Part shown: one piece after another, positions 1 to 64,000 of the stretch
Layout: every line of letters starts with the position of its first letter
Numbering within the stretch: the stretch's first letter is position 1
From: Clostridia bacterium
GTDB taxonomy: Bacteria > Bacillota > Clostridia > JAAYHZ01
Reading direction: 5' to 3'
NCBI GenBank assembly: GCA_050950825.1
Contig: JBMNIH010000008.1
Location: forward strand, 96,001 to 160,000
DNA: 64,000 nucleotides
Position numbers and translations under genes: made by a program
The notes under the pieces: model-generated
The model's input: only the letters and a program-made list of their open reading frames with translations
What the model was told of the DNA's origin: nothing
Databases searched by the model: none

Positions 1-2332
1 TATGCAAATCGGCTTTCGCTATCGGCATGGATACCAACGCGATTTTCAATACTTCATCCATGGTTCTTACCGATACGAATTTCAAATGCTCTTTAATATA
101 TGCGGAAATGTCGTGCAAATCGGGAACATTCTCCTCCGGAATGATAACCGTATCCACTCCGGCTCGGTGAGCCGCCATGGTTTTTTCTTTCAATCCGCCG
201 ATAGGCAGCACGTTTCCTCTCAAAGTCAATTCTCCCGTCATGGCTACATTGGACTTCACTTTAATTCCCGTTAACGCGGAAACGATGGCGGTACACAAGG
301 TAATACCCGCGGAGGGACCGTCCTTCGGAACCGCTCCTTCCGGAACATGAACGTGGATATCGCTGTTTTTATAGAAATCGGGATCGATTCCGTATTCGTT
401 GCTCTTGGTTCGAATGTAGCTGATGGCGATCTTTGCCGATTCCTTCATGACTTCGCCCAGGTTACCGGTCAATTCGATTCTTCCGGTGCCGGGCATGATA
501 TTCACTTCGATCAACAAGGTATCTCCTCCGACGGAGGTCCATGCCAAGCCTCTCGCTACACCCACGAGGCTGTCTTTTAATGTCTTGTCCACACGGTACT
601 TTTTGGGTCCCAAAAATTCTTCCGCATTTTTCAGACTAATGGTAAGGGATTTTTTATTGCCGGTCACCAAATACTTGGCGGCTTTTCTGCATAAGGATGC
701 AATTTCTCTTTCCAAATTACGGACACCGGCTTCACGGGTATAGTACTTAATGATGAGGTCTACCGCCTCATCCTTGATACGGAGCTTGCTTTTGTTCAAT
801 CCATGCAATTTCAACTGCTTGGGTATCAAGTATTTCACGGCGATATTCATTTTTTCGATATCCGTATACCCGGGTATGCGGATAACTTCCATGCGGTCCA
901 GCAAAGGTCGGGGTATGGTATCCAGCGTGTTTGCCGTGGTGATAAACATGATTTTGGATAAGTCAAAGGGAACTTCCAGATAATGATCGCGGAAAGCATA
1001 GTTTTGTTCCGTATCCAAAACCTCCAATAGCGCCGCGGCAGGGTCTCCCCTGAAATCACCGGCCAATTTATCAATCTCATCAAGTAAGATCAAAGCATTT
1101 TTCGATTCGGCTTGCTTCACGGCTTTGATAATTCTCCCGGGCATGGCACCGATATAGGTTCTTCTGTGTCCTCGAATTTCCGCTTCGTCTCGCACGCCGC
1201 CTAAGGACATGCGGACATACTTTCGGTTCATGGCGCGGGCAATGGATTTGGCAATGGAGGTCTTCCCTACTCCCGGAGGTCCTACCAAGCATAATACCGG
1301 GCTTTTTCCTTCTTTTTTCAAGGATTTTACCGCCAAAAACTCGATAATGCGTTCTTTTACTTGTTCCAATCCGTAATGATCTTCATTCAAAATGTTCTCT
1401 GCAATATGAATATCCAAGCGGTCCTTGGTTTCTTTATTCCAGGGCAAATCGAAGATCCATTCCAAATACGTACGGATTACGGTGGCTTCCGGAGACATGG
1501 ACTGCATTTTTCTTAAGCGGTTGATCTCTTTGAGAATTCTCTCGAATTCCGCTTCTTCAAAGTTCAGGTCCAAAAGCCTTTCCACATATTCATCGCATTC
1601 GGCAACGGTGCTGTCGCTCTCTCCCAATTCGTCGGAAATGACTTTGATTTGCTCTCTTAAATAGTATTCCCTTTGGGATCGCTCCATTTGCTGCTTGACA
1701 CGGCGATTGATGTCCTTTTCAATCTCCAGAATCTCCACTTCTTTTGTCAAATGCTTAATCAGCATGTTCATTCTCTTGTATACGTCCCGTTCGGCCAAAA
1801 AGGCTTGTTTTTCTTCCACCTTCATGTAAATGGCCGCCGAGATCATATCCGTTAAACGACCCATTTCTTTCGCTTCCAATACGGAAACGACGGATTCCGG
1901 AGACATTTTTCCCGAAAGCTTAACGACCTCCTCGAAGTTTTTGATAAGGCTTCTTCGTAAAGCTTCCACTTCTTCATTCATTTCCACGTCAACATCTTCC
2001 AATACTTCATATTGGGCAATGAAGTAAGGATCGGTCTGGGTAATCTTTACTATTTTAACGCGGCTAATTCCCTCTACCAATACGCGTATCGTTCCATCCG
2101 GCAGCTTTAAAAGCTGCTTTATTTTTGAGTAGCATCCCACATCATAAATATCGTCTTTTGTAGGCGATTCGATGGAAGCGTCCTTTTGCGCAACCAAAAG
2201 GATATGCTGATCGTTCACCATTGCATCTTCCAACGCTTTGATGGACATTTCTCTTCCTACATCAAAGTAGGGAATCATGTATGGAAATATAACGAGCCCC
2301 CTTAACGGTAACAGCGGTATATAATTTGTCAA
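1..2332 (-). CDS. lon: Lon ATP-dependent protease (3' end runs off window; start uncertain)
   Basis: Manual translation: N-terminal [13 protein letters not shown], Walker A GPPGVGKT (~1260-1282), catalytic PKDGPSAG (~305-328), LPIGGLKEK. Absent from the ORF track because there is no stop in the window. In-frame TTG at 2332; the SD-preceded ATG at 2351 is out of frame. Confidence 0.95.
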
Positions 2333-2494
2333 ATTCTGTTTCTGTATTCATAGTATTACCTCACAAAATTCTCTTTACGCTATAAAATGTAACATCATTA
2401 TATACACAAATAGCCGTTTTATCAAATGTAATAATCACCAACGTAAAAGGTAGAGAATCCGGTCGTATTTTCCACGTATCCTTTTCGAGCCGTT

Positions 2495-2524
2495 AAAAAA
2501 AGGGCTGCCGCCTTCGGCAACCCG
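2495..2524 (-). terminator. Rho-independent terminator after tuf
   Basis: Minus strand GGGTTGCCG-AAGG-CGGCAGCCC followed by T7. Confidence 0.85.
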
Positions 2525-2539
2525 GTTTTTCATGAATCA

Positions 2540-3742
2540 TTATTTAATCAGCTTCGAAACGGTACCTGCTCCGACGGTTCTTCCGCCTTCACGAATAGCG
2601 AATCTCAAACCTAAGTCCATAGCGATGGGAGTGATCAGTTTAATGGACATGGTAATGTGGTCGCCGGGGATACACATTTCAACGCCTTCCGGAAGTTGAA
2701 TAACACCGGTAACGTCCGTGGTTCTGAAGTAGAACTGAGGTCTGTAACCGCTGAAGAACGGATTTTGTCTTCCGCCTTCTTCCTTGGTCAATACGTAAAC
2801 TTGACCTTCGAATTCAGTGTACGGTGTAATGGTTCCGGGAGCTGCCAATACTTGTCCTCTTTCGATTTCGTTTCTTTGGATACCTCTGAGCAAGCATCCT
2901 ACGTTGTCACCTGCTTGAGCAAGGTCGAGAATCTTTCTGAACATTTCAACACCGGTTACAACGGTCTTCTTGGTTTCTCTGATACCAACGATTTCAACGG
3001 CTTCACCGACTTTAATGGTTCCGCGTTCTACTCTACCTGTAGCAACGGTTCCACGTCCGGTAATGGTGAATACGTCTTCTACCGGCATCAAGAAGGGTTG
3101 ATCTACTGCACGGTCCGGTTGCGGAATGTAGTTGTCAACTTCTTCCATTAATTTTAAAATGGGAGCATATTCGGGAGCGTTAGGATCCTTGGAATCGGAT
3201 TCAAGAGCTTGTAATGCAGATCCTCTAACGATGGGAATTTCGTCTCCGGGGAAATCGTATTCGGATAACAGTTCTCTTAATTCCATTTCAACCAATTCTA
3301 ACAATTCTTCGTCGTCAACTTGGTCTACCTTGTTCAAGAAAACAACGATGTTCGGAACACCTACCTGACGTGCAAGAAGGATGTGTTCTCTCGTCTGCGG
3401 CATGGGACCGTCAGCTGCGGATACAACAAGGATAGCTCCGTCCATCTGAGCAGCACCGGTAATCATGTTCTTAACATAGTCCGCGTGTCCCGGGCAGTCC
3501 ACGTGAGCGTAGTGTCTATTTTCCGTTTCATACTCAACGTGAGATGTATTGATGGTGATTCCTCTTTCCTTCTCTTCAGGAGCCTTGTCGATCTGGTCAT
3601 ATGCCTTAAATTCAATCTTGCTGTTACTCATAGCCAGTACTTTTGTTATAGCTGCTGTAAGAGTAGTTTTTCCATGGTCAACGTGTCCAATGGTTCCGAT
3701 GTTGCAATGGGGTTTGGTCCTTTCAAATTTAGCTTTTGCCAT
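2540..3742 (-). CDS. tuf: Elongation factor Tu
   Basis: [12 protein letters not shown] start behind SD AGGAGGAG; [21 protein letters not shown] motifs. Confidence 0.99.
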
Positions 3743-3925
3743 TTTGAAATTCTCCTCCTTCACTAATAATTACTTACTATATTTTTTGTTTTGTAGTTGT
3801 AATAAGCCGATTTATACTCAAGCCAATTACGCCTTACAAGCTTCTTATAAGACCAATTTTTGATCATTGTTTATATTACATCATTTTATACTGTCAAACA
3901 ACTTATTTCAACCATTATTTCTAAA

Positions 3926-5989
3926 TTATTTTGACAGATTATTTAACAAACTATCCGGTACTTGCTCGTAATGGGAAAATTGCATAGTAAATACGCCGCG
4001 TCCCTGTGTCTTTGAACGTAAAATTGTCGCATAGCCGAACATTTCGGCCAAAGGCACTTTTGCAGTAATGGTTTGGGCATTGTTCTGGGCGGACATACCG
4101 TCAATCTTGCCTCTTCTTGAGCTCATATCTCCGATGACATCACCCATGTATTCTTCCGGAACGACAATATCCACTCTCATAACAGGTTCCATCAATACCG
4201 GGTCCGCTTTCTTACAAGCTTCTTTAAATGCCATGGATCCTGCAATTTTAAACGCCAATTCCGATGAATCCACTTCATGATAGGATCCGTCGAGCAGCGT
4301 AACTTTTACGTCCAGCACCTGATATCCGGCTAAAACACCGGAATTCATTGCATCCTTAATACCGGCTTCGATCGGTGCAATGTATTCTTTCGGAATGACA
4401 CCGCCAACGATCTTGTTTTCAAATACAAATCCCTTACCCGCTTGCAGCGGTTCGATCTCGACGACACAGTGTCCGTATTGGCCCCGTCCTCCGGTTTGCC
4501 TTATGAACTTACCTTCGCCGACGGCTTTTTTAGTAATGGTTTCTTTATAGGAAACCTGAGGCTTTCCTACATTGGCTTCCACGTTAAACTCCCTCAGCAA
4601 ACGGTTAACGATGATTTCAAGATACAGTTCTCCCATACCTGCAATCAAAGTCTGCCCGGTTTCCTCGTTTGTAATCGTTCGGAAGGTAGGATCTTCCTCT
4701 CCTAATTTTGCAAGAGCCGACATCATCTTATCCTGCATAGCCTTCGTCTTCGGTTCGATGGCAATTTGAATAACCGGTTCGGGGAATTCGATCGCTTCCA
4801 ATACGATGGGTTCATCCTCGGAGCACAACGTATCCCCGGTGGTGGTAAATTTCAAACCGACAGCCGCAGCGATGTCACCGGCATAAACCGCCGGGATCTC
4901 TTCTCGATGATTGGCATGCATTTGCAGAATTCGTCCGACCCGTTCCTTTCTTCCTCTTACCGAGTTGTATACATAGGAACCGGCTTCCAGTTTACCTGAG
5001 TAAACTCGGAAAAAGCACAGTTTTCCTACGAAAGGATCGGTCATAATTTTAAACGCCAGTGCACAGAACTTCTCGTTGTCGTCGGCGGCTCTTTCTATGA
5101 CCTCGTCGCTGTCAAGCTTCTTCCCCTTAACGTTAGGAATATCTAAGGGCGACGGCAAATAGTCCACGATCGCATCCAACAGTTTTTGTACACCTTTGTT
5201 CTTATAGGATGATCCGCAAAGCACGGGAATAATGCTCACGTTGATAGTGGCCACCCGAAGACCTTTTTTAATTTGTTCCACGGATAATTCTCCGCCTCCG
5301 CAATAAATCTCCATTAAGTCTTCGTCGTTTTCGACAACCGACTCTAAGAGTTTTTCACGAAAAGCCAAAGCGGATTCCATGTATTCTTCAGGCACATCCC
5401 GTTCTTCAATATCCACACCCAGCTCATCTTTATAGAAAAACGCTCTCATGGTGATCAAATCGATGATTCCTTTAAATTCGCTTTCCTTGCCGATCGGCAG
5501 CTGAATAGGAACCGGATTGGCACCAAGGCGCTCCTTCATCATTTTGACACAACGTAAAAAATCCGCCCCCACGATATCCATTTTATTGATATAGGCTATG
5601 CGGGGTACACCGTATTTGTCCGCTTGTCTCCAAACTGTTTCCGTCTGCGGTTCAACCCCGCCTTTTGCACAAAAAACGGTTACCGCACCATCGAGAACTC
5701 GAAGAGAACGCTCTACTTCAACAGTAAAGTCAACGTGTCCCGGCGTATCTATAATGTTGATTCTTTTACCCTTCCAAAATGACGTCGTCGATGCCGAGCT
5801 AATGGTAATTCCGCGCTCTTGCTCCTGAACCATAAAGTCCATGGTAGCGGATCCCTCATGTACCTCTCCCATTTTACGTACTTTTCCCGTATAGTACAGA
5901 ATACGTTCGGTGGTAGTGGTCTTTCCGGCATCGATATGGGCCATGATACCTATATTTCTCGTATCGGCCAGCGAGTACATTCGAGACAT
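3926..5989 (-). CDS. fusA: Elongation factor G
   Basis: [33 protein letters not shown]; position in str operon. Confidence 0.98.
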
Positions 5990-6139
5990 CGTTCATCCTC
6001 CTTTCATTCTGTAGTACAAATCATTTCAAATAAAAAATGCACGATTCTCCAAACTCTTTCTCTGTATCTACAATAGATGCGGAAAATACACTTCCCGCAT
6101 CTTCTGTATATAACCTTAATATATTCTTTCCTTGTAGCT

Positions 6140-6610
6140 TTACCATCTGTAATGAGCAAACGCTTTGTTTGCTTCGGCCATCTTGTGGGTGTCTTCCTTC
6201 TTCCTGACGGCTCCGCCGGTGTTGTTCAAAGCATCCATCAATTCCCCGGCTAAACGTAAGCTCATGGTGCGCTCACCGCGCTGTCTGGCATATAATACAA
6301 GCCATCTTAAGCCTAACGCTTGCCTACGTTCGGGTCTGACTTCCACCGGTACTTGGTAGGTAGCGCCCCCTACTCTTCTGGACTTAACTTCCAGAACGGG
6401 CATGATGTTTTCCAAAGCCTGACGAAATACATCCAAAGCGTCTTTTCCGGTTTTTTCACTGACGATCCGGAATGCTTCGTAGCAAATCTTCTGGGCTGTT
6501 CCTTTTTTACCGTCTAACATGATATTATTGATTAACTTCGTAACCACAACATCGTTGTAAATAGGGTCGGGTAAGACTTCCCTTTTGGCTACATGTCCTT
6601 TTCTAGGCAC
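6140..6610 (-). CDS. rpsG: 30S ribosomal protein S7
   Basis: GTG start (VPRKGH) after SD AAGGAGGG; [26 protein letters not shown]. Confidence 0.98.
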
Positions 6611-6659
6611 TTGACTTCCCTCCTTCTGCATTATTGATACATAACGTATCGCGTAGATT

Positions 6660-6750
6660 TCATCGGTACTCGCAGCTTCTGGCAGACTGCGTAAAGTGCA
6701 GCTAATATATTCATTCTATATAAATATATATAAATATATTCTCAGCACCT
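6660..6750 (-). promoter_or_regulatory. Structured rpsL-rpsG intergenic leader, candidate S7 autoregulatory element
   Basis: Two hairpins (CGCAG/CTGCG; GTGC..AATATATT/AATATATT..GCAC) in a ~170-nt spacer. S7 is known to regulate via this spacer in E. coli; function here is inferred. Confidence 0.35.
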
Positions 6751-6784
6751 TTGATACACAAACAAACAGGTGTTAACACCGTGA

Positions 6785-7198
<414 letters not shown>

Positions 7199-7315
7199 AA
7201 TATAGTCCTCCTCTCAAATTGATATTATTACTTTTATTGCTTTTGATTATGCAAGCCTTCCGTTTGAATAAAACAGCCGGTTTCCAACCAAAATGCAGAT
7301 TTTAAGCACCATAAC

Positions 7316-7345
7316 ATTTTATCACCGGCATTTTGGATTTGTCAA
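7316..7345 (-). promoter_or_regulatory. sigmaA promoter of str operon
   Basis: TTGACA-18 nt-TAAAAT with TG extended -10, just downstream of the rpoC terminator. Confidence 0.7.
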
Positions 7346-7361
7346 CAAAAATTTCACAATC

Positions 7362-7391
7362 AAAAGAGCTCACTCGGAAGTGAGCTCTTTT
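7362..7391. terminator. Terminator after rpoC (symmetrical)
   Basis: AAAAGAGCTCACT-CGGA-AGTGAGCTCTTTT perfect hairpin. Confidence 0.85.
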
Positions 7392-7423
7392 GACATCCGA
7401 TTCTTTCTATTTACGGATTCCGA

Positions 7424-10400
7424 TTAAAACTCGTCGTCTTCGTCCGAAAAATCGTCATCGGACAAATCGTACTCGTCGTCATCCTCAAAGCCCAAGTCCA
7501 AATCCAAATTGCTGTCAAGGGACAAATCCTCGTCTTCATCGAGGAGCAAATCAAAATCTTGATCCGACGACTCGTCGATATCCTCTTCCTCGTCGTCCAA
7601 ATCGTAGTCTTCGTCCACCAAATCTTCCGTATCTTCGTCTTCCTGTACAAAGTACGTTTTCTTGCCGGTTTTTTCGCCGCCGTCCAAAGCGTAGTCGTCC
7701 AAGAAGCTTTGGCTGCTTTGCTTTAACGCTTCTTTGTAGGCTTTTTCATCGATCGGTATAATCTGTTCGGTCTTTCCTTCGTAGTCGATATCGATTTCCT
7801 TATACCGCTTCATACCGGTACCTGCCGGGATGAGCTTACCGATAATGACGTTTTCCTTCAAGCCTACCAGAGGATCTACCTTGCCTTTGATGGCCGCGTC
7901 GGTCAGCACACGGGTGGTTTCTTGGAAGGATGCGGCGGACAGGAAGGAATCCATTGCCAAGGATGCCTTTGTAATACCCAAAAGCACTCTCGATCCCGTT
8001 GCCGGCTCCAAGCCCTTGCTTTCCATCAGCTTGTTCTGATCCCAGAACTCGAATATATCCACCAAGCTTCCCGGGAGCATATCGGTGTCTCCGGGATTTT
8101 CCACTTTCACTTTTCTCATCATCTGACGAACAATTACTTCGATATGTTTGTCATTGATGTCAACGCCCTGCAGTCTGTAAACCTTTTGGACTTCATGAGC
8201 CAAATACTCCTGAACTCCGCGAGCGCCCTTGATTTTCAATATATCATGGGGATTTACCGAACCTTCGGTAATTTCGTCACCGGCTTCTATCCAATCGCCG
8301 TCCGACACTTTCAGACGGGATCCGTAAGGAATGGAATAGCTCCTGCTGTCTCCTTCGGGATTGGTAACGATGACATCCCTCTTTTTCTTCGTTTCATGAA
8401 TTTCCACACGACCGGCTATTTCACTTACGATAGCCAAGCCCTTCGGTTTGCGTGCTTCAAACAACTCTTCCACACGAGGCAAACCTTGTGTAATGTCGCT
8501 TCCCGCAACACCGCCGGTATGGAAGGTACGCATGGTCAGCTGGGTACCCGGCTCGCCGATGGATTGGGCGGCGATGATACCTACCGCTTCCCCGATATCG
8601 ACTTCCGTAGCGGTGGCCAAGTTGATACCGTAGCATCTTGCGCAAACGCCGTGGCGCGTATTGCAGGTGAGTACCGAACGCACCAAGACCTTGCTGATGC
8701 CGGCCTTTTTAATTCTATCGGCATCTTGGTCGGAGATCATAACTCCTTTTTTAACGAGGACTTCTCCGGTTTCGGGATGAACCACGTCTTTGGCGGTGAA
8801 TCTTCCTACAATACGTTCTTCCAAAGATTCGATCACTTCTTTCCCGTCCATAATGGCCTTGACTTCAATGCCGTCTTCGCTGCCGCAATCCTTCTCGGTC
8901 ACAATAACGTCCTGGCTGACGTCCACCAAGCGGCGGGTCAAATAACCGGAGTCCGCCGTTCTTAAGGCCGTATCCGCCAAACCTTTTCTTGCACCGTGGC
9001 TGGAAATGAAGAATTCCAAAACGTTCAAGCCTTCACGGAAGCTGGACCGGATGGGGATTTCCACGGTTTTACCGGTGGTGTCGCTCATCAATCCGCGCAT
9101 AGCCGCAAGCTGCTTGATCTGCTTAACCTGACCTCTTGCTCCCGATGTGGACATCATGTACAAGGGATTGAATCGGCCTAAGTTTTCCATCAAAGCTTCC
9201 GTCAATGTGTCGTTGGTTCGGGTCCAGATATCGATAACCGATTTGTAGCGTTCTTCTTCGGAAATCAGACCGCGCTTAAATTGTCTTCCCACTTTGTCGA
9301 TCTCCGCTTCCGCTTGGGCCAACAAATCCTTCTTAATTGCGGGAATTTCCATATCGGTAATACCGATGGTAATGGCACCGCGGGTAGAGTACTTAAAGCC
9401 CAATTCCTTGATGCCGTCCAAAACCTCCGCCGTTTTAGCAATTCCGTGCTTTTTGATGCATCTTTCCACAATGGAGCTTAATTCCTTCTTACCGACGACA
9501 AACTGCACTTCCGGCTCAAACATTTTATCCGGATTGGTACGATCCACAAAGCCTAAATCCTGAGGTATGATCTCGTTGAAAATAATTCTTCCTGCCGTCG
9601 TCTCGATTAATTTATGCTTCTGAACTCCGTCCACCGTTCTTGTCATTCGAACTCTGACCTTCGTGTGGAGAGAGATGATACGCTCGTTATATGCATACAT
9701 CATTTCCGTTGTTGACGAAAATGCTTTACCTTCGTTCGGTTCCCCTTCTTTTACAATGGTCAGGTAGTAGCTACCTAAAATCATGTCCTGAGAAGGAACC
9801 GCTATGGGTTTTCCGTCCTTCGGTGCCAACAAGTTGTTCGCGGACAGCATTAAGAAACGGGCTTCCGCTTGGGCTTCCGCGGACAATGGTACGTGAACCG
9901 CCATTTGGTCGCCGTCAAAGTCCGCATTGTACGCCGTACAAACCAAAGGATGCAGCTTTATAGCTCTACCTTCTACCAGTACCGGTTCGAAGGCTTGGAT
10001 ACCTAAGCGGTGCAGCGTAGGAGCACGGTTCAGCAATACGGGATGTTCTTTGATGACTTCTTCCAAAACGTCCCATACTTCGTCTCGTACACGCTCTACC
10101 ATCCTTTTGGCATTCTTAATATTGTGAGCCGGTCCGTCTTGAACCAAGCGCTTCATAACGAAGGGTTTGAAAAGCTCCAACGCCATTTCCTTGGGCAAAC
10201 CGCATTGGTAAATCTTAAGCTCCGGACCTACCACGATAACCGAACGGCCGGAATAGTCTACACGTTTACCCAACAGGTTCTGACGGAAACGACCTTGCTT
10301 TCCTTTCAGCATATCGGACAAGGATTTCAACGGTCGGTTGCCGGGTCCCGTCACCGGTCTGCCGCGGCGGCCGTTATTAATCAAAGCGTCCACCGCTTCT

Positions 10401-11266
10401 TGAAGCATTCTTTTTTCGTTGCGTACGATAATGGAAGGCGCACCTAAATCCAATAGCTTCTTTAAGCGATTGTTACGGTTGATTACTCTTCGATACAAAT
10501 CGTTTAAATCGGAGGTAGCAAACCGTCCCCCGTCCAATTGAACCATAGGTCTCAATTCGGGCGGGATAACCGGGATGACATCCAAAACCATCCATTCCGG
10601 TCTGTTCCCGGATTTACGGAAGGCTTCCACCACCTCCAGCCTTTTGATCACACGGATCTTCTTTTGGCCGGTGGAGTTCCTTAAGGCTTCACGAAGCTCC
10701 GCCGCTTCCTTATCCAAATCGATGGATTCCAAAAGCTCCTTAACGGCTTCGGCACCCATGCCTACGCGGAATACATCGCCGAACTTTTCCAAGCTTTCTC
10801 TGTATTCTCTTTCGGTAAGCACTTGCTTTTTCATCAACAACGTAGGGCCCGGGTCCAAAACAACGTAAGCCGCAAAGTACAATACCTTTTCCAAGGCTCT
10901 CGGGGACATATCCAAAATCAAGCCCATTCGGCTGGGGATTCCCCTGAAATACCAAATATGTGAAACGGGTGCCGCCAATTCGATATGGCCCATCCGTTCT
11001 CTTCGTACATCGGAACGGGTGACTTCAACACCGCATCGATCGCAAACAATCCCTTTATACCGTATTCTTTTATATTTACCGCAATGACACTCCCAGTTCT
11101 TTGTCGGTCCAAAAATTCTTTCGCAGAACAAACCGTCTCTTTCCGGTTTTAATGTTCTGTAGTTTATCGTTTCCGGCTTTTTCACTTCGCCTCTTGACCA
11201 CTCACGGATCTTTTCCGGTGAAGCAAGGCCTATTCTAATTCTGTCAAAATTATTGAATTCTTGCAC
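7424..11266 (-). CDS. rpoC: RNA polymerase beta' subunit
   Basis: NADFDGD catalytic motif, N-terminal Zn finger (CHCGKY..CDRC), [13 protein letters not shown]; acidic C-terminal extension. Confidence 0.99.
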
Positions 11267-11311
11267 TTTAGGTTACTCCCTTCCGCATGGTTTTGCAGTC
11301 AAGCGACATGT

Positions 11312-14300
11312 TTAGTTGAACATATCTTCAATTTTATCAGGATCCAATTCGTTTTCTTCGTCATCCAAATCGTCAAACTTATCCGATGACAGCTCGATAT
11401 CATCAAAGTCGTCCGTATCTTCGGTTTCATCGCCGTCGATAACTTCGTCTTCTTCGTAATCGTCTTCTTCATCGTCGTCAAAATCTCTCGACTTTCTTGA
11501 AGATCCCTTGGCGGGATATTCGTCCTCTTCTTCGTCGTCTATGCTAAAGCTGTAGCTGCCTACCTGGTATTGCTCCTCAAGGTTTTCCAATCCGTCTTCC
11601 ACGGATTCTTTCAAGGAAATTTCGCCTTGGGTATCGGAGAATACGCGAACGTCTAAGGCCAAGCTTTGCAGCTCTTTAATCAATACCTTAAAGGATTCCG
11701 GAATGCCTGCTTCCGGTACGTTTTCGCCCTTCACGATGGCTTCGTATGTCTTCACCCTACCGATAACGTCGTCGGATTTAACGGTGAGAAGCTCTTGCAG
11801 CGTATGAGCGGCACCGTAGGCCTCCAACGCCCAAACTTCCATTTCTCCGAATCTTTGGCCGCCGAACTGGGCTTTACCGCCTAAGGGCTGCTGGGTTACC
11901 AAGGAGTACGGTCCCGTGGAACGAGCATGGATCTTGTCGTCGACCAAGTGCAACAGCTTGAGGAAGTACATATAGCCGACGGTAACGCGATTGTCAAAGC
12001 GTTCTCCGGTTCTTCCGTCATACAGCCATGTTTTTCCGTCTTCGGGCAAGCCGGCTAATTTTAAGGTTTCAAAGGTGTCGTGTTCGTTGGCTCCGTCAAA
12101 TACGGGAGTCGCTACCTTCCAGCCTAAGGCCTTCGCCGCATAGCCTAAGTGGGTTTCCAATACCTGCCCGATATTCATACGGGAGGGAACGCCCAAGGGA
12201 TTCAAGACGATTTCCAAAGGCGTGCCGTCCGGCAAGTAAGGCATATCTTCCTCCGGCAGAATTCGGGAGATAACCCCCTTGTTTCCGTGGCGACCTGCCA
12301 TTTTGTCCCCTACGGACACTTTTCTCTTTTGGGCGATATAGACGCGAACCAATTGGTTAACGCCCGGAGGCAGTTCGTCTCCGTTTTCACGTGTAAATAC
12401 TTTTACATCCACCACGATACCGGATTCTCCGTGCGGTACCTTCAAAGAAGTATCGCGAACTTCACGAGCTTTTTCACCGAATATGGCTCTTAACAAGCGC
12501 TCTTCCGCAGACAGCTCCGTTTCGCCCTTTGGTGTAACCTTACCGACCAAAATATCACCGGACATGACTTCCGCACCGATACGGATAATTCCCCGTTCGT
12601 CCAAATCCTTCAACGCGTCTTCCGATACGTTGGGAATGTCTCTCGTGATTTCTTCCGGACCCAACTTGGTGTCGCGGGCATCGGATTCGTATTCTTCGAT
12701 GTGAATGGACGTGAAGGTATCATCCTTAATCAGTTTTTCGCTGATTAAGATGGCGTCCTCGTAGTTGTATCCTTCCCATGTCATAAAGCCTATTAATACG
12801 TTTCTTCCTAAAGCCAGTTCTCCGTTGTCCGTAGAAGGACCGTCGGCGATAACCTGGCCTTTTTCCACTCTCTGACCGGCACGTACAATCGGTCTTTGGT
12901 TGATGCAGGTTCCTTGGTTGGAACGTTTGTATTTCAATAATCTGTATACATCTCTTTTGCCTTTGTCGTTTCGGATGACAATTTGCTTTGCTTCCACGCT
13001 TTCAACGACACCGGATTCTTTGGCAACGATGCACACGCCGGAATCCACCGCCACCTTGTATTCCATTCCGGTCCCGATAACGGGAGCTTCCGTTTTGATC
13101 AAGGGCACGGCTTGACGCTGCATGTTGGATCCCATCAATGCGCGGTTGGCGTCATCGTTTTCCAAGAAGGGAATTAACGAAGTCGCCACCGAAACCAGCT
13201 GTTTCGGAGAAACGTCCATATAGTCAATTCGATCGCGGTCCACTTCATATTTTTCCGATTTGTATCGGGAAGCGACCTTGTTCTTTATGAACCAACCGTT
13301 TTCGTCCAATTCGGCGTTGGCTTGGGCGATGACGTATTTGTCCTCTTCCTTCGCCGTCAAGTATTCGATTTCATTGGTCACCACTTTGTTCTTCTTATCG
13401 ACTTTACGATAAGGAGCTTCAATAAAGCCGTATTCGTTAATGCGGGCAAAGGTGCTCAAAGAGTTGATTAACCCGATGTTAGGACCTTCCGGTGTTTCAA
13501 TGGGACACATTCTTCCGTAGTGGGAGTAGTGTACGTCGCGGACTTCGAATGAAGCTCTTTCTCTGCTTAATCCTCCGGGTCCTAAGGCGCTTAATCTTCT
13601 TTTGTGGGTCAACTCCGCCAAGGGGTTCGGCTGGTCCATAAACTGAGACAATTGGCTGCTGCCGAAGAATTCCTTAATGGCGGCGGTAACCGGCCTCGGG
13701 TTGATTAATGCTTGAGGTGTTATGGAATCGATGTCCTGTATGGTCATTCTTTCTCGAACCACACGTTCCATACGGGATATACCGATACGGAATTGGTTTT
13801 GCAAAAGCTCCCCTACCGAACGAACTCTTCGGTTGCCCAAATGGTCGATATCGTCCGTTTCCCCTACGCCGTGTGTCAAATTGAAGATGTAGCTGATAGA
13901 GGCGATAACATCCTCTTTGGTAATGTGCTTGGGCATCAGGTTGTATCGATTTTCAAACAAGGCTCGACGTATGTCTTCTTCTTTGTCGTATTTGGCCAAA
14001 ATATCGCTTAATACATCAAAACGGACGGTAGGAGTCAGTCCGATATCGGAGATATCGAAATGAATGAACTCTTTGATTTCCACCATTTTGTTGGATATGA
14101 CCTTAACCGTTTTTCCGTCAACGTCCAAATAGACCACATTGACACCGTTGTTCATGATTTCAAGAGCTTTTTCACGTTCGATCAATTGGCCTTTTTCCAA
14201 CAATATTTCCCCGGTAATAGGGCTAACAACATCTTGAGCGGCAACATGACCCGTGATGCGTTCGCTTAAATTTAATTTCTCATTAAACTTAAAGCGTCCG

Positions 14301-15106
14301 AAACGGGCAAGGTCGTATCTTTTCGGATCGAAAAACAGATTGTTCAGCAAAGTGGTTGCGCTTTCAATGGTAGGAGGTTCTCCCGGACGCAACCTTTTAT
14401 AGATTTCAATGATGGCTTCTTCGGTGGTTTTTGCCGTGTCTTTTGCCAAAGTAGCCAAAAGACGTTCGTCTTCGCCGAACAAGTCAATGATTTCTTGGTC
14501 GGTGCCGTATCCGATGGCACGAATGAAAACCGTAATGGGAACTTTTCTCATACGGTCGATACGAACGGATATGACATCATTGGAGTCGGTTTCATATTCC
14601 AACCAAGCTCCGCGGTTGGGGATGACGGTGCAGGAATACAGCATTTTCCCGGTCTTGTCGATTTTGCCTGCATAATACATACCGGGGGAACGCACCAATT
14701 GGCTTACGATTACACGTTCCGCACCATTTATGATAAATGTTCCGGTGTCGGTCATTAACGGAAAATCACCCATGAAAATTTCCTGTTCTTTTACTTCACC
14801 GGTCTCTTTATTGATTAAGCGAACCTTTACTTTTAAAGGCGCCGAATAGGTTGCGTCTCTTTCTTTACATTCTTCAACGGAATACTTCGGTTTGTCCTTA
14901 ATACTATAGTCGACAAACTCCAAAATTAATGTTTCGGTGTAATCGGTTATCGGAGAGACATCGCGAAAGACTTCTTTAAGACCCTCTTTCCAAAACCATT
15001 CGTAAGATTTCTTTTGAACCTCGATGAGGTTTGGCATTTCTAAAACCTCATTAATTCTGGAGTAACTCATCCTAATGTTGTTCCCTAGTTTGACAGGATG
15101 CACCAT
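11312..15106 (-). CDS. rpoB: RNA polymerase beta subunit
   Basis: [42 protein letters not shown]; acidic C-terminal extension. Confidence 0.99.
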
Positions 15107-15539
15107 TAACAAATCACCTCATACGCATTAGTAATCGCCCCTCCTAATACAAAGGAGTCTTATGTATCGTTTTTATCCTCGCGGGTAATAATATCGATAC
15201 AAATGTATAACCGGGCGGGCATTCCCGATTATGTCCATCGGTCACGGGTTTATAAGACAAACCCTACCTACAACTTCGCCGTTTGATAAAAAACAAGAGA
15301 TGTTAGCGTTTAAAAAATGGCTATAACTGTTGATTAAGTCTTTCCCCCGTTATCCAATCTTTTAAAACAGTTCTAACCACCTTTCATTCATACACCTATA
15401 AATTTTTATAAAATCTCTTAAACACACTTATGTATTGTAACCGTTTCTTGTAATATCTATGCGATTATGCTACAATGTAATGGGTTCGCCTTATAATCAC
15501 GCGGTTCATTTGTTCAAATCAACAATAACGCAGTTTTTG

Positions 15540-15568
15540 ATTATATCATTATCACGTTTTTATGTCAA
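15540..15568 (-). promoter_or_regulatory. Consensus sigmaA promoter for rpoBC
   Basis: TTGACA-17 nt-TATAAT with TGn extended -10. Confidence 0.8.
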
Positions 15569-15665
15569 TGACTTTTTCCATACAAAGGTAAAAATATTGC
15601 CCTTTTTCTTGTACTTTTCTACAAAAAACTTGACTTATTTTATAAAAAGGATTTTTTATGGCGTT

Positions 15666-16736
15666 TTAGCGATTGGCGGCACCGCCGAGATTTTTCAACA
15701 TGCTCATCATTCCCGGAGTCGCCTCTATGGTACCGTCTAATAAAACCCATAAAACGTCCAATCCTTGAATTTTTTCCGCTAACGCTTTTCCTTCCTCGTA
15801 AGGCATTAAAAACAAAGCGGTCGAGAAAAAGTCGGCCCATGCGGAATCTTCGATGACCACCGTCACCGCCTTGTACAGATCCGCCGGCATCAAGGTTTCT
15901 CCGGAGATAATATGGTGGTACTTTTTATCATCTACATAATAGTATCGCTGGTAGTTTCCGCTGGTTACCACCGATAAATCCCGTACATAAACCGTATCGA
16001 AGATTTGGTCTTCCGGAATGAAGGGGTTCGCATCCGGATCCTGCAGTCCGATTCCCCATTTCTCCCTCCCGTCGGCAGGCTTGCCGCAGGCTTTTACGTT
16101 TCCGCCGGCGCTTAATATAAAGGAAGTGTATCCTAAACTCGTAAGATAGTCCGTTGCCATCTCCACGGCATACCCCTTGGCTATTGCACCTACATCCAAG
16201 GACATCCCCGCATCTTCAAGAAAAACGGTTCCCTCCTCTCGATTTACGATCACTTTTTGAATATCGGTTTTTTTGGCCGCTTCTTTTAATTCATCTATAT
16301 CCGGAAGACGGGCGTTTTCCGGATCTCGGCTTCCTTCCGTTCGATAATCATGCCATATTTTCAAAACCGGTCCCATGGCGATGTTGACATAGCCGTATTG
16401 CTCGTATCCGGTTTTGGCAAACTCGATTAAATCCAAAATTCGAGGATCCACCTTCACCGGTGCGATACCGGCCATGTCGTTTACGGTTTTGATGTTAGGA
16501 ATTCCTTCATAATCGTTGTAGATATCGAAAAGAGCGTTTAATTCCTCTAAAAATTCCTTGCACAGCTCCGCCATTTCCGTGAAGGATTTCTCGTTTTTTG
16601 CATATCCGGTCATTTCAATAACCGTGTCAAACAAGCCGGTAAATTGGTATCGGTATTTATTCATCCCGATTTCGCATCCGGTTAAAGGAAGCGTTATTAA
16701 TATAATTAGAAGAAACAATGAGATCGTCTTTTTCAA
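15666..16736 (-). CDS. apbE: FAD:protein FMN transferase (ApbE family lipoprotein)
   Basis: Lipobox LTGC; LDVGAIAKGYA, VVTSGNYQRY, YHHII, ADFFSTALF; likely TTG start at 16736. Confidence 0.93.
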   Translation of the reverse strand: MKKTISLFLLIILITLPLTGCEIGMNKYRYQFTGLFDTVIEMTGYAKNEKSFTEMAELCKEFLEELNALFDIYNDYEGIPNIKTVNDMAGIAPVKVDPRILDLIEFAKTGYEQYGYVNIAMGPVLKIWHDYRTEGSRDPENARLPDIDELKEAAKKTDIQKVIVNREEGTVFLEDAGMSLDVGAIAKGYAVEMATDYLTSLGYTSFILSAGGNVKACGKPADGREKWGIGLQDPDANPFIPEDQIFDTVYVRDLSVVTSGNYQRYYYVDDKKYHHIISGETLMPADLYKAVTVVIEDSAWADFFSTALFLMPYEEGKALAEKIQGLDVLWVLLDGTIEATPGMMSMLKNLGGAANR

Positions 16737-16773
16737 ATGGATCACGCCTTGCCTTTTTTCATATTCGTTGACC

Positions 16774-16817
16774 GACAAAAACCTCTTTTGAAGTATCGTT
16801 CAAAAGAGGTTTTTGTC
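16774..16817. terminator. 19-bp perfect stem-loop between lipoprotein gene and apbE (terminator or mRNA stabiliser)
   Basis: GACAAAAACCTCTTTTGAA-gtatcg-TTCAAAAGAGGTTTTTGTC. Confidence 0.75.
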
Positions 16818-16846
16818 CGATATGTATATTTTACATGAAACAATTA

Positions 16847-17392
16847 TTACTTGGCATTCTTGACGGCTTCCGTAACGGCCGCAATGTAGTCCTGTATCGT
16901 AATGGTCACTTTCGATGTTAAGTCCGGCTCATCGGGAACGTTAGGATGGCTGTCGTCTACCTTTTTCGTCTTGATCCCTTGAATTTGATCAATGGTTTTT
17001 CCGATCATCCATTTTTCCAGTTCGGCAATTTGTTCGTCCCAATTTCTTCCGATTTTCGACTGACGAATCAAACCGTATTCGTCTCCCAGCTCCACCTTGG
17101 ACTTGATTTCGGCGGATAAATCCGTCAGGATTTTACCGGAATCGTCAATATCCACTTTGGCTTGGATAACGTCTATCGTCACTTTTTGGATGACGCCTTT
17201 GCTGTCAATGGTTACGGCCGCCATCGTTACGTCTACCTGTACCGCACCGTTCGCATCGGCGGTTGCGTTCTTCGAGCTGTTAAGGGAAACCACATGGCCT
17301 AATCCCGTTTTATAGGATGAGGAAGATCCGCAGCCGGTTAACAAAGCCAAAACGAAGATTACAGTAATAATTATTATTAATCCTTTCTTCAT
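16847..17392 (-). CDS. Lipoprotein, putative FMN-binding (flavinylated) extracytoplasmic protein
   Basis: Lipobox LTGC; SKVELGDEYGL..WDEQIAELEKWMIGKT..DLTSKVTI pattern typical of clostridial FMN-bind-like lipoproteins; adjacent to apbE. Confidence 0.7.
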   Translation of the reverse strand: MKKGLIIIITVIFVLALLTGCGSSSSYKTGLGHVVSLNSSKNATADANGAVQVDVTMAAVTIDSKGVIQKVTIDVIQAKVDIDDSGKILTDLSAEIKSKVELGDEYGLIRQSKIGRNWDEQIAELEKWMIGKTIDQIQGIKTKKVDDSHPNVPDEPDLTSKVTITIQDYIAAVTEAVKNAK

Positions 17393-17436
17393 GCTTTCAT
17401 ATTCCTTTCTGTTCTATATCTCCATAGTTTAAATTT

Positions 17437-18375
17437 TTATAGCCAATCCACAATGCTTTCGATTGCTTTCATATTCTCGGTTTTTGGCAATCGATTTAAT
17501 AAATCTCGACACCGCAGAATATACCGTTCTTTTAGTGTTTCCGTACTTTCAATCCCGCCGCTATCCTTTACGATTCGTAAAACCTCCCTAAAATCCGTGA
17601 GCCCTTCATAGTAGCTTTTGATACATTCTCGGACCTTTTCGTCTTTCATGGCTCCGAATATGAACGGCAAGGAAACAATCCCTTCGGCAAGATCTTTTTG
17701 AACGGGTTTTCCTTCTCGTTCGGTGTCGGATCGTATATCCAACAAATCGTCTCGAATTTGAAAAGCCACACCCATATTTAATCCTAACCGAGTCATAGTT
17801 TTCACGACACTATCTTCCAATCCCGCCGCATATGCTCCGCCGCCTAAGGATGCGGCGAATAACACGCCGGTTTTCTTCATCACCCGCCTTAAATAGGAAT
17901 GAACTCCCGTAACGGTATAACGGCTCAAGTACTGGTTTACTTCCCCTATGCACATAATTTTAGCCGCTTTTGCCACGTAAGCCGACATATCCATAGGAAG
18001 GCCCGACCGGATCAAAAGCAGTACCGACGATGCAAGAAGATAATCCCCCGTATAGACGGCCATATTGATACCGTGTTTTTTCGCTACGGTGGGTTTCCCC
18101 CTGCGCAGGTCCGCATCGTCTATAATGTCGTCGTGTACCAATGTTGCCGCATGAAGGGTTTCGATCGCCGCCGCCAAGGGAAAAACTTTGCTTCTGTCAT
18201 ACTTTCCCGACATGGCCGCCAAGAGGGTCAGTGCCGGGCGTATCCGTTTCCCTCCGGAAAACATGACGTCATGAGACAAATCGTTTAAAACCCCTCTTTC
18301 CTTCGGGTACTCTCGCCTTATATAATTTTCAAATTCCGTCATCTCATCCCTTAGGAAAGGGTAATTATCCCACAT
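17437..18375 (-). CDS. Polyprenyl (heptaprenyl-type) diphosphate synthase, catalytic subunit
   Basis: GGKRIRP, HAATLVHDDIIDDADLRRG, FQIRDDLLD (two DDxxD motifs). Confidence 0.93.
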   Translation of the reverse strand: MWDNYPFLRDEMTEFENYIRREYPKERGVLNDLSHDVMFSGGKRIRPALTLLAAMSGKYDRSKVFPLAAAIETLHAATLVHDDIIDDADLRRGKPTVAKKHGINMAVYTGDYLLASSVLLLIRSGLPMDMSAYVAKAAKIMCIGEVNQYLSRYTVTGVHSYLRRVMKKTGVLFAASLGGGAYAAGLEDSVVKTMTRLGLNMGVAFQIRDDLLDIRSDTEREGKPVQKDLAEGIVSLPFIFGAMKDEKVRECIKSYYEGLTDFREVLRIVKDSGGIESTETLKERYILRCRDLLNRLPKTENMKAIESIVDWL

Positions 18376-18521
18376 GCTCAATCCTCCGGTCTTCCTTCGC
18401 CTTCCCGACAGGGACGATTGGTATTACAGTATAGTTATAGCACTGTCGGGGGAAAATAACGGTAACATAGGAAACGAAAACGTCTTTTTTCCTATAAATT
18501 TTCCCGTTTTTTTATTCTTTA

Positions 18522-20447
18522 TTAATTGTCAAAATAGCGGTCGAAGCTGCCTTTGAAAAACAGGCGAAGCTTCTTGTTCTTCCTTAAGCTGTCCCATACG
18601 TTGCACAGGTAAGGAATCAAGTAGTAATCCAACCCGAAAGCCCGTCCTGCGCCGCCCATGGTTGCAATCGCAGCAAAAGGCATCCACCAAGAGCTTTGGT
18701 ACAAGCCGGTAGAAGTGACGAACATGGCCAACAAACCTACCGAAACCAAAGAAGACAGGAAGGTAAACGCACCGCCGATAAGCAACAAGCCTACGCCGAT
18801 TTCTAAAATAACAACCAAGACCTGGAAGAACATGGCGATTCCGTCTCCCGCAAGGACCACGTTTTTCAAGAACCAAGGAACCAAATTAAAGTTACCGAAT
18901 TGGAATATATCGATTTTGGCAAACATTGTGGAAGACAACGGTTCTCCTTGGAGCATATAGGTTTCCTTACCGATCAAGAAGTTAATAATATGAAGCTTCA
19001 GCTCAAATATTTCGTCGATTCTTTTCGCAACCGCTTGCGCCGAAGTGGCTCCCGTCACACCGTCCGCAGCCATGCCCAAGAAGGAAGCCAGCTTGGGCGA
19101 TGTGAACCAACCTTCTTTTACCTTATTTATGCCTTCTATCAACCAAGTAACCCCAAGGAAGATTCGAAGCGGTACAAGCCACCAAGCCTGAACTCGTGTA
19201 GACCAATGCTTTTCCAAAAAGTGCTTGCTTTGACGTCTTTCCAATACTTCGTGATACAAATATCGCGCGACTCCGGCAAAACCGACGATTCCGAAAAGAT
19301 AATGCATGTTCACCAGGTATTTCATGATAAGGGACAGCCATGCCGGAAGCTTTTTGCCTAATATCTCCGCAACGGCGTAGTAATTGCCGACGCTTACCAT
19401 GGTACCGCGCATTTTGACTTCTACGATTTCCTGTTCTTTGCCTTGGACATCGTTCCAAATGTTTACCGCCACGCCGTGGCCGGTTTGGATGGCGTTTTCC
19501 ACCATCGCCGGATACACACGATCATCCGCATGGCAGATCAAACCGGATACGTCTCCCGCCGCATAGACATTCGGGTAGTCGGTACGGCAGTATTCGTCCA
19601 CTTTTAACCTTTGGGTGGGACAAGCCTTTTCGATGGGTAATTCGTCCACATCATAGCATGCCCGTACTCCGGCGGCCCAGATCAAGGTTTGCGTTTTAAT
19701 GAAGTCGTTTTGGGTCATAAAGCCTTCCGGAGTTACTTCTTTTACCGAGGTTTTCAAGAGGATTTCCACATTCAGCTTCTTTTCCAAATATTTGTGGGCT
19801 TTTATCGCACTATCCTCGCTTAAATTGTTTAATATACGAGGCAGCAAATCCGCGAGGATCAAACGAACTTCGCTTTTGTGAATCCGGTATTCTTTACAAA
19901 GGGATTTCACCCAACGGGCGATTTCGCCGATGACCTCTACTCCGGTGAAACCGGCGCCGCTTACAACGAAGGTAAGCAAAGCGCTTCTTTTTTCCGGATC
20001 CTCTTCGTTGGATGCTTTGGCAAAGCAATGGATAATGTGCTCACGAATTCTTACGGCATCATCCAAGGACCATAGGGTAAATCCGTATTCCTTCAAGCCT
20101 TTAATACCGTACAGATTCGGTGAACTGCCTATGGCCATAACCAAGTAATCGTACGGATATTCCTTGGTATCCGAATAAACCTTTTTGTTATCGAAATCGT
20201 ATTTGGTTATTTTGTCGCATACCGTATTCACGCCGGTAAACTTAAAAATTTTATTCAACGGAATTTTTACCGCATCTTCGGATACTCGATTTCCTGCAAC
20301 CTCGTGGATCTCCGTTAAAAGTGTGTGGTAACTATTCTTATCAATAATGGTAATATCCAATTCTTTTCCTTTGTTCAGCTTGTTGAGTGTCAACGCCGTT
20401 TCAACGCCTGCGTAACCCGCTCCGATAATGACTACCTTTTTACTCAT
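18522..20447 (-). CDS. Type II NADH:quinone oxidoreductase fused to a C-terminal DoxX/DoxD-like membrane domain
   Basis: GAGYAG, GAGFTGVE, WAAGV, YAAGD in the N-terminal ~400 aa; C-terminal PLRIFLG..WL.EG..K and GAGRAFGLD TM segments. Confidence 0.85.
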   Translation of the reverse strand: MSKKVVIIGAGYAGVETALTLNKLNKGKELDITIIDKNSYHTLLTEIHEVAGNRVSEDAVKIPLNKIFKFTGVNTVCDKITKYDFDNKKVYSDTKEYPYDYLVMAIGSSPNLYGIKGLKEYGFTLWSLDDAVRIREHIIHCFAKASNEEDPEKRSALLTFVVSGAGFTGVEVIGEIARWVKSLCKEYRIHKSEVRLILADLLPRILNNLSEDSAIKAHKYLEKKLNVEILLKTSVKEVTPEGFMTQNDFIKTQTLIWAAGVRACYDVDELPIEKACPTQRLKVDEYCRTDYPNVYAAGDVSGLICHADDRVYPAMVENAIQTGHGVAVNIWNDVQGKEQEIVEVKMRGTMVSVGNYYAVAEILGKKLPAWLSLIMKYLVNMHYLFGIVGFAGVARYLYHEVLERRQSKHFLEKHWSTRVQAWWLVPLRIFLGVTWLIEGINKVKEGWFTSPKLASFLGMAADGVTGATSAQAVAKRIDEIFELKLHIINFLIGKETYMLQGEPLSSTMFAKIDIFQFGNFNLVPWFLKNVVLAGDGIAMFFQVLVVILEIGVGLLLIGGAFTFLSSLVSVGLLAMFVTSTGLYQSSWWMPFAAIATMGGAGRAFGLDYYLIPYLCNVWDSLRKNKKLRLFFKGSFDRYFDN

Positions 20448-20525
20448 ATCTCACTCCCCTATTCCGTTTACGATTCGATCCTACGCTGTTCTCTTCATAA
20501 ATAACGTTGAGGACCGATCGTGATA

Positions 20526-21476
20526 TTAATACCTTATAAAATTATGAAATATTATGGATACACTGAACAACAGTCCCGTCAGCATATAGATTTTGACCGT
20601 CTTGTCATTGGACGATACCAGTTTCGGAATGTCATTCATGTGTAACTTGCAATTCTTAACGGCTCCTACGGCCATGGGCACCGTGAGCCAAGAAAGAAGC
20701 CAAAGAAGATTTCTTGTGTACAGCACGATGGGTATCACCGATAAATAGGCAAAAGCGAAAATCAATCCGTACACAATCACTCCTTTTTCTTTTCCAATAC
20801 GAACCAAACCGTTTTTCTTACCGCTTCTCTTGTCGGCCTCGTAATCAGGATACTCGTTGATCCACAGAACGTTGGCAATCAAAAAACCGATAGGAATCGA
20901 AACCAACAAAGGCAGTACATCAAACCTTCCGGCCATGACCAAATACATCCCGTTTGTGATTAAAGGCCCGAAGGTGGTTCCTACAACCGCTTCCCCGAAC
21001 CCTCTGTAGCAAAGCTTGAACGGGGGCAAGGAATAGATAATCGCCAAGAAAAATCCGGCCAAACCGACCCAAATAACCTTCGGCTCCCGAAACAGCACAA
21101 AAACGATACCGATGACCGCCGCCAAAGCCATGGTGACAACGCCGATCCAAGCGGATTGATTTACCGTCAGCAATCCGTCCACAATGGTTTTCTTACCGCC
21201 GGAAAAGGGCGTTCGGTGCTCCGTATCCACATATCGATCCGCTCCGGAGATATAGTCGACGCATTCGTTAATGGCATTCTTGCCGATTTCAATCAAATAT
21301 ACGCCTACGAAAGCCAAAACCATCCAGAAAAGCCGGAATTCTTTTGCATACGACACCGACAAAAGGACACCTACAACCATAGGCACCGTAGAAGCGACCC
21401 AAATTTTCGGATCCGCCACCTGCCAAAAGCCTTTGTAAAAGGATTTGGATTTATCGGTTACTTGCATAATGGCCAT
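20526..21476 (-). CDS. UbiA/MenA-family prenyltransferase (DmkA-like)
   Basis: NECVDYISGAD and NEYPDYEADKRSGK aspartate motifs; multiple TM helices. Confidence 0.88.
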   Translation of the reverse strand: MAIMQVTDKSKSFYKGFWQVADPKIWVASTVPMVVGVLLSVSYAKEFRLFWMVLAFVGVYLIEIGKNAINECVDYISGADRYVDTEHRTPFSGGKKTIVDGLLTVNQSAWIGVVTMALAAVIGIVFVLFREPKVIWVGLAGFFLAIIYSLPPFKLCYRGFGEAVVGTTFGPLITNGMYLVMAGRFDVLPLLVSIPIGFLIANVLWINEYPDYEADKRSGKKNGLVRIGKEKGVIVYGLIFAFAYLSVIPIVLYTRNLLWLLSWLTVPMAVGAVKNCKLHMNDIPKLVSSNDKTVKIYMLTGLLFSVSIIFHNFIRY

Positions 21477-22047
21477 CCCTTCCTTTCAAATCCGCCTTTT
21501 CGGTATCCGACTCGCAGCTTTTATGCCAATCGGCCATCACGTTATCAAAAACAGGGATCTTACTCATATGTTGAAGCAGGCTTTTGGCAGCAACCCCGGT
21601 GATGACGCCGGTGATAAGAGACGATAACAGCAAAAAAGGCAGATATCCGAATACCGCTGTCGACTTTAACATCAATGATGCGGCCAAGATCTGTCCGGTG
21701 TTGTGGGCGGCAGCGCCGCCTACGCTGATACCGATCATGGAGAAAAACATCGGATAACCGAATCTCAGCAAAATCATAACCGTAAGAGCCAGCATGCCGC
21801 CGGTCAGTGAAAAAATCAAAGATGTGAGACTTCCGAATAACAAAGAAACGACGATGCAGCGTACAAGAGTGATAAAAAAACTCGATTGTATGCCTAAACA
21901 GAAAAGTGCAAACAAGGTGACAATATTCGCCAAACCTAATTTGATACCCGGTAACGGAATAAACACGTCAAGAGGAATCATCCGTTCAAAATAGGATATA
22001 ACGATCGCCATGGCTATTAATATTCCGTTTATGACCATCTTTCTCAT
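21451..22047 (-). CDS. Gx transporter / heptaprenyl diphosphate synthase component I family membrane protein
   Basis: PGIKLGLANI, GISVGGAAAHNTGQ motifs. Confidence 0.85.
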   Translation of the reverse strand: MRKMVINGILIAMAIVISYFERMIPLDVFIPLPGIKLGLANIVTLFALFCLGIQSSFFITLVRCIVVSLLFGSLTSLIFSLTGGMLALTVMILLRFGYPMFFSMIGISVGGAAAHNTGQILAASLMLKSTAVFGYLPFLLLSSLITGVITGVAAKSLLQHMSKIPVFDNVMADWHKSCESDTEKADLKGRDGHYASNR

Positions 22048-22070
22048 ATATTCTTTACCCTCGATATCCG

Positions 22071-22451
22071 TCAGCGAATGACGATATCGGTATCATCCTC
22101 AGCGCTTCCTATGATATTAATAATTACACCTGCCGGTACGCAAACCGCCGTTTGACCGGGCCGACTGATTCTGCCCATCTTTTCACAAATACGGTCCGGG
22201 CAGTCGGACCGTTCAAAACGAATGGTTCTTTCTTCCGCTATAATGATGTTATTATATTTCCCTTTTAATTCAATAATAATCGGCTCGTCAACCTGATCAA
22301 GATCTATGGTCCGGATCACTTCCCCGTCTCGAATTATTTGAGCGACGGCATGTCCTGCTCCGGTACGGATTCGAAATGAGGCAAATATGGCCACAGAGAT
22401 ACAAATGATGACGGCAAATATTAAAATATCTCCCGGTTTAAGCTTCTTCAT
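22071..22451 (-). CDS. NusG domain II-containing membrane-anchored protein
   Basis: N-terminal TM, SDCPDRICEKMG.I..PGQTAVCVP. Confidence 0.88.
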   Translation of the reverse strand: MKKLKPGDILIFAVIICISVAIFASFRIRTGAGHAVAQIIRDGEVIRTIDLDQVDEPIIIELKGKYNNIIIAEERTIRFERSDCPDRICEKMGRISRPGQTAVCVPAGVIINIIGSAEDDTDIVIR

Positions 22452-22666
22452 TTCTCCTCCGTAAATTTTCCTTTAGCTGTCAAGTTCGTTCCTTACTGCA
22501 ATATATAACCTTTTCACCTATTATACAGTACAAACAACAATTTGCTATAGTAAAATCGTATTAATTTTGCTGATTATAACACACATATTGACCGGGTTCA
22601 ATAAATTGAAAAAAGCCGCTATTTACCGAATTACATGCCTTGATTGAAAAAGTAAAGTCCACTTTG

Positions 22667-24058
22667 GTTATAGTCTTAAGTAGTGGTGTAAATTTCGTGG
22701 AGTATGCTTGACAAGAGTAACCACCATATGATTTTTACTTTATTAGATTCAAACAAAAAAGATAAAGTAAAGGAGGTCATACCGTGGCTACTAAAAATAG
22801 AATGTCACTTTTAGAGCAACTTAGCAAGTATGTTGTTGAAAAAGATAAGGATTTTTTAAAGGAAGCGCTTACGCTGTTAATCAATGCTCTGATGGATGCG
22901 GAAGTTACGTCGATGATCGGTGCGGAAAAGTATGAACGAAGTGAGAATCGGAACAATCATCGTAATGGATACCGACAAAGAGAATGGGATACTCGCCTTG
23001 GTACGTTACAGTTAAGCATACCCAAATTGAGGCATGGAAGCTATTTCCCAAGTTTATTAGAGCCTCGGAAGATGTCAGAAAAAGCTTTATTAAATGTGGT
23101 GCAGGAAGCTTATGTGCACGGTGTCAGCACTAGAAAAGTAGATGAGTTGGTAGAATCTCTCGGAATTAAAGGGATGGATAAAAGCGAAGTTTCCGGGATC
23201 AGCAAGCAATTGGATGGCTTTGTCACCGAGTTCAAGAACCGCATACTCGAAGGAGAATACCCTTATCTTTGGCTTGATGCTACTTTTCCTAAGGTTCGTG
23301 AAGGTGGAAGAGTATGCAGTATGGCACTTGTAATAGCCGTAGGTGTAAATCAGTCCGGTGAACGAGAGATACTAGGTTTTGATGTCGGCATGAGTGAAGA
23401 CGGAGCTTTTTGGGAAGAGTTTCTGAGAAAGCTTGTAGCAAGGGGACTTAAAGGGGTGAAGTTAGTTGTAAGTGATGCCCATGAGGGGTTAAAATCCGCC
23501 ATAAAGAAGGTTTTAACCGGGAGCACATGGCAAAGATGCCGAGTACATTTTATGCGGAACGTATTAAGCCAAGTGCCGAAGAAGTGCCAAGGAATGGTCT
23601 CCTCAATCATACGCACCATTTTTGCACAAAATGATCAGGAATCCGCAAGGGAACAGCTAAGACATGTGGTAGATGAACTGAGGGGGCGTTTTCCGAAAGC
23701 AATGGAAATCCTTGAAGCAGCCGAAGAGGATATATTGGCGTATATGGCCTTTCCCCGTGAGCATTGGATACAGATTCATTCTACGAATCCATTGGAACGG
23801 CTTAATCGTGAGATACGCCGTCGGACTGATGTTGTATGCATATTTCCTAATCGTGATGCCGTTATTCGCCTTGTAGGTACTATGCTTATGGAGCAGAACG
23901 ATGAATGGCAGGTAGGGCGGCGATACTTCAGTTTAGAATCTATGGAAAAGCTTACACAGGCTAATGGGTTTTCATTAGCTCCGATTGCTATCTTACATAA
24001 ATGAAACGAAGGGAAGATAAAGTAGAAATCATTTTACACCACTTGACAAGACACTATC
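22667..24058 (+). mobile_element. IS256-family insertion sequence
   Basis: Imperfect IRs sharing AGTGGTGTAAA; 8-bp target duplication CCACTTTG (22659-22666, 24059-24066). Confidence 0.92.
22784..24004 (+). CDS. IS256-family transposase
   Basis: RNGYR, WLDA, VSDAHEGL, WQRCRVHFMRN, STNPLERLNREIRRRT; SD AAGGAGG + GTG. Confidence 0.97.
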   Translation: MATKNRMSLLEQLSKYVVEKDKDFLKEALTLLINALMDAEVTSMIGAEKYERSENRNNHRNGYRQREWDTRLGTLQLSIPKLRHGSYFPSLLEPRKMSEKALLNVVQEAYVHGVSTRKVDELVESLGIKGMDKSEVSGISKQLDGFVTEFKNRILEGEYPYLWLDATFPKVREGGRVCSMALVIAVGVNQSGEREILGFDVGMSEDGAFWEEFLRKLVARGLKGVKLVVSDAHEGLKSAIKKVLTGSTWQRCRVHFMRNVLSQVPKKCQGMVSSIIRTIFAQNDQESAREQLRHVVDELRGRFPKAMEILEAAEEDILAYMAFPREHWIQIHSTNPLERLNREIRRRTDVVCIFPNRDAVIRLVGTMLMEQNDEWQVGRRYFSLESMEKLTQANGFSLAPIAILHK

Positions 24059-24317
24059 CCACTTTGCAAGGTTAAATTCCATCCATCCTAAAAAATTATT
24101 GCATAAGGTGGGATAAAATTATTCTAACAAGGAAGAATTGTTACTATGGAAGGATTTTTTCTGCAAAAAGCAAGTGAATGCTTCATTTATTACCTGTTTT
24201 TTTGCATAGCAAACAAACCGTGTTGATTTCTTCACTTTTTTGCAAAGGTAAAATCCACTACGGTTAAAAGGTAATAATTGGCAGAACGATGCCTTTCGGA
24301 TAATTATTAATACTTTA

Positions 24318-25936
24318 CTCAAACTTCGCAGTAAATTAATATAATAAATTCCTAGATAATTTAATATAAGCTTTTTAAGTAATATATGTAACTAAGCGAC
24401 TTTTGACTTGGGTAATCTTAGTTTTAAATATTCAGGAAGTCTAGAAATGAAAATTCTAAGAAACCCATTTACTCGCTTATCATCAATCATGAAATACTCC
24501 ATTAAGCATTCTGACAGTATTTCGAGAATCAGTTGTATTACTTCATCGAACTTTATGTCTTGCAATTCATCGTAGCATAAATAAAACAACTCACCTATAG
24601 TTCGATTATCCATATTGTTCCGATTTTCTATTGCCAGCATGATATACCTACTGAGGACTACTGCGGTATGAGCCGTCATCATATCATATGACAAGCCTTG
24701 AAACTCTCTACCTAAATTGAGATATGTCTTGCACATTTTATAGAAAACTTCTATATCCCAACGTTTGCCATACGTTTGAATTATTTGCTCTTCCGAAAGC
24801 GCCAAATCGGTTGAAATGATGGCTATCCATTTCTTCCTGTTATTCCGATCCCGTACGAATACAATGCGAGCATCCATAGTCTCTTCTTCTTTGTTGTGAA
24901 TGGATACGACAACCGACAAAAGGTATTTGGAACGACCACGTCTCTTTTTTTGAGAATTATAGATTTCCTTAAGGGTCATTTTCTTTCCGTTAAAGGAATA
25001 CTTGATATTAGGAGTATCTTTAAGCCGCCCGATGCTGTGAAGCTTCAACTTCGCAATGTCCATGAGTATTGCAGGATAGGAAAACCAACTGTCGAACAGC
25101 ACGTGCTTTGCAGGTATGTGTTGCTCGACTGCTTGCCGAAGCATCGCTATCATTAAATCAGGGGCTTTCTGCATGGCTTGCATTCTTCGTTTGTATCCAT
25201 TGGTGTTTTTATGGATATCATCTCTCATTTTACACAAATGTTTTTCAACTTTGCCGGATGTGAGCAAACAAAAATTAAACGGAATAAGTGTGTTGCCATC
25301 TGACCATGCAAGAGTAAGCAACCTGAATCCTTTTTTACACTTGTTGTCGGTATGATCTCTGACAAACGAAAGCATCTCTACACATTTGCTTCGTAAACGG
25401 CCGTAGAAGGTATCATCTACAACAATGACATTAATACGGTCATCCGATGTCAAATCCTTTATATGGCTGTTTATAACCGTGGATGCCAATGTCATAACAA
25501 ATGTCTGCCAGTTAATATATATAGAGTTTAGGAAACGATATACAGTATCTTTTTTAAAATCGACATTTTTGTCTCTGTTGCTGTCTTTATTTTTTATCAG
25601 GTTCATATACATACTTCTGTTTGTGAAAACCAATTGAAACAAATAGAGAAAAATTTGAATTACCGGTACACCTCTTTTTTTATAAGCATTGGCATGTTGC
25701 AGAGCTTGATAAATTTTAAACTTTCTAAAAAAAAGATTGATTCTATCGTTAAACTGCTTTTCTTCGATATAATTTTCCGGTATACTATTCATGGCAAGGA
25801 GCTCCTTCGTTGTGATATTTTGTTTGTTATGTTAATTAATATTATACCACAACCCAGGTCTCCTTGCTATACTTTTTTGCACTAAACTATTGAATTATCT
25901 AGGTTCGAACTCACTTTTTCAAGTGCGAAGTTTGAG
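24318..25936 (-). mobile_element. IS4-superfamily (ISH3/IS701-like) insertion sequence
   Basis: IRs CTCAAACTTCGCA / TGCGAAGTTTGAG; 7-bp target duplication TACTTTA (24311-24317, 25937-25943); AT-richer than the host. Confidence 0.88.
24392..25792 (-). CDS. IS4-superfamily DDE transposase
   Basis: VVDDT, LFDSWFS, and YGKRWDIEVFYK (YREK-type motif). Confidence 0.93.
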   Translation of the reverse strand: MNSIPENYIEEKQFNDRINLFFRKFKIYQALQHANAYKKRGVPVIQIFLYLFQLVFTNRSMYMNLIKNKDSNRDKNVDFKKDTVYRFLNSIYINWQTFVMTLASTVINSHIKDLTSDDRINVIVVDDTFYGRLRSKCVEMLSFVRDHTDNKCKKGFRLLTLAWSDGNTLIPFNFCLLTSGKVEKHLCKMRDDIHKNTNGYKRRMQAMQKAPDLMIAMLRQAVEQHIPAKHVLFDSWFSYPAILMDIAKLKLHSIGRLKDTPNIKYSFNGKKMTLKEIYNSQKKRRGRSKYLLSVVVSIHNKEEETMDARIVFVRDRNNRKKWIAIISTDLALSEEQIIQTYGKRWDIEVFYKMCKTYLNLGREFQGLSYDMMTAHTAVVLSRYIMLAIENRNNMDNRTIGELFYLCYDELQDIKFDEVIQLILEILSECLMEYFMIDDKRVNGFLRIFISRLPEYLKLRLPKSKVA

Positions 25937-27233
25937 TACTTTAATAAATCGGGATTCAAACAAATATTATTCGGTTCAATGAGTTTGGATCCCAATTTTT
26001 TTATTACTTCTTCACCAAACATAAATTTAAACACTTCATGAGGAGTTCTATCATTTAAAGATAATCCGGAGTAAGAATTTATGTGGTTCATTACAAGATT
26101 AATATCTTCCTGCACGAGATTATCGAAGCTTGTTCCTTTCGGTAAGATCTTCCTCAGTTCCCCGTGATTTTTTTCTTGTGATGCCCTTTGATAAGCTGAA
26201 TACGAATCGCAATAAAAGACCTTAGTTCTAACTTCTCCGGTTACTCGGTAGTATTCAATCGCTTTCGGGTTCGTAAATTCACTGCCCTTGTCAGCCAAAA
26301 GTATGGGAAACAGTTTTCGAAACGTGTCAAGACCCAAAAGCTCTGTCAGTTTGTCGAAAACATCGATTACCGATTGCGAATCGTTCGAGTCTCGTAAAAA
26401 TGCAAGCATAAATTCGGTTTTAACAAAATGCAACGTCATCAGCACTTTACCGCCTTTTGTACCAAGCACCGAATCCATTTCCACGACGAAAGGAGCATTA
26501 ACATCTGCCATCACTTTTTTGTAATCATCATACGTGCGTCCCTATTCGGCATTCGCGATCCACTTTATGAGTTACGCCCGGTTTTTTGCGAGATCGATAT
26601 CTTACTTTTCTGGGCATATCAATATTACGAGCCGTGAAGAGGCCGTAGTCAACGTAATTGTATAACGTCCTTTCGCTGTACATAATTTTATCGGCATTGT
26701 TTACGCAAATATGATGAATGGACTGGCCTTTTTTCAGAAGAGGTGATATCACGGTATCCAATTGTTGCAACGATTTTTCATCGATTGCCACACCGGAACG
26801 TGATTCCGAACGTGTATATTCATATTCTTTGTCTGCAACTTTAGCGTCGTATATCATTTTTTGCAATGAGCACTTGCGTTTTGTCGAGCATCCGTTACAT
26901 ACGTAAGGCGGTTTTTCGAGAGCATCACACTTCTGTTCTACGAAAGCATCACAGAAGTCATTGCACAGTCTGCATATGCTACAGATCCCTTTTTCGCAAA
27001 CTCCGCTTTTTTTACATAGCGAACGTTTATGACAACCGATCCTGTACTTACATGCATTGTACGATTGGCCCGAAAGCACCTGTCTTTCGTTCTACCCGAT
27101 GTCGACGAACTTCTTTGGATATTGTCGTGCAATCTTTACCGAGTATTTTACCGATTTCCTTAAAAGATTTTCCCTCCTTCAATAAGTTTTCGATATCTTT
27201 CCTGTCTGATAACGTCAAATGAGTTGACATCAT
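25882..27233 (-). pseudogene. IS30-family transposase with Cys-rich insertion, two frameshifts
   Basis: Three fragments: HTH HLTLSDRKDIE..TTISKEVRR (27048-27233), Cys-rich PPYVCNGC block (26528-27079), DDE core VEMDSV / LADKGSEF / QEKNH (25882-26514). Confidence 0.88.
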
Positions 27234-27780
27234 TATGGTTCTCCTTTCAAAATCATTTTGAAAGACATCGTTCTTTTTTAATGATTGCACTGATATCGGT
27301 AAGTAATACATGTTTTGTTAGTTTTTAGTTTTAGATCATGACAAAAGTCCATCCGGTTAAAAAGACAAGCAATGGCCTTTTGCGGCATAAACGGCCTACT
27401 TCCCGGCAAAGCCGGGTCCCTTCCATTTATTCCACAGTGCCATGCTTTTCTTTTTTCGCCATGCTTTTGAACATATACCGAGGGATGAAGAGGAGATGCA
27501 AGCGACCAATTTCTCAACGTCCCCCTCGTCTTTTATATCGTAGCATGGCGAACACCGTATTACTTTTATATTTGTTTAGGTAATGATAGTCTCAGGAATC
27601 AGCTAAAAATGCATGCTTTCTTTACTAGTAATTTTTTGTATTTGCGTTTGCATTAGTAAAGTCCACAATATTTTTATTAATATTTTTGCAAAAGTAAAAT
27701 CAACTGCAGCTTTCGAAGGGTGGACTTTACTTTTTCGATTAAAGACCGAATTACATGCCTTGAATTTTGAAAAAAGGGTG

Positions 27781-27810
27781 TTGACAAAAAGGATAGCCTG
27801 CTTGTATAAT
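27781..27810 (+). promoter_or_regulatory. sigmaA promoter of tRNA pair
   Basis: TTGACA-18 nt-TATAAT, ~17 nt upstream of tRNA-Gly. Confidence 0.75.
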
Positions 27811-27827
27811 GTAAAAGTCCGAAAAAC

Positions 27828-27901
27828 GCGGGTGTAGTTCAATGGTAGAACATCAGCCTTCCAAGCTGATTGCGAGGGTTCGATTCCCTTCACCCGCTCC
27901 A
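27828..27901 (+). tRNA. tRNA-Gly (TCC)
   Basis: Acceptor GCGGGTG/CACCCGC, anticodon arm TCAGC-CTTCCAA-GCTGA, GTTCGA T-loop, CCA end. Confidence 0.97.
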
Positions 27902-27914
27902 TAATCAACCACAT

Positions 27915-27991
<77 letters not shown>

Positions 27992-28000
27992 CAGATTGTC

Positions 28001-28029
28001 CGAAAACCTGCTAAAATAGCAGGTTTTCG
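28001..28029 (+). terminator. Hairpin downstream of the tRNAs
   Basis: CGAAAACCTGCTA-AAA-TAGCAGGTTTTCG. Confidence 0.7.
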
Positions 28030-28166
28030 ATGTTTTATCGGTTTGTATGATCACTTTTTCAACGAACTTGAAGAAAACGGTGAAGAAAAACCGTTGTAAT
28101 AAAACGGAAATATCAAGAATTCGATATATTAAACGTGATAAAGAAGATAAATAATATAGAAACGAC

Positions 28167-28566
28167 TTACATAGCTGCTATTAATCTTTGAACTCCCACC
28201 ATATTAATCGCTCTACGCATGTTATAGGCAAGAAAACACAACCCAAGTTCTGCCGTGATTTTTTCTTTTCCATGACATAAGACATAGTGGCTTAAATTAT
28301 GCCATTTTATTGTACCAAATTGATGCTCCGAATGGCACATTCGCTTTTTTCTCATTTCATCCGTATACTTCATTCAGATAAGGACTTTTTTGTGACTTGT
28401 CTTCTTAAAGTTGTTCGGGAGCTTTTCGCCTTCCGGCATGAGTTGCAATGGACGCTCCTTGCATGAATTCATTCTTATGGGAGCATACTTTGCTTTTGGT
28501 CCAAACGCGGCAACCATGAACCCGGATTACGTACACTTGTTGGTACAAAATCGACAAGCCGCCTTA
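28167..28566 (-). pseudogene. IS1182-family transposase C-terminal remnant
   Basis: KRMCHSEHQFGTIK..LAYNMRRAI and upstream KAACRFCTNKC fragment; broken frames. Confidence 0.7.
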
Positions 28567-29407
28567 CTCGCTTCATAAGGTGGTTGGAGAAAATCAATAA
28601 TTAATTTAACAACATCGGTAAAGTCAAGTTTATATTGCAGTATTTTTTTACAAAAATTGCCCCATCTTCTTATAATAATAGACTCATCAGCTAACCTTAA
28701 AATAATAGTGACAGAATCTTTTTCATAAGGTGTGCCCCGGTTAGTAAGGGTTTCATAAATAGCTTCCTGTAATTTACGTCCATCGAAATTAAAGGTTGTT
28801 GCCATATAATATATATCAAAGAAGTCTTTCATCCTGCTTGTAGCTTCCATTAGTGATATGATAGCATCTAATTTTTCTGCCACTGTGGATTCCAATGAAT
28901 AAGTCAGAATCTTAGGTTCCTCAAATTCTGGAAGTAATACCGGTAAAGTTCGTTCAACTGGCGAAGGTACTACAACATCACCAACTCCCAAGTCTATACT
29001 AAAAGGGATCTTAACCCTTCCAATAGACCCCATGAGGTAAATTCTAATACCATGGTATTTCTTTATCTCTCTGATAGTTTCTATCCTTCTAATCTCAAAC
29101 TGTATAAAATTATTTTTGCCAGTTGAGGAAATAATATTTTTTTAACAAGCTTTTCTACTGCATCCATATCGTTAGGATAATTTCTTAAAAGATAATCTGC
29201 ATCAACTGTTGGTCTTGCGGCAAATCCACTGATTGAATATAATAAAAAGCCGCCTTTAAGAATAACTTTTTCTTTGTAATCACTTTCTGAAAGTCTTCGA
29301 ATAAATTCCTCCTGGCAAAATAGATTTAGGAGCTGTTGTAATGGAATACCTTGTTCTTTTGATTTGTTTTTAAGTCTCGCTATGACTGAAGCTTCAATAT
29401 TTCCCAT
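28567..29407 (-). pseudogene. AbiEii nucleotidyltransferase toxin, frameshifted and C-terminally truncated
   Basis: ASVIARLKN, ILKGGFLL..RPTVDAD, then in another frame IDLGVGD, YSLESTVAEKL, SRMKDFFD; frame break at or near the A7 run 29137-29143. Confidence 0.85.
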
Positions 29408-30003
29408 TATAACCACATCCCTATACGAGTTTGCACTTTATTCTTAATATTAAATATTTCTGCATACTCAAACAGCTTTCTTATGTTTTTCTTCGAATCC
29501 TCTATATAACGGCCAATAGCATTATAAAATACTTCTTTCTCCAGTTTTTTCTCATAACGGAGGACATCGCAAATTGTGCGATCTCTGTTGTATATCTTTA
29601 TTTCAATGCCATCTATCTCTATTATATCTACACCAATGTCTAAAAACTTTGGTTCAAGATAGTAAGGTTCTATTAGAGGATAATCAATTCTATACTGAGT
29701 TGTTTTACTATATCTATCCACAGCAATTTGCCATGCCGGCGGTATGCGGTCTGTGTAGTCATAATGGAATAAGGCACTTTCAAGAAATATAACTGCTCGC
29801 GGAAATAAACGTGCAATAATTACCTCTTTACGAATAACATAATCTGTAAGTTCATAAAAACCGCGTTTAGCCTTTGTAATAATCCCTTCATTTAGAAGTC
29901 TTTTTATCTGGCGACTCGAAAGTCCTAAATCTTTAAGCTCTACAGTTTTTAAGATTCCCCCGCATCTTTGAAATTCCTTCTTCAAAATATCAATTTGTAT
30001 CAT
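29407..30003 (-). CDS. AbiEi antitoxin (type IV toxin-antitoxin)
   Basis: N-terminal wHTH (GILKTVELKDLGLS..KRGFY), LESALFHY, IYNRDRTICDVLRY; coupled to abiEii. Confidence 0.88.
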   Translation of the reverse strand: MIQIDILKKEFQRCGGILKTVELKDLGLSSRQIKRLLNEGIITKAKRGFYELTDYVIRKEVIIARLFPRAVIFLESALFHYDYTDRIPPAWQIAVDRYSKTTQYRIDYPLIEPYYLEPKFLDIGVDIIEIDGIEIKIYNRDRTICDVLRYEKKLEKEVFYNAIGRYIEDSKKNIRKLFEYAEIFNIKNKVQTRIGMWL

Positions 30004-30317
30004 TTTGCACCTCTCGGCCTGCATTTGTTTTTCGATGCAGTCTTTTAAGTGCATTATACCATATTATTACTATTAAATAATGATCTGCTTTTTATGCGGG
30101 TTTAATCAAATAAGTAATATAAGTTATAAAGATATATAAGCAAATATCTACCAATTACATTTCCGGAAATCGTGTAGAAACCTCTGTTATAAAAATTATT
30201 AGAAACGGCTTCTATGTCTATACTAACAAATTATATTTAGGTGATCCGTTGGTTTTACAATAAATGAAATAATGTGAAATACAGTAGCATCAAGGGTTCT
30301 GATGTGCAGAACCTCCT

Positions 30318-30364
30318 AACGGACTTCTAATCCCTAGGTCGGGGATTCGAATTCCTTCAGGCAC
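30318..30364 (+). repeat. Degenerate copy of tRNA-Arg 3' part (att site of an integrated island)
   Basis: AACGGACTTCTAATCCCTAGGTCGGGGATTCGAATTCCTTCAGGCAC versus 27941-27987, 4 mismatches in 47 nt. Confidence 0.9.
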
Positions 30365-30527
30365 AACATTTCGAAAGTCCTTGCAGTGCAAATATTTTTG
30401 ACGTTTTAAAGTAAAAAACAGGATGCAATAATATTCGATTCTTTGCCCGATTTACAACAACATCCTAAGTAATTTCGCCTTACATAATAACAGCGGATTA
30501 TATACAAAAAAAATCCGCTGCTATTGT

Positions 30528-30864
30528 CTATTCCATATTTTGTTGAAAAACTAATATTGACTGGCCGTTTTTCGGTTGACGGTAAACTTGACCTTTTTCT
30601 CGCCCTCTTACGTATATAAAGTCGATGGTATCCACTTTATCCTTGGCGACCAAGTAGCCGCCTTTTCCTCCCATGTCTTCACCGATATAGTAGAGCAGGG
30701 CTTCTTGGGTACATTCCTTCAAGCATGCCGCACAAACCCCAGCAGTCTTTAGGATACATCATTTCCACTTTGCCGTTCACCCCTAATTCCAGCAAATTGC
30801 CGGGGCATATATCCACGCATTTTCCGCAGCCGATACATTTATCCTGTAATATCTTTATGCTCAT
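30528..30864 (-). pseudogene. aprB: Adenylylsulfate reductase beta subunit-like ferredoxin, frameshifted
   Basis: CIGCGKCVDICPG and DCWG.. split from KECTQEAL..IGEDMGGKGG in another frame; directly after aprA. Confidence 0.7.
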
Positions 30865-32538
30865 AGATTTCATCCCTTCCTACCAATTCTCTGTATATGA
30901 TGTTAAACTTCCCGTCTTTATATACCGAATTCACGTATTTCAACCAATTTTGGTCGTCTTGATTCGGATAATCGGCGTTGTTCAGATAGCAGTACCATCG
31001 CGATTCTTTTCGAGCCAGTATATGCGCAATCAAGGCCCTGCATACCAACAAAGCGGTCTTTCACCTCGTGAATAAACAACAAATCGTGCATCGTGGAGGC
31101 TTTTAACGTTTCCACCAACTCCGACAACCTTACGATTTCTTTTTCCCGCCTCCAACAGCTTATTTTGGTAGATAATATAGTTTTCGGATATCCCTCCCGC
31201 CTTTTTGTCCATGACATCCTGCATCATCAATTCCAAATCTTCAATGGTCAAATCGGTTTCGGGATTATCGAAGTACCGTTCCAATCCTTCTTTCGTTTTG
31301 ATTATCTCATCCATATCCGGTTCCGGATCGGGTACGCCTCTTGATATATTCCAAAGCGGATACGGAAGCTATTAATCCTTCCGCAAAACAACCCGGTACG
31401 TATTTTTTCGGGCTTCCTCCCACCACGTCTCCTGCGGCATACAGCCCTTTTAGCGTGGTTCCGCGGCCGGTATCTACCCAATAGCCGCTTGCGGCGTGGC
31501 CGCCGACGATATACGGTTCCGTTCCTTCGATTTCCCACGTTTTCCTTCGACGGACCGGTATCGTTTTCCAACCATTTCAACGGCTGGGCTATGGACATGT
31601 TAAAATATGCTTTAAACAAGTCCTGCTCTTGATCCTCGGAAATACCCTTCGTTTCCAAATAGCACGGTCCTTTGCCTTTTAAATTTTCCTGAATGGTGGC
31701 AAACAATCTTCCCGGAGTGGAGCTTTTGTATTTTTCAGCGTATTCTTCCCCCGTCTTATTTACCTGCCTTACATTCAACCCCTCCGGCGATGGTGCCGGT
31801 AGGAGAAATGGTGTCCTTGCATCGAAGTGCAATAAAGCGCATTTCGAAGGTCGTCATTTCGGCACCGGCTCGAATCCCCATGGCATATCCGGCTCCGGTA
31901 TTAAAGGGGCAGTACCAGATCTTATGTCTTGAAAAGCTCCAATGCTTCGGCAGGTACAATCCCGCTGCGCCGCCGGTAGCGCATATGACGGCTTTCGCAT
32001 AAATGACCACAAACACTCTCAGGTTAACCATAAAACCGTAAGCGCCGATCACTCTTCCGTCCCGTATAATATAGTCAATCATATTGACTTTATTCATTAC
32101 GATTACATTTTCCGCTCTTCGAACGGAACGGGCCAATATGGGCTTTATGTTTTCACCGTTGATACGAATGCCCCTTCGTCCTCGGGGAATGTAATTGCCG
32201 TTCTCATCCTTTAAAATGGGCAATCCCATGGACTCGATTTTACGGGTAACCTCTTCGATCTTCTCCGCCATGGTAATCAGCAAGTCTTCACGGACGATGC
32301 CTTGGGAATCCTTTTTGACATAGTCCACGTAGGAATCCGGCGTATCTCCTTTATTTATATACCCGTTCAAAGCGTTGATTCCGCCGGCGAGGCAGCCGCT
32401 TCTTCGGATATTCGCTTTATCTACCAATATCACCTTACAATCGGATTTTTCATGTAAAGTCAAAGCGCTGTAGCATCCGGCGGCTCCGGCGCCGATGATC
32501 AAGATATCCGTATTGTATATTTGTACTCCTAAATTCAT
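30839..32538 (-). pseudogene. aprA: Adenylylsulfate reductase alpha subunit (flavoprotein), multiple frameshifts
   Basis: IIGAGAAG, KANIRRSGCLAGGINALN, ATGGAAGLY, WYCPFNTGAGYAMGIRAGAEMTTFEMRF, RKESRW..DYP; spread over at least 5 frame segments. Confidence 0.82.
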
Positions 32539-32558
32539 ACCGTTTATTCTCCAAGCTG

Positions 32559-33839
32559 TCAAAACAACGTTTTCAACTGCTTCTCAACCGTTTCCGGATT
32601 GAAATCTTTTTTATCGATCACAAGAGAGGGCTGCAAATGATAAATGTCGAAATCTTTCTTGATCCGATCAAAGCCTCCACCGGTAATATTCAACATTATC
32701 ACATCATTCTTGCCGCACTTTTTATTTCTCACATAAGACATTAAAGAAGCCAACGCGATTCCGCCTTCGGGGCAAATGAGAGCGCCTTCGGTTTTTAGGA
32801 ACAATTCCACGGCTTCCTTTGCTTCCTCGTTGGTAAAGGCATCCACTTCGCCTTCCGTATCCGTTAATATGTCGTAAAGCCCGCCCTTGACGGAATACGG
32901 CGGATTACGGTTGCTTAAAACGGTGGCCGCGATGTATTCCAATTTTTTATTCGCTTCTTCCGAGGTCATAGGCTCAACGGTTCTGCTTCTTTTCTTCCAT
33001 GCATCCGCGATGGGTTGGAACGGTGCGTTTTGCGACAAAACAAGCTTCATCTTCTTCGGATCGTATTGTTTGGATTCGATCAGCTGCAAATTGCTTTCAT
33101 AAGCCGCAATGGCTCCGGTTCCGCTTCCGATGGCTTGGAAATAAAGGTCCGGGATGGTTTCCGCAGCTTCCACGAAAGAAAACACGGTTGTTCCCATACC
33201 GGCGCGCCTTGCTACGTTCTTTGCACCGCCCTCATTGACAAAGCCCGGCAGCGAAGCGATGATTCCCGAAAGGGTTATGGCGTCCAAATAATCGGAATCC
33301 CCTCCTGCGGCAACAATGCGAATGCAAGGGTCAATAGGCTTTACCGACCAGATGGCGTTCATGTTTTTATACGGCACAACCATTACCAAAGGTATTTTAT
33401 TCTCCGAACATACTTTTATGAATGCTCTTGCCGTGTTTCCGGCGGATGCAACCACCAGAACCTTGTCGCCGTTTTCCGGCAGTCTTGCGCATACCGTGTA
33501 GGCTTCCGTTTCCTTGAAGGTACCGGTTGTCATGTAGGCACCCTTTTCAGGCCAATATCCGTTGAAGGTGATATATAAAGATCGAAGATCCAAATATTCC
33601 GCCAAAGCTTTGCTTTTGTATGTAATCGGACTTGCCGATCCTTTTAGAATGCGGTTGATAGGAAGCCTTTCCGCATACCGATAAAGGCCGGGATATTGAT
33701 CGTTAATTTTGAATTTTTCGGACTTGTACAAAGGTCTTAAAAGAGCGGCACTTTTTGCATTGGGATTGGAAAGAATATAGCCGTCGTCTATGATCCTTTC
33801 GAGGGTATCTAAGCATACGAGATGGTCGTGATAAAGCAT
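32559..33839 (-). CDS. Cysteate synthase (threonine-synthase-like PLP enzyme)
   Basis: FNGYWPEKGA.M.TGTFKETEA, VASAGNTARAF, NEGGAKNVARRAGMGT, YFQAIGSGTG, VLSNRNPPY, LNITGGG, matching the Methanosarcinales-type cysteate synthase pattern as recalled. Confidence 0.8.
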   Translation of the reverse strand: MLYHDHLVCLDTLERIIDDGYILSNPNAKSAALLRPLYKSEKFKINDQYPGLYRYAERLPINRILKGSASPITYKSKALAEYLDLRSLYITFNGYWPEKGAYMTTGTFKETEAYTVCARLPENGDKVLVVASAGNTARAFIKVCSENKIPLVMVVPYKNMNAIWSVKPIDPCIRIVAAGGDSDYLDAITLSGIIASLPGFVNEGGAKNVARRAGMGTTVFSFVEAAETIPDLYFQAIGSGTGAIAAYESNLQLIESKQYDPKKMKLVLSQNAPFQPIADAWKKRSRTVEPMTSEEANKKLEYIAATVLSNRNPPYSVKGGLYDILTDTEGEVDAFTNEEAKEAVELFLKTEGALICPEGGIALASLMSYVRNKKCGKNDVIMLNITGGGFDRIKKDFDIYHLQPSLVIDKKDFNPETVEKQLKTLF

Positions 33840-33998
33840 TTTTTTGACTCCGTTCCTTTTTAATTTATACAATAACAAAAATAGAATCTTGCGTCAATGT
33901 TATGGAAAGCAGATAATTTATTTTAAGGTATTATTTACCTTTTTCATTGTAATTTCCGCTTTTCCATCCGAGCAAAAAAATCTTATTACCCATTATAC

Positions 33999-34038
33999 TT
34001 CATTTTGAACAAAATCAATATTAAATGTTCAAAATGAA
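33999..34038. promoter_or_regulatory. 13-bp perfect inverted repeat beside a TATAAT box, candidate operator
   Basis: TTCATTTTGAACA-14 nt-TGTTCAAAATGAA; minus-strand TATAAT at 33992-33997. Confidence 0.5.
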
Positions 34039-34089
34039 TTTCTTTTTTTATTTTATTCGATTGACATAAGAATTCCGGTAGCGATTAAA

Positions 34090-34128
34090 TAAAAACTCCC
34101 TGCCGTCGGTTCGTTGCGGCAAGGAGTT
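34090..34128 (-). terminator. Terminator after dgoD
   Basis: Minus strand AACTCCTTGCCG..CGGCAGGGAGTT followed by TTTATTT. Confidence 0.75.
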
Positions 34129-34154
34129 GAAAATTTTCGTTAAGATTCAAAGGC

Positions 34155-35303
34155 TTACCATTCCGCTACGGAGTTGTCTTGGTTTCTCCATATGGGATTT
34201 TTCCATGTATGACCGATTTTCGCCATTTCTTTGACCTTTTCTTCGTTGATATCGATTCCCAAACCGGGTTTCTTCGGCAAGGAGACGTATCCGTCCTTGT
34301 AGCCGAATTCTCCGGGGTCCGTTAAATAATCCAACAAATCGGAACCTTGGTTGTAATGGATGCCTAAGCTTTGTTCTTGTATAAACGCGTTAATGGACAT
34401 AAAATCCACCTGGAAACATGCCGCAAGAGCAATGGGACCTAAAGGACAATGAGGCGCTAAGGCCACATCGTAGGCTTCCGCCATGGCCGCAATTTTCCTT
34501 ACTTCCGATATGCCTCCGGCATGACTTAAATCCGGTTGAATGATGTCCACATACCCGTCCTGAAGCATTTTCTTAAAATCCCAACGGGTATAGTTCCGTT
34601 CTCCGGTTGCAATGGGAGTTACCGTATGGTTTCGGAGGTCTTTGAAGGCTTCGTAGTTTTCAATCAGAACCGGCTCCTCAATGAACATTAAATGAAAAGG
34701 TTCCAGCTCCTTCATTAATATTCGAGCCATGGCCTTATGGATTCTACCGTGAAAATCGACGGCAATATCCAACTTATATCCCATCTTTTCGCGGATGGCC
34801 GCCACTCTTTTTACGCAGCCTTCCACTTTTTCAAAAGAATCGATCCATTCGGTATTGTCGGTTCCATTCATCTTTACGGCGTTGTAGCCTTCTTTGTAAG
34901 CTTTTTGCGCTTCTTCCGCCACGTTATCCGGCCGGTCTCCCCCGATCCAACGGTAAACCCGCATTTTGTCCCGGACCTTGCCGCCTAGCATCTCGTAAAT
35001 CGGCATGTTATAATACTTTCCCTTGATATCCCACAAGGCTTGGTCGATACCGGACAAGGCGCTGGTCAGCACCGGACCGCCACGGTAAAATCCTCCTCGG
35101 TATAGCACCTGCCAAATGTCCTCGATGTCGCCGGCGGATCTTCCGATCACGTATTCTTTTAATTCATGAATACAGGCTTCCACCGTGTCGGCACGTCCTT
35201 CCACCACAGGCTCTCCCCAGCCTATGTAGCCGGATTGAGTCTCGATTTTCAAGAACAACCATCGAGGCGGAACCTTGTATGTCGTCATGCTCATAATTTT
35301 CAC
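34155..35303 (-). CDS. dgoD: Galactonate dehydratase (enolase superfamily)
   Basis: VPPRWLFLKIET, GWGEPVVEGRA, YRGGPV, DFHGR, FIEEP, APHCPLGP, QEQSLGIHYN. Confidence 0.92.
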   Translation of the reverse strand: MKIMSMTTYKVPPRWLFLKIETQSGYIGWGEPVVEGRADTVEACIHELKEYVIGRSAGDIEDIWQVLYRGGFYRGGPVLTSALSGIDQALWDIKGKYYNMPIYEMLGGKVRDKMRVYRWIGGDRPDNVAEEAQKAYKEGYNAVKMNGTDNTEWIDSFEKVEGCVKRVAAIREKMGYKLDIAVDFHGRIHKAMARILMKELEPFHLMFIEEPVLIENYEAFKDLRNHTVTPIATGERNYTRWDFKKMLQDGYVDIIQPDLSHAGGISEVRKIAAMAEAYDVALAPHCPLGPIALAACFQVDFMSINAFIQEQSLGIHYNQGSDLLDYLTDPGEFGYKDGYVSLPKKPGLGIDINEEKVKEMAKIGHTWKNPIWRNQDNSVAEW

Positions 35304-35332
35304 TTTTTAACACCTCCTCATTCCCTTCTCCA

Positions 35333-35989
35333 TTATAGCCCACGATATTGATTTACGATCTCTACATAAGCTTTTGCCCTTTCACGAAGGACATCCCATT
35401 TTCCGTCGTTGATCACCGAGGAGCCTGCCAAAGAGCTTCCGATGCCCACGCCTTGGACGCCGGCATCCAAAAAGTCCTTCATATTTTTCACGTCCACACC
35501 GCCTACCGCAATCAAAGGAATATAGCCTAAGGGTCCCTGCAAATCCTTTATATATCTCGGACCTAAGGTCCCCGCCGGAAACAGCTTGACCATATGAGCG
35601 CCGCATCGATACGCAAACGCGATTTCCGTAGGGGTCATTGCTCCCGGAATCGACACCAATCCTTGTTTAACCGTTTGCCGGATAACGGCTTCGTCCGTAT
35701 TCGGAGAAATGATGTAAGCGGCGCCGGCACCCTTCGCCCGATTCACCTGCTCCTCCGTCATCACCGTTCCCGCTCCTAAGTATATGCGATCTTCGAATGT
35801 TTTTTTCAATAAGCCGATTTGCCGAAGACTTTCCTTGATCCCTTCCTCGGAAGACTGGTCCAAAGTTACTTCGAACAAACGGATTCCCTCCTGCAGCATA
35901 ATCTCCGTTGCTTGCAAGATTTGCTCGGTCCGTACTTTTCGGATTATGCATACGACTTTGTATTCTTTAATGGCATCAAGAACCTTCAT
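35333..35989 (-). CDS. KDPG/KDPGal aldolase (Eda/DgoA family)
   Basis: FEVT, GAGTV, ISPN, PGAMTPTEI, VKLFPA, VGGV. Confidence 0.92.
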   Translation of the reverse strand: MKVLDAIKEYKVVCIIRKVRTEQILQATEIMLQEGIRLFEVTLDQSSEEGIKESLRQIGLLKKTFEDRIYLGAGTVMTEEQVNRAKGAGAAYIISPNTDEAVIRQTVKQGLVSIPGAMTPTEIAFAYRCGAHMVKLFPAGTLGPRYIKDLQGPLGYIPLIAVGGVDVKNMKDFLDAGVQGVGIGSSLAGSSVINDGKWDVLRERAKAYVEIVNQYRGL

Positions 35990-35994
35990 AAGAC

Positions 35995-36312
35995 TTACTC
36001 TCCTCGATACAAATACTTTTTTAAATCCACCTTGTCTCCCATAACTTCCACGTTTTCTTCCGTAAGGAGCTTCTTTTGAACCTCAAGGCCTCCGAAGGCA
36101 AAGGCACCCGTCAGCTTTCCGGAGGAAGATACCACACGATGGCATGGAATTTCCCGAGGGAACGGATTGTTATGCAATATATTGCCTACGGCGCGGGAAG
36201 CCTCGGGGCTTCCCGCTAAAATGGCGATTCTTTTGTAAGTAGATACATACCCTTTCGGAATTCTTTTTACCGCTTCATAAACCCTTCGGCTGAATTCAGG
36301 AATTCCTGCCAT
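35995..36312 (-). CDS. MGMT-family single-domain alkyltransferase
   Basis: IPKGYVSTY, SRAVG, IPCHRVV active-site motif. Confidence 0.9.
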   Translation of the reverse strand: MAGIPEFSRRVYEAVKRIPKGYVSTYKRIAILAGSPEASRAVGNILHNNPFPREIPCHRVVSSSGKLTGAFAFGGLEVQKKLLTEENVEVMGDKVDLKKYLYRGE

Positions 36313-37397
36313 TATACTCGCTCCAATATACGATTGACTTTTTGTTCGAAGGCGGACAATTGATCCGCTCCATCCAAAATACCGATTTCCACCCTCATTT
36401 CTTTCGTTTCACCGGGCTTTAGATAAGGCAGGATGCCTTCTTTTTTCAATTGGACACGGTTCGCCACCTTGGTATTCACCGGTTCGATGGCCAAAACGTA
36501 TTCTTTATTCGCCGCCGATTTCCATTGGGAGATAAAAGGCAGTGCGTCTACATTGGCGGATATATAAAGACCTAAACCCTGTCCTAAGGAAGGATTCAAA
36601 ACTCCTGCATAGCATCGGCCGTCCTCGTCTGCCGCCATGGTATGAAGAAAATTCTCTTCCGGGAAAAATTCCTGCGGAGGGTCGAATATTCGATGCTTGT
36701 CCATGTTCTTTACGGATTGCTCGTCGTATCCCCACACGCTTTTGGAGGACAAAACCAAGCGAGCGTTTTCGTCTAAAAGAGGAAAGCCTGCGTTAATGTG
36801 ATACAAAATCAAAAACGGAGTTTCCTTCATACCGGCATTTTCCACTCGGTCGGTTATAACCAGCTTTCGTTCGCCGGCAACGCTCTTTATGTTCCTTCTT
36901 AATATCAATTTGGATCCGAAAAAGACGGACTCCTGCATCACGCCTTCGAACTCCAGAATATAGTCGTCATTTTCCCAGCGGGACAAATCGTTAAAATTCT
37001 CCGCCGGAACGTAAGCGATGTCGCCGTGAAGGCCGTAGGATTCACCTTCATCCGTGCAAGGAGCACCTAAATTCTGCAGTCCGCAAGTGGTAACCAGTCC
37101 TGCAAAAAAACCTTTCATCCAATCGTTTCCGATACCGGTGTAGTAGGAAGGATGCACTTCTCCGGTTTCGCCTTGGTATACCAAATTGATGCCTTTGTAG
37201 GAGCACAACGATATATCCATGCAGCGGTCCGGCAAGACGGTGTAATGAAAACCGTTTCCGGCATTTACGTCCACGCCTCGTACTCCCTCGGCTTTGCCTT
37301 CGCTTAGCCGATATTTTCGACTTCCCGCTACCTGCCGGAAACGGCCGACATAATTTTCAATTTGCTCTCTTGTATATTTCTTTCCAAATATATCCAC
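36312..37397 (-). CDS. Aldose 1-epimerase-like protein (DUF4432)
   Basis: PDRCMDI, GLVTTCGL..G.P, GLHG, LYHINAGFPLL, AIEP. Confidence 0.8.
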   Translation of the reverse strand: MDIFGKKYTREQIENYVGRFRQVAGSRKYRLSEGKAEGVRGVDVNAGNGFHYTVLPDRCMDISLCSYKGINLVYQGETGEVHPSYYTGIGNDWMKGFFAGLVTTCGLQNLGAPCTDEGESYGLHGDIAYVPAENFNDLSRWENDDYILEFEGVMQESVFFGSKLILRRNIKSVAGERKLVITDRVENAGMKETPFLILYHINAGFPLLDENARLVLSSKSVWGYDEQSVKNMDKHRIFDPPQEFFPEENFLHTMAADEDGRCYAGVLNPSLGQGLGLYISANVDALPFISQWKSAANKEYVLAIEPVNTKVANRVQLKKEGILPYLKPGETKEMRVEIGILDGADQLSAFEQKVNRILERV

Positions 37398-37441
37398 GAT
37401 ATTTAAAGAACTCCTTTCCCTTGTATTTTCCCTACAAGCTC

Positions 37442-39400
37442 TTAGCGGAATAATACCCCTACAAACCTTGTAAAGTCGTATACGTCGAATACCGGCTGTA
37501 AAAAGTCTTCATGGGCAAACGCATATCGATACGTCATCTGCCAGTATTCACGGGCGATTTTCATATCCTTTTCCGCTCTTGCCTTCAATGCTTTTGAAAG
37601 CAGCGTGATCAATTCTCCATGGTATAAAAGGTATTTCCAAGACAAGGCAATGGCTGGATTTTCATGACCGGTGTTTCTTTCCACGGTCTTTCTGAATTCT
37701 TGAACCAGACCCGGAACCTTATCCAATTTAATCGCCGCTTCTTGGTGGGCGGATTCGTCCTTTTCTCTTCGCATATAGACGGGATCAAACAAGCAAGATA
37801 CTTCGGCCATGTAATCCAAGCATTCTTTCCAGTCCTCTCCGTATGCGCCTTTAAAGTATTCTTCCGCCAACAGGTCAAAGCTTAAGGATTTATCCCACAA
37901 AGTTTTTCCGTACAAATACATGGGAAATCCGGTGGGGAAATACGCTCTTTGTGTTTGGTCTTCAATAATGCCGTTTAAGCCCAACGCTTCAAGGTTCTTA
38001 ATGTCATTGCTCAAGATCTTAGCCATGTCATAGTAGCCCGGATCGTTGTAGCAGTCTCTCCAGAAATGATACTCGAAGCACAAGCCGTCCCCGTCGAAAT
38101 ACCGGTACCATTGCTTTAAATAACCGATGTTTTCCTTCACGCTTTTCGGATGCGGCAGCTTGTTTCGAACATAAGGAACCAATTCCGCTCCTTCCGTATC
38201 CGGATCATAGGCTTGGCTATAGGTACGGGATATGGGAGCGAATAAAAGGAAGAATCGATCGGTATTCTTAATGGTTTCCTTCGCCGGAGGCCATATGGTA
38301 TCCACGTATGAAATGAATACGATCTTGGTTTTTAATCCGGCTTGGTTCAAGCAATCGTCCAACCGATTGCATATCATCACCATAAAGTCCGAGGGGGTGG
38401 TGTCTGCACATAAAGGACATTCGCATTGGGAGTTCCAGCTGTCCGCAAGCCACAAATGGAGAAAATCCACTTCCGGATGGGCTTTGCAGTAGGCTAACAT
38501 ATCTTGAACGATTTTTTCTCTCACTTCGGGATTGCCGTAGCACAAGTTGCTGTTCATAGGCGAATTATGAACGACCGCCCTCTTGCCGTCGATCATGGCC
38601 AGCCACTTGTCCATTTTCTTTTGCACTTTTTCGGGAATTTCAGGAAAATACAGATTCCAAGGCGATACCAAATCGGTAGGAAGCCCTAACGCCTTCGCCG
38701 TCCACCCGTGTCCCATGTCGTGGTAATTCATACCTCTTTTCTTGATTTCCACCGCCACGGCGGTTTTGTATGCACGACATTCTCTCAAGGTTCGAGCCTC
38801 AGGTTTTTTAAAGGGGTTTCCGTAATGGGAGTACCACTTATTAAAGTATTCGTAGGGGTTTTCCCATTCCAGCATGTACGTGTTCAAGCCTACCTTCGGC
38901 GCCCATTCCACACTGTCCAGCATGTTTTCCAAGCTTACGGATCCTTCGATACACATGCCGCGATGGCGGTAAGAGGCTTTTTCCTGAAGAGTGACGGCAA
39001 GGTTGCTTACATCCCTGTTCGGGATCGTTTCACCGTCTTTCCCGGGTCTCAACCAGCGGCAGCCTAGACATTCAAGGAAGCGGTAAACGCCGATCAACAC
39101 GCTTCTTGCGTTGGAGCCTGCAATATAGCCTTTGGAGTTTTCCACCTTAATATCGATTGCATCGTCAAGCTCCGGATCCTTTAAAAAATCATCCGAAATT
39201 CCGAAATCCTTAAAAAGCCCTAAGGATATGCCGTCCTTTTCGTTCTTGTCATTGACAATGGACCCGATCTCTTCATCGTTTGCCATGATGCCAAGATACT
39301 TTGAAAGCTCCGCTGCGGCATACTCGACGGTTTGGCAGGAATTCAAAACCACAATCTTCACCTTATTATTCACCATCATCACCTTGTCCTTCTTTTCCAT
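37442..39400 (-). CDS. DUF4838-type putative glycoside hydrolase (GH20/GH67-like N-terminus)
   Basis: YAAAELSKYL, IAGSNARSVLIGVYRFLE.LGCRW, GHGW, LCYGNPEV, WLAD..CECP.C; real start may be 39379. Confidence 0.7.
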   Translation of the reverse strand: MEKKDKVMMVNNKVKIVVLNSCQTVEYAAAELSKYLGIMANDEEIGSIVNDKNEKDGISLGLFKDFGISDDFLKDPELDDAIDIKVENSKGYIAGSNARSVLIGVYRFLECLGCRWLRPGKDGETIPNRDVSNLAVTLQEKASYRHRGMCIEGSVSLENMLDSVEWAPKVGLNTYMLEWENPYEYFNKWYSHYGNPFKKPEARTLRECRAYKTAVAVEIKKRGMNYHDMGHGWTAKALGLPTDLVSPWNLYFPEIPEKVQKKMDKWLAMIDGKRAVVHNSPMNSNLCYGNPEVREKIVQDMLAYCKAHPEVDFLHLWLADSWNSQCECPLCADTTPSDFMVMICNRLDDCLNQAGLKTKIVFISYVDTIWPPAKETIKNTDRFFLLFAPISRTYSQAYDPDTEGAELVPYVRNKLPHPKSVKENIGYLKQWYRYFDGDGLCFEYHFWRDCYNDPGYYDMAKILSNDIKNLEALGLNGIIEDQTQRAYFPTGFPMYLYGKTLWDKSLSFDLLAEEYFKGAYGEDWKECLDYMAEVSCLFDPVYMRREKDESAHQEAAIKLDKVPGLVQEFRKTVERNTGHENPAIALSWKYLLYHGELITLLSKALKARAEKDMKIAREYWQMTYRYAFAHEDFLQPVFDVYDFTRFVGVLFR

Positions 39401-39530
39401 GTTTTTTATACATCATAACATATTCCCGTCTTGTTCGTTTCATTTTTTCGACAAAAAAAGCGCAACGAAAAACGCCGAAGCGTATAAACATCTCCGGCGT
39501 TCCCGTATTTATTAATAATACAAGGAGTTG

Positions 39531-42500
39531 TTAGGGCTGTATATAGATTATTTGATCGAAGGCTTCCGCCGTACTGTCGATAACGTTAACCCCTTGAACC
39601 TTAGCGCCTTCCGCTTTGTATTGACCGGGAGACGCAATTCTTGCGTAGTAAGTAAAGGTATAGGTTTCTTGGTCTTTGTACGGGAATACATAGAAGGATA
39701 CCTTTTGTCCGTCTATTTCCTTGTACCAATGTATGATCCTATAGCCGCCCGCATCGTAATAGGGACGGATCGGCGTTTCAATGGCCTTTAATCCTGCAGG
39801 CAGGTAATCGGTGAGCTTGTAGTAATTGTCCATGGCGTCTTTGGTGATGGTCACTTCCAAGGTGACTTCCACTATATCTCCCGAACGGAACATCGTGCCC
39901 GCTTGCCCTTTGATGCTCTTGTAGCTTCTTTTTACCGTTATACCGGGATCGGATTTTACATGATCCGTCTGCGCCGTTTCGTAAACAACCGTTAATCCCA
40001 ATTCGCCTTCAATGGCCGTGACTTTGAAATCCTTTGCCTTCGATGCCGGAACGGTTAAGGTGTACATACCGCCGGGTCCGATTTCACGAACGGTTTCTTC
40101 TCCTAACCAAGTATACGTCAGGCTCGGATTTCCTCCGGGTACGCGGCTTATGATCTCCTTGACATAGCTTATCTTCTGCAGGTTGATCAGGCTTTCTTCG
40201 GTAGGATGCATTCTCACGTAATTCATGAGCTTTTCCGCTTCTTCCAGGTTCATGCGGGCCGCCGCTACCGCCGCCAATACCGTGGTACGGGTCACGTCAT
40301 CCCCGGTCTTCATATAGGCGTCTTTCTTTATCTTCGCATAGGAATCGTACATATCCAAGGCGGGTGTCACGTAGTCGTTGTAAATCTTTTGCGCTACCGG
40401 TTTTTCACCTAACGACAGGTAGGACAGTGCCAAATACAACGCTTCTTCCGTAGACAAGGAATCCTTCACCGCCAGCTTTTCAAGCTCAAGCATTACCGGC
40501 TCTCTCAAAGAAGCCAATCCGTACAAAGCCGCCGCTCTCGAAGCGTGAGCCGTTTCTTTTTCCAGGTTTCCGTAGAGGAATTCCTTCAGCCTAAACAAAT
40601 CCGTCTCGTCCTTCACGTATGCCGCAGCCCACGCGGTAACAAAGACGTCGGAGGATCCGTAAGGCAGTATGCTCAAGCCGCCGTCGGACACTTGGTAATT
40701 TTTCGCTTCAAATACGTTATCGTCATGCTTTTCGATTTCAAAATATTCTTCCAGCAATTCTTGGGCGATACGGCTTCCCAGCTTCTGCTCAATCCGGTTT
40801 CCGTAGGACCGGCTTAAGGAATACAAATCCGGGAGCCAACGTCCTCGTGTTCTGTCGGTGAAAATGAGCGTCAGCATACGAGAATCGTAGTTGCCGAGAA
40901 CCGTGTAGGGAGTAAGCTCCGTATAATCGGCTTTTTGCATGGTTTTATACGTATCAAAGGTAGTGAACTTGTGGCTTATGCCGTCCCTTAATCCCGTTGA
41001 CGTAACGGCTTCAACGATCCATTCTCCTTTGCCTGCCTTCAATTCGGGCATTTGGATATTCGCTCGTTCAAAGGCACGCCCCGTAGCGGTAGCCACCGTT
41101 TCTCCGGTTAAATTGTCTTTTACTCGGTAGGTGATTTCGTCCCCGGGTTTTAATTCCGCTCCGTATCCGGTTACCCCTAAAACGGGTAGGTCACCCGTTA
41201 AGAAGGTTTCGCTTGCCGCAATGTTGATGAAAAACGGCAAGGTTACATCCAACTGCATGATTTCCGTACCGGCCTTCAAGTCCGAGGAAACGCCGGATAA
41301 GGTAATTCTCCATTGCGTGATATTGTCCGGCAGCTTAAAGCTTACAAAGCCTTTACCGTTTTCGTCCAAGCGCACGGTCTTGAATACGGCCGTATCTTTA
41401 AAATCTTCACGTATCGCCGTTTCTTGTTGGGCGGCAGGAGCTATCGACGCCTTATTCTCCGCCAATCCGAATGAAACGGATTCATCTCGGGTCCAAGCCG
41501 TACCGTCGGCCACATCCCTTCCGCTGTTGGCATGGGACCTAAATTCCCAAACCAAGCCGAAGGATACGTTTCGGTAAAGCTGCTCCAGGGTATTTACATA
41601 CCGATCGTTCAAAGCGAACAGCGCCTCGTCCACGATGGAGAGATTGACAATGGCTCCGGCCCCGTTTTCCGATGACAGTTTGACCGTAACGGTTTCACCG
41701 GGCTTGTAGGTCTTTTTATCCGTTTCCGCCGTCAAGGACAGTCGATTGTCCGAATAATCGTAGGGTATAATCAATTGATGCGATACGATGTGCACTCGGT
41801 TGTTGAACCATACGCCGTATACGTAAATGTTCGGAGCGTATTTGTCCTCCATGGTAAATTCGAAACGAGAATCGTCCTTCACATCCCATTCCAAATAGCC
41901 TCTTGCGGCCTTTACATACAGGAATCTACCGCCCTCCAAGGCTTTCTCGCCGTATTTGTACGTCAATCCCACGATTTCGCCCGATTTGTAGTTGTCCTGT
42001 TCCTTATCCTTTTCCAACCGATAGTATTGGTACTGCTCCGGATAATAGGCGTAAGCTCTTGCGGAACCGGATACATAAATGTTGTCGTACTTAATGGATC
42101 TTCCGGCCCGGTCCTTTGTTCTTATATTGACGGTGTAGTAGCCTTCGTCAACGTCAAGAGGCGTAAACTCCGTTTTGGCGATACCGTCTTTGTCGGTTTC
42201 CATCGTAAAGGTTGTCACCGTTTCGGTACGGAGCTTGTATTCGTAACGAGGATACGTCACCTTGTTGATGTAGTCGTAATATTTTCCTACCTCGATTCGG
42301 TCCCAGGTATTCCACAGGACGGTTCCTTCAATCTTATGACCTTTTAAAGGTGCGCCTATATAGTCGCCCTTTTCATCGGCATTGTATTTGTCCAAATCGA
42401 TCAGGTTGACTCGGACCTCCACCGTTCCTTTTGCCGGAGCGTCCTTATCTTCCTTTTCGATATAGGCGTTTGCTTGGACATGGATGTCATTGACAAACAC

Positions 42501-44573
42501 CATGACCGAATGATTGGCGGATATTTCTCCGGATTCCGGCAGCTTGGCGTTTGCATAGAAGTACAGAGTATAAATTCCTTGTACACCGTCTTTGGCATCG
42601 GGTATGAAGGATACCTTTGCATCTCCGTTCGCATCGGTAGTCACCTCGCCCTGCACGTATTGATTGCCGGGATAAAAGTTTATATTGTATTGAATAGCCA
42701 AATCGGATACCGGAGTACCTTCGAAGAAGGCCGCATGTATGGTAAAGACAACCGGTTCTCCGTTTTTGATGCCTTTTTTGTCGGAGGATACTTCAAGGGT
42801 ATAGGCAGGCTTCACGTAGTCTTGTACGGTGATGTAGCTTCTTGCCAATACCGTATCCTTGTCTTTCACGGTGATGCCGTATCCGCCCTGCTGCAAATTC
42901 GGGATTTTGATCTCCCCTTGGTACATTCCGTCCGTCACTTTCACCGTGACTTTTTCCATGGCCGATCCTTGGTAGCCGGGACCGGGCCATATGAGGGAGG
43001 ATTTGTACAAAGGAATGTAATAGGGAGAGGAGATTTCCACCGTCACCTCTTCGGGAACTTGAACTTCTTTGTCTCTTTCCTTTAAAAAGCCCCAGAAGGA
43101 GACGATATCATTCGGTTTGTATAATTGTCTGTCCAATTGGAACGTGCTCCAATAGTCTTCCGAGTAATCGCTGAAATAGCGATAGCCGTAATAGGAGTCG
43201 TAAATCCGATAAACGTTTTCATAACGAATTACCGTATTGTCGCCGCCTTTCGTAACAAGCATATAGGCTATTCCGGTTTCTTCGTCAACGTTCAATATGT
43301 CGGGATTGAATTTGGCGATGCCGTTTTCGTCGGACGTCACCTTCGAGGCGGTTCCTACCGCTTGAACGGTTGCATTATTAACCCCTCTTCCGGATCCCAC
43401 GGTATTAAGCCAAACCAAAGCTTCCTTGTCGGTAACTACCGAGTACACCCCGATATCCGTGACTTGAAGCAGGGTTTGGAATGTACGGTCTTCCCATTTG
43501 GCATTGACGAGGTAAAACCCTTTCGGCAGTTTTTCCGGCAAGCGAAGGAAATTGTCTTCCTCCGTCTTGTTCTGCGCAGGGAAAACCTGCTTGAAGGACA
43601 TCACTTTGTTCAAGCCTTTTTCCGACAACAAATTATTTTGGTACGAATAGGAAGCCCACATCGGCACCTTGTCTTTTTCTTTTAAGGCGTCCAAGAATTT
43701 TTGTACATTGCCATAAGAATAGATTTCGGCTTCAACCGTCATGTCTTCCGGGGTTTTTTCACCGTATCGATTGTAAATATAGTAGTAGACCGGAATGAAA
43801 GGAGCTTCGTCGGAAGCCGCATCGTTTAAAACGTTGGTAAAGCTGAACCATCCCTTATCGTATATGCTCACGGATGTTTCTTGAGGTTGGGTTTCAAAAG
43901 AAAATACAAAATCTTCTTGAAGAACTTTATCCGATCCTTCTAAGGGTAATCCTTTTTTCAGCGTTACCGTGTACAAGGTTCCGTATTCCAACTCTTTTTC
44001 CGGAACAAAGACCGCGGTGCTGCCATGGCGTTCGAATTTTCCCGGTACGCTCGGGGTAATGGAAAAGAAAGAATCGATGTCTTGATAACCGTCCAGATTA
44101 AACGTAATCTCGATTCCGGTATTGATAGGAACCCCGGTGGATCGATGCGCCGGTAAGCTTGACACGATACCAAAGGGATAACCCGTTTGAAAACTCCAAG
44201 TTATATCTTCGTAGCCGTTTTTTTGCATACGAAAGGTATAGATTTTATTCGGTTCCAAAGGTTTTGCGGGAGTAATGACGAATTTTGTCGCCGATCGTTT
44301 TTCTATTGTCGGCTTCGGTTCGCCGTCAATGAAAAAGTTCGCTAAAACCTGTTCCAATGTGTGCTCCGATAAAGTGAGTAACGTAAATTTCGAGTCGATC
44401 GAAACACCGTATAAGTCGTACTCTTCCGGTATGAGAAGATAGCCGTTACGGTATTGACCTTCTGCGGAAACCGTTGTGCCCACAAAAGGATCAAGCCAAA
44501 CAACAACACCTGCCATCATAATCGCAAAAGCTGTCACGATACTGATCCATATTTTCATCTTTTTACTTAACAT
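39531..44573 (-). CDS. Alpha-2-macroglobulin family protein with N-terminal Ig-like (Big_5) domains
   Basis: N-terminal anchor, DRQLYKPND, DYVKPAY, DKKTYKPGE, SIVDEALF, IREDFKDTAVF, LPDNITQWR, DYLPAGL. Confidence 0.85.
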   Translation of the reverse strand: MLSKKMKIWISIVTAFAIMMAGVVVWLDPFVGTTVSAEGQYRNGYLLIPEEYDLYGVSIDSKFTLLTLSEHTLEQVLANFFIDGEPKPTIEKRSATKFVITPAKPLEPNKIYTFRMQKNGYEDITWSFQTGYPFGIVSSLPAHRSTGVPINTGIEITFNLDGYQDIDSFFSITPSVPGKFERHGSTAVFVPEKELEYGTLYTVTLKKGLPLEGSDKVLQEDFVFSFETQPQETSVSIYDKGWFSFTNVLNDAASDEAPFIPVYYYIYNRYGEKTPEDMTVEAEIYSYGNVQKFLDALKEKDKVPMWASYSYQNNLLSEKGLNKVMSFKQVFPAQNKTEEDNFLRLPEKLPKGFYLVNAKWEDRTFQTLLQVTDIGVYSVVTDKEALVWLNTVGSGRGVNNATVQAVGTASKVTSDENGIAKFNPDILNVDEETGIAYMLVTKGGDNTVIRYENVYRIYDSYYGYRYFSDYSEDYWSTFQLDRQLYKPNDIVSFWGFLKERDKEVQVPEEVTVEISSPYYIPLYKSSLIWPGPGYQGSAMEKVTVKVTDGMYQGEIKIPNLQQGGYGITVKDKDTVLARSYITVQDYVKPAYTLEVSSDKKGIKNGEPVVFTIHAAFFEGTPVSDLAIQYNINFYPGNQYVQGEVTTDANGDAKVSFIPDAKDGVQGIYTLYFYANAKLPESGEISANHSVMVFVNDIHVQANAYIEKEDKDAPAKGTVEVRVNLIDLDKYNADEKGDYIGAPLKGHKIEGTVLWNTWDRIEVGKYYDYINKVTYPRYEYKLRTETVTTFTMETDKDGIAKTEFTPLDVDEGYYTVNIRTKDRAGRSIKYDNIYVSGSARAYAYYPEQYQYYRLEKDKEQDNYKSGEIVGLTYKYGEKALEGGRFLYVKAARGYLEWDVKDDSRFEFTMEDKYAPNIYVYGVWFNNRVHIVSHQLIIPYDYSDNRLSLTAETDKKTYKPGETVTVKLSSENGAGAIVNLSIVDEALFALNDRYVNTLEQLYRNVSFGLVWEFRSHANSGRDVADGTAWTRDESVSFGLAENKASIAPAAQQETAIREDFKDTAVFKTVRLDENGKGFVSFKLPDNITQWRITLSGVSSDLKAGTEIMQLDVTLPFFINIAASETFLTGDLPVLGVTGYGAELKPGDEITYRVKDNLTGETVATATGRAFERANIQMPELKAGKGEWIVEAVTSTGLRDGISHKFTTFDTYKTMQKADYTELTPYTVLGNYDSRMLTLIFTDRTRGRWLPDLYSLSRSYGNRIEQKLGSRIAQELLEEYFEIEKHDDNVFEAKNYQVSDGGLSILPYGSSDVFVTAWAAAYVKDETDLFRLKEFLYGNLEKETAHASRAAALYGLASLREPVMLELEKLAVKDSLSTEEALYLALSYLSLGEKPVAQKIYNDYVTPALDMYDSYAKIKKDAYMKTGDDVTRTTVLAAVAAARMNLEEAEKLMNYVRMHPTEESLINLQKISYVKEIISRVPGGNPSLTYTWLGEETVREIGPGGMYTLTVPASKAKDFKVTAIEGELGLTVVYETAQTDHVKSDPGITVKRSYKSIKGQAGTMFRSGDIVEVTLEVTITKDAMDNYYKLTDYLPAGLKAIETPIRPYYDAGGYRIIHWYKEIDGQKVSFYVFPYKDQETYTFTYYARIASPGQYKAEGAKVQGVNVIDSTAEAFDQIIYIQP

Positions 44574-44711
44574 GGCTTGATTGCCGCCGCTAAATTGCGT
44601 ATTCTTGTTTTCACAAAACCGGGGGGTGAAGACGAATGTAGCGGCTTTCCTCCTTCATATATTTTTTCTAAACTTCCATATCACATAGAAAGTTATTTTC
44701 GGTTCTACCTG

Positions 44712-44740
44712 TTAGACGAATGGAAGGAACTTCTTGTTCC
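44712..44740 (-). promoter_or_regulatory. Candidate ECF-sigma promoter upstream of the A2M gene
   Basis: GGAAC-17 nt-CGTCTAA, resembling the AAC..CGTC consensus of Bacillota envelope-stress ECF sigmas. Confidence 0.45.
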
Positions 44741-44796
44741 TTGGATCAGAGTTTTTTTATTTCTACCTATACTTTTACATGATGACGTCAAAAACT

Positions 44797-45585
44797 TTAG
44801 CCGGCTTTTTCTTTTTTTACTTTGTCGAACAAAAACAATTCCTTCTTTCGGGCTTTTTTAATAACGAAGAAAAATCCTGCCGCAGCCAAGATCGGCAAAT
44901 ACAAGCCGTTTATCCAAGGAGCCGAATTGCTGAAGTAAACGGCCGCCGATATGGTAACACCGTGCAGCACAAAACTTAAGACAAGCAGGGACAGTCTTCC
45001 CCTTTTGGCCGCATACATGGTCAAAAGCGAAAAAGCGGCATGAATTACAAGCATGGTGATTCGCTCCCAACCTGCCAACAAATGCATATATACGGGAGTA
45101 GCTTTTAATTCCTCGATAAAGGAGGTAACACTCGGATTGTTTTCCAATTCGCCGTATCTTCCCATATGGTACATAACGGAGAACATGAATCTTCGTACGT
45201 ATACGCCTCCGGTGACCGTCATTCCTTCAAGGCTTGCAAAACCTAAGCCCATAGCCAATCCGTTTTCCCAAGTCATATGATCTCGGACAAACACACGATA
45301 GTATATGAATCGGCCTACTTCGTCGAATAACCCGGCCGAAAAACCTAGCAAAAGAGCATACAAAACGGGATTTTCCACGTAAGCTGCGTACTGCTCATTT
45401 TCGGTAAAGGCTCTTAAAAAAGGCATTCTCAAAAAAAGCTCGAATACCAAAAACACAATGAATCCTGCTGCAAACATATCCGGCTTCATTTTATACTTGC
45501 CATAGAAGCGAAAAATGAGCACTACGGGAAGCACAAAGCATATGACCAAATTCAATAGCATAAAAAGCATGGAAATAAAATTCAT
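44797..45585 (-). CDS. YhfC/PrsW-like intramembrane metalloprotease
   Basis: AGLFDEVGR, GLGFASLE, WER..H, LHG; ~8 TM segments. Confidence 0.75.
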   Translation of the reverse strand: MNFISMLFMLLNLVICFVLPVVLIFRFYGKYKMKPDMFAAGFIVFLVFELFLRMPFLRAFTENEQYAAYVENPVLYALLLGFSAGLFDEVGRFIYYRVFVRDHMTWENGLAMGLGFASLEGMTVTGGVYVRRFMFSVMYHMGRYGELENNPSVTSFIEELKATPVYMHLLAGWERITMLVIHAAFSLLTMYAAKRGRLSLLVLSFVLHGVTISAAVYFSNSAPWINGLYLPILAAAGFFFVIKKARKKELFLFDKVKKEKAG

Positions 45586-45849
45586 ATTTTAACTCCGTTT
45601 TTTTTCATTTATATATTCATTGTCTTTACCATTATAGCATACGGAACAACTCGGTGAACACCTGAAAAAGCGGCATTGACAAACGGAAAAGATAGACATA
45701 CAATTTTTACATAGAGAAAGCTATAAAGAAAAGCAAGCAACGAATGCCCTGCCGGTGGGGTGGTTTCTATATAAAACCGGAAAAAACATAATAAGGAGGT
45801 GCGCTGTCATCCCCGTGACAAAATCAGGGGGTTTTCTGTCGCAGGTATT

Positions 45850-46779
45850 ATGAAAAAGTGGATTATCCTAATCGTTATTGTTGTCATTCTTATGTTTGTT
45901 ATGGCGTCCGGGTTGGCATTAGCCGCCCTGAAATCCGACAGTGCTTTTTTCCGTATTCCGAGAGAAATGATTCAAAGTCTGTTGTCCGGAGAAAAGTTTT
46001 CCTTCGGCCTATTAACCAATACCTTTGATATTGACGAAATTTCATCCGATTCCGTAAAAGGCATCAATCGCATTGAAATCTTAACCGTTTCATCGGATAT
46101 TACGATTCATTTGACCGACAGCTCGGATATCGAGGTGACATTAAAAGGGGTCTTTCGTACGACGGGAAATAAACCGGTTCGATTGGAAAAAAGCAAGAAA
46201 GGATCCGCTTTATCCTTTAAGGTCGAATACCCGAAAGGGAGAATCAATTCCTCCTCCGATATGAAGATGGATGTTTATCTTCCGAAAAGCTATGAAAATA
46301 CATTGAAGGTAACGACGGTATCCGGAGACATCATGGCAAAGGAGCTTTTGAATGAAGCCAATATCTTCGATTCGGTATCGGGAAATATTAAAATCGATAA
46401 AATTCTTTTTTCCGATGTAAAAGCTACCATGGTTTCCGGGGATGCGATCATCGGATTAGAAACGGTCCGAGAAAAAGCCGTCTTGGATATCAACAGCGTA
46501 TCCGGGAATATCCGTTTGGATTTTGCCAAACCTTTAGGAGCGAACAAAAACAAGGAGGATATTAAAGTGGAAACGGTATCCGGGCATGTGGATATCTATC
46601 TTCCGGATAATTCCTCCTTCACGGTCAAATACGAATCCACCTCCGGTAAGCTCAGCTCGGATTTTCCCATGACCATCGAATCCTCAGGGAAATTCTCTTC
46701 ATCGGGAACCGTCAACCAAGGAAACGGCCAAATCAAGGTTCAAACCGTATCCGGAAAATTGAGCTTATATAAGAATTAA
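45850..46779 (+). CDS. DUF4097 beta-strand-repeat membrane-anchored protein
   Basis: N-terminal TM; repeated TVSGDI/SVSGNI/TVSGHV/STSGKL units; upstream TTGACA..TACAAT promoter (45677-45705). Confidence 0.82.
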   Translation: MKKWIILIVIVVILMFVMASGLALAALKSDSAFFRIPREMIQSLLSGEKFSFGLLTNTFDIDEISSDSVKGINRIEILTVSSDITIHLTDSSDIEVTLKGVFRTTGNKPVRLEKSKKGSALSFKVEYPKGRINSSSDMKMDVYLPKSYENTLKVTTVSGDIMAKELLNEANIFDSVSGNIKIDKILFSDVKATMVSGDAIIGLETVREKAVLDINSVSGNIRLDFAKPLGANKNKEDIKVETVSGHVDIYLPDNSSFTVKYESTSGKLSSDFPMTIESSGKFSSSGTVNQGNGQIKVQTVSGKLSLYKN

Positions 46780-46804
46780 AAAGACGAAAAGCAAGGCAGC
46801 AACA

Positions 46805-46838
46805 AAGGGCCGTGCAGTTTTCGTATTGCACGGCCTTT
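46805..46838. terminator. Terminator between convergent genes
   Basis: GGCCGTGCA..TGCACGGCC-TTT. Confidence 0.75.
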
Positions 46839-46839
46839 G

Positions 46840-48171
46840 TTATTCTTTATCCATAGCTTTTTTATAGGGGGCAATCATTCCTTCGTTCATTTTGTTCCCC
46901 ATCTTCGCCTTCAGCTTCGGGGAAGACATCAATGCACCTACAAGATACATTTTAAAAGCCGTCCCTTTTTTCTTTTGGGGAAAGTCATAAAATCCGTGTT
47001 GCTTGTAAAACCGATGGTCCGCCTTCATCAAACCTCGCATAAGCCAGATAAGGTCCCGGAATATTTTCATCCCGCCGACTCCGTAAAAATTTCTAGGCAT
47101 TACAAGCTTTTGCTCCATGGCATAGCTTAGCCTTGCCGCCAATTTGTCGATCTCTCCGTCCGGGTCGATCTCGTCGCAGGCAACCCCTGCAAGAAAGTTT
47201 CCTCCTACCTCGCTTCGGCCTTCGATAATCATCCGCAGGTTCTCTTCGGCCGGGTAATTGCCGCTTATCAAGTACCCTATGGGCATGCCCATCGTCACGG
47301 TGCGATGGCCGTTGCAAAACTGCCTGTCGTCATACATTTTAAAAAGGGATCCCATGGAATGGTCTTTTATCGTAAATGCATAAACGATGGCATCCGCCGT
47401 TTGTATGTGATTTCTTAAAAAATCGTCAAATCCGTCGTTGTATATGCATTTCCCGGAAGATGCGCAATGAAAACAGCCTAAACATCCTCCCTTTATGGGA
47501 TACGAAGAGATGTCCGTGACTCGACTTTCGTACGGCAAAACGGCTTGAAATCGATCGATCATATCCTGCAGCTGCCGATCGGGTCTGTCCGTTACGATCA
47601 CTACGTCTTTTTTCTTTTTGCCGGGAGTCGGCGAAGAAGGAGTAACCTTAATGTGAGCGGGTTTTACCGAAGACTTTGGTATCGTTTCATAAATATCGTT
47701 TTTGACGCACCACGACACGTACTCAAAAAAGGCCTTGGCCGTTTTACGACCGTTTTCCGTAAGAAGATCGTCCATATCCGCGGAAAGACCGTTGATATAT
47801 TTCATACCCAAATCCCCACAGTTTTCTTGGATGTATTTATGGGCCGTCACATCGTAAAAATGCTTGGATGTGGTCACTTGCGTTACGAATTTTCTCGACA
47901 AATCAAGACCGGAATCTTTTAAAAGCTCCATAAAGCGGTGAAGCTGGCTCGGTGCAATGAAGGTATACACGGGATAGGAAAACAACAGAAGGTCCGCTTC
48001 TTTTATGGCTTCCGCCGCTTCCGAAAAGTCCTTCTCTAAAGATTTGATACGCCTTCCTACATGAAGAAAACGAAAATAATGCTCCGAAAATTTCTTCTCC
48101 AAATACAAAACCGTCTGAAACGTAATGCTGTACTCCCCTTTCGGGCTTCCGTTTAAAACAAGAACCTTCAT
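46840..48171 (-). CDS. Tandem flavodoxin-like / iron-sulfur flavoprotein (FMN reductase family)
   Basis: VLNGSPKG, FSYPVY; second domain GCLGCFHC..GKC. Confidence 0.75.
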   Translation of the reverse strand: MKVLVLNGSPKGEYSITFQTVLYLEKKFSEHYFRFLHVGRRIKSLEKDFSEAAEAIKEADLLLFSYPVYTFIAPSQLHRFMELLKDSGLDLSRKFVTQVTTSKHFYDVTAHKYIQENCGDLGMKYINGLSADMDDLLTENGRKTAKAFFEYVSWCVKNDIYETIPKSSVKPAHIKVTPSSPTPGKKKKDVVIVTDRPDRQLQDMIDRFQAVLPYESRVTDISSYPIKGGCLGCFHCASSGKCIYNDGFDDFLRNHIQTADAIVYAFTIKDHSMGSLFKMYDDRQFCNGHRTVTMGMPIGYLISGNYPAEENLRMIIEGRSEVGGNFLAGVACDEIDPDGEIDKLAARLSYAMEQKLVMPRNFYGVGGMKIFRDLIWLMRGLMKADHRFYKQHGFYDFPQKKKGTAFKMYLVGALMSSPKLKAKMGNKMNEGMIAPYKKAMDKE

Positions 48172-48306
48172 ATTCCTATGTTCTCCTATTAATTATATCT
48201 ATTATTCATTATACCTTATTCCCGTGTAAAAAACACATAAAAAAGGCCCGGAAAACCGGTTTTTTAAAACCTGCTTTCGGACCTTTAAAGCTTTTTACTT
48301 CACGGT

Positions 48307-48993
48307 TTATACATGAAACTTCTTTACAAACTCTTCCGCGATAGCCTTTCGTGCGAATACGGCCAGTCCCATAATAATAAGGTAGGAAATAGCGGCGGCG
48401 ATCAAACCGGGCAGCATCGGCTCCGTCAAGAAGCAAAGCACAATGATGAAGGGTACAAAGCCTGCTACGCACAAACACAAAAGGTAAAAAAGGAAGTCTT
48501 TTCGGTTTTGCTTTTTCTTGATCATAATAATGACCGCAGCGACTATAAAGGCTATGAAAACAATGGGCATTCCGTAAGATACCGACCAGGTGACCGGATT
48601 CAGGGTCCCGGTTTTGGATATAAATACGTTCATAATCAACATGAGTACCGACACGGATATTGCATGCCCCACCAGCTTAATGCCTAAATGAACTCTTGTT
48701 TTGAAGGTTACCAGCCCCATCAGCCAAATGTACAGAACATAAGCGGAGAATATAACGCTCCACAGGCTTCCGGACCAAGTGAGGGCGTTAATGCCGGCGC
48801 TGAGCATAATTAATAAAATGGCGGAAATAAACATAGCTTTCGCCAGTTTGCGGTTGCTGCGAACCTTCGGAATATATTCCGGATACTTCGGTTCCGGATT
48901 TTGTTGGTAAGCACCGGGCATATGCTTGTCACATAGAGGACAGCGATCGGAATTTCCGGTGATACGTACTTTGCAATCAATACAATAAAGCAT
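48307..48993 (-). CDS. Zn-ribbon membrane protein (DUF6320-like)
   Basis: YCIDCKV..RCPLC followed by ~6 TM helices, ending KKFHV; SD AAGGAG before ATG 48993. Confidence 0.7.
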   Translation of the reverse strand: MLYCIDCKVRITGNSDRCPLCDKHMPGAYQQNPEPKYPEYIPKVRSNRKLAKAMFISAILLIMLSAGINALTWSGSLWSVIFSAYVLYIWLMGLVTFKTRVHLGIKLVGHAISVSVLMLIMNVFISKTGTLNPVTWSVSYGMPIVFIAFIVAAVIIMIKKKQNRKDFLFYLLCLCVAGFVPFIIVLCFLTEPMLPGLIAAAISYLIIMGLAVFARKAIAEEFVKKFHV

Positions 48994-49004
48994 GGATGAC
49001 TCCT

Positions 49005-50324
49005 TTAAAAATATTTCTCCCAATAATTGCCTTGAATCTCGACTTTAATCCCTTGTTCGGAGAGAAAACGGAAAAACGTTTTTTCCACTTCTTTTTCTTT
49101 GATTCCTCTCGAAAAGGCTACGGAAGCGACTCCCTTGCAGGATACGACGGCTGCATTCGGACCGGATTTATATCGGGCGCCTAAATTCAGTTCCACATCC
49201 TCCACGTACTTGGACATCGAGGAGGGCAATACCACATTCCCCAAATTGGTAATGGTTGCCGTGGCCAATCGATTGGCAAACATGCTATATCCCGCCTTAA
49301 GAAGCAACTTCTTCACAAACAAGGGGCTTCCTCTTACGGCCAAATTTTTCTCCGCGGCCACATTGGCCTTCATGGTCTCCAATAAATGAGCAAGATTCAA
49401 TTTTTCTTCAAAATCTTGTTTTGTTTTTTCCAATATCTCTTTAAACTCAATGCTGTCATCCTTGTATTTATGGATGGAATAAAAGTACAAAGAGAAATTC
49501 CGCAGGGTTTTCGAATTAAAATATTTCCTCATATTCACCGGTATGAAAATGTTGACGGGACGTCTCGCCAATCTTTTTCGATCTCCGGTTTTTAAAATGC
49601 TGTAAGCCAACAAAGCGGCTAAAAATTGCGTAACGGTGGCATTGTAATCTTTGGCTACCTTCTTCAGTTCCTCTACGCTCATTTTACCGGTAATGACACC
49701 GGTACCGCCTTGGATAAAGGGGGTTCCTTTAATTTCATAGGCTTTGTTTACGACAGGGCGGGTCGACGGTCCTTCTTTATAGTTTTTCAAAAAGCTGTCT
49801 TCCATCTCCTCCGCAGAAGGTGACTGATCCACCGTCAGTACCATGTTTTCGCTTTCCATGGGATATCCTTTTAACTCCAAGTACCGATATACCAAGGATT
49901 TCGTATATTCCAGCGCACCGTTGCCGTCGCAGATGCTGTGGAAAACCTCCACACTGATTCTTTTTTTATGGTAATAACAAGAAAACTGGTATCCGTTATT
50001 CGCAAAAAAATCAATGGATTTACACATAAAAGGCGGTTCCGGCTTGACTTCAAGCGTCCGCTCGTTTTTTTCATAGTAATACCAAAAGAAACCTCTTCTC
50101 ATCCTCACGTAAAAAGTGGGAAATCGCGGTTTTAAATCGAAAACCGCTTGTTGAAGAAGCTTCGGGTCAATATCCTCCGTTAAAGTCATGGATATTCTAA
50201 AAACATGGCCGTTCTGAGGACCGGCCACAACAGGGTATATTTTGGCAGCGTTGTCAAGCCGAAACCACTTTGGTGCGGCATGACCCGTTTTTGTATTTAC
50301 AAGGGGATTCAATTGCAATACCAT
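49005..50324 (-). CDS. Alcohol acetyltransferase-like CoA-dependent acyltransferase (condensation fold)
   Basis: WFRLDNAAKIYP, FHSICDG (HxxxDG), PVNMR..TLRNF, TNLG. Confidence 0.78.
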   Translation of the reverse strand: MVLQLNPLVNTKTGHAAPKWFRLDNAAKIYPVVAGPQNGHVFRISMTLTEDIDPKLLQQAVFDLKPRFPTFYVRMRRGFFWYYYEKNERTLEVKPEPPFMCKSIDFFANNGYQFSCYYHKKRISVEVFHSICDGNGALEYTKSLVYRYLELKGYPMESENMVLTVDQSPSAEEMEDSFLKNYKEGPSTRPVVNKAYEIKGTPFIQGGTGVITGKMSVEELKKVAKDYNATVTQFLAALLAYSILKTGDRKRLARRPVNIFIPVNMRKYFNSKTLRNFSLYFYSIHKYKDDSIEFKEILEKTKQDFEEKLNLAHLLETMKANVAAEKNLAVRGSPLFVKKLLLKAGYSMFANRLATATITNLGNVVLPSSMSKYVEDVELNLGARYKSGPNAAVVSCKGVASVAFSRGIKEKEVEKTFFRFLSEQGIKVEIQGNYWEKYF

Positions 50325-50511
50325 TTTACTCCTTCAGTTTATACAACCATTTTACAATGAAAGGTCATTCCTGTCAATGATAAAAGTTTCTGTCTGCCAA
50401 AAATATATAAAAAATATATTAAAAACGGAAAAAGAACGGATGCAATGCATGCGGCATCCATCCGTTTTCATAGTCAGTCTATTTATTGATTCTGTTCGAA
50501 CCGATATTTCC

Positions 50512-52023
50512 TTACTGCAATCCTCCTGCCAGAAGGACCCCCATTTGATGTTGCGGGTCGATTTGGCCGTCCTTATGCCTTCTTCCGTTTAAGAAGTAAA
50601 GGTCAAAGTGGCCGTCCATCCCGTTGCCCGATATGGCATCGTAGTTCGGACCGTAACCGTAGTCTCCGCTTCTTCCGGACACATTGGCAAGATAAGGCGC
50701 TCCGTCTACACCGGCATGAGGCATCGCCGAAACGGATACGGCAAACCGTCTTCCGTCAACTTCCAATATAAAGGGTTTTCTTTCCCAAGACCATTTGCCG
50801 CCAAAAGCGTCCTTGAGCTTTTGGGTATCGGCCATTGTCAACGTTTCCGTGTCCGCGTGAGACGAACCCGTTGTCCTTTTTACTTGAATACGGACACCGG
50901 TATTCATATCGATCAACACGCCGGTTTTGTTCAATGGAAATACGTATTGGCCTTGTTCTTTCCAATCCAGCACTTCTCCGTATTTCCACGAGGGAACGTA
51001 TTTTTTAGCGATCTTGCGCACCGGAATCTTGATGACTTGCCCGATATCCAAATAACCGCTTTGAATACCGTTTGCTTTTCTCAAATCGTCTTCGGATATT
51101 CCGTGTTGCGTCGCTACGGACCAAATGGTGTCTCCGCTTTTTACCGTGTAGGATTTATAGGTCGTATAGTCTCCTAAGGTGCTGTAGCCGATTTCTCCGC
51201 TGAAGAGATTGCCGTTATCGGCAAAGCCTTGGTTGCTTAGATCCGTCCAAAATACACTTTTGTGAATATATCCGATACCTTTCGGTGAAGATACCTTATA
51301 CCAATCCCCGTTTTTCCCTAATACCGTAATGGGCGTCCATGCCGCCAAATATCCTTTGTCTTGGTAGGAGAATCCGGGTCCCGCTTCCAATGTGGCGCTC
51401 TTTGACACGTAAGCATCGTAAGAGAAGGTATCATTATGATATCCTACGGTCAAAAGCTGACCGGGGTATATCAAGTGGCTGCTCAACCCGTTTTGGTTCA
51501 TAAGCCAATTTACCGAAACACCGTATCGAGTTGCCAATTTACTCAAAGTATCCCCGGACTGCACCTTTACTCTTACGGCGCCGGCGTTGCCCGGAGGATA
51601 TACCTCGTATCGATTCTTTTCGTAGTTGATATATACTTTCATACCGAGCTTGTCTGCGGCAAAGGTTGCCGGAACGTAGACGCTCTGTCCGATAATCTTC
51701 GTCGGTGCATTCGCCCATACGTATTTGCCGTTTACCTTCACCGTGTTGTCATTCAAATTGAAAACAAGCTCCGTATCGCCTCTCGTTACGGTATACGTCA
51801 ACCGGTCGCGGTCGAACCGTGAAACGGCTCCCATGGCATCGGCCAATATTTTTACCGGCAGCATCACTTTCCCGTCTCGATTGACAATCGCTCCGCTTTC
51901 CATAATGAAATTGTTGTTATACCAAAAATCCATTCCGTACAAAGCTTCATTCCCCGAAGCGTTTGCCGTATGAGGAACAATAAAAAGCAACAGTATGAGT
52001 ACCGCACAAAATATTTTTTTCAT
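50512..52023 (-). CDS. Secreted cell-wall protein: copper amine oxidase N-like + LysM + SH3 + LysM + conserved C-terminal domain
   Basis: Signal peptide; VQSGDTLSKLA and VKSGDTIWSVA LysM repeats; GDWYKV..GYI SH3b. Confidence 0.8.
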   Translation of the reverse strand: MKKIFCAVLILLLFIVPHTANASGNEALYGMDFWYNNNFIMESGAIVNRDGKVMLPVKILADAMGAVSRFDRDRLTYTVTRGDTELVFNLNDNTVKVNGKYVWANAPTKIIGQSVYVPATFAADKLGMKVYINYEKNRYEVYPPGNAGAVRVKVQSGDTLSKLATRYGVSVNWLMNQNGLSSHLIYPGQLLTVGYHNDTFSYDAYVSKSATLEAGPGFSYQDKGYLAAWTPITVLGKNGDWYKVSSPKGIGYIHKSVFWTDLSNQGFADNGNLFSGEIGYSTLGDYTTYKSYTVKSGDTIWSVATQHGISEDDLRKANGIQSGYLDIGQVIKIPVRKIAKKYVPSWKYGEVLDWKEQGQYVFPLNKTGVLIDMNTGVRIQVKRTTGSSHADTETLTMADTQKLKDAFGGKWSWERKPFILEVDGRRFAVSVSAMPHAGVDGAPYLANVSGRSGDYGYGPNYDAISGNGMDGHFDLYFLNGRRHKDGQIDPQHQMGVLLAGGLQ

Positions 52024-52346
52024 TTCAACCACCTCCGTTTGTTTCTAACCGCTAAAAGCTTTTAGCGGAAGGATCGGTATTTTTATTACCGATTTTCAAA
52101 TGAGGTTATTGCGCTTTCTCTCTCTTTGGCAAGAACCGACAGCTTAACTGTCTTCCTTTTCAATCGCAAATCAGGTTTTTGAAAAGGCGTTTTTAATTTT
52201 AAAGGATAAAACCCGAAAAGTATACAGGTAATTTATAACAAGCAGGGTCTCGTTTGTCTTGCATACGTTTTTTTATTATGCTACATTGGTATTGGGCTAA
52301 TGATATTTGCTTGTTCTTCCACTTTTTCAAAAGGAGATAGGGTGTC

Positions 52347-54077
52347 ATGAAAAAGTTCGCTTTCTATATATTGCTGATCGCTATTCTGCTTACCGGCTGC
52401 ACCGACGGAGGAAAAGAGCTTTCTTACGAGGAACGATTTCTGTCGAACCAAGGTATCATCCATGTGAATGAAGAAAGAGCACCGGTTTTCGATACGGATT
52501 TCGAAACCTCGGACAAAGATGTCGCTGCATTTTCATTGGAGCTCAAGGATTATTCTTCGGAATTAGCAAATCAAGAACAAACCGTCTCCGTGTTTTTAGA
52601 CGGCGGTAAAAACAATTACAAGCTTATCCTACAATTTCCGGACGACCGAAAAGAAATTCATTATTCCTTGCCTCAGGATATCTTAAAGCCCTTGTCTTTC
52701 AATTACATGTACGATGACATGGACTTTCCCTTGTATTTAAAAACCTTAAACAAGGGTAACATCGTAAAATACTACAAAGTCGATTTGAAGAAAGAAACCA
52801 TCGGGGAATACAAACCGATCGGTTTATGGAGCCGTATCTTAAAAACAAAATGGACCTATACGGGAGAAGAAATCCAAAACTATATCACAGACGAAGCGAA
52901 GAATTCCCTTTTGGTTATCAACCACGACGGAGGTATCAGCGGACATCATTCCCGTTCCTATTTAACCGCCGTAGACAAAAAATCGGGAGAAGAAATTTGG
53001 TCGGTATACGCCGGATACATGGGAAGTACGTATGCTTTTAATAAAAATGAAAGTAAAGTATTTGTGGGAGTCAATCTCGCTTTTCAGGCTCCCGGCTACC
53101 TTTACTGCATCGAGCACAAAACGGGAACCGAGTTATGGAAAATTGAAATTGATCCGGACGATTCTTTGTATTCTTTGGTTTCGGTAAAAGACGTTTTAGT
53201 GGCATGTGTTCAATCGAAGGATGAGGAATTAAAGCTTTTTGCCTACAGCGAAGAATCCGGGAAAAAGCTTTGGCAAAGGGACTTAGGTCAAGACAAGCTG
53301 TATACGGACACCCGCAGCATGGACTTTCTTGTCCTGTATAACGAAAGGGGAATCACCGCGTACGACGTACGTACTTTAAAGCAAAAATGGCATTTGGACG
53401 TTAAGCTTGCCGTAAACGATAGCGAATACACCGACCACACGCAAACCGTTGCGATACTCGATCCGATTGCCTATGGAAAGCAAAAGGATTCGAAGCAGGT
53501 ATGGTTTGCTTTAAGCAACGGATTTATAAACGTCAATATCAAGAACGGAAAAATTCGCCAAACCGTAACCTCTTCCAACAGCCGACTGCTGCTTTTAGAT
53601 AAAAAGCATGCCGTCATCATGAAGTATAAAACGGATAATGCTGCAGCCTCGAAATTGTATACCTATGCTTACGAATTAATGGATACGGAACAAAACAAAG
53701 TATTGTTTAGCGGAGTAGGTCGGCTTCAAGGCGGCATTGTACGGAATAACCGATGGATTGCCGTTATAGGAAATTCCGTAAAGTGCTACGATCTTAAAAC
53801 GAGAAAAGAAATATGGAATACGCCTCTTGAAATCCATTTCGACTCTTTCGACAACTCCGGTCTCATAAAGCCGGTCGTGTATAAAAATCGAGTGATAATC
53901 CCTCAAGAGGATCATTTGATGGTATTGAGCATATCTACGGGAGAGCTTCTTTATCAAGTGGCGGATTACCTTTTGCCGGCAAGTCCTTTCCCGAATCATA
54001 AGCCCTATAAAGCGTACTCCGACGGAAAAACCCTTTATGTATCAAGACTCAATCGCAAATTGGAAGCCCTTCGTTAA
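52347..54077 (+). CDS. Lipoprotein with PQQ-like beta-propeller repeats
   Basis: Lipobox LLTGC; repeats AVDKKSGEEIW, EHKTGTELW, EESGKKLW, YDLKTRKEIW. Confidence 0.8.
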   Translation: MKKFAFYILLIAILLTGCTDGGKELSYEERFLSNQGIIHVNEERAPVFDTDFETSDKDVAAFSLELKDYSSELANQEQTVSVFLDGGKNNYKLILQFPDDRKEIHYSLPQDILKPLSFNYMYDDMDFPLYLKTLNKGNIVKYYKVDLKKETIGEYKPIGLWSRILKTKWTYTGEEIQNYITDEAKNSLLVINHDGGISGHHSRSYLTAVDKKSGEEIWSVYAGYMGSTYAFNKNESKVFVGVNLAFQAPGYLYCIEHKTGTELWKIEIDPDDSLYSLVSVKDVLVACVQSKDEELKLFAYSEESGKKLWQRDLGQDKLYTDTRSMDFLVLYNERGITAYDVRTLKQKWHLDVKLAVNDSEYTDHTQTVAILDPIAYGKQKDSKQVWFALSNGFINVNIKNGKIRQTVTSSNSRLLLLDKKHAVIMKYKTDNAAASKLYTYAYELMDTEQNKVLFSGVGRLQGGIVRNNRWIAVIGNSVKCYDLKTRKEIWNTPLEIHFDSFDNSGLIKPVVYKNRVIIPQEDHLMVLSISTGELLYQVADYLLPASPFPNHKPYKAYSDGKTLYVSRLNRKLEALR

Positions 54078-54093
54078 AAGGGCTTCTTTTTTT
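54063..54093 (+). terminator. Terminator overlapping the lipoprotein stop codon
   Basis: GAAGCCCTT..AAGGGCTTC followed by T7. Confidence 0.8.
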
Positions 54094-54104
54094 ACGTATT
54101 CATT

Positions 54105-54342
54105 TTAACTTCGATAATGCTTGGCTTGGGCGTCGTAGAACTCTTAGTAGGATGCGTTTCGAGCGTACAGGTCCTTGTGCTTTCCCGAATCCGCGATGGT
54201 GTTGTCATGAATGTATAAAACACTGTCCGCCGGACAAAAGGATGCCGTCCTTGTTGAGCTGCCTTTGCAGGTAGGTATCAAAGCCGTGGCTTGTCTTTTC
54301 AATATCTTTCGTAATATCCGGCCTGTCGCATATATCCTTCAT
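54105..54342 (-). pseudogene. ABC transporter ATPase relic
   Basis: GFDTYLQRQLNKDGILLSGGQ joined out of frame to ADSVLYIHDNTIADSGKHKDLYARNASY*EFYDAQAKHY. Confidence 0.65.
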
Positions 54343-54586
54343 AAAGTATATTATATATATTTTACCTTACCTCGGACCGTAAACGATTTCACCCGCCTCT
54401 TTCCGGGATTTTACCGATTTTTCCGTTATCCGATTAAAATACCTCCCGGTTTCTTTCGTTTTTTTCTTCTTGCCCAATGTTTTGAAATTTGTTGCCGAAA
54501 CTTTCCTATTACCCAAAAAATCAAATTCGATTCTCCGCATAGTATAATAACCATGAATAACAATGAAACGGGAGGAAATTAAGGTC

Positions 54587-55630
54587 ATGAAAAAATGGAT
54601 AGCGTTCTTCTTGACAATCTGCATGGTATTCTCTACGGCAGTTGTCGCTTTCGCACAAACGCAAACGGAAATCAATGCAATCACCGTCGTACTTAACGAT
54701 GCCAAAGTATTCGTAAGCACAGATGTGAACAATGTTGCCGCCGTTAACGTTCAGCTTCCCTTGCATCGAATGATCGAAGCCGGCATCTTTCAAAGCGATA
54801 CGACGGACAAATTCGTTGAAATCGTGAAAAAGGTATGGGATGAAATTACGAAAATTCCCGCCGTCAACCAAACGCAAAAAACCCAACCGACGGCCATCAA
54901 TATAACATACCAAGTGAACCAAGCCGGAGATTTACTCATTCTCAGCGGCGTCGGTGTTCTCCCCGCCGGAAAACCGGCCATTAAAGAGGACTATACTTAC
55001 GCTACCCTGCTCCAGAAAAAGCTGGAAGATCAGGTGATGAAAAAGCTTGCGAAAATGGTGCTGGATATAAAAGGCGAAAACCTTAAAAAGCTAAAGGAGC
55101 AAACCGACACGGCATTGCAAACCATGCTTACCGGTTTCGAAACCGCCGATCTGGCTACGTTAAGAGCAAGAATCCAAGCGTATATCAACGTTTCCAATCT
55201 GTACAAAACGGCGCAGGTCGAATATGAGAATTTGAAAAAATACAACAAAGAAGTCGTAGAGAAAAACTGCAATACGAAATACACACTGAACAAAAAAACG
55301 ACGGATCCCAAAAAAGATGACGATTTTTATTTCGGCGATTGGGATAAATACTTCCAAAACAAATTATCCGTTATCTTTAAACTGTTAGAAAAACAAGGTA
55401 ACAAGGGTACAAAAAATGCCGCTTCGCAACAGCTCCGGAATTTGCAGAAGAAATTCGGCGATTCTTTTAAAGTCTACATGGAAAAATATTTAGGAAAAGA
55501 TTACGAAGAATATTTGGAAGATCTCTTTGACTACAAGATTGACGATGACAATGATGACAAAGATTATCAAAAGAGCAATAAGAAGAATAACAACAACAAC
55601 GGAAAAAACGGCAAGGGTAAAAATGATTAA
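54587..55630 (+). CDS. Secreted hypothetical protein with D/K/N-rich tail
   Basis: Signal peptide MKKWIAFFLTICMVFSTAVVAFA; SD GGAGG; no recognised domain. Confidence 0.75.
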   Translation: MKKWIAFFLTICMVFSTAVVAFAQTQTEINAITVVLNDAKVFVSTDVNNVAAVNVQLPLHRMIEAGIFQSDTTDKFVEIVKKVWDEITKIPAVNQTQKTQPTAINITYQVNQAGDLLILSGVGVLPAGKPAIKEDYTYATLLQKKLEDQVMKKLAKMVLDIKGENLKKLKEQTDTALQTMLTGFETADLATLRARIQAYINVSNLYKTAQVEYENLKKYNKEVVEKNCNTKYTLNKKTTDPKKDDDFYFGDWDKYFQNKLSVIFKLLEKQGNKGTKNAASQQLRNLQKKFGDSFKVYMEKYLGKDYEEYLEDLFDYKIDDDNDDKDYQKSNKKNNNNNGKNGKGKND

Positions 55631-55771
55631 AGGGGGGTTACCCGGGTCGTTGAATAGGGGAAATTGAATGAAAAAAGCAAAGCAGTCCAAAAAAGAGTAG
55701 GTCTGCTTTGCTTTTTGTCCTTTAAACGTGATATTCTAATGACAAGCGCAGACTTTTGGTGAGGATTAAGA

Positions 55772-56467
55772 ATGAATAATGTCGACCAAAGGGCGGTCGA
55801 GTCTAAGACCGATCCTGTAAAAAAGGAAAAACTGATCGAAGACTATATTCCGTTTATACTCTCTTGCGCTCAGAAAGCAACGGGACGATATATCGACACG
55901 GCAAACGACGAAGAATTTTCGGTAGCTTTAGAAGCTTTTTCCGAAGCCATTGAAAGTTTTAATATTGAAAAAGGTACCTTTCTTTCCTTTTCCAATCAGG
56001 TAATCAAAAACAGGCTGTACGACTATATGCGTAAGACGGAAAAATATAACGAAACGGTCGTATTCGACGATATATATAATGATGACAGCAAGATTCTATC
56101 CTTTGATATCGTTGCGGCTGCAGAAAATTACCAACAAGAAATGCAAAGAAGCGATTTGGTCGTAGAAATCGACCTGCTTTCTCGAAGGTTGGCAAAATGG
56201 GATATTTCTTTTAACGACTTGTCTAAGATATCGCCGAAGCACAAAAAAACGCGGCAAATGTGTATAAAGATAAGCGAATATATACTAAAGAACGATGAAT
56301 TGTACCGACAGATGATGTCAAGCAAACAATTGCCCTCCAAACAAATTGAAAACACTTTCAAATTACCCAAAAAAAAATTCGAGAGATTTCGCAAATATAT
56401 AATAGCGGTAGTGATTATCAAAAGCGGGGACTTTGAGCAAATAGCCGAATATGTGAAGCTCAAATAA
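55772..56467 (+). CDS. sigI: RNA polymerase sigma-I factor
   Basis: YIPFI, DEEFSVALEAFSEAIESF, FLSF..VIKNRLYDYMRK, SPKH..R, LP.K.I, ERFRKYIIA. Confidence 0.9.
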   Translation: MNNVDQRAVESKTDPVKKEKLIEDYIPFILSCAQKATGRYIDTANDEEFSVALEAFSEAIESFNIEKGTFLSFSNQVIKNRLYDYMRKTEKYNETVVFDDIYNDDSKILSFDIVAAAENYQQEMQRSDLVVEIDLLSRRLAKWDISFNDLSKISPKHKKTRQMCIKISEYILKNDELYRQMMSSKQLPSKQIENTFKLPKKKFERFRKYIIAVVIIKSGDFEQIAEYVKLK

Positions 56468-56479
56468 AGGTGATAAAAA

Positions 56480-57946
56480 ATGAAGGCAGTAATACTAAAT
56501 ACGGAAAAAAAGCATACGAATATTTTATGTAACGACGGAAGCTTTAGGAAAATCAAAAGGCAGTCCTGGCATACCGCCGGTAAGGAATTTGATTATGTTC
56601 CTTCTTCGACAAGCGTCGTTTCCAAAGCTGCCGTTATTTTGATCGCCGTTCTATTAACCTCTCTCATTTCCGCTTACGCCTTGCCTTACCGTACTTTGGC
56701 TTTGGATATTAATCCTTCCGTCACCATGAGCATTAATCGTTTCGGATACGTAATAAACGCTTACGGAACGGATGAAAGCGGAATCAAGCTTGTTCATAAC
56801 CGAAAATTGATTCATAAAAAAGTGGAAAACGCGCTGGGGCTGTTGGTAACGGAAGCTACCGCCGAAGGCTACCTCAAGCCGGAAACCGATAACGTAGTGC
56901 TGCTGTCGTATAACGTCCCTTCCGAAATAAAGTACAATCGCGAGACCGACTATATCGATAAGCTGGTTCGCACCTTTGAAGAAACAACAACTCGCTTAAA
57001 CATACCCGCCCAAATTGTAACCCAACCGATTGATACGGAAATTATGGAGCAGGCTAAAGCCAACGATGTCAGTCCGGGGCGTATGGCATTGTTAAACAAG
57101 CTCAAAGAAGTCGACCAAGACGTTACCTTAGAAGATATCAAGGACGGTCCGGTAAAAGATATCATATCCGCCATTCAAAGCAACGACAAGGACTATTTCA
57201 TGGCAAAAGAAGCCTTTGCCGACTCGGAAACGGAAAAAACACCAAAGGGTAAGAATGATGAAAATGAAAATAATAAAGACAATAAAAATAACAATAAAGA
57301 TAATAAAAGCAATGTAGAAAATAACTCAAAAAATAACAAGAAGGAGGACAAAGAAAAGAACGACAAAGAAAAAGAAGATAAAAAGAACAATAACGAGGAC
57401 AAAAAGGATAATAAAAACATAGAGAATAAAGAAAACAAAGAAAACAAGGATAACAAAAATAATAAGGAGAACAAAGATAACAATAATAATAAGGAGAACA
57501 AAGAAGACAAGGAGAATAAAAAAAATAATAAAAAAGATAACGAGAATAAAAAGAACGATAATAACGGGAACAAGAACAACAAAGATAACAACAAAGTACG
57601 GAATCCGTTCTTGAACAATAAAGGCAACGGAATCATAAATGAAGCAAAGGATAAAAACAACTCCTCTGAAAAGCAGAATAAAGAGATGAATAACGGCAAA
57701 GATAACAAAAACAACGACAATAGTATGAAAAAAGATAATAAAAAAGAGGAAGAAAAGGAAAATAACAAGCATAAAGAAAAAGAGAAGGAAGATAATAAAA
57801 ACAAGCAAGACAAAGAAAACGATAACAACAGCTCCAAGAACGAAAAAAACGACAGTAAGAATAACAATAACAAAAATAATAACGGTAACAATAAAAGCAA
57901 TAATAAGAAAAAAGAATCGAACAAACGTCAAAATAAAAACGGCTAA
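56480..57946 (+). CDS. rsgI: Anti-sigma-I factor RsgI with N/K/D/E low-complexity tail
   Basis: N-terminal ILCNDGSFRKI, TM helix, LDINPS, VSPGR; directly after sigI. Confidence 0.85.
   Translation: MKAVILNTEKKHTNILCNDGSFRKIKRQSWHTAGKEFDYVPSSTSVVSKAAVILIAVLLTSLISAYALPYRTLALDINPSVTMSINRFGYVINAYGTDESGIKLVHNRKLIHKKVENALGLLVTEATAEGYLKPETDNVVLLSYNVPSEIKYNRETDYIDKLVRTFEETTTRLNIPAQIVTQPIDTEIMEQAKANDVSPGRMALLNKLKEVDQDVTLEDIKDGPVKDIISAIQSNDKDYFMAKEAFADSETEKTPKGKNDENENNKDNKNNNKDNKSNVENNSKNNKKEDKEKNDKEKEDKKNNNEDKKDNKNIENKENKENKDNKNNKENKDNNNNKENKEDKENKKNNKKDNENKKNDNNGNKNNKDNNKVRNPFLNNKGNGIINEAKDKNNSSEKQNKEMNNGKDNKNNDNSMKKDNKKEEEKENNKHKEKEKEDNKNKQDKENDNNSSKNEKNDSKNNNNKNNNGNNKSNNKKKESNKRQNKNG
57240..57943 (+). 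repeat. Low-complexity A-rich coding repeat (NKE/NKD units)
   Basis: Runs such as NKENKENKDNKNNKENKDNNNNKENKEDKEN. Confidence 0.9.
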
Positions 57947-58038
57947 ACGAACAATTATTGAACGAAAAATGATGAAACCGGAAAACACCGTTCTAAAACG
58001 TCTCTATTGTGTTATATACTCTCTAGCCCTACTTTCCG

Positions 58039-58064
58039 AAAAAGGTGCTTCTTGGCACCTTTTT
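58039..58064 (+). terminator. Terminator after rsgI
   Basis: AAAAAGGTGC-TTCTTG-GCACCTTTTT. Confidence 0.7.
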
Positions 58065-58203
58065 CCTTTGTGAAGCCAAGTTTTCTCATGGGTAAAGTCT
58101 TCTCTTTATGTACATTCTATCAATGAGGTTCGATCAAAGTATCGAACCGAATTCCGATCCTTGCATATTATATATAGACCGAAACCAAAAAAAGGAGACC
58201 GTT

Positions 58204-59280
58204 ATGCATACCGAGAGACACATGTTTCCGGGAAACAATACGTCCCGGGGCTTTTACAGCTATTATCCGTACATTGTTCCGTATTCGGCGGCCGAACATA
58301 TTTATATCCTCAAAGGCGGACCGGGGGTAGGAAAATCTACGTTTATGAGAAGAATTGCGGAAAAAGCCGCTTTGCTAGATTTTGATATTGAATTTATGCA
58401 TTGTTCGAGTGACCCGGACTCTCTTGATGCGGTGTTCATCCCCCAAAAGAAAGTCTTGGTTGTGGACGGCACGGCTCCGCATGTCATCGACCCGAAGTTC
58501 CCCGGTGCCATCGATGAAATCATCAATTTAGGTGACTGCTGGAATCAAGAAGGATTAAAGGAAAAAAGGGCGGAAATCGTTTCTCTAAGCGTCGAAGTCA
58601 GCCGAATCTTTGCACGAGCATACCGCTATTTGAATGCCGCCGCCCGCATTTATGAAAACTTAGAAGAAATATATAGCTTGGCCTCCGATAAGAACCGAAT
58701 CAACCTCATAGGGGCGGAAATCATCGACACATACTTTAAAGACGATCCTATAACCGGAAAAGAAGGCTCCCTCAGGCGCTTATTTGCCACGGCCATTACA
58801 CCGGACGGCTTAAGGGATTACTTGCCTTCTGCACTTAATACAAGCCGTAAAATTATCCTCAAAGGAAGCCCGGGAACCGGTACGGAGAAAATACTGGCAA
58901 AGGTATTGGAAGCTGCCGTATCGAGAGGGTACGATACGGAAGCCTTCTATTGTGCCCTATTCCCCGAAAAACTTGAGCATATCGTCATTCGCGACAAGGA
59001 TTTGTCCATTGCCACTTCTAACAAGTATCATACCGTACCTACCGAGGGCTTCGGCAGCTACGACTTGGACCCGTATCTGAACAAAGATATCATAAAAGCA
59101 TACGACGATTATCTGCAGTACAACCGCTTGGAATTCGAGGGCTTACTCCATCGCGCCATCTATACATTAAGTACGGAAAAAATCTACCACGATCGATTGG
59201 AAAGGATCTACGTCGATAATATGGACTTCGAAAAAAGAAACGCGTATGCCGATAGGGTCATCGAAAAAGTATTCGGATAA
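58204..59280 (+). CDS. PRK06851-family P-loop protein with duplicated ATPase-like domains
   Basis: FPGNNTSRGFYS, LKGGPGVGKST, HCSSDPDSLD, DGTAPH; second degenerate KGSPGTGTEK; SD AAGGAG. Confidence 0.82.
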   Translation: MHTERHMFPGNNTSRGFYSYYPYIVPYSAAEHIYILKGGPGVGKSTFMRRIAEKAALLDFDIEFMHCSSDPDSLDAVFIPQKKVLVVDGTAPHVIDPKFPGAIDEIINLGDCWNQEGLKEKRAEIVSLSVEVSRIFARAYRYLNAAARIYENLEEIYSLASDKNRINLIGAEIIDTYFKDDPITGKEGSLRRLFATAITPDGLRDYLPSALNTSRKIILKGSPGTGTEKILAKVLEAAVSRGYDTEAFYCALFPEKLEHIVIRDKDLSIATSNKYHTVPTEGFGSYDLDPYLNKDIIKAYDDYLQYNRLEFEGLLHRAIYTLSTEKIYHDRLERIYVDNMDFEKRNAYADRVIEKVFG

Positions 59281-59307
59281 AATTACCGGTTCCGTTTTTC
59301 GAGACAA

Positions 59308-59343
59308 AAAAAGCAAGCCGCTCGAGCTTGCTTTCTTGTTTTT
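59308..59343. terminator. Bidirectional terminator between convergent genes
   Basis: AAAGCAAGC-CGCTCGA-GCTTGCTTT flanked by A and T runs. Confidence 0.7.
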
Positions 59344-59348
59344 TATCG

Positions 59349-60365
59349 TTATCGATGTTTGGCGGAAAACTCTTTGTAATCCTCCAACATGTCCTTCAAC
59401 AATCGGGGCGTATCCAAATGATAAGGGCATCTTTCGCTGCACTCATAGCATTCGATACACTCTTCGATTTTATGCATCTTTTCATTCCATTCGTCGGTTA
59501 AGAATTGCCGGTAAGGTGCTCTTCGGAGCAAGAATTTCATTCTTGCCGCTTGCGGGATATCGATTCCTACGGCACAAGGCAAGCAATATCCGCAAGATCT
59601 GCAAAAGGAGCCGGCGAGCTCTTCCCGATCCTTTTCTACCCGTCTTTTCATTTCGTCGTCGTATGCGGGCGGATTTTTCGATAAGGATAAAAATTGGTCC
59701 AGCTCTTCTTCCTTTTGAATTCCCCAAATCGGCACCACATGATCGTATTGCCACAGGAAAGCAAAAGCCGCTTCCACGTCGGCGATCAATCCTCCGCAAA
59801 GAGCCTTCATGGCGATAAAGCCCATGTTTTGTTCTTTGCACATTAAGGTAATTTCATAATCCCCTTGCGACGAAATGGAGCTAAAAGGATACTGCAGCGT
59901 ATCGTAGTATCCTGTGGCGATGGCCTCTTTTGCAATATCCGCCGTGTGGTTGGTTATGGAAATAAAGCGGATCCGACCTTCTTTTTTCGCTTTTTTTGCT
60001 TCCTCCAGCATCTCCATGAATTTTTCGGAGCGTATATTTTTCGGGTTATGGAATTGGTATATATCGATATAGTCGGTTTTCAATTTTTCCAAGCTGGTTT
60101 CCAAATGCTCCCTCATGGTTTTGGCGTCGGCTGCATGGGTTTTTGTAGCGATGACAATATTTTTTCGTACGTCGGATAAAGCCTTTCCCACCTTTTCTTC
60201 GCTATCCGTATAGGCTCTTGCGGTATCAAAGAAGTTAATACCGTTTTCATAGGCTTTCCTTAATATTCTAACGGCTTCTTCTGTAGAAATTCGTTGTATC
60301 GGAAGAGCGCCGAAAGCAACTTTGGATACTCTTAATCCGGTTTTTCCCAAGACGGTATACTGCAC
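59349..60365 (-). CDS. Aldo/keto reductase with C-terminal 4Fe-4S dicluster domain
   Basis: LGKTGLRVS, FFDTARAY, IATK, YQFH; CRSCGYCLPC and CIECYECSERCP. Confidence 0.92.
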   Translation of the reverse strand: MQYTVLGKTGLRVSKVAFGALPIQRISTEEAVRILRKAYENGINFFDTARAYTDSEEKVGKALSDVRKNIVIATKTHAADAKTMREHLETSLEKLKTDYIDIYQFHNPKNIRSEKFMEMLEEAKKAKKEGRIRFISITNHTADIAKEAIATGYYDTLQYPFSSISSQGDYEITLMCKEQNMGFIAMKALCGGLIADVEAAFAFLWQYDHVVPIWGIQKEEELDQFLSLSKNPPAYDDEMKRRVEKDREELAGSFCRSCGYCLPCAVGIDIPQAARMKFLLRRAPYRQFLTDEWNEKMHKIEECIECYECSERCPYHLDTPRLLKDMLEDYKEFSAKHR

Positions 60366-60398
60366 GGACTTTCACCTTCCTTTTTGCCTTTCATTGTA

Positions 60399-61040
60399 CT
60401 ATTCACGAATCATGAAGTCAACGTGTTCTCCTTTACCGTATCTTGGTACTTTTTTATCGTCTTTAAAGACAAAATTCTCATTGCTAAAATCCTTTAAATT
60501 GCTGCAAGAGATTGCACGGTTAATCAAGTCTTCTACAAAGTAGGTATAAAATTTCCTCCAATAACGGAGGCTAACCAATAAAATCAAGCATATAAAGAGA
60601 AGGATTAAAAGCGCCGAGGACCAAAGCTTATTAAATTGAATCACCGATGCAATAAAGATGCCGAAATGAGCCGAAAAAACCAATCCCAATGCGATAATCA
60701 AGGCGGGGAACAAGGCGGATTTGAGAATGAAGGTCAAAACCGCACCGATCAAAAAGCTTTTCGATATCAGTTCCTGGTCCATGGCTTCTTTTATCAGTTT
60801 ATATGCTCCTTTTTTCTTCTTTTGGCCTTTGAGACCATCCAATTTTTCATACAGGATCCATCGTTTTGATACAAGCTTCGGATCGGCCATTTCCTCCGTA
60901 ACCGCTCTTCGACTCATCCCTTCATCCATTTTTTTATCTACATACAAAGTATAGTAATGGTTTAAGGTATTTTTCGTATCCGAGTGCAAATTCTGCGTCA
61001 ACTCCTGCAATTCTTCCAAGTAAAAGTCCCGTATTTTCAT
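60399..61040 (-). CDS. Membrane protein with DUF1700/HAAS-like N-terminus
   Basis: FYLEELQE.T..L..YY..Y..GMS..EMADPK pattern plus 2-3 TM segments. Confidence 0.5.
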   Translation of the reverse strand: MKIRDFYLEELQELTQNLHSDTKNTLNHYYTLYVDKKMDEGMSRRAVTEEMADPKLVSKRWILYEKLDGLKGQKKKKGAYKLIKEAMDQELISKSFLIGAVLTFILKSALFPALIIALGLVFSAHFGIFIASVIQFNKLWSSALLILLFICLILLVSLRYWRKFYTYFVEDLINRAISCSNLKDFSNENFVFKDDKKVPRYGKGEHVDFMIRE

Positions 61041-61192
61041 ATTTTCCTACCTCCATATTTGGGGATTAAGTATCCGTAGAAAAGCAATATAACAAAGAAA
61101 ATAAAAGCCAGCGGTTTAACAAACATCAAAAGGAAAGAGCCTACAAGTAATAAAATTTTTAAGATTCTCCAAATGATTCTTAACGCTTTCAT
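61037..61192 (-). CDS. Small 51-aa hydrophobic membrane protein (not in ORF track)
   Basis: MKALRIIWRILKILLLVGSFLLMFVKPLAFIFFVILLFYGYLIPKYGGRKI; SD AAGGAG; ATGA overlaps with both neighbours. Confidence 0.75.
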   Translation of the reverse strand: MKALRIIWRILKILLLVGSFLLMFVKPLAFIFFVILLFYGYLIPKYGGRKI

Positions 61193-64000
61193 ATTACGCA
61201 CTCCTTCTTTCGGGATCTTAAAAGCTCTTTCATTCCTTCATACGTCATTCCTTGTTCACGAGCAATATCGGCGGCAAAGCTTCGTCCGTCGGCCTTTCCT
61301 TCCTTAATCTTAAAGGTTCGTTCGTACGTTTTTTCTCCGCTCAATAGGGCTTCTTTCACCCCTGCCGTCAAGGAAACGATTTTATACGGACTGTCCGATT
61401 TTTCGTTCAAGGAATCGGATTCTTTCGACAGCTCGTGAAGATGGGTGGAATAGACGGTTTTAACGCCTTTATCTCTCAGTCCTTTAATGACATGGCAAGC
61501 AATAATAAATCCGTCGTAGGCCGATGCGGAGGATACCGATTCGTTCATAAGGAGCATATCCTTTGAGGATAACACCCCAAGCAAGGCGGTCAGCTCTTTT
61601 AGCTCCTCTCCTAAACGGCCTTCCCCGAAAACTTTGTTTTCCCTTTTTAAAAAATGCGTAGCCAAATTCCCTACGGGTGCCATTTCGGCGTATTCCGCCG
61701 GCACATACAACCCTCCTTGGAAGAAGACCTGCGCCGTACCGATGGCTTTTAAAAAAGTGGTCTTTCCTCCCCCGTTGGGTCCCGTGAGAATAAAAACTCG
61801 TTTTCCTTCGGAAAAATCGATGTCATTTAACACTAGGGTATCCCCTTTGTTTTCTTGAAAAAGATATAATGCGGTTGCAATATCCCACAGCCCTTGGATT
61901 TTTGTATTGTCTTCCGTGATTTTCGGTCTGCACATGGGAGCTCCCAGCTTCATCAAATCCTTTGTGAATCGATAAGCCGCCGTATAGAATTGAATCTCCG
62001 ATGCCAAACGAAGCAGATTTCCCCCGTGCTCCGCTATATAGGAATCCATTCCGTCGGACAGCTGCTGCAAGCTTTGGTCAATATATCGTTTGACATCGTT
62101 TAGGAACACCGCATCTTGGTTAAAAGCTTCCGGCTTCGGTTTAAAGGCTCGCATAAGAACCGGAACTTCCAAGACGGCTCTGTAAAATCTATCGGCCAAA
62201 GGTCTTTTGCCGGCAGGAGGCTTCGGCGAAACCGTTTTAATAATATCGGCTTGAGATTCCTTCGGTAGTTTTAAAAATCCCACATTATAAAGCTCCATTT
62301 CGTCGGGCTCCAGTTTGGCGTTAAACCGAACTTGAATTTTCAAGTTTCGCATCCCGACGATTTCCTTTTCCAATTTCGGGAGTAATTCTTTCAGGTTCGA
62401 GACTTCTTTTTGATCGTGCATTTCTCGAACGAATTCCTTAAGCCGTAACAAGCCTTCGCTTCGAATATCACTTCGATTAAGGATTTGAAGCAAGGATTCC
62501 AAGCAGCTTATATACCGATCCAAGGACCGTATCTTCCACCGGATTCTGCGTCTGTGGTCCGGCAGCCTGTTATACTTATCGCGAATGTGTTCCTCAAAAG
62601 CGGCCACCTCTTCGATCCATTTTATGAAATCCTCCGCCATTGCTTCATTCGCCATCAACTCATAAAAGATTTCCTGACGATACGAAATATTCTCCCTGTC
62701 CGCAGGAATACGGTTTAAGTACTTTAAAAACCCGGCGTAGCTTCGGTCCGTATTCGATGCAAATTCGATCAGGGAATCCATACCGATATCCGATAATGTT
62801 TTTTCCGTTATTTCCGTTTCGATATGGAAATCTTGGTATAATAAACTGAAGGAATCGTTTCTCACAAGCTTATGCTCCGAAAAGTAATCCCCATGTCCTG
62901 TCGGATTGTAAGAAAGACCGTAGCGTCTTACGATTTCGTCGGCATAGCTTTCCCCGTCGGGCAATCCTTTTTCGATTTTGTATGTAGCCTTATGGTTTTT
63001 AACGCCGTTTATCTGTTCCGTTTCTACACCGGCAGTCCATGAATCTACTTTGCTTTTCACCGAGGCGCAAAGATTTCGCTCCTCCCATCCGAAAGCCAAA
63101 GGATGAAGATGGGTTGCAAAAACGCTTTTTACGCCCAACTCCGAGAGGATTTTTATGAAATCCGTACATATAGCCAAACTGTCGTCTTTTCCCGTGCTTG
63201 ACAAAGACTCGTTGAGAAGAACCAAATCCCCTTCTTCCGCTTGCATTAATATATTTTTCAGCTTGTTCAGTTCTTTTCCAAGATGTCCTTGCCCGTACAC
63301 TTTTTCTTCCTCTTTGGGAAAATGGGTAAAAATTTTACGGACCGGGCTCATCCGGGCAAAGCTTCCCGGAACGGGCAAGCCGTTTTGAAATAACAGCCAT
63401 AGACAACCGATACCTCGTACATAAGTTGTCTTTCCCCCCTTGTTAATGCCGGTCAGAATATGTATACGTCCCGTATCGTCAAAAACCGCTTGGTTTTTAA
63501 CGGCGGTTTTCGAATCTACCCCGGATTTTGTCATTCTCATGACAAGGCCGAGGTCCGTCATTTCATGAACAATCCCTATATTCTCTTCCATAGAGCACAC
63601 TTTCGGCATACATATTGGAATATCTTTTTCTTTCCAATACTCGATGAATTTTAAAGCTGCCAAGTAAAAATCAAAACCGTAATCCAAGTCACAAAGCACA
63701 AGGAAGTCTTTTTCGGAATAAGCATTAAGAATAGGGTCCAAATCCTTGAAAACGGCTTCCATCTCCGACCGAAAAGTTTGGTTGTAAAGAGTCCTGATTC
63801 CGGGAACGGAATGGCTCAATACGGAAAAAGCATACCTTTTTCCTTCCTCCGGTCCGAATAGCGCCCTCGCCAAAGTTAAAGGGTCTTCTTCCTCGTTGTG
63901 AGATTTGACAACCGTCGTAAAAAGCGGTCGGTATTCTGCATTAAAAAGAACGTTTAAAGAAAAAGTACCGGTATCCTTCACTTTTTTCCTTATGGTCGGC
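61189..64000 (-). CDS. MutS-related protein with two tandem MutS ATPase domains (5' end probably outside window)
   Basis: ILTGINKGGKTT..LLNESLSST..FATHLH and ILTGPNGGGKTT..LMNESVSS..YSTHLH; frame stays open from GTG 63981 to the window edge. Confidence 0.85.
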   Translation of the reverse strand, partial: PTIRKKVKDTGTFSLNVLFNAEYRPLFTTVVKSHNEEEDPLTLARALFGPEEGKRYAFSVLSHSVPGIRTLYNQTFRSEMEAVFKDLDPILNAYSEKDFLVLCDLDYGFDFYLAALKFIEYWKEKDIPICMPKVCSMEENIGIVHEMTDLGLVMRMTKSGVDSKTAVKNQAVFDDTGRIHILTGINKGGKTTYVRGIGCLWLLFQNGLPVPGSFARMSPVRKIFTHFPKEEEKVYGQGHLGKELNKLKNILMQAEEGDLVLLNESLSSTGKDDSLAICTDFIKILSELGVKSVFATHLHPLAFGWEERNLCASVKSKVDSWTAGVETEQINGVKNHKATYKIEKGLPDGESYADEIVRRYGLSYNPTGHGDYFSEHKLVRNDSFSLLYQDFHIETEITEKTLSDIGMDSLIEFASNTDRSYAGFLKYLNRIPADRENISYRQEIFYELMANEAMAEDFIKWIEEVAAFEEHIRDKYNRLPDHRRRIRWKIRSLDRYISCLESLLQILNRSDIRSEGLLRLKEFVREMHDQKEVSNLKELLPKLEKEIVGMRNLKIQVRFNAKLEPDEMELYNVGFLKLPKESQADIIKTVSPKPPAGKRPLADRFYRAVLEVPVLMRAFKPKPEAFNQDAVFLNDVKRYIDQSLQQLSDGMDSYIAEHGGNLLRLASEIQFYTAAYRFTKDLMKLGAPMCRPKITEDNTKIQGLWDIATALYLFQENKGDTLVLNDIDFSEGKRVFILTGPNGGGKTTFLKAIGTAQVFFQGGLYVPAEYAEMAPVGNLATHFLKRENKVFGEGRLGEELKELTALLGVLSSKDMLLMNESVSSASAYDGFIIACHVIKGLRDKGVKTVYSTHLHELSKESDSLNEKSDSPYKIVSLTAGVKEALLSGEKTYERTFKIKEGKADGRSFAADIAREQGMTYEGMKELLRSRKKECVI

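Follow-up and report, generated by a model that had tools for sequence, protein, structure and literature searches.

A dead IS30-family element upstream of a tRNA promoter, and its clostridial subgroup with six-site ends, 13-bp duplications and oriented insertion

The insertion sequence IS30 of Escherichia coli duplicates 2 bp of its target and goes to palindromic hot spots or to its own ends (PMC9333248, partial text). In IS30A, which is 1,221 bp long, the stretches beyond the open reading frame measure 62 and 7 nt. IS1630, an IS30-type element of Mycoplasma fermentans, is said to target inverted repeats, if we follow the title that Calcutt gave to its description in 1999. Its duplications vary between 19 and 26 bp (PMC2853133, partial text). 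Clostridial transposases of IS30 type also bound the IScream prophages, and their clade is nearest to the ISfinder IS30 elements of C. thermocellum, Treponema denticola and Halanaerobium (PMC12823448, partial text); the terms target site duplication, promoter, inverted repeat and tRNA do not occur in that text. Insertion upstream of promoters belongs to the TnGBS, ISLre2 and ISKra4 elements, mostly of Firmicutes, which have Mutator-like transposases. They insert 15-17 bp upstream of the -35 box with an 8-9-bp duplication; their orientation was ascribed to unequal ends, and a contact with the polymerase was proposed (PMC3942029, partial text). The available text of that source calls such insertion unique among prokaryotic elements, and the word tRNA does not occur in it.

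The window analysed here, a 64-kb stretch of clostridial DNA, holds a member of a distinct and widespread clostridial subgroup of the IS30 family. The subgroup resembles IS30 in its DDE transposase, recognized by the curated IS30 model, in its N-terminal HTH_38 domain and in its single ORF between inverted repeats of about 25 bp. It differs from IS30 in its size (1.67-2.1 kb), its 13-bp duplications and its three sites per end, in a cysteine-rich module and in using promoters as targets. With the IScream transposases it shares the kind of host.

The element and its transposase

The element occupies positions 22638..27744 on the minus strand, as delimited by terminal repeats, a site matrix and tblastn. 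It spans 5,107 bp, or 2,081 bp once two nested insertion sequences are subtracted, and its non-coding ends measure 511 nt (27234-27744) and 269 nt, close to the 2.1 kb and the ends of some 270 and 510 nt proposed in a first-pass annotation of the same DNA. Searching 22000-28500 with Rfam at E up to 0.1 returned two tRNAs and nothing else, so that the long ends match no known RNA family. The terminal inverted repeat has 23-nt arms that are 91% complementary, and aligned ends show 25-bp terminal inverted repeats common to the subgroup. In the orientation of the transposase gene, the right end (22638..22662, plus strand, 25.2 bits) consists of a 6-bp tip, CCTTGA, and a terminal site, R1 (22644-22662); the left end (27720..27744, minus strand, 22.0 bits) consists of the terminal site L1 (27720-27738) and a 6-bp tip (27739-27744). 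Read from the tip inward, the consensus of the subgroup is GGT.aA (aligned ends, best 80 of 496 matching genome stretches), from which the right tip CCTTGA deviates at its first two bases. A cargo gene between the innermost left site, L3, and the start codon was considered and rejected, as locus L001 has no convincing ORF there.

This copy is dead: it carries two frameshifts and two nested elements. An IS256-family element (22667..24058, plus strand; transposase gene 22784-24004) sits at the junction of R1 and R2. It was identified by an inverted repeat and by scores of 457.8 bits for Transposase_mut and 374.3 bits for the IS256 model, and its 1,392 bp are flanked by the 8-bp repeat CCACTTTG at 22659-22666 and 24059-24066. 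An IS4-family element (24318..25936, minus strand; transposase gene 24392-25792; IS4 model 548 bits, inverted repeat) lies at the stop codon of the IS30-type gene, its 1,619 bp flanked by the 7-bp repeat TACTTTA at 24311-24317 and 25937-25943; the original stop codon, at 24307-24309, is found on its far side. What is left of the gene is a pseudogene in three frames (25936..27233, minus strand: 27233-27069, 27070-26540 and 26541-25936), delimited by tblastn. Its three pieces are 98%, 100% and 100% identical to P0001, an intact relative of 432 aa that is 99% identical over the query. The two nested insertions and the frameshifts are later events in the life of this copy.

Because the gene is broken, its fragments score 23.3 and 75.2 bits with the curated IS30 model, under the cut-off of 80 bits. 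Intact relatives pass it: P0001 with 106.5, P0005 with 94.5, P0075 with 110.3 and P0114 with 98.7 bits. The N-terminal HTH_38 domain scores 60.5 bits in the window fragment and 58 bits in P0001. No Mutator model is matched by the IS30-type transposase; the Mutator-family gene present here is that of the nested IS256-type element. A structure search with the transposase retrieved the retroviral-integrase core and nothing else, and found no solved IS30-type structure. The active form of the element encodes one DDE transposase of 430 aa, in which HTH_38 is followed by the cysteine-rich module, the region covered by the IS30 model and the integrase-like core.

The first-pass annotation had already pointed to a Cys-rich insert, which alignments with relatives bear out as a conserved module. 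Encoded at 26870..27052 on the minus strand, it covers residues 61-121, between which twelve cysteines are invariant among 12 relatives; in an alignment of 80 sequences seven of the twelve remain invariant, three are conserved to at least 90%, and C79 falls below 90%. Comparison with InsI1, the transposase of E. coli IS30, found no such module there. It includes a C-x2-C-x2-C-x3-C motif, the pattern of ferredoxin-type iron-sulfur signatures. Pfam, searched at E up to 1, matched an iron-sulfur region at 0.12 only, so that we claim no metal for the module, and a search of the ESM Atlas with the cysteine-rich part gave no match at 0.9 or more.

A single sequence search returned 4,409 relatives, which makes the subgroup abundant in anaerobic Firmicutes. 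Queries of plasmid and phage collections with P0001 retrieved 3 and 7 records respectively, every one below 50% identity, and these were left out of the flank statistics; the matches in the phage collection are contigs that come from human faecal samples and carry no annotation. Ends, sites and flanks were studied in the best 80 of 496 matching genome stretches. That the element stands for a distinct IS30 subgroup, as had been proposed, holds: P0001 passes the IS30 model, and six-site ends and a 13-bp duplication recur across the subgroup.

Six sites and a duplication of 13 bp

The element carries six copies of a 19-bp site, with the consensus TTGnAAAAnTAAAwTCCAC. A matrix built from 149 family sites places those of the window at 22644..22662 (R1, terminal, plus strand, 25.2 bits), 24064..24082 (R2, plus, 24.5 bits, abutting R1 once the IS256-family insert is removed), 24240..24258 (R3, plus, 26.2 bits, internal, about 50 nt past the transposase stop codon and 157 nt from R2, in the spacing class 156-158), 27648..27666 (L3, plus, 14.5 bits, at a conserved position), 27686..27704 (L2, plus, 22.8 bits, forming an inverted pair with L1) and 27720..27738 (L1, terminal, minus, 22.0 bits). 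Beyond these six, the matrix found two weak matches in the whole window (25904, 8.8 bits; 30543, 7.6 bits). The first-pass annotation had listed an 18-mer occurring six times within the element. Allowing up to three mismatches, that 18-mer has 6 matches in the window against 0.45 expected, a number reached by none of 100 shuffles. Five of them (22645, 24241, 27649, 27687 and, inverted, 27720) are the listed ones, and the sixth, at 5717 with 3 mismatches, is unrelated. The remaining listed site, 24065-24082, has 4 mismatches to the 18-mer; it reaches 24.5 bits with the matrix and occupies the conserved position of R2, and the matrix recovers all six.

The layout + - - (transposase gene) - - - is found in 29 loci of other genomes (best 80 of 496 stretches). 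At the left end one site is directed inward and two are inverted; the right end has R3 and a terminal tandem pair, all in one orientation. Within the same sample, the gap between L1 and L2 is 16-17 nt and that between R2 and R1 is 1 nt in 29 of 29 loci, while L2 and L3 are separated by 7-8 nt in 20 loci and by 18-19 nt in 9. The gap between R3 and R2 comes in four length classes (125-127, 146-147, 156-158 and 169-171 nt), and when the spacer of the window copy was compared with those of 34 other loci, no sequence similarity was detected. Each position has a signature of its own, such as CCACCCct after L1 and R3. We infer from these patterns that the six sites are putative binding sites of the transposase, in keeping with the multi-site end recognition suggested by the first-pass annotation.

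An exact direct repeat of 19 bp (22625-22643 and 27745-27763) flanks the element. By the register of the family, its first 13 bp, ACCGAATTACATG, are the target-site duplication (22625..22637 and 27745..27757) and the next 6 bp the element tip. Among 40 evaluable loci of the best 80 of 496 stretches, 13 have 13/13 identity at the exact register and one has 12/13. Three more show a duplication after a shift of 1-2 nt (L008 with 1 mismatch, L026 with 0, L068 with 2), these being the only evaluable loci in which any shifted register has fewer than 5 mismatches, and at L021 the repeat is about 22 bp long. No duplication is seen in 22 of the 40, again among the best 80 of 496 stretches; about 14 of them have mismatched tips, so that the actual right end probably escaped detection there, while L003, L004, L042, L043 and L074 lack the repeat in spite of plausible tips. 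Thus of the proposal of 13 bp, or 19 bp if CCTTGA is counted, the shorter length recurs across the subgroup and the longer one is confined to the window copy. The homologues have neither ordinary short ends nor the 2-3-bp repeats typical of IS30: 13 bp is what the window and the 13 perfect loci and the near-perfect one of the 40 display. The subgroup is like IS1630 in being of IS30 type with duplications far above 2-3 bp. It departs from it in the fixed length of 13 bp and in its targets: in none of 15 rebuilt empty sites did a stem exceed those of shuffles at p below 0.05, and a terminator-like hairpin as target, in the manner of IS1630, was rejected on this result.

Promoters as targets

The element stands just upstream of a tRNA promoter, as the first-pass annotation had noticed. 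This promoter, TTGACA-18-TATAAT (27781..27810, plus strand, 12/12 consensus positions), has its -35 box starting 36 bp and its -10 box 60 bp from the element; it is followed by tRNA-Gly(tcc) and tRNA-Arg(tct) (27828..27991, plus strand; tRNA search and Rfam) and by a terminator-like hairpin (28001..28029). On the opposite side a second promoter-like host site (22573..22601, minus strand; TTGAAC, 17 nt, TGn-TATAAT; 10/12, with an extended -10) reads away from the IRR side, upstream of a gene with a NusG_II domain (22071-22451). It lies 36 and 59 bp from the element boundary, at the register of the other side. Insertion placed the element between the divergent promoters of the tRNA-Gly/Arg operon and of the NusG_II-domain gene.

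The same geometry recurs in the family. In the best 80 of 496 stretches, 26 of 28 left flanks have TATAAT, with at most one mismatch, starting 58-60 bp out, as do 2 of 25 right flanks (Fisher p 1.3e-10). For TTGACA, with at most one mismatch and starting 35-37 bp out, the figures are 15 of 28 left flanks and none of 25 right ones (p 6.5e-6). The -10 box begins exactly 59 or 60 bp out in 24 of the 28 left flanks; any other 3-nt window has such a hexamer in 6 flanks at most, and the two left flanks that lack a -10 box at 58-60 bp are L064 and L065. No pair of left flanks exceeds 51% identity, so the sites are independent. Copies within one genome (L062-064, L005/006) have differing flanks, which makes the promoter host DNA; that it might be part of the element was rejected on this ground, and because it sits outside the duplication. 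Family insertions therefore sit at one register upstream of sigma-70-type promoters, the left end on the promoter side and the transposase gene pointing away. The promoter beside the window element is the target of the family, not a chance neighbour, a point that the first-pass annotation missed. From the register of the -10 box in left and right flanks we conclude that the element homes, in one orientation, to what the sequences place at about -71 to -59 of promoters. Flanks of distant relatives (n=18) have the -10 box at 58-60 in 4 cases and at 55 in another 4. The promoters seem genuine, and not only because that of the window agrees with the consensus throughout: genes for tRNA begin 12-117 nt past the -10 box in 7 of the 28 left flanks (best 80 of 496 stretches), and L061 has a TPP riboswitch past its promoter, the one riboswitch that Rfam gave in 20 loci.

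Promoter-directed insertion is what the subgroup has in common with TnGBS, ISLre2 and ISKra4. The transposase is unrelated, however, being of IS30 and not of Mutator-like type, and here the -35 box lies 23 bp beyond the duplication, or 36 bp from the element, and the duplication measures 13 bp.

A mechanism and its alternatives

Our overall explanation, to which we give a probability of about 0.7, is that of a dead copy from a promoter-homing IS30 subgroup that uses an asymmetric transpososome and polymerase docking. The transposase would bind the six sites to form an asymmetric transpososome, and this asymmetry would fix the orientation of insertion. Movement would be of the copy-out/paste-in kind, as in IS30, where it passes through a junction of abutted ends with a 2-bp spacer. 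If the spacer were 2 bp here too, the right tip, which reads TTGACC in several members, and TAAAwT of L1 would stand at a distance of 17 bp, and the junction would form a promoter. Target capture would consist in docking on sigma-A RNA polymerase bound to a promoter, with strand transfer staggered by 13 bp where the polymerase footprint has its upstream edge, at about -71 to -59, a position that would spare the core promoter and the UP region. The role of the sites and the docking step are drawn from sequence patterns and from analogy, and the docking idea is modelled on the TnGBS proposal (PMC3942029, partial text). When the transposase alignment was paired with residues 240-315 of RPOA_CLOAB for a complex prediction, the score was 0.00, which speaks neither for nor against a contact. 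Each end of Mu and of Tn7 has several transposase sites, asymmetrically arranged, and the transcription machinery guides integration of Ty3 and Ty1 upstream of tRNA genes; enzymes and hosts are different, and these are analogies only.

Could the transposase read promoter DNA by itself, without the polymerase, the -35 and -10 boxes resembling the halves of its own site (TTGnAA and TAAAwT)? A helix-turn-helix similar to sigma region 4 and a second DNA-binding region would then bind the two boxes, in a version of the self-like target of the first-pass annotation and of IS30's insertion beside its own ends. TTGnAAAA and TAAAwT both lie within the site consensus, 8 of 10 perfect -35 boxes read TTGACAAA, HTH_38 weakly matches sigma-70 region 4 (E 0.095) and sigma70-ECF (E 0.005), and IS30 targets its own inverted repeats (PMC9333248, partial text). 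The host sequence after the repeat does look like an element end in the window copy, as had been claimed (6/6 tip bases, local score 10, shuffle p 0.02). As a family rule, however, this fails: the 14 other copies with confirmed duplications have at most 4/6 tip matches, 13 of the 14 being no better than shuffles. The preference of IS30 for its own repeats or for palindromic hot spots is not shared by the subgroup, whose flanks look like the end in the window copy only and whose targets have the promoter as their conserved feature. Moreover, a spacing of 3-4 nt separates the half-motifs within the site, against 17 nt within the promoter, the matrix does not score promoter regions as sites, and the -10 box, 59 bp from the insertion point, is more conserved than the -35 box (26 against 15 of 28). 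Promoters of tRNA genes make a quarter of the targets, a better fit to occupancy than to sequence alone. By estimate, tRNA operons are a few percent of promoters. Direct reading of this sort strikes us as rather unlikely. We hold it very improbable that there is no targeting at all, near-random insertion leaving survivors only at harmless spots just upstream of promoters. Fixed IS copies are generally enriched at intergenic "safe" positions, and the core promoter is indeed left intact; but selection could yield neither a register precise to ±1 bp, with the -10 box at exactly 59 or 60 bp in 24 of 28 left flanks and right flanks almost devoid of it, nor a single orientation.

Two further alternatives concern the ends. 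The six motifs might be non-functional scars of older copies, inserted beside resident ends and then deleted, as IS30 does insert beside its own inverted repeats (PMC9333248, partial text) and as the tandem R1/R2 and the inverted L1/L2 pair, similar to a junction of two ends, would suggest. Scars would vary, whereas positions, strands and spacings of all six repeat in 29 loci of different species (best 80 of 496 stretches), with position-specific signatures; this account can hardly be right. For the window copy only, the duplication might truly be 19 bp, CCTTGA being host DNA and the right end lacking its tip. The exactness of the repeat over 19 bp, the deviation of the tip from consensus at 2 of 6 positions and a family length that is not absolutely fixed (L021, and the shifts in L008, L026 and L068) speak for it. 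Yet the last four tip bases, TTGA, agree with the consensus, and 13 bp sets both promoters at the family register of 36 and 59-60, while 19 bp would shift the one on the IRR side by 6. We consider the longer reading quite unlikely.

The literature searched yielded no IS30-family element described as duplicating 13 bp or as targeting promoters. The promoter-homing subgroup adds four traits to classical IS30: three sites per end, a 13-bp stagger, a cysteine-rich module, and oriented insertion upstream of promoters, precise to the base. The last has been published only for the unrelated transposase lineage of TnGBS, ISLre2 and ISKra4. With a second, independent case at hand, comparison can be used to test the mechanism: which contact on the polymerase or the promoter do two unrelated enzymes share? 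More speculatively, and doubtful in our own eyes, promoter homing would have originated independently in IS30, the twelve-cysteine module being an adaptor that docks the six-site transpososome on the sigma-A polymerase; in these anaerobes transposition might also be sensitive to oxygen or redox state, and the same machinery would then place the IScream prophages of gut clostridia.

For genome annotation, insertion sequences of this subgroup mark real promoters to the single base. The finding is relevant to the tolerance of strong promoters, tRNA promoters included, for mobile DNA, and possibly to the integration sites of gut prophages bounded by IS30-type elements. Placing cargo at a defined, harmless spot beside active promoters could, finally, be a useful tool in clostridia.

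Anatomy and neighbourhood of the element

The element, a member of the IS30 family by its transposase, occupies positions 22638-27744, with its transposase gene, tnp, on the minus strand. It is flanked on both sides by an exact 13-bp direct repeat, ACCGAATTACATG (22625-22637 and 27745-27757), beyond which a repeat search of the window found six further bases of identity, CCTTGA. Two other insertion sequences are nested in it. One, of the IS256 family (22667-24058; Transposase_mut 457.8 bits and IS256 model 374.3 bits in profile searches), is bounded by the 8-bp repeat CCACTTTG; the other, of the IS4 family (24318-25936; IS4 model 548 bits), by the 7-bp repeat TACTTTA, which lies on the stop codon of tnp. 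Both are apparently intact, the former with a 406-aa transposase and 27-nt imperfect inverted repeats, the latter with a 466-aa transposase and a 13-bp perfect terminal inverted repeat; the IS4-family insertion extends the tnp reading frame. Without these guests the element measures 2,081 bp, with non-coding ends of 511 and 269 nt, whereas IS30A, at 1,221 bp, extends 62 and 7 nt beyond its ORF. Aligned with P0001, an intact relative protein of 432 aa, tnp breaks into three segments, each in a different frame (27233-27069, 27070-26540 and 26541-25936), that are 98-100% identical to it. Two frameshifts in an otherwise nearly identical gene mark the element as a copy that died recently.

Within the long stretch upstream of tnp, about 150 nt (27352-27503) are 75% identical to the same region (352-505) of L040, a related element in another genome, and to nothing else among the loci compared. 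The predicted fold of this segment is -50.1 kcal/mol (a raw value without shuffle control), and no Rfam family matched it. Around the element the gene content is that of a clostridial-style chromosome (tuf, fusA, rpsG, rpsL, rpoC, rpoB and a SigI factor), with no resistance gene at cut-off. Just past the tRNA terminator, a 68-aa ORF (28167-28373) matches only the C-terminal end of DDE_Tnp_1_6, at 23.3 bits against a cut-off of 25.1, and is probably the remnant of another IS. Further on (28527-30054), two ORFs (28527-29033 and 29081-29416) are the parts of a split AbiEii-type nucleotidyltransferase toxin gene, which adjoins an AbiEi-type antitoxin gene (29407-30054).

Six sites and a cysteine-rich transposase

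The first-pass annotation had described six copies of a motif in the element; a search of the 64-kb window with that motif gives 6 matches against 0.45 expected. All six described copies hold up under a scoring matrix derived from 149 sites of the family: they score 14.5-26.2 bits, the rest of the 64 kb at most 8.8. We name these 19-bp sites L1-L3 and R1-R3 in tnp orientation, L1 and R1 being terminal and the left end being that at 27744, towards the tRNA promoter. They are arranged as + - - [tnp] - - - in 29 loci, where the L1-L2 gap is 16-17 nt and the R2-R1 gap 1 nt throughout, while the L2-L3 gap is either short (7-8 nt, 20 loci) or long (18-19 nt, nine loci) and the R3-R2 gap falls into classes of 125-127 (nine loci), 146-147 (six), 156-158 (ten) and 169-171 nt (four). 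The window copy matches this layout, with L1-L2, L2-L3, R3-R2 and R2-R1 gaps of 15, 19, 157 and 1 nt. Compared with the spacers of 34 other loci, its R3-R2 spacer shows no detectable similarity in sequence; only the length class is kept. The L2-L3 classes are about one helical turn apart, which may be read as protein sites that need a constant phase. There are position-specific signatures too: L1 and R3 are each followed by CCACCCct, and L1 and R1 each have a 6-bp tip on their outer side. The R1/R2 junction is the exact insertion point of the IS256-family element.

A search for longer relatives returned 4,409 related proteins, mostly of about 430 aa. One genome per species was scanned, yielding 496 stretches; the best 80 of these, none above 66% identity to the query, belong chiefly to Clostridia and Negativicutes. 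Near-identical short contigs carrying an IS of this subgroup (L049, L051, L075, L076) were binned into MAGs with the labels Methanosarcina, Nanoarchaeia, Bacteroides and Treponema, which probably reflect misbinning and not the actual hosts. The cysteine-rich insert noticed earlier in the transposase was borne out: residues 61-121 hold 12 cysteines invariant among 12 aligned relatives, of which, in the 80-sequence alignment, seven are invariant, three at least 90% conserved and C79 below 90%. The module is entirely absent from InsI1, the E. coli IS30 transposase, and mostly absent from a 30%-identical Collinsella relative. Comparison likewise supports the proposal of a distinct IS30 subgroup, through the six-site layout in 29 loci and a shared 13-bp duplication.

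Target duplication and promoter register

Both ends were detected, with enough flank, in 40 loci. The 13-bp flanking repeat first seen in the window recurs perfectly (13/13) in 13 of them, set exactly 6 bp beyond each terminal site, and with 12/13 identity at the same register in one more; three show it after a shift of 1-2 nt (L008, one mismatch; L026, none; L068, two). In L021, a more distant relative in a Lutisporaceae MAG, the direct repeat is longer, about 22 bp. No duplication was found in 22 of the 40. In about 14 of these the true right end was probably missed, since the right tip looks wrong; L003, L004, L042, L043 and L074 lack a repeat despite plausible tips. Many repeat-less loci are metagenome assemblies, where the flanks of repeats may be chimeric. 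On these alignments, the duplication of the subgroup is 13 bp.

When left flanks are aligned on the element boundary and hexamers counted at up to one mismatch, TATAAT starts at 58-60 bp in 26/28 left against 2/25 right flanks (Fisher p 1.3e-10), and TTGACA at 35-37 bp in 15/28 against 0/25 (p 6.5e-6); any other 3-nt window has a -10-like hexamer in at most six left flanks. A TGn extended -10 is present in 10/28, and an A-run lies at 28-31 bp, where a proximal UP element would be. Pairwise identity among the 28 flanks does not exceed 51%, and the flanks differ between copies within one genome, so that the promoters are host DNA. They look functional: tRNA genes follow on the promoter strand, 12-117 nt past the -10, in seven of the 28 (the window, L001, L008, L017, L063, L068, L074), a TPP riboswitch lies downstream in L061 and ORFs in most other loci; the right flanks contain no tRNA.

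In the window, the host promoter TTGACA-18-TATAAT (27781-27810) matches at 12/12 positions, confirming insertion just upstream of a tRNA promoter. A second, divergent promoter-like site, for a NusG_II-domain gene, lies across the element (22573-22601, minus strand) at the same 36/59-bp register; the 13 bp were thus centred between two divergent promoters. With transcription taken to start about 7 nt after the -10, the duplicated bases lie at about -71 to -59. The L001 element, in a different organism, about 66% identical in protein and with a different 13-bp repeat, precedes the same tRNA-Gly(tcc)/tRNA-Arg(tct) operon; one promoter may have been hit repeatedly, or the two may descend from an ancient common insertion. 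More distant relatives contributed 18 flanks, in which the -10 lies at 58-60 bp four times and at 55 bp four times (L018, L021, L027, L035). The latter may mark a sister group whose register is different, and the trait may therefore extend further.

Known systems and a putative mechanism

Classical IS30 makes 2-3-bp duplications and targets hot spots or its own ends, traits not found here. IS1630, an IS30-type element, has long duplications of 19-26 bp (PMC2853133); it is set apart because target sites of the present subgroup are not inverted repeats. TnGBS, ISLre2 and ISKra4 are described as inserting upstream of the -35 at a distance of 15-17 bp, always oriented the same way, with an 8-9-bp duplication (PMC3942029): the targeting is alike, but their transposases are unrelated to those of the subgroup, and distance and stagger differ. 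The transposases bounding the IScream prophages have been placed beside clostridial IS30 elements in ISfinder, so that relatives are catalogued there; the text of that paper mentions no duplications, promoters or tRNA (PMC12823448). Our literature search found no publication treating both the IS30 family and TnGBS, and only unrelated matches for IS30 with 13-bp.

Beside the observed anatomy, duplication length, register and orientation relative to promoters, a mechanism may be proposed. The transposase would bind the six sites, whose asymmetry would set orientation, as argued for ISLre2-type elements (PMC3942029); movement would be copy-out/paste-in, as in IS30 (PMC9333248); and the transpososome would dock on promoter-bound sigma-A polymerase. 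It might instead read promoter DNA directly, but the -10, the best-conserved feature of the target, lies 59 bp from where the element inserts, the -35 and -10 are spaced unlike the two half-motifs within a site, and tRNA promoters make up a quarter of the targets. For these reasons we prefer docking on polymerase, with the cysteine-rich module as a candidate adaptor.

The self-like target suggested earlier holds for the window copy, whose host flank matches 6/6 tip bases of the element end (shuffle p 0.02). It fails as a family trait: among 14 further copies whose duplication was confirmed, none matches at more than 4/6 bases and only one reaches p 0.03. Promoter homing should replace it as the targeting trait of the family.
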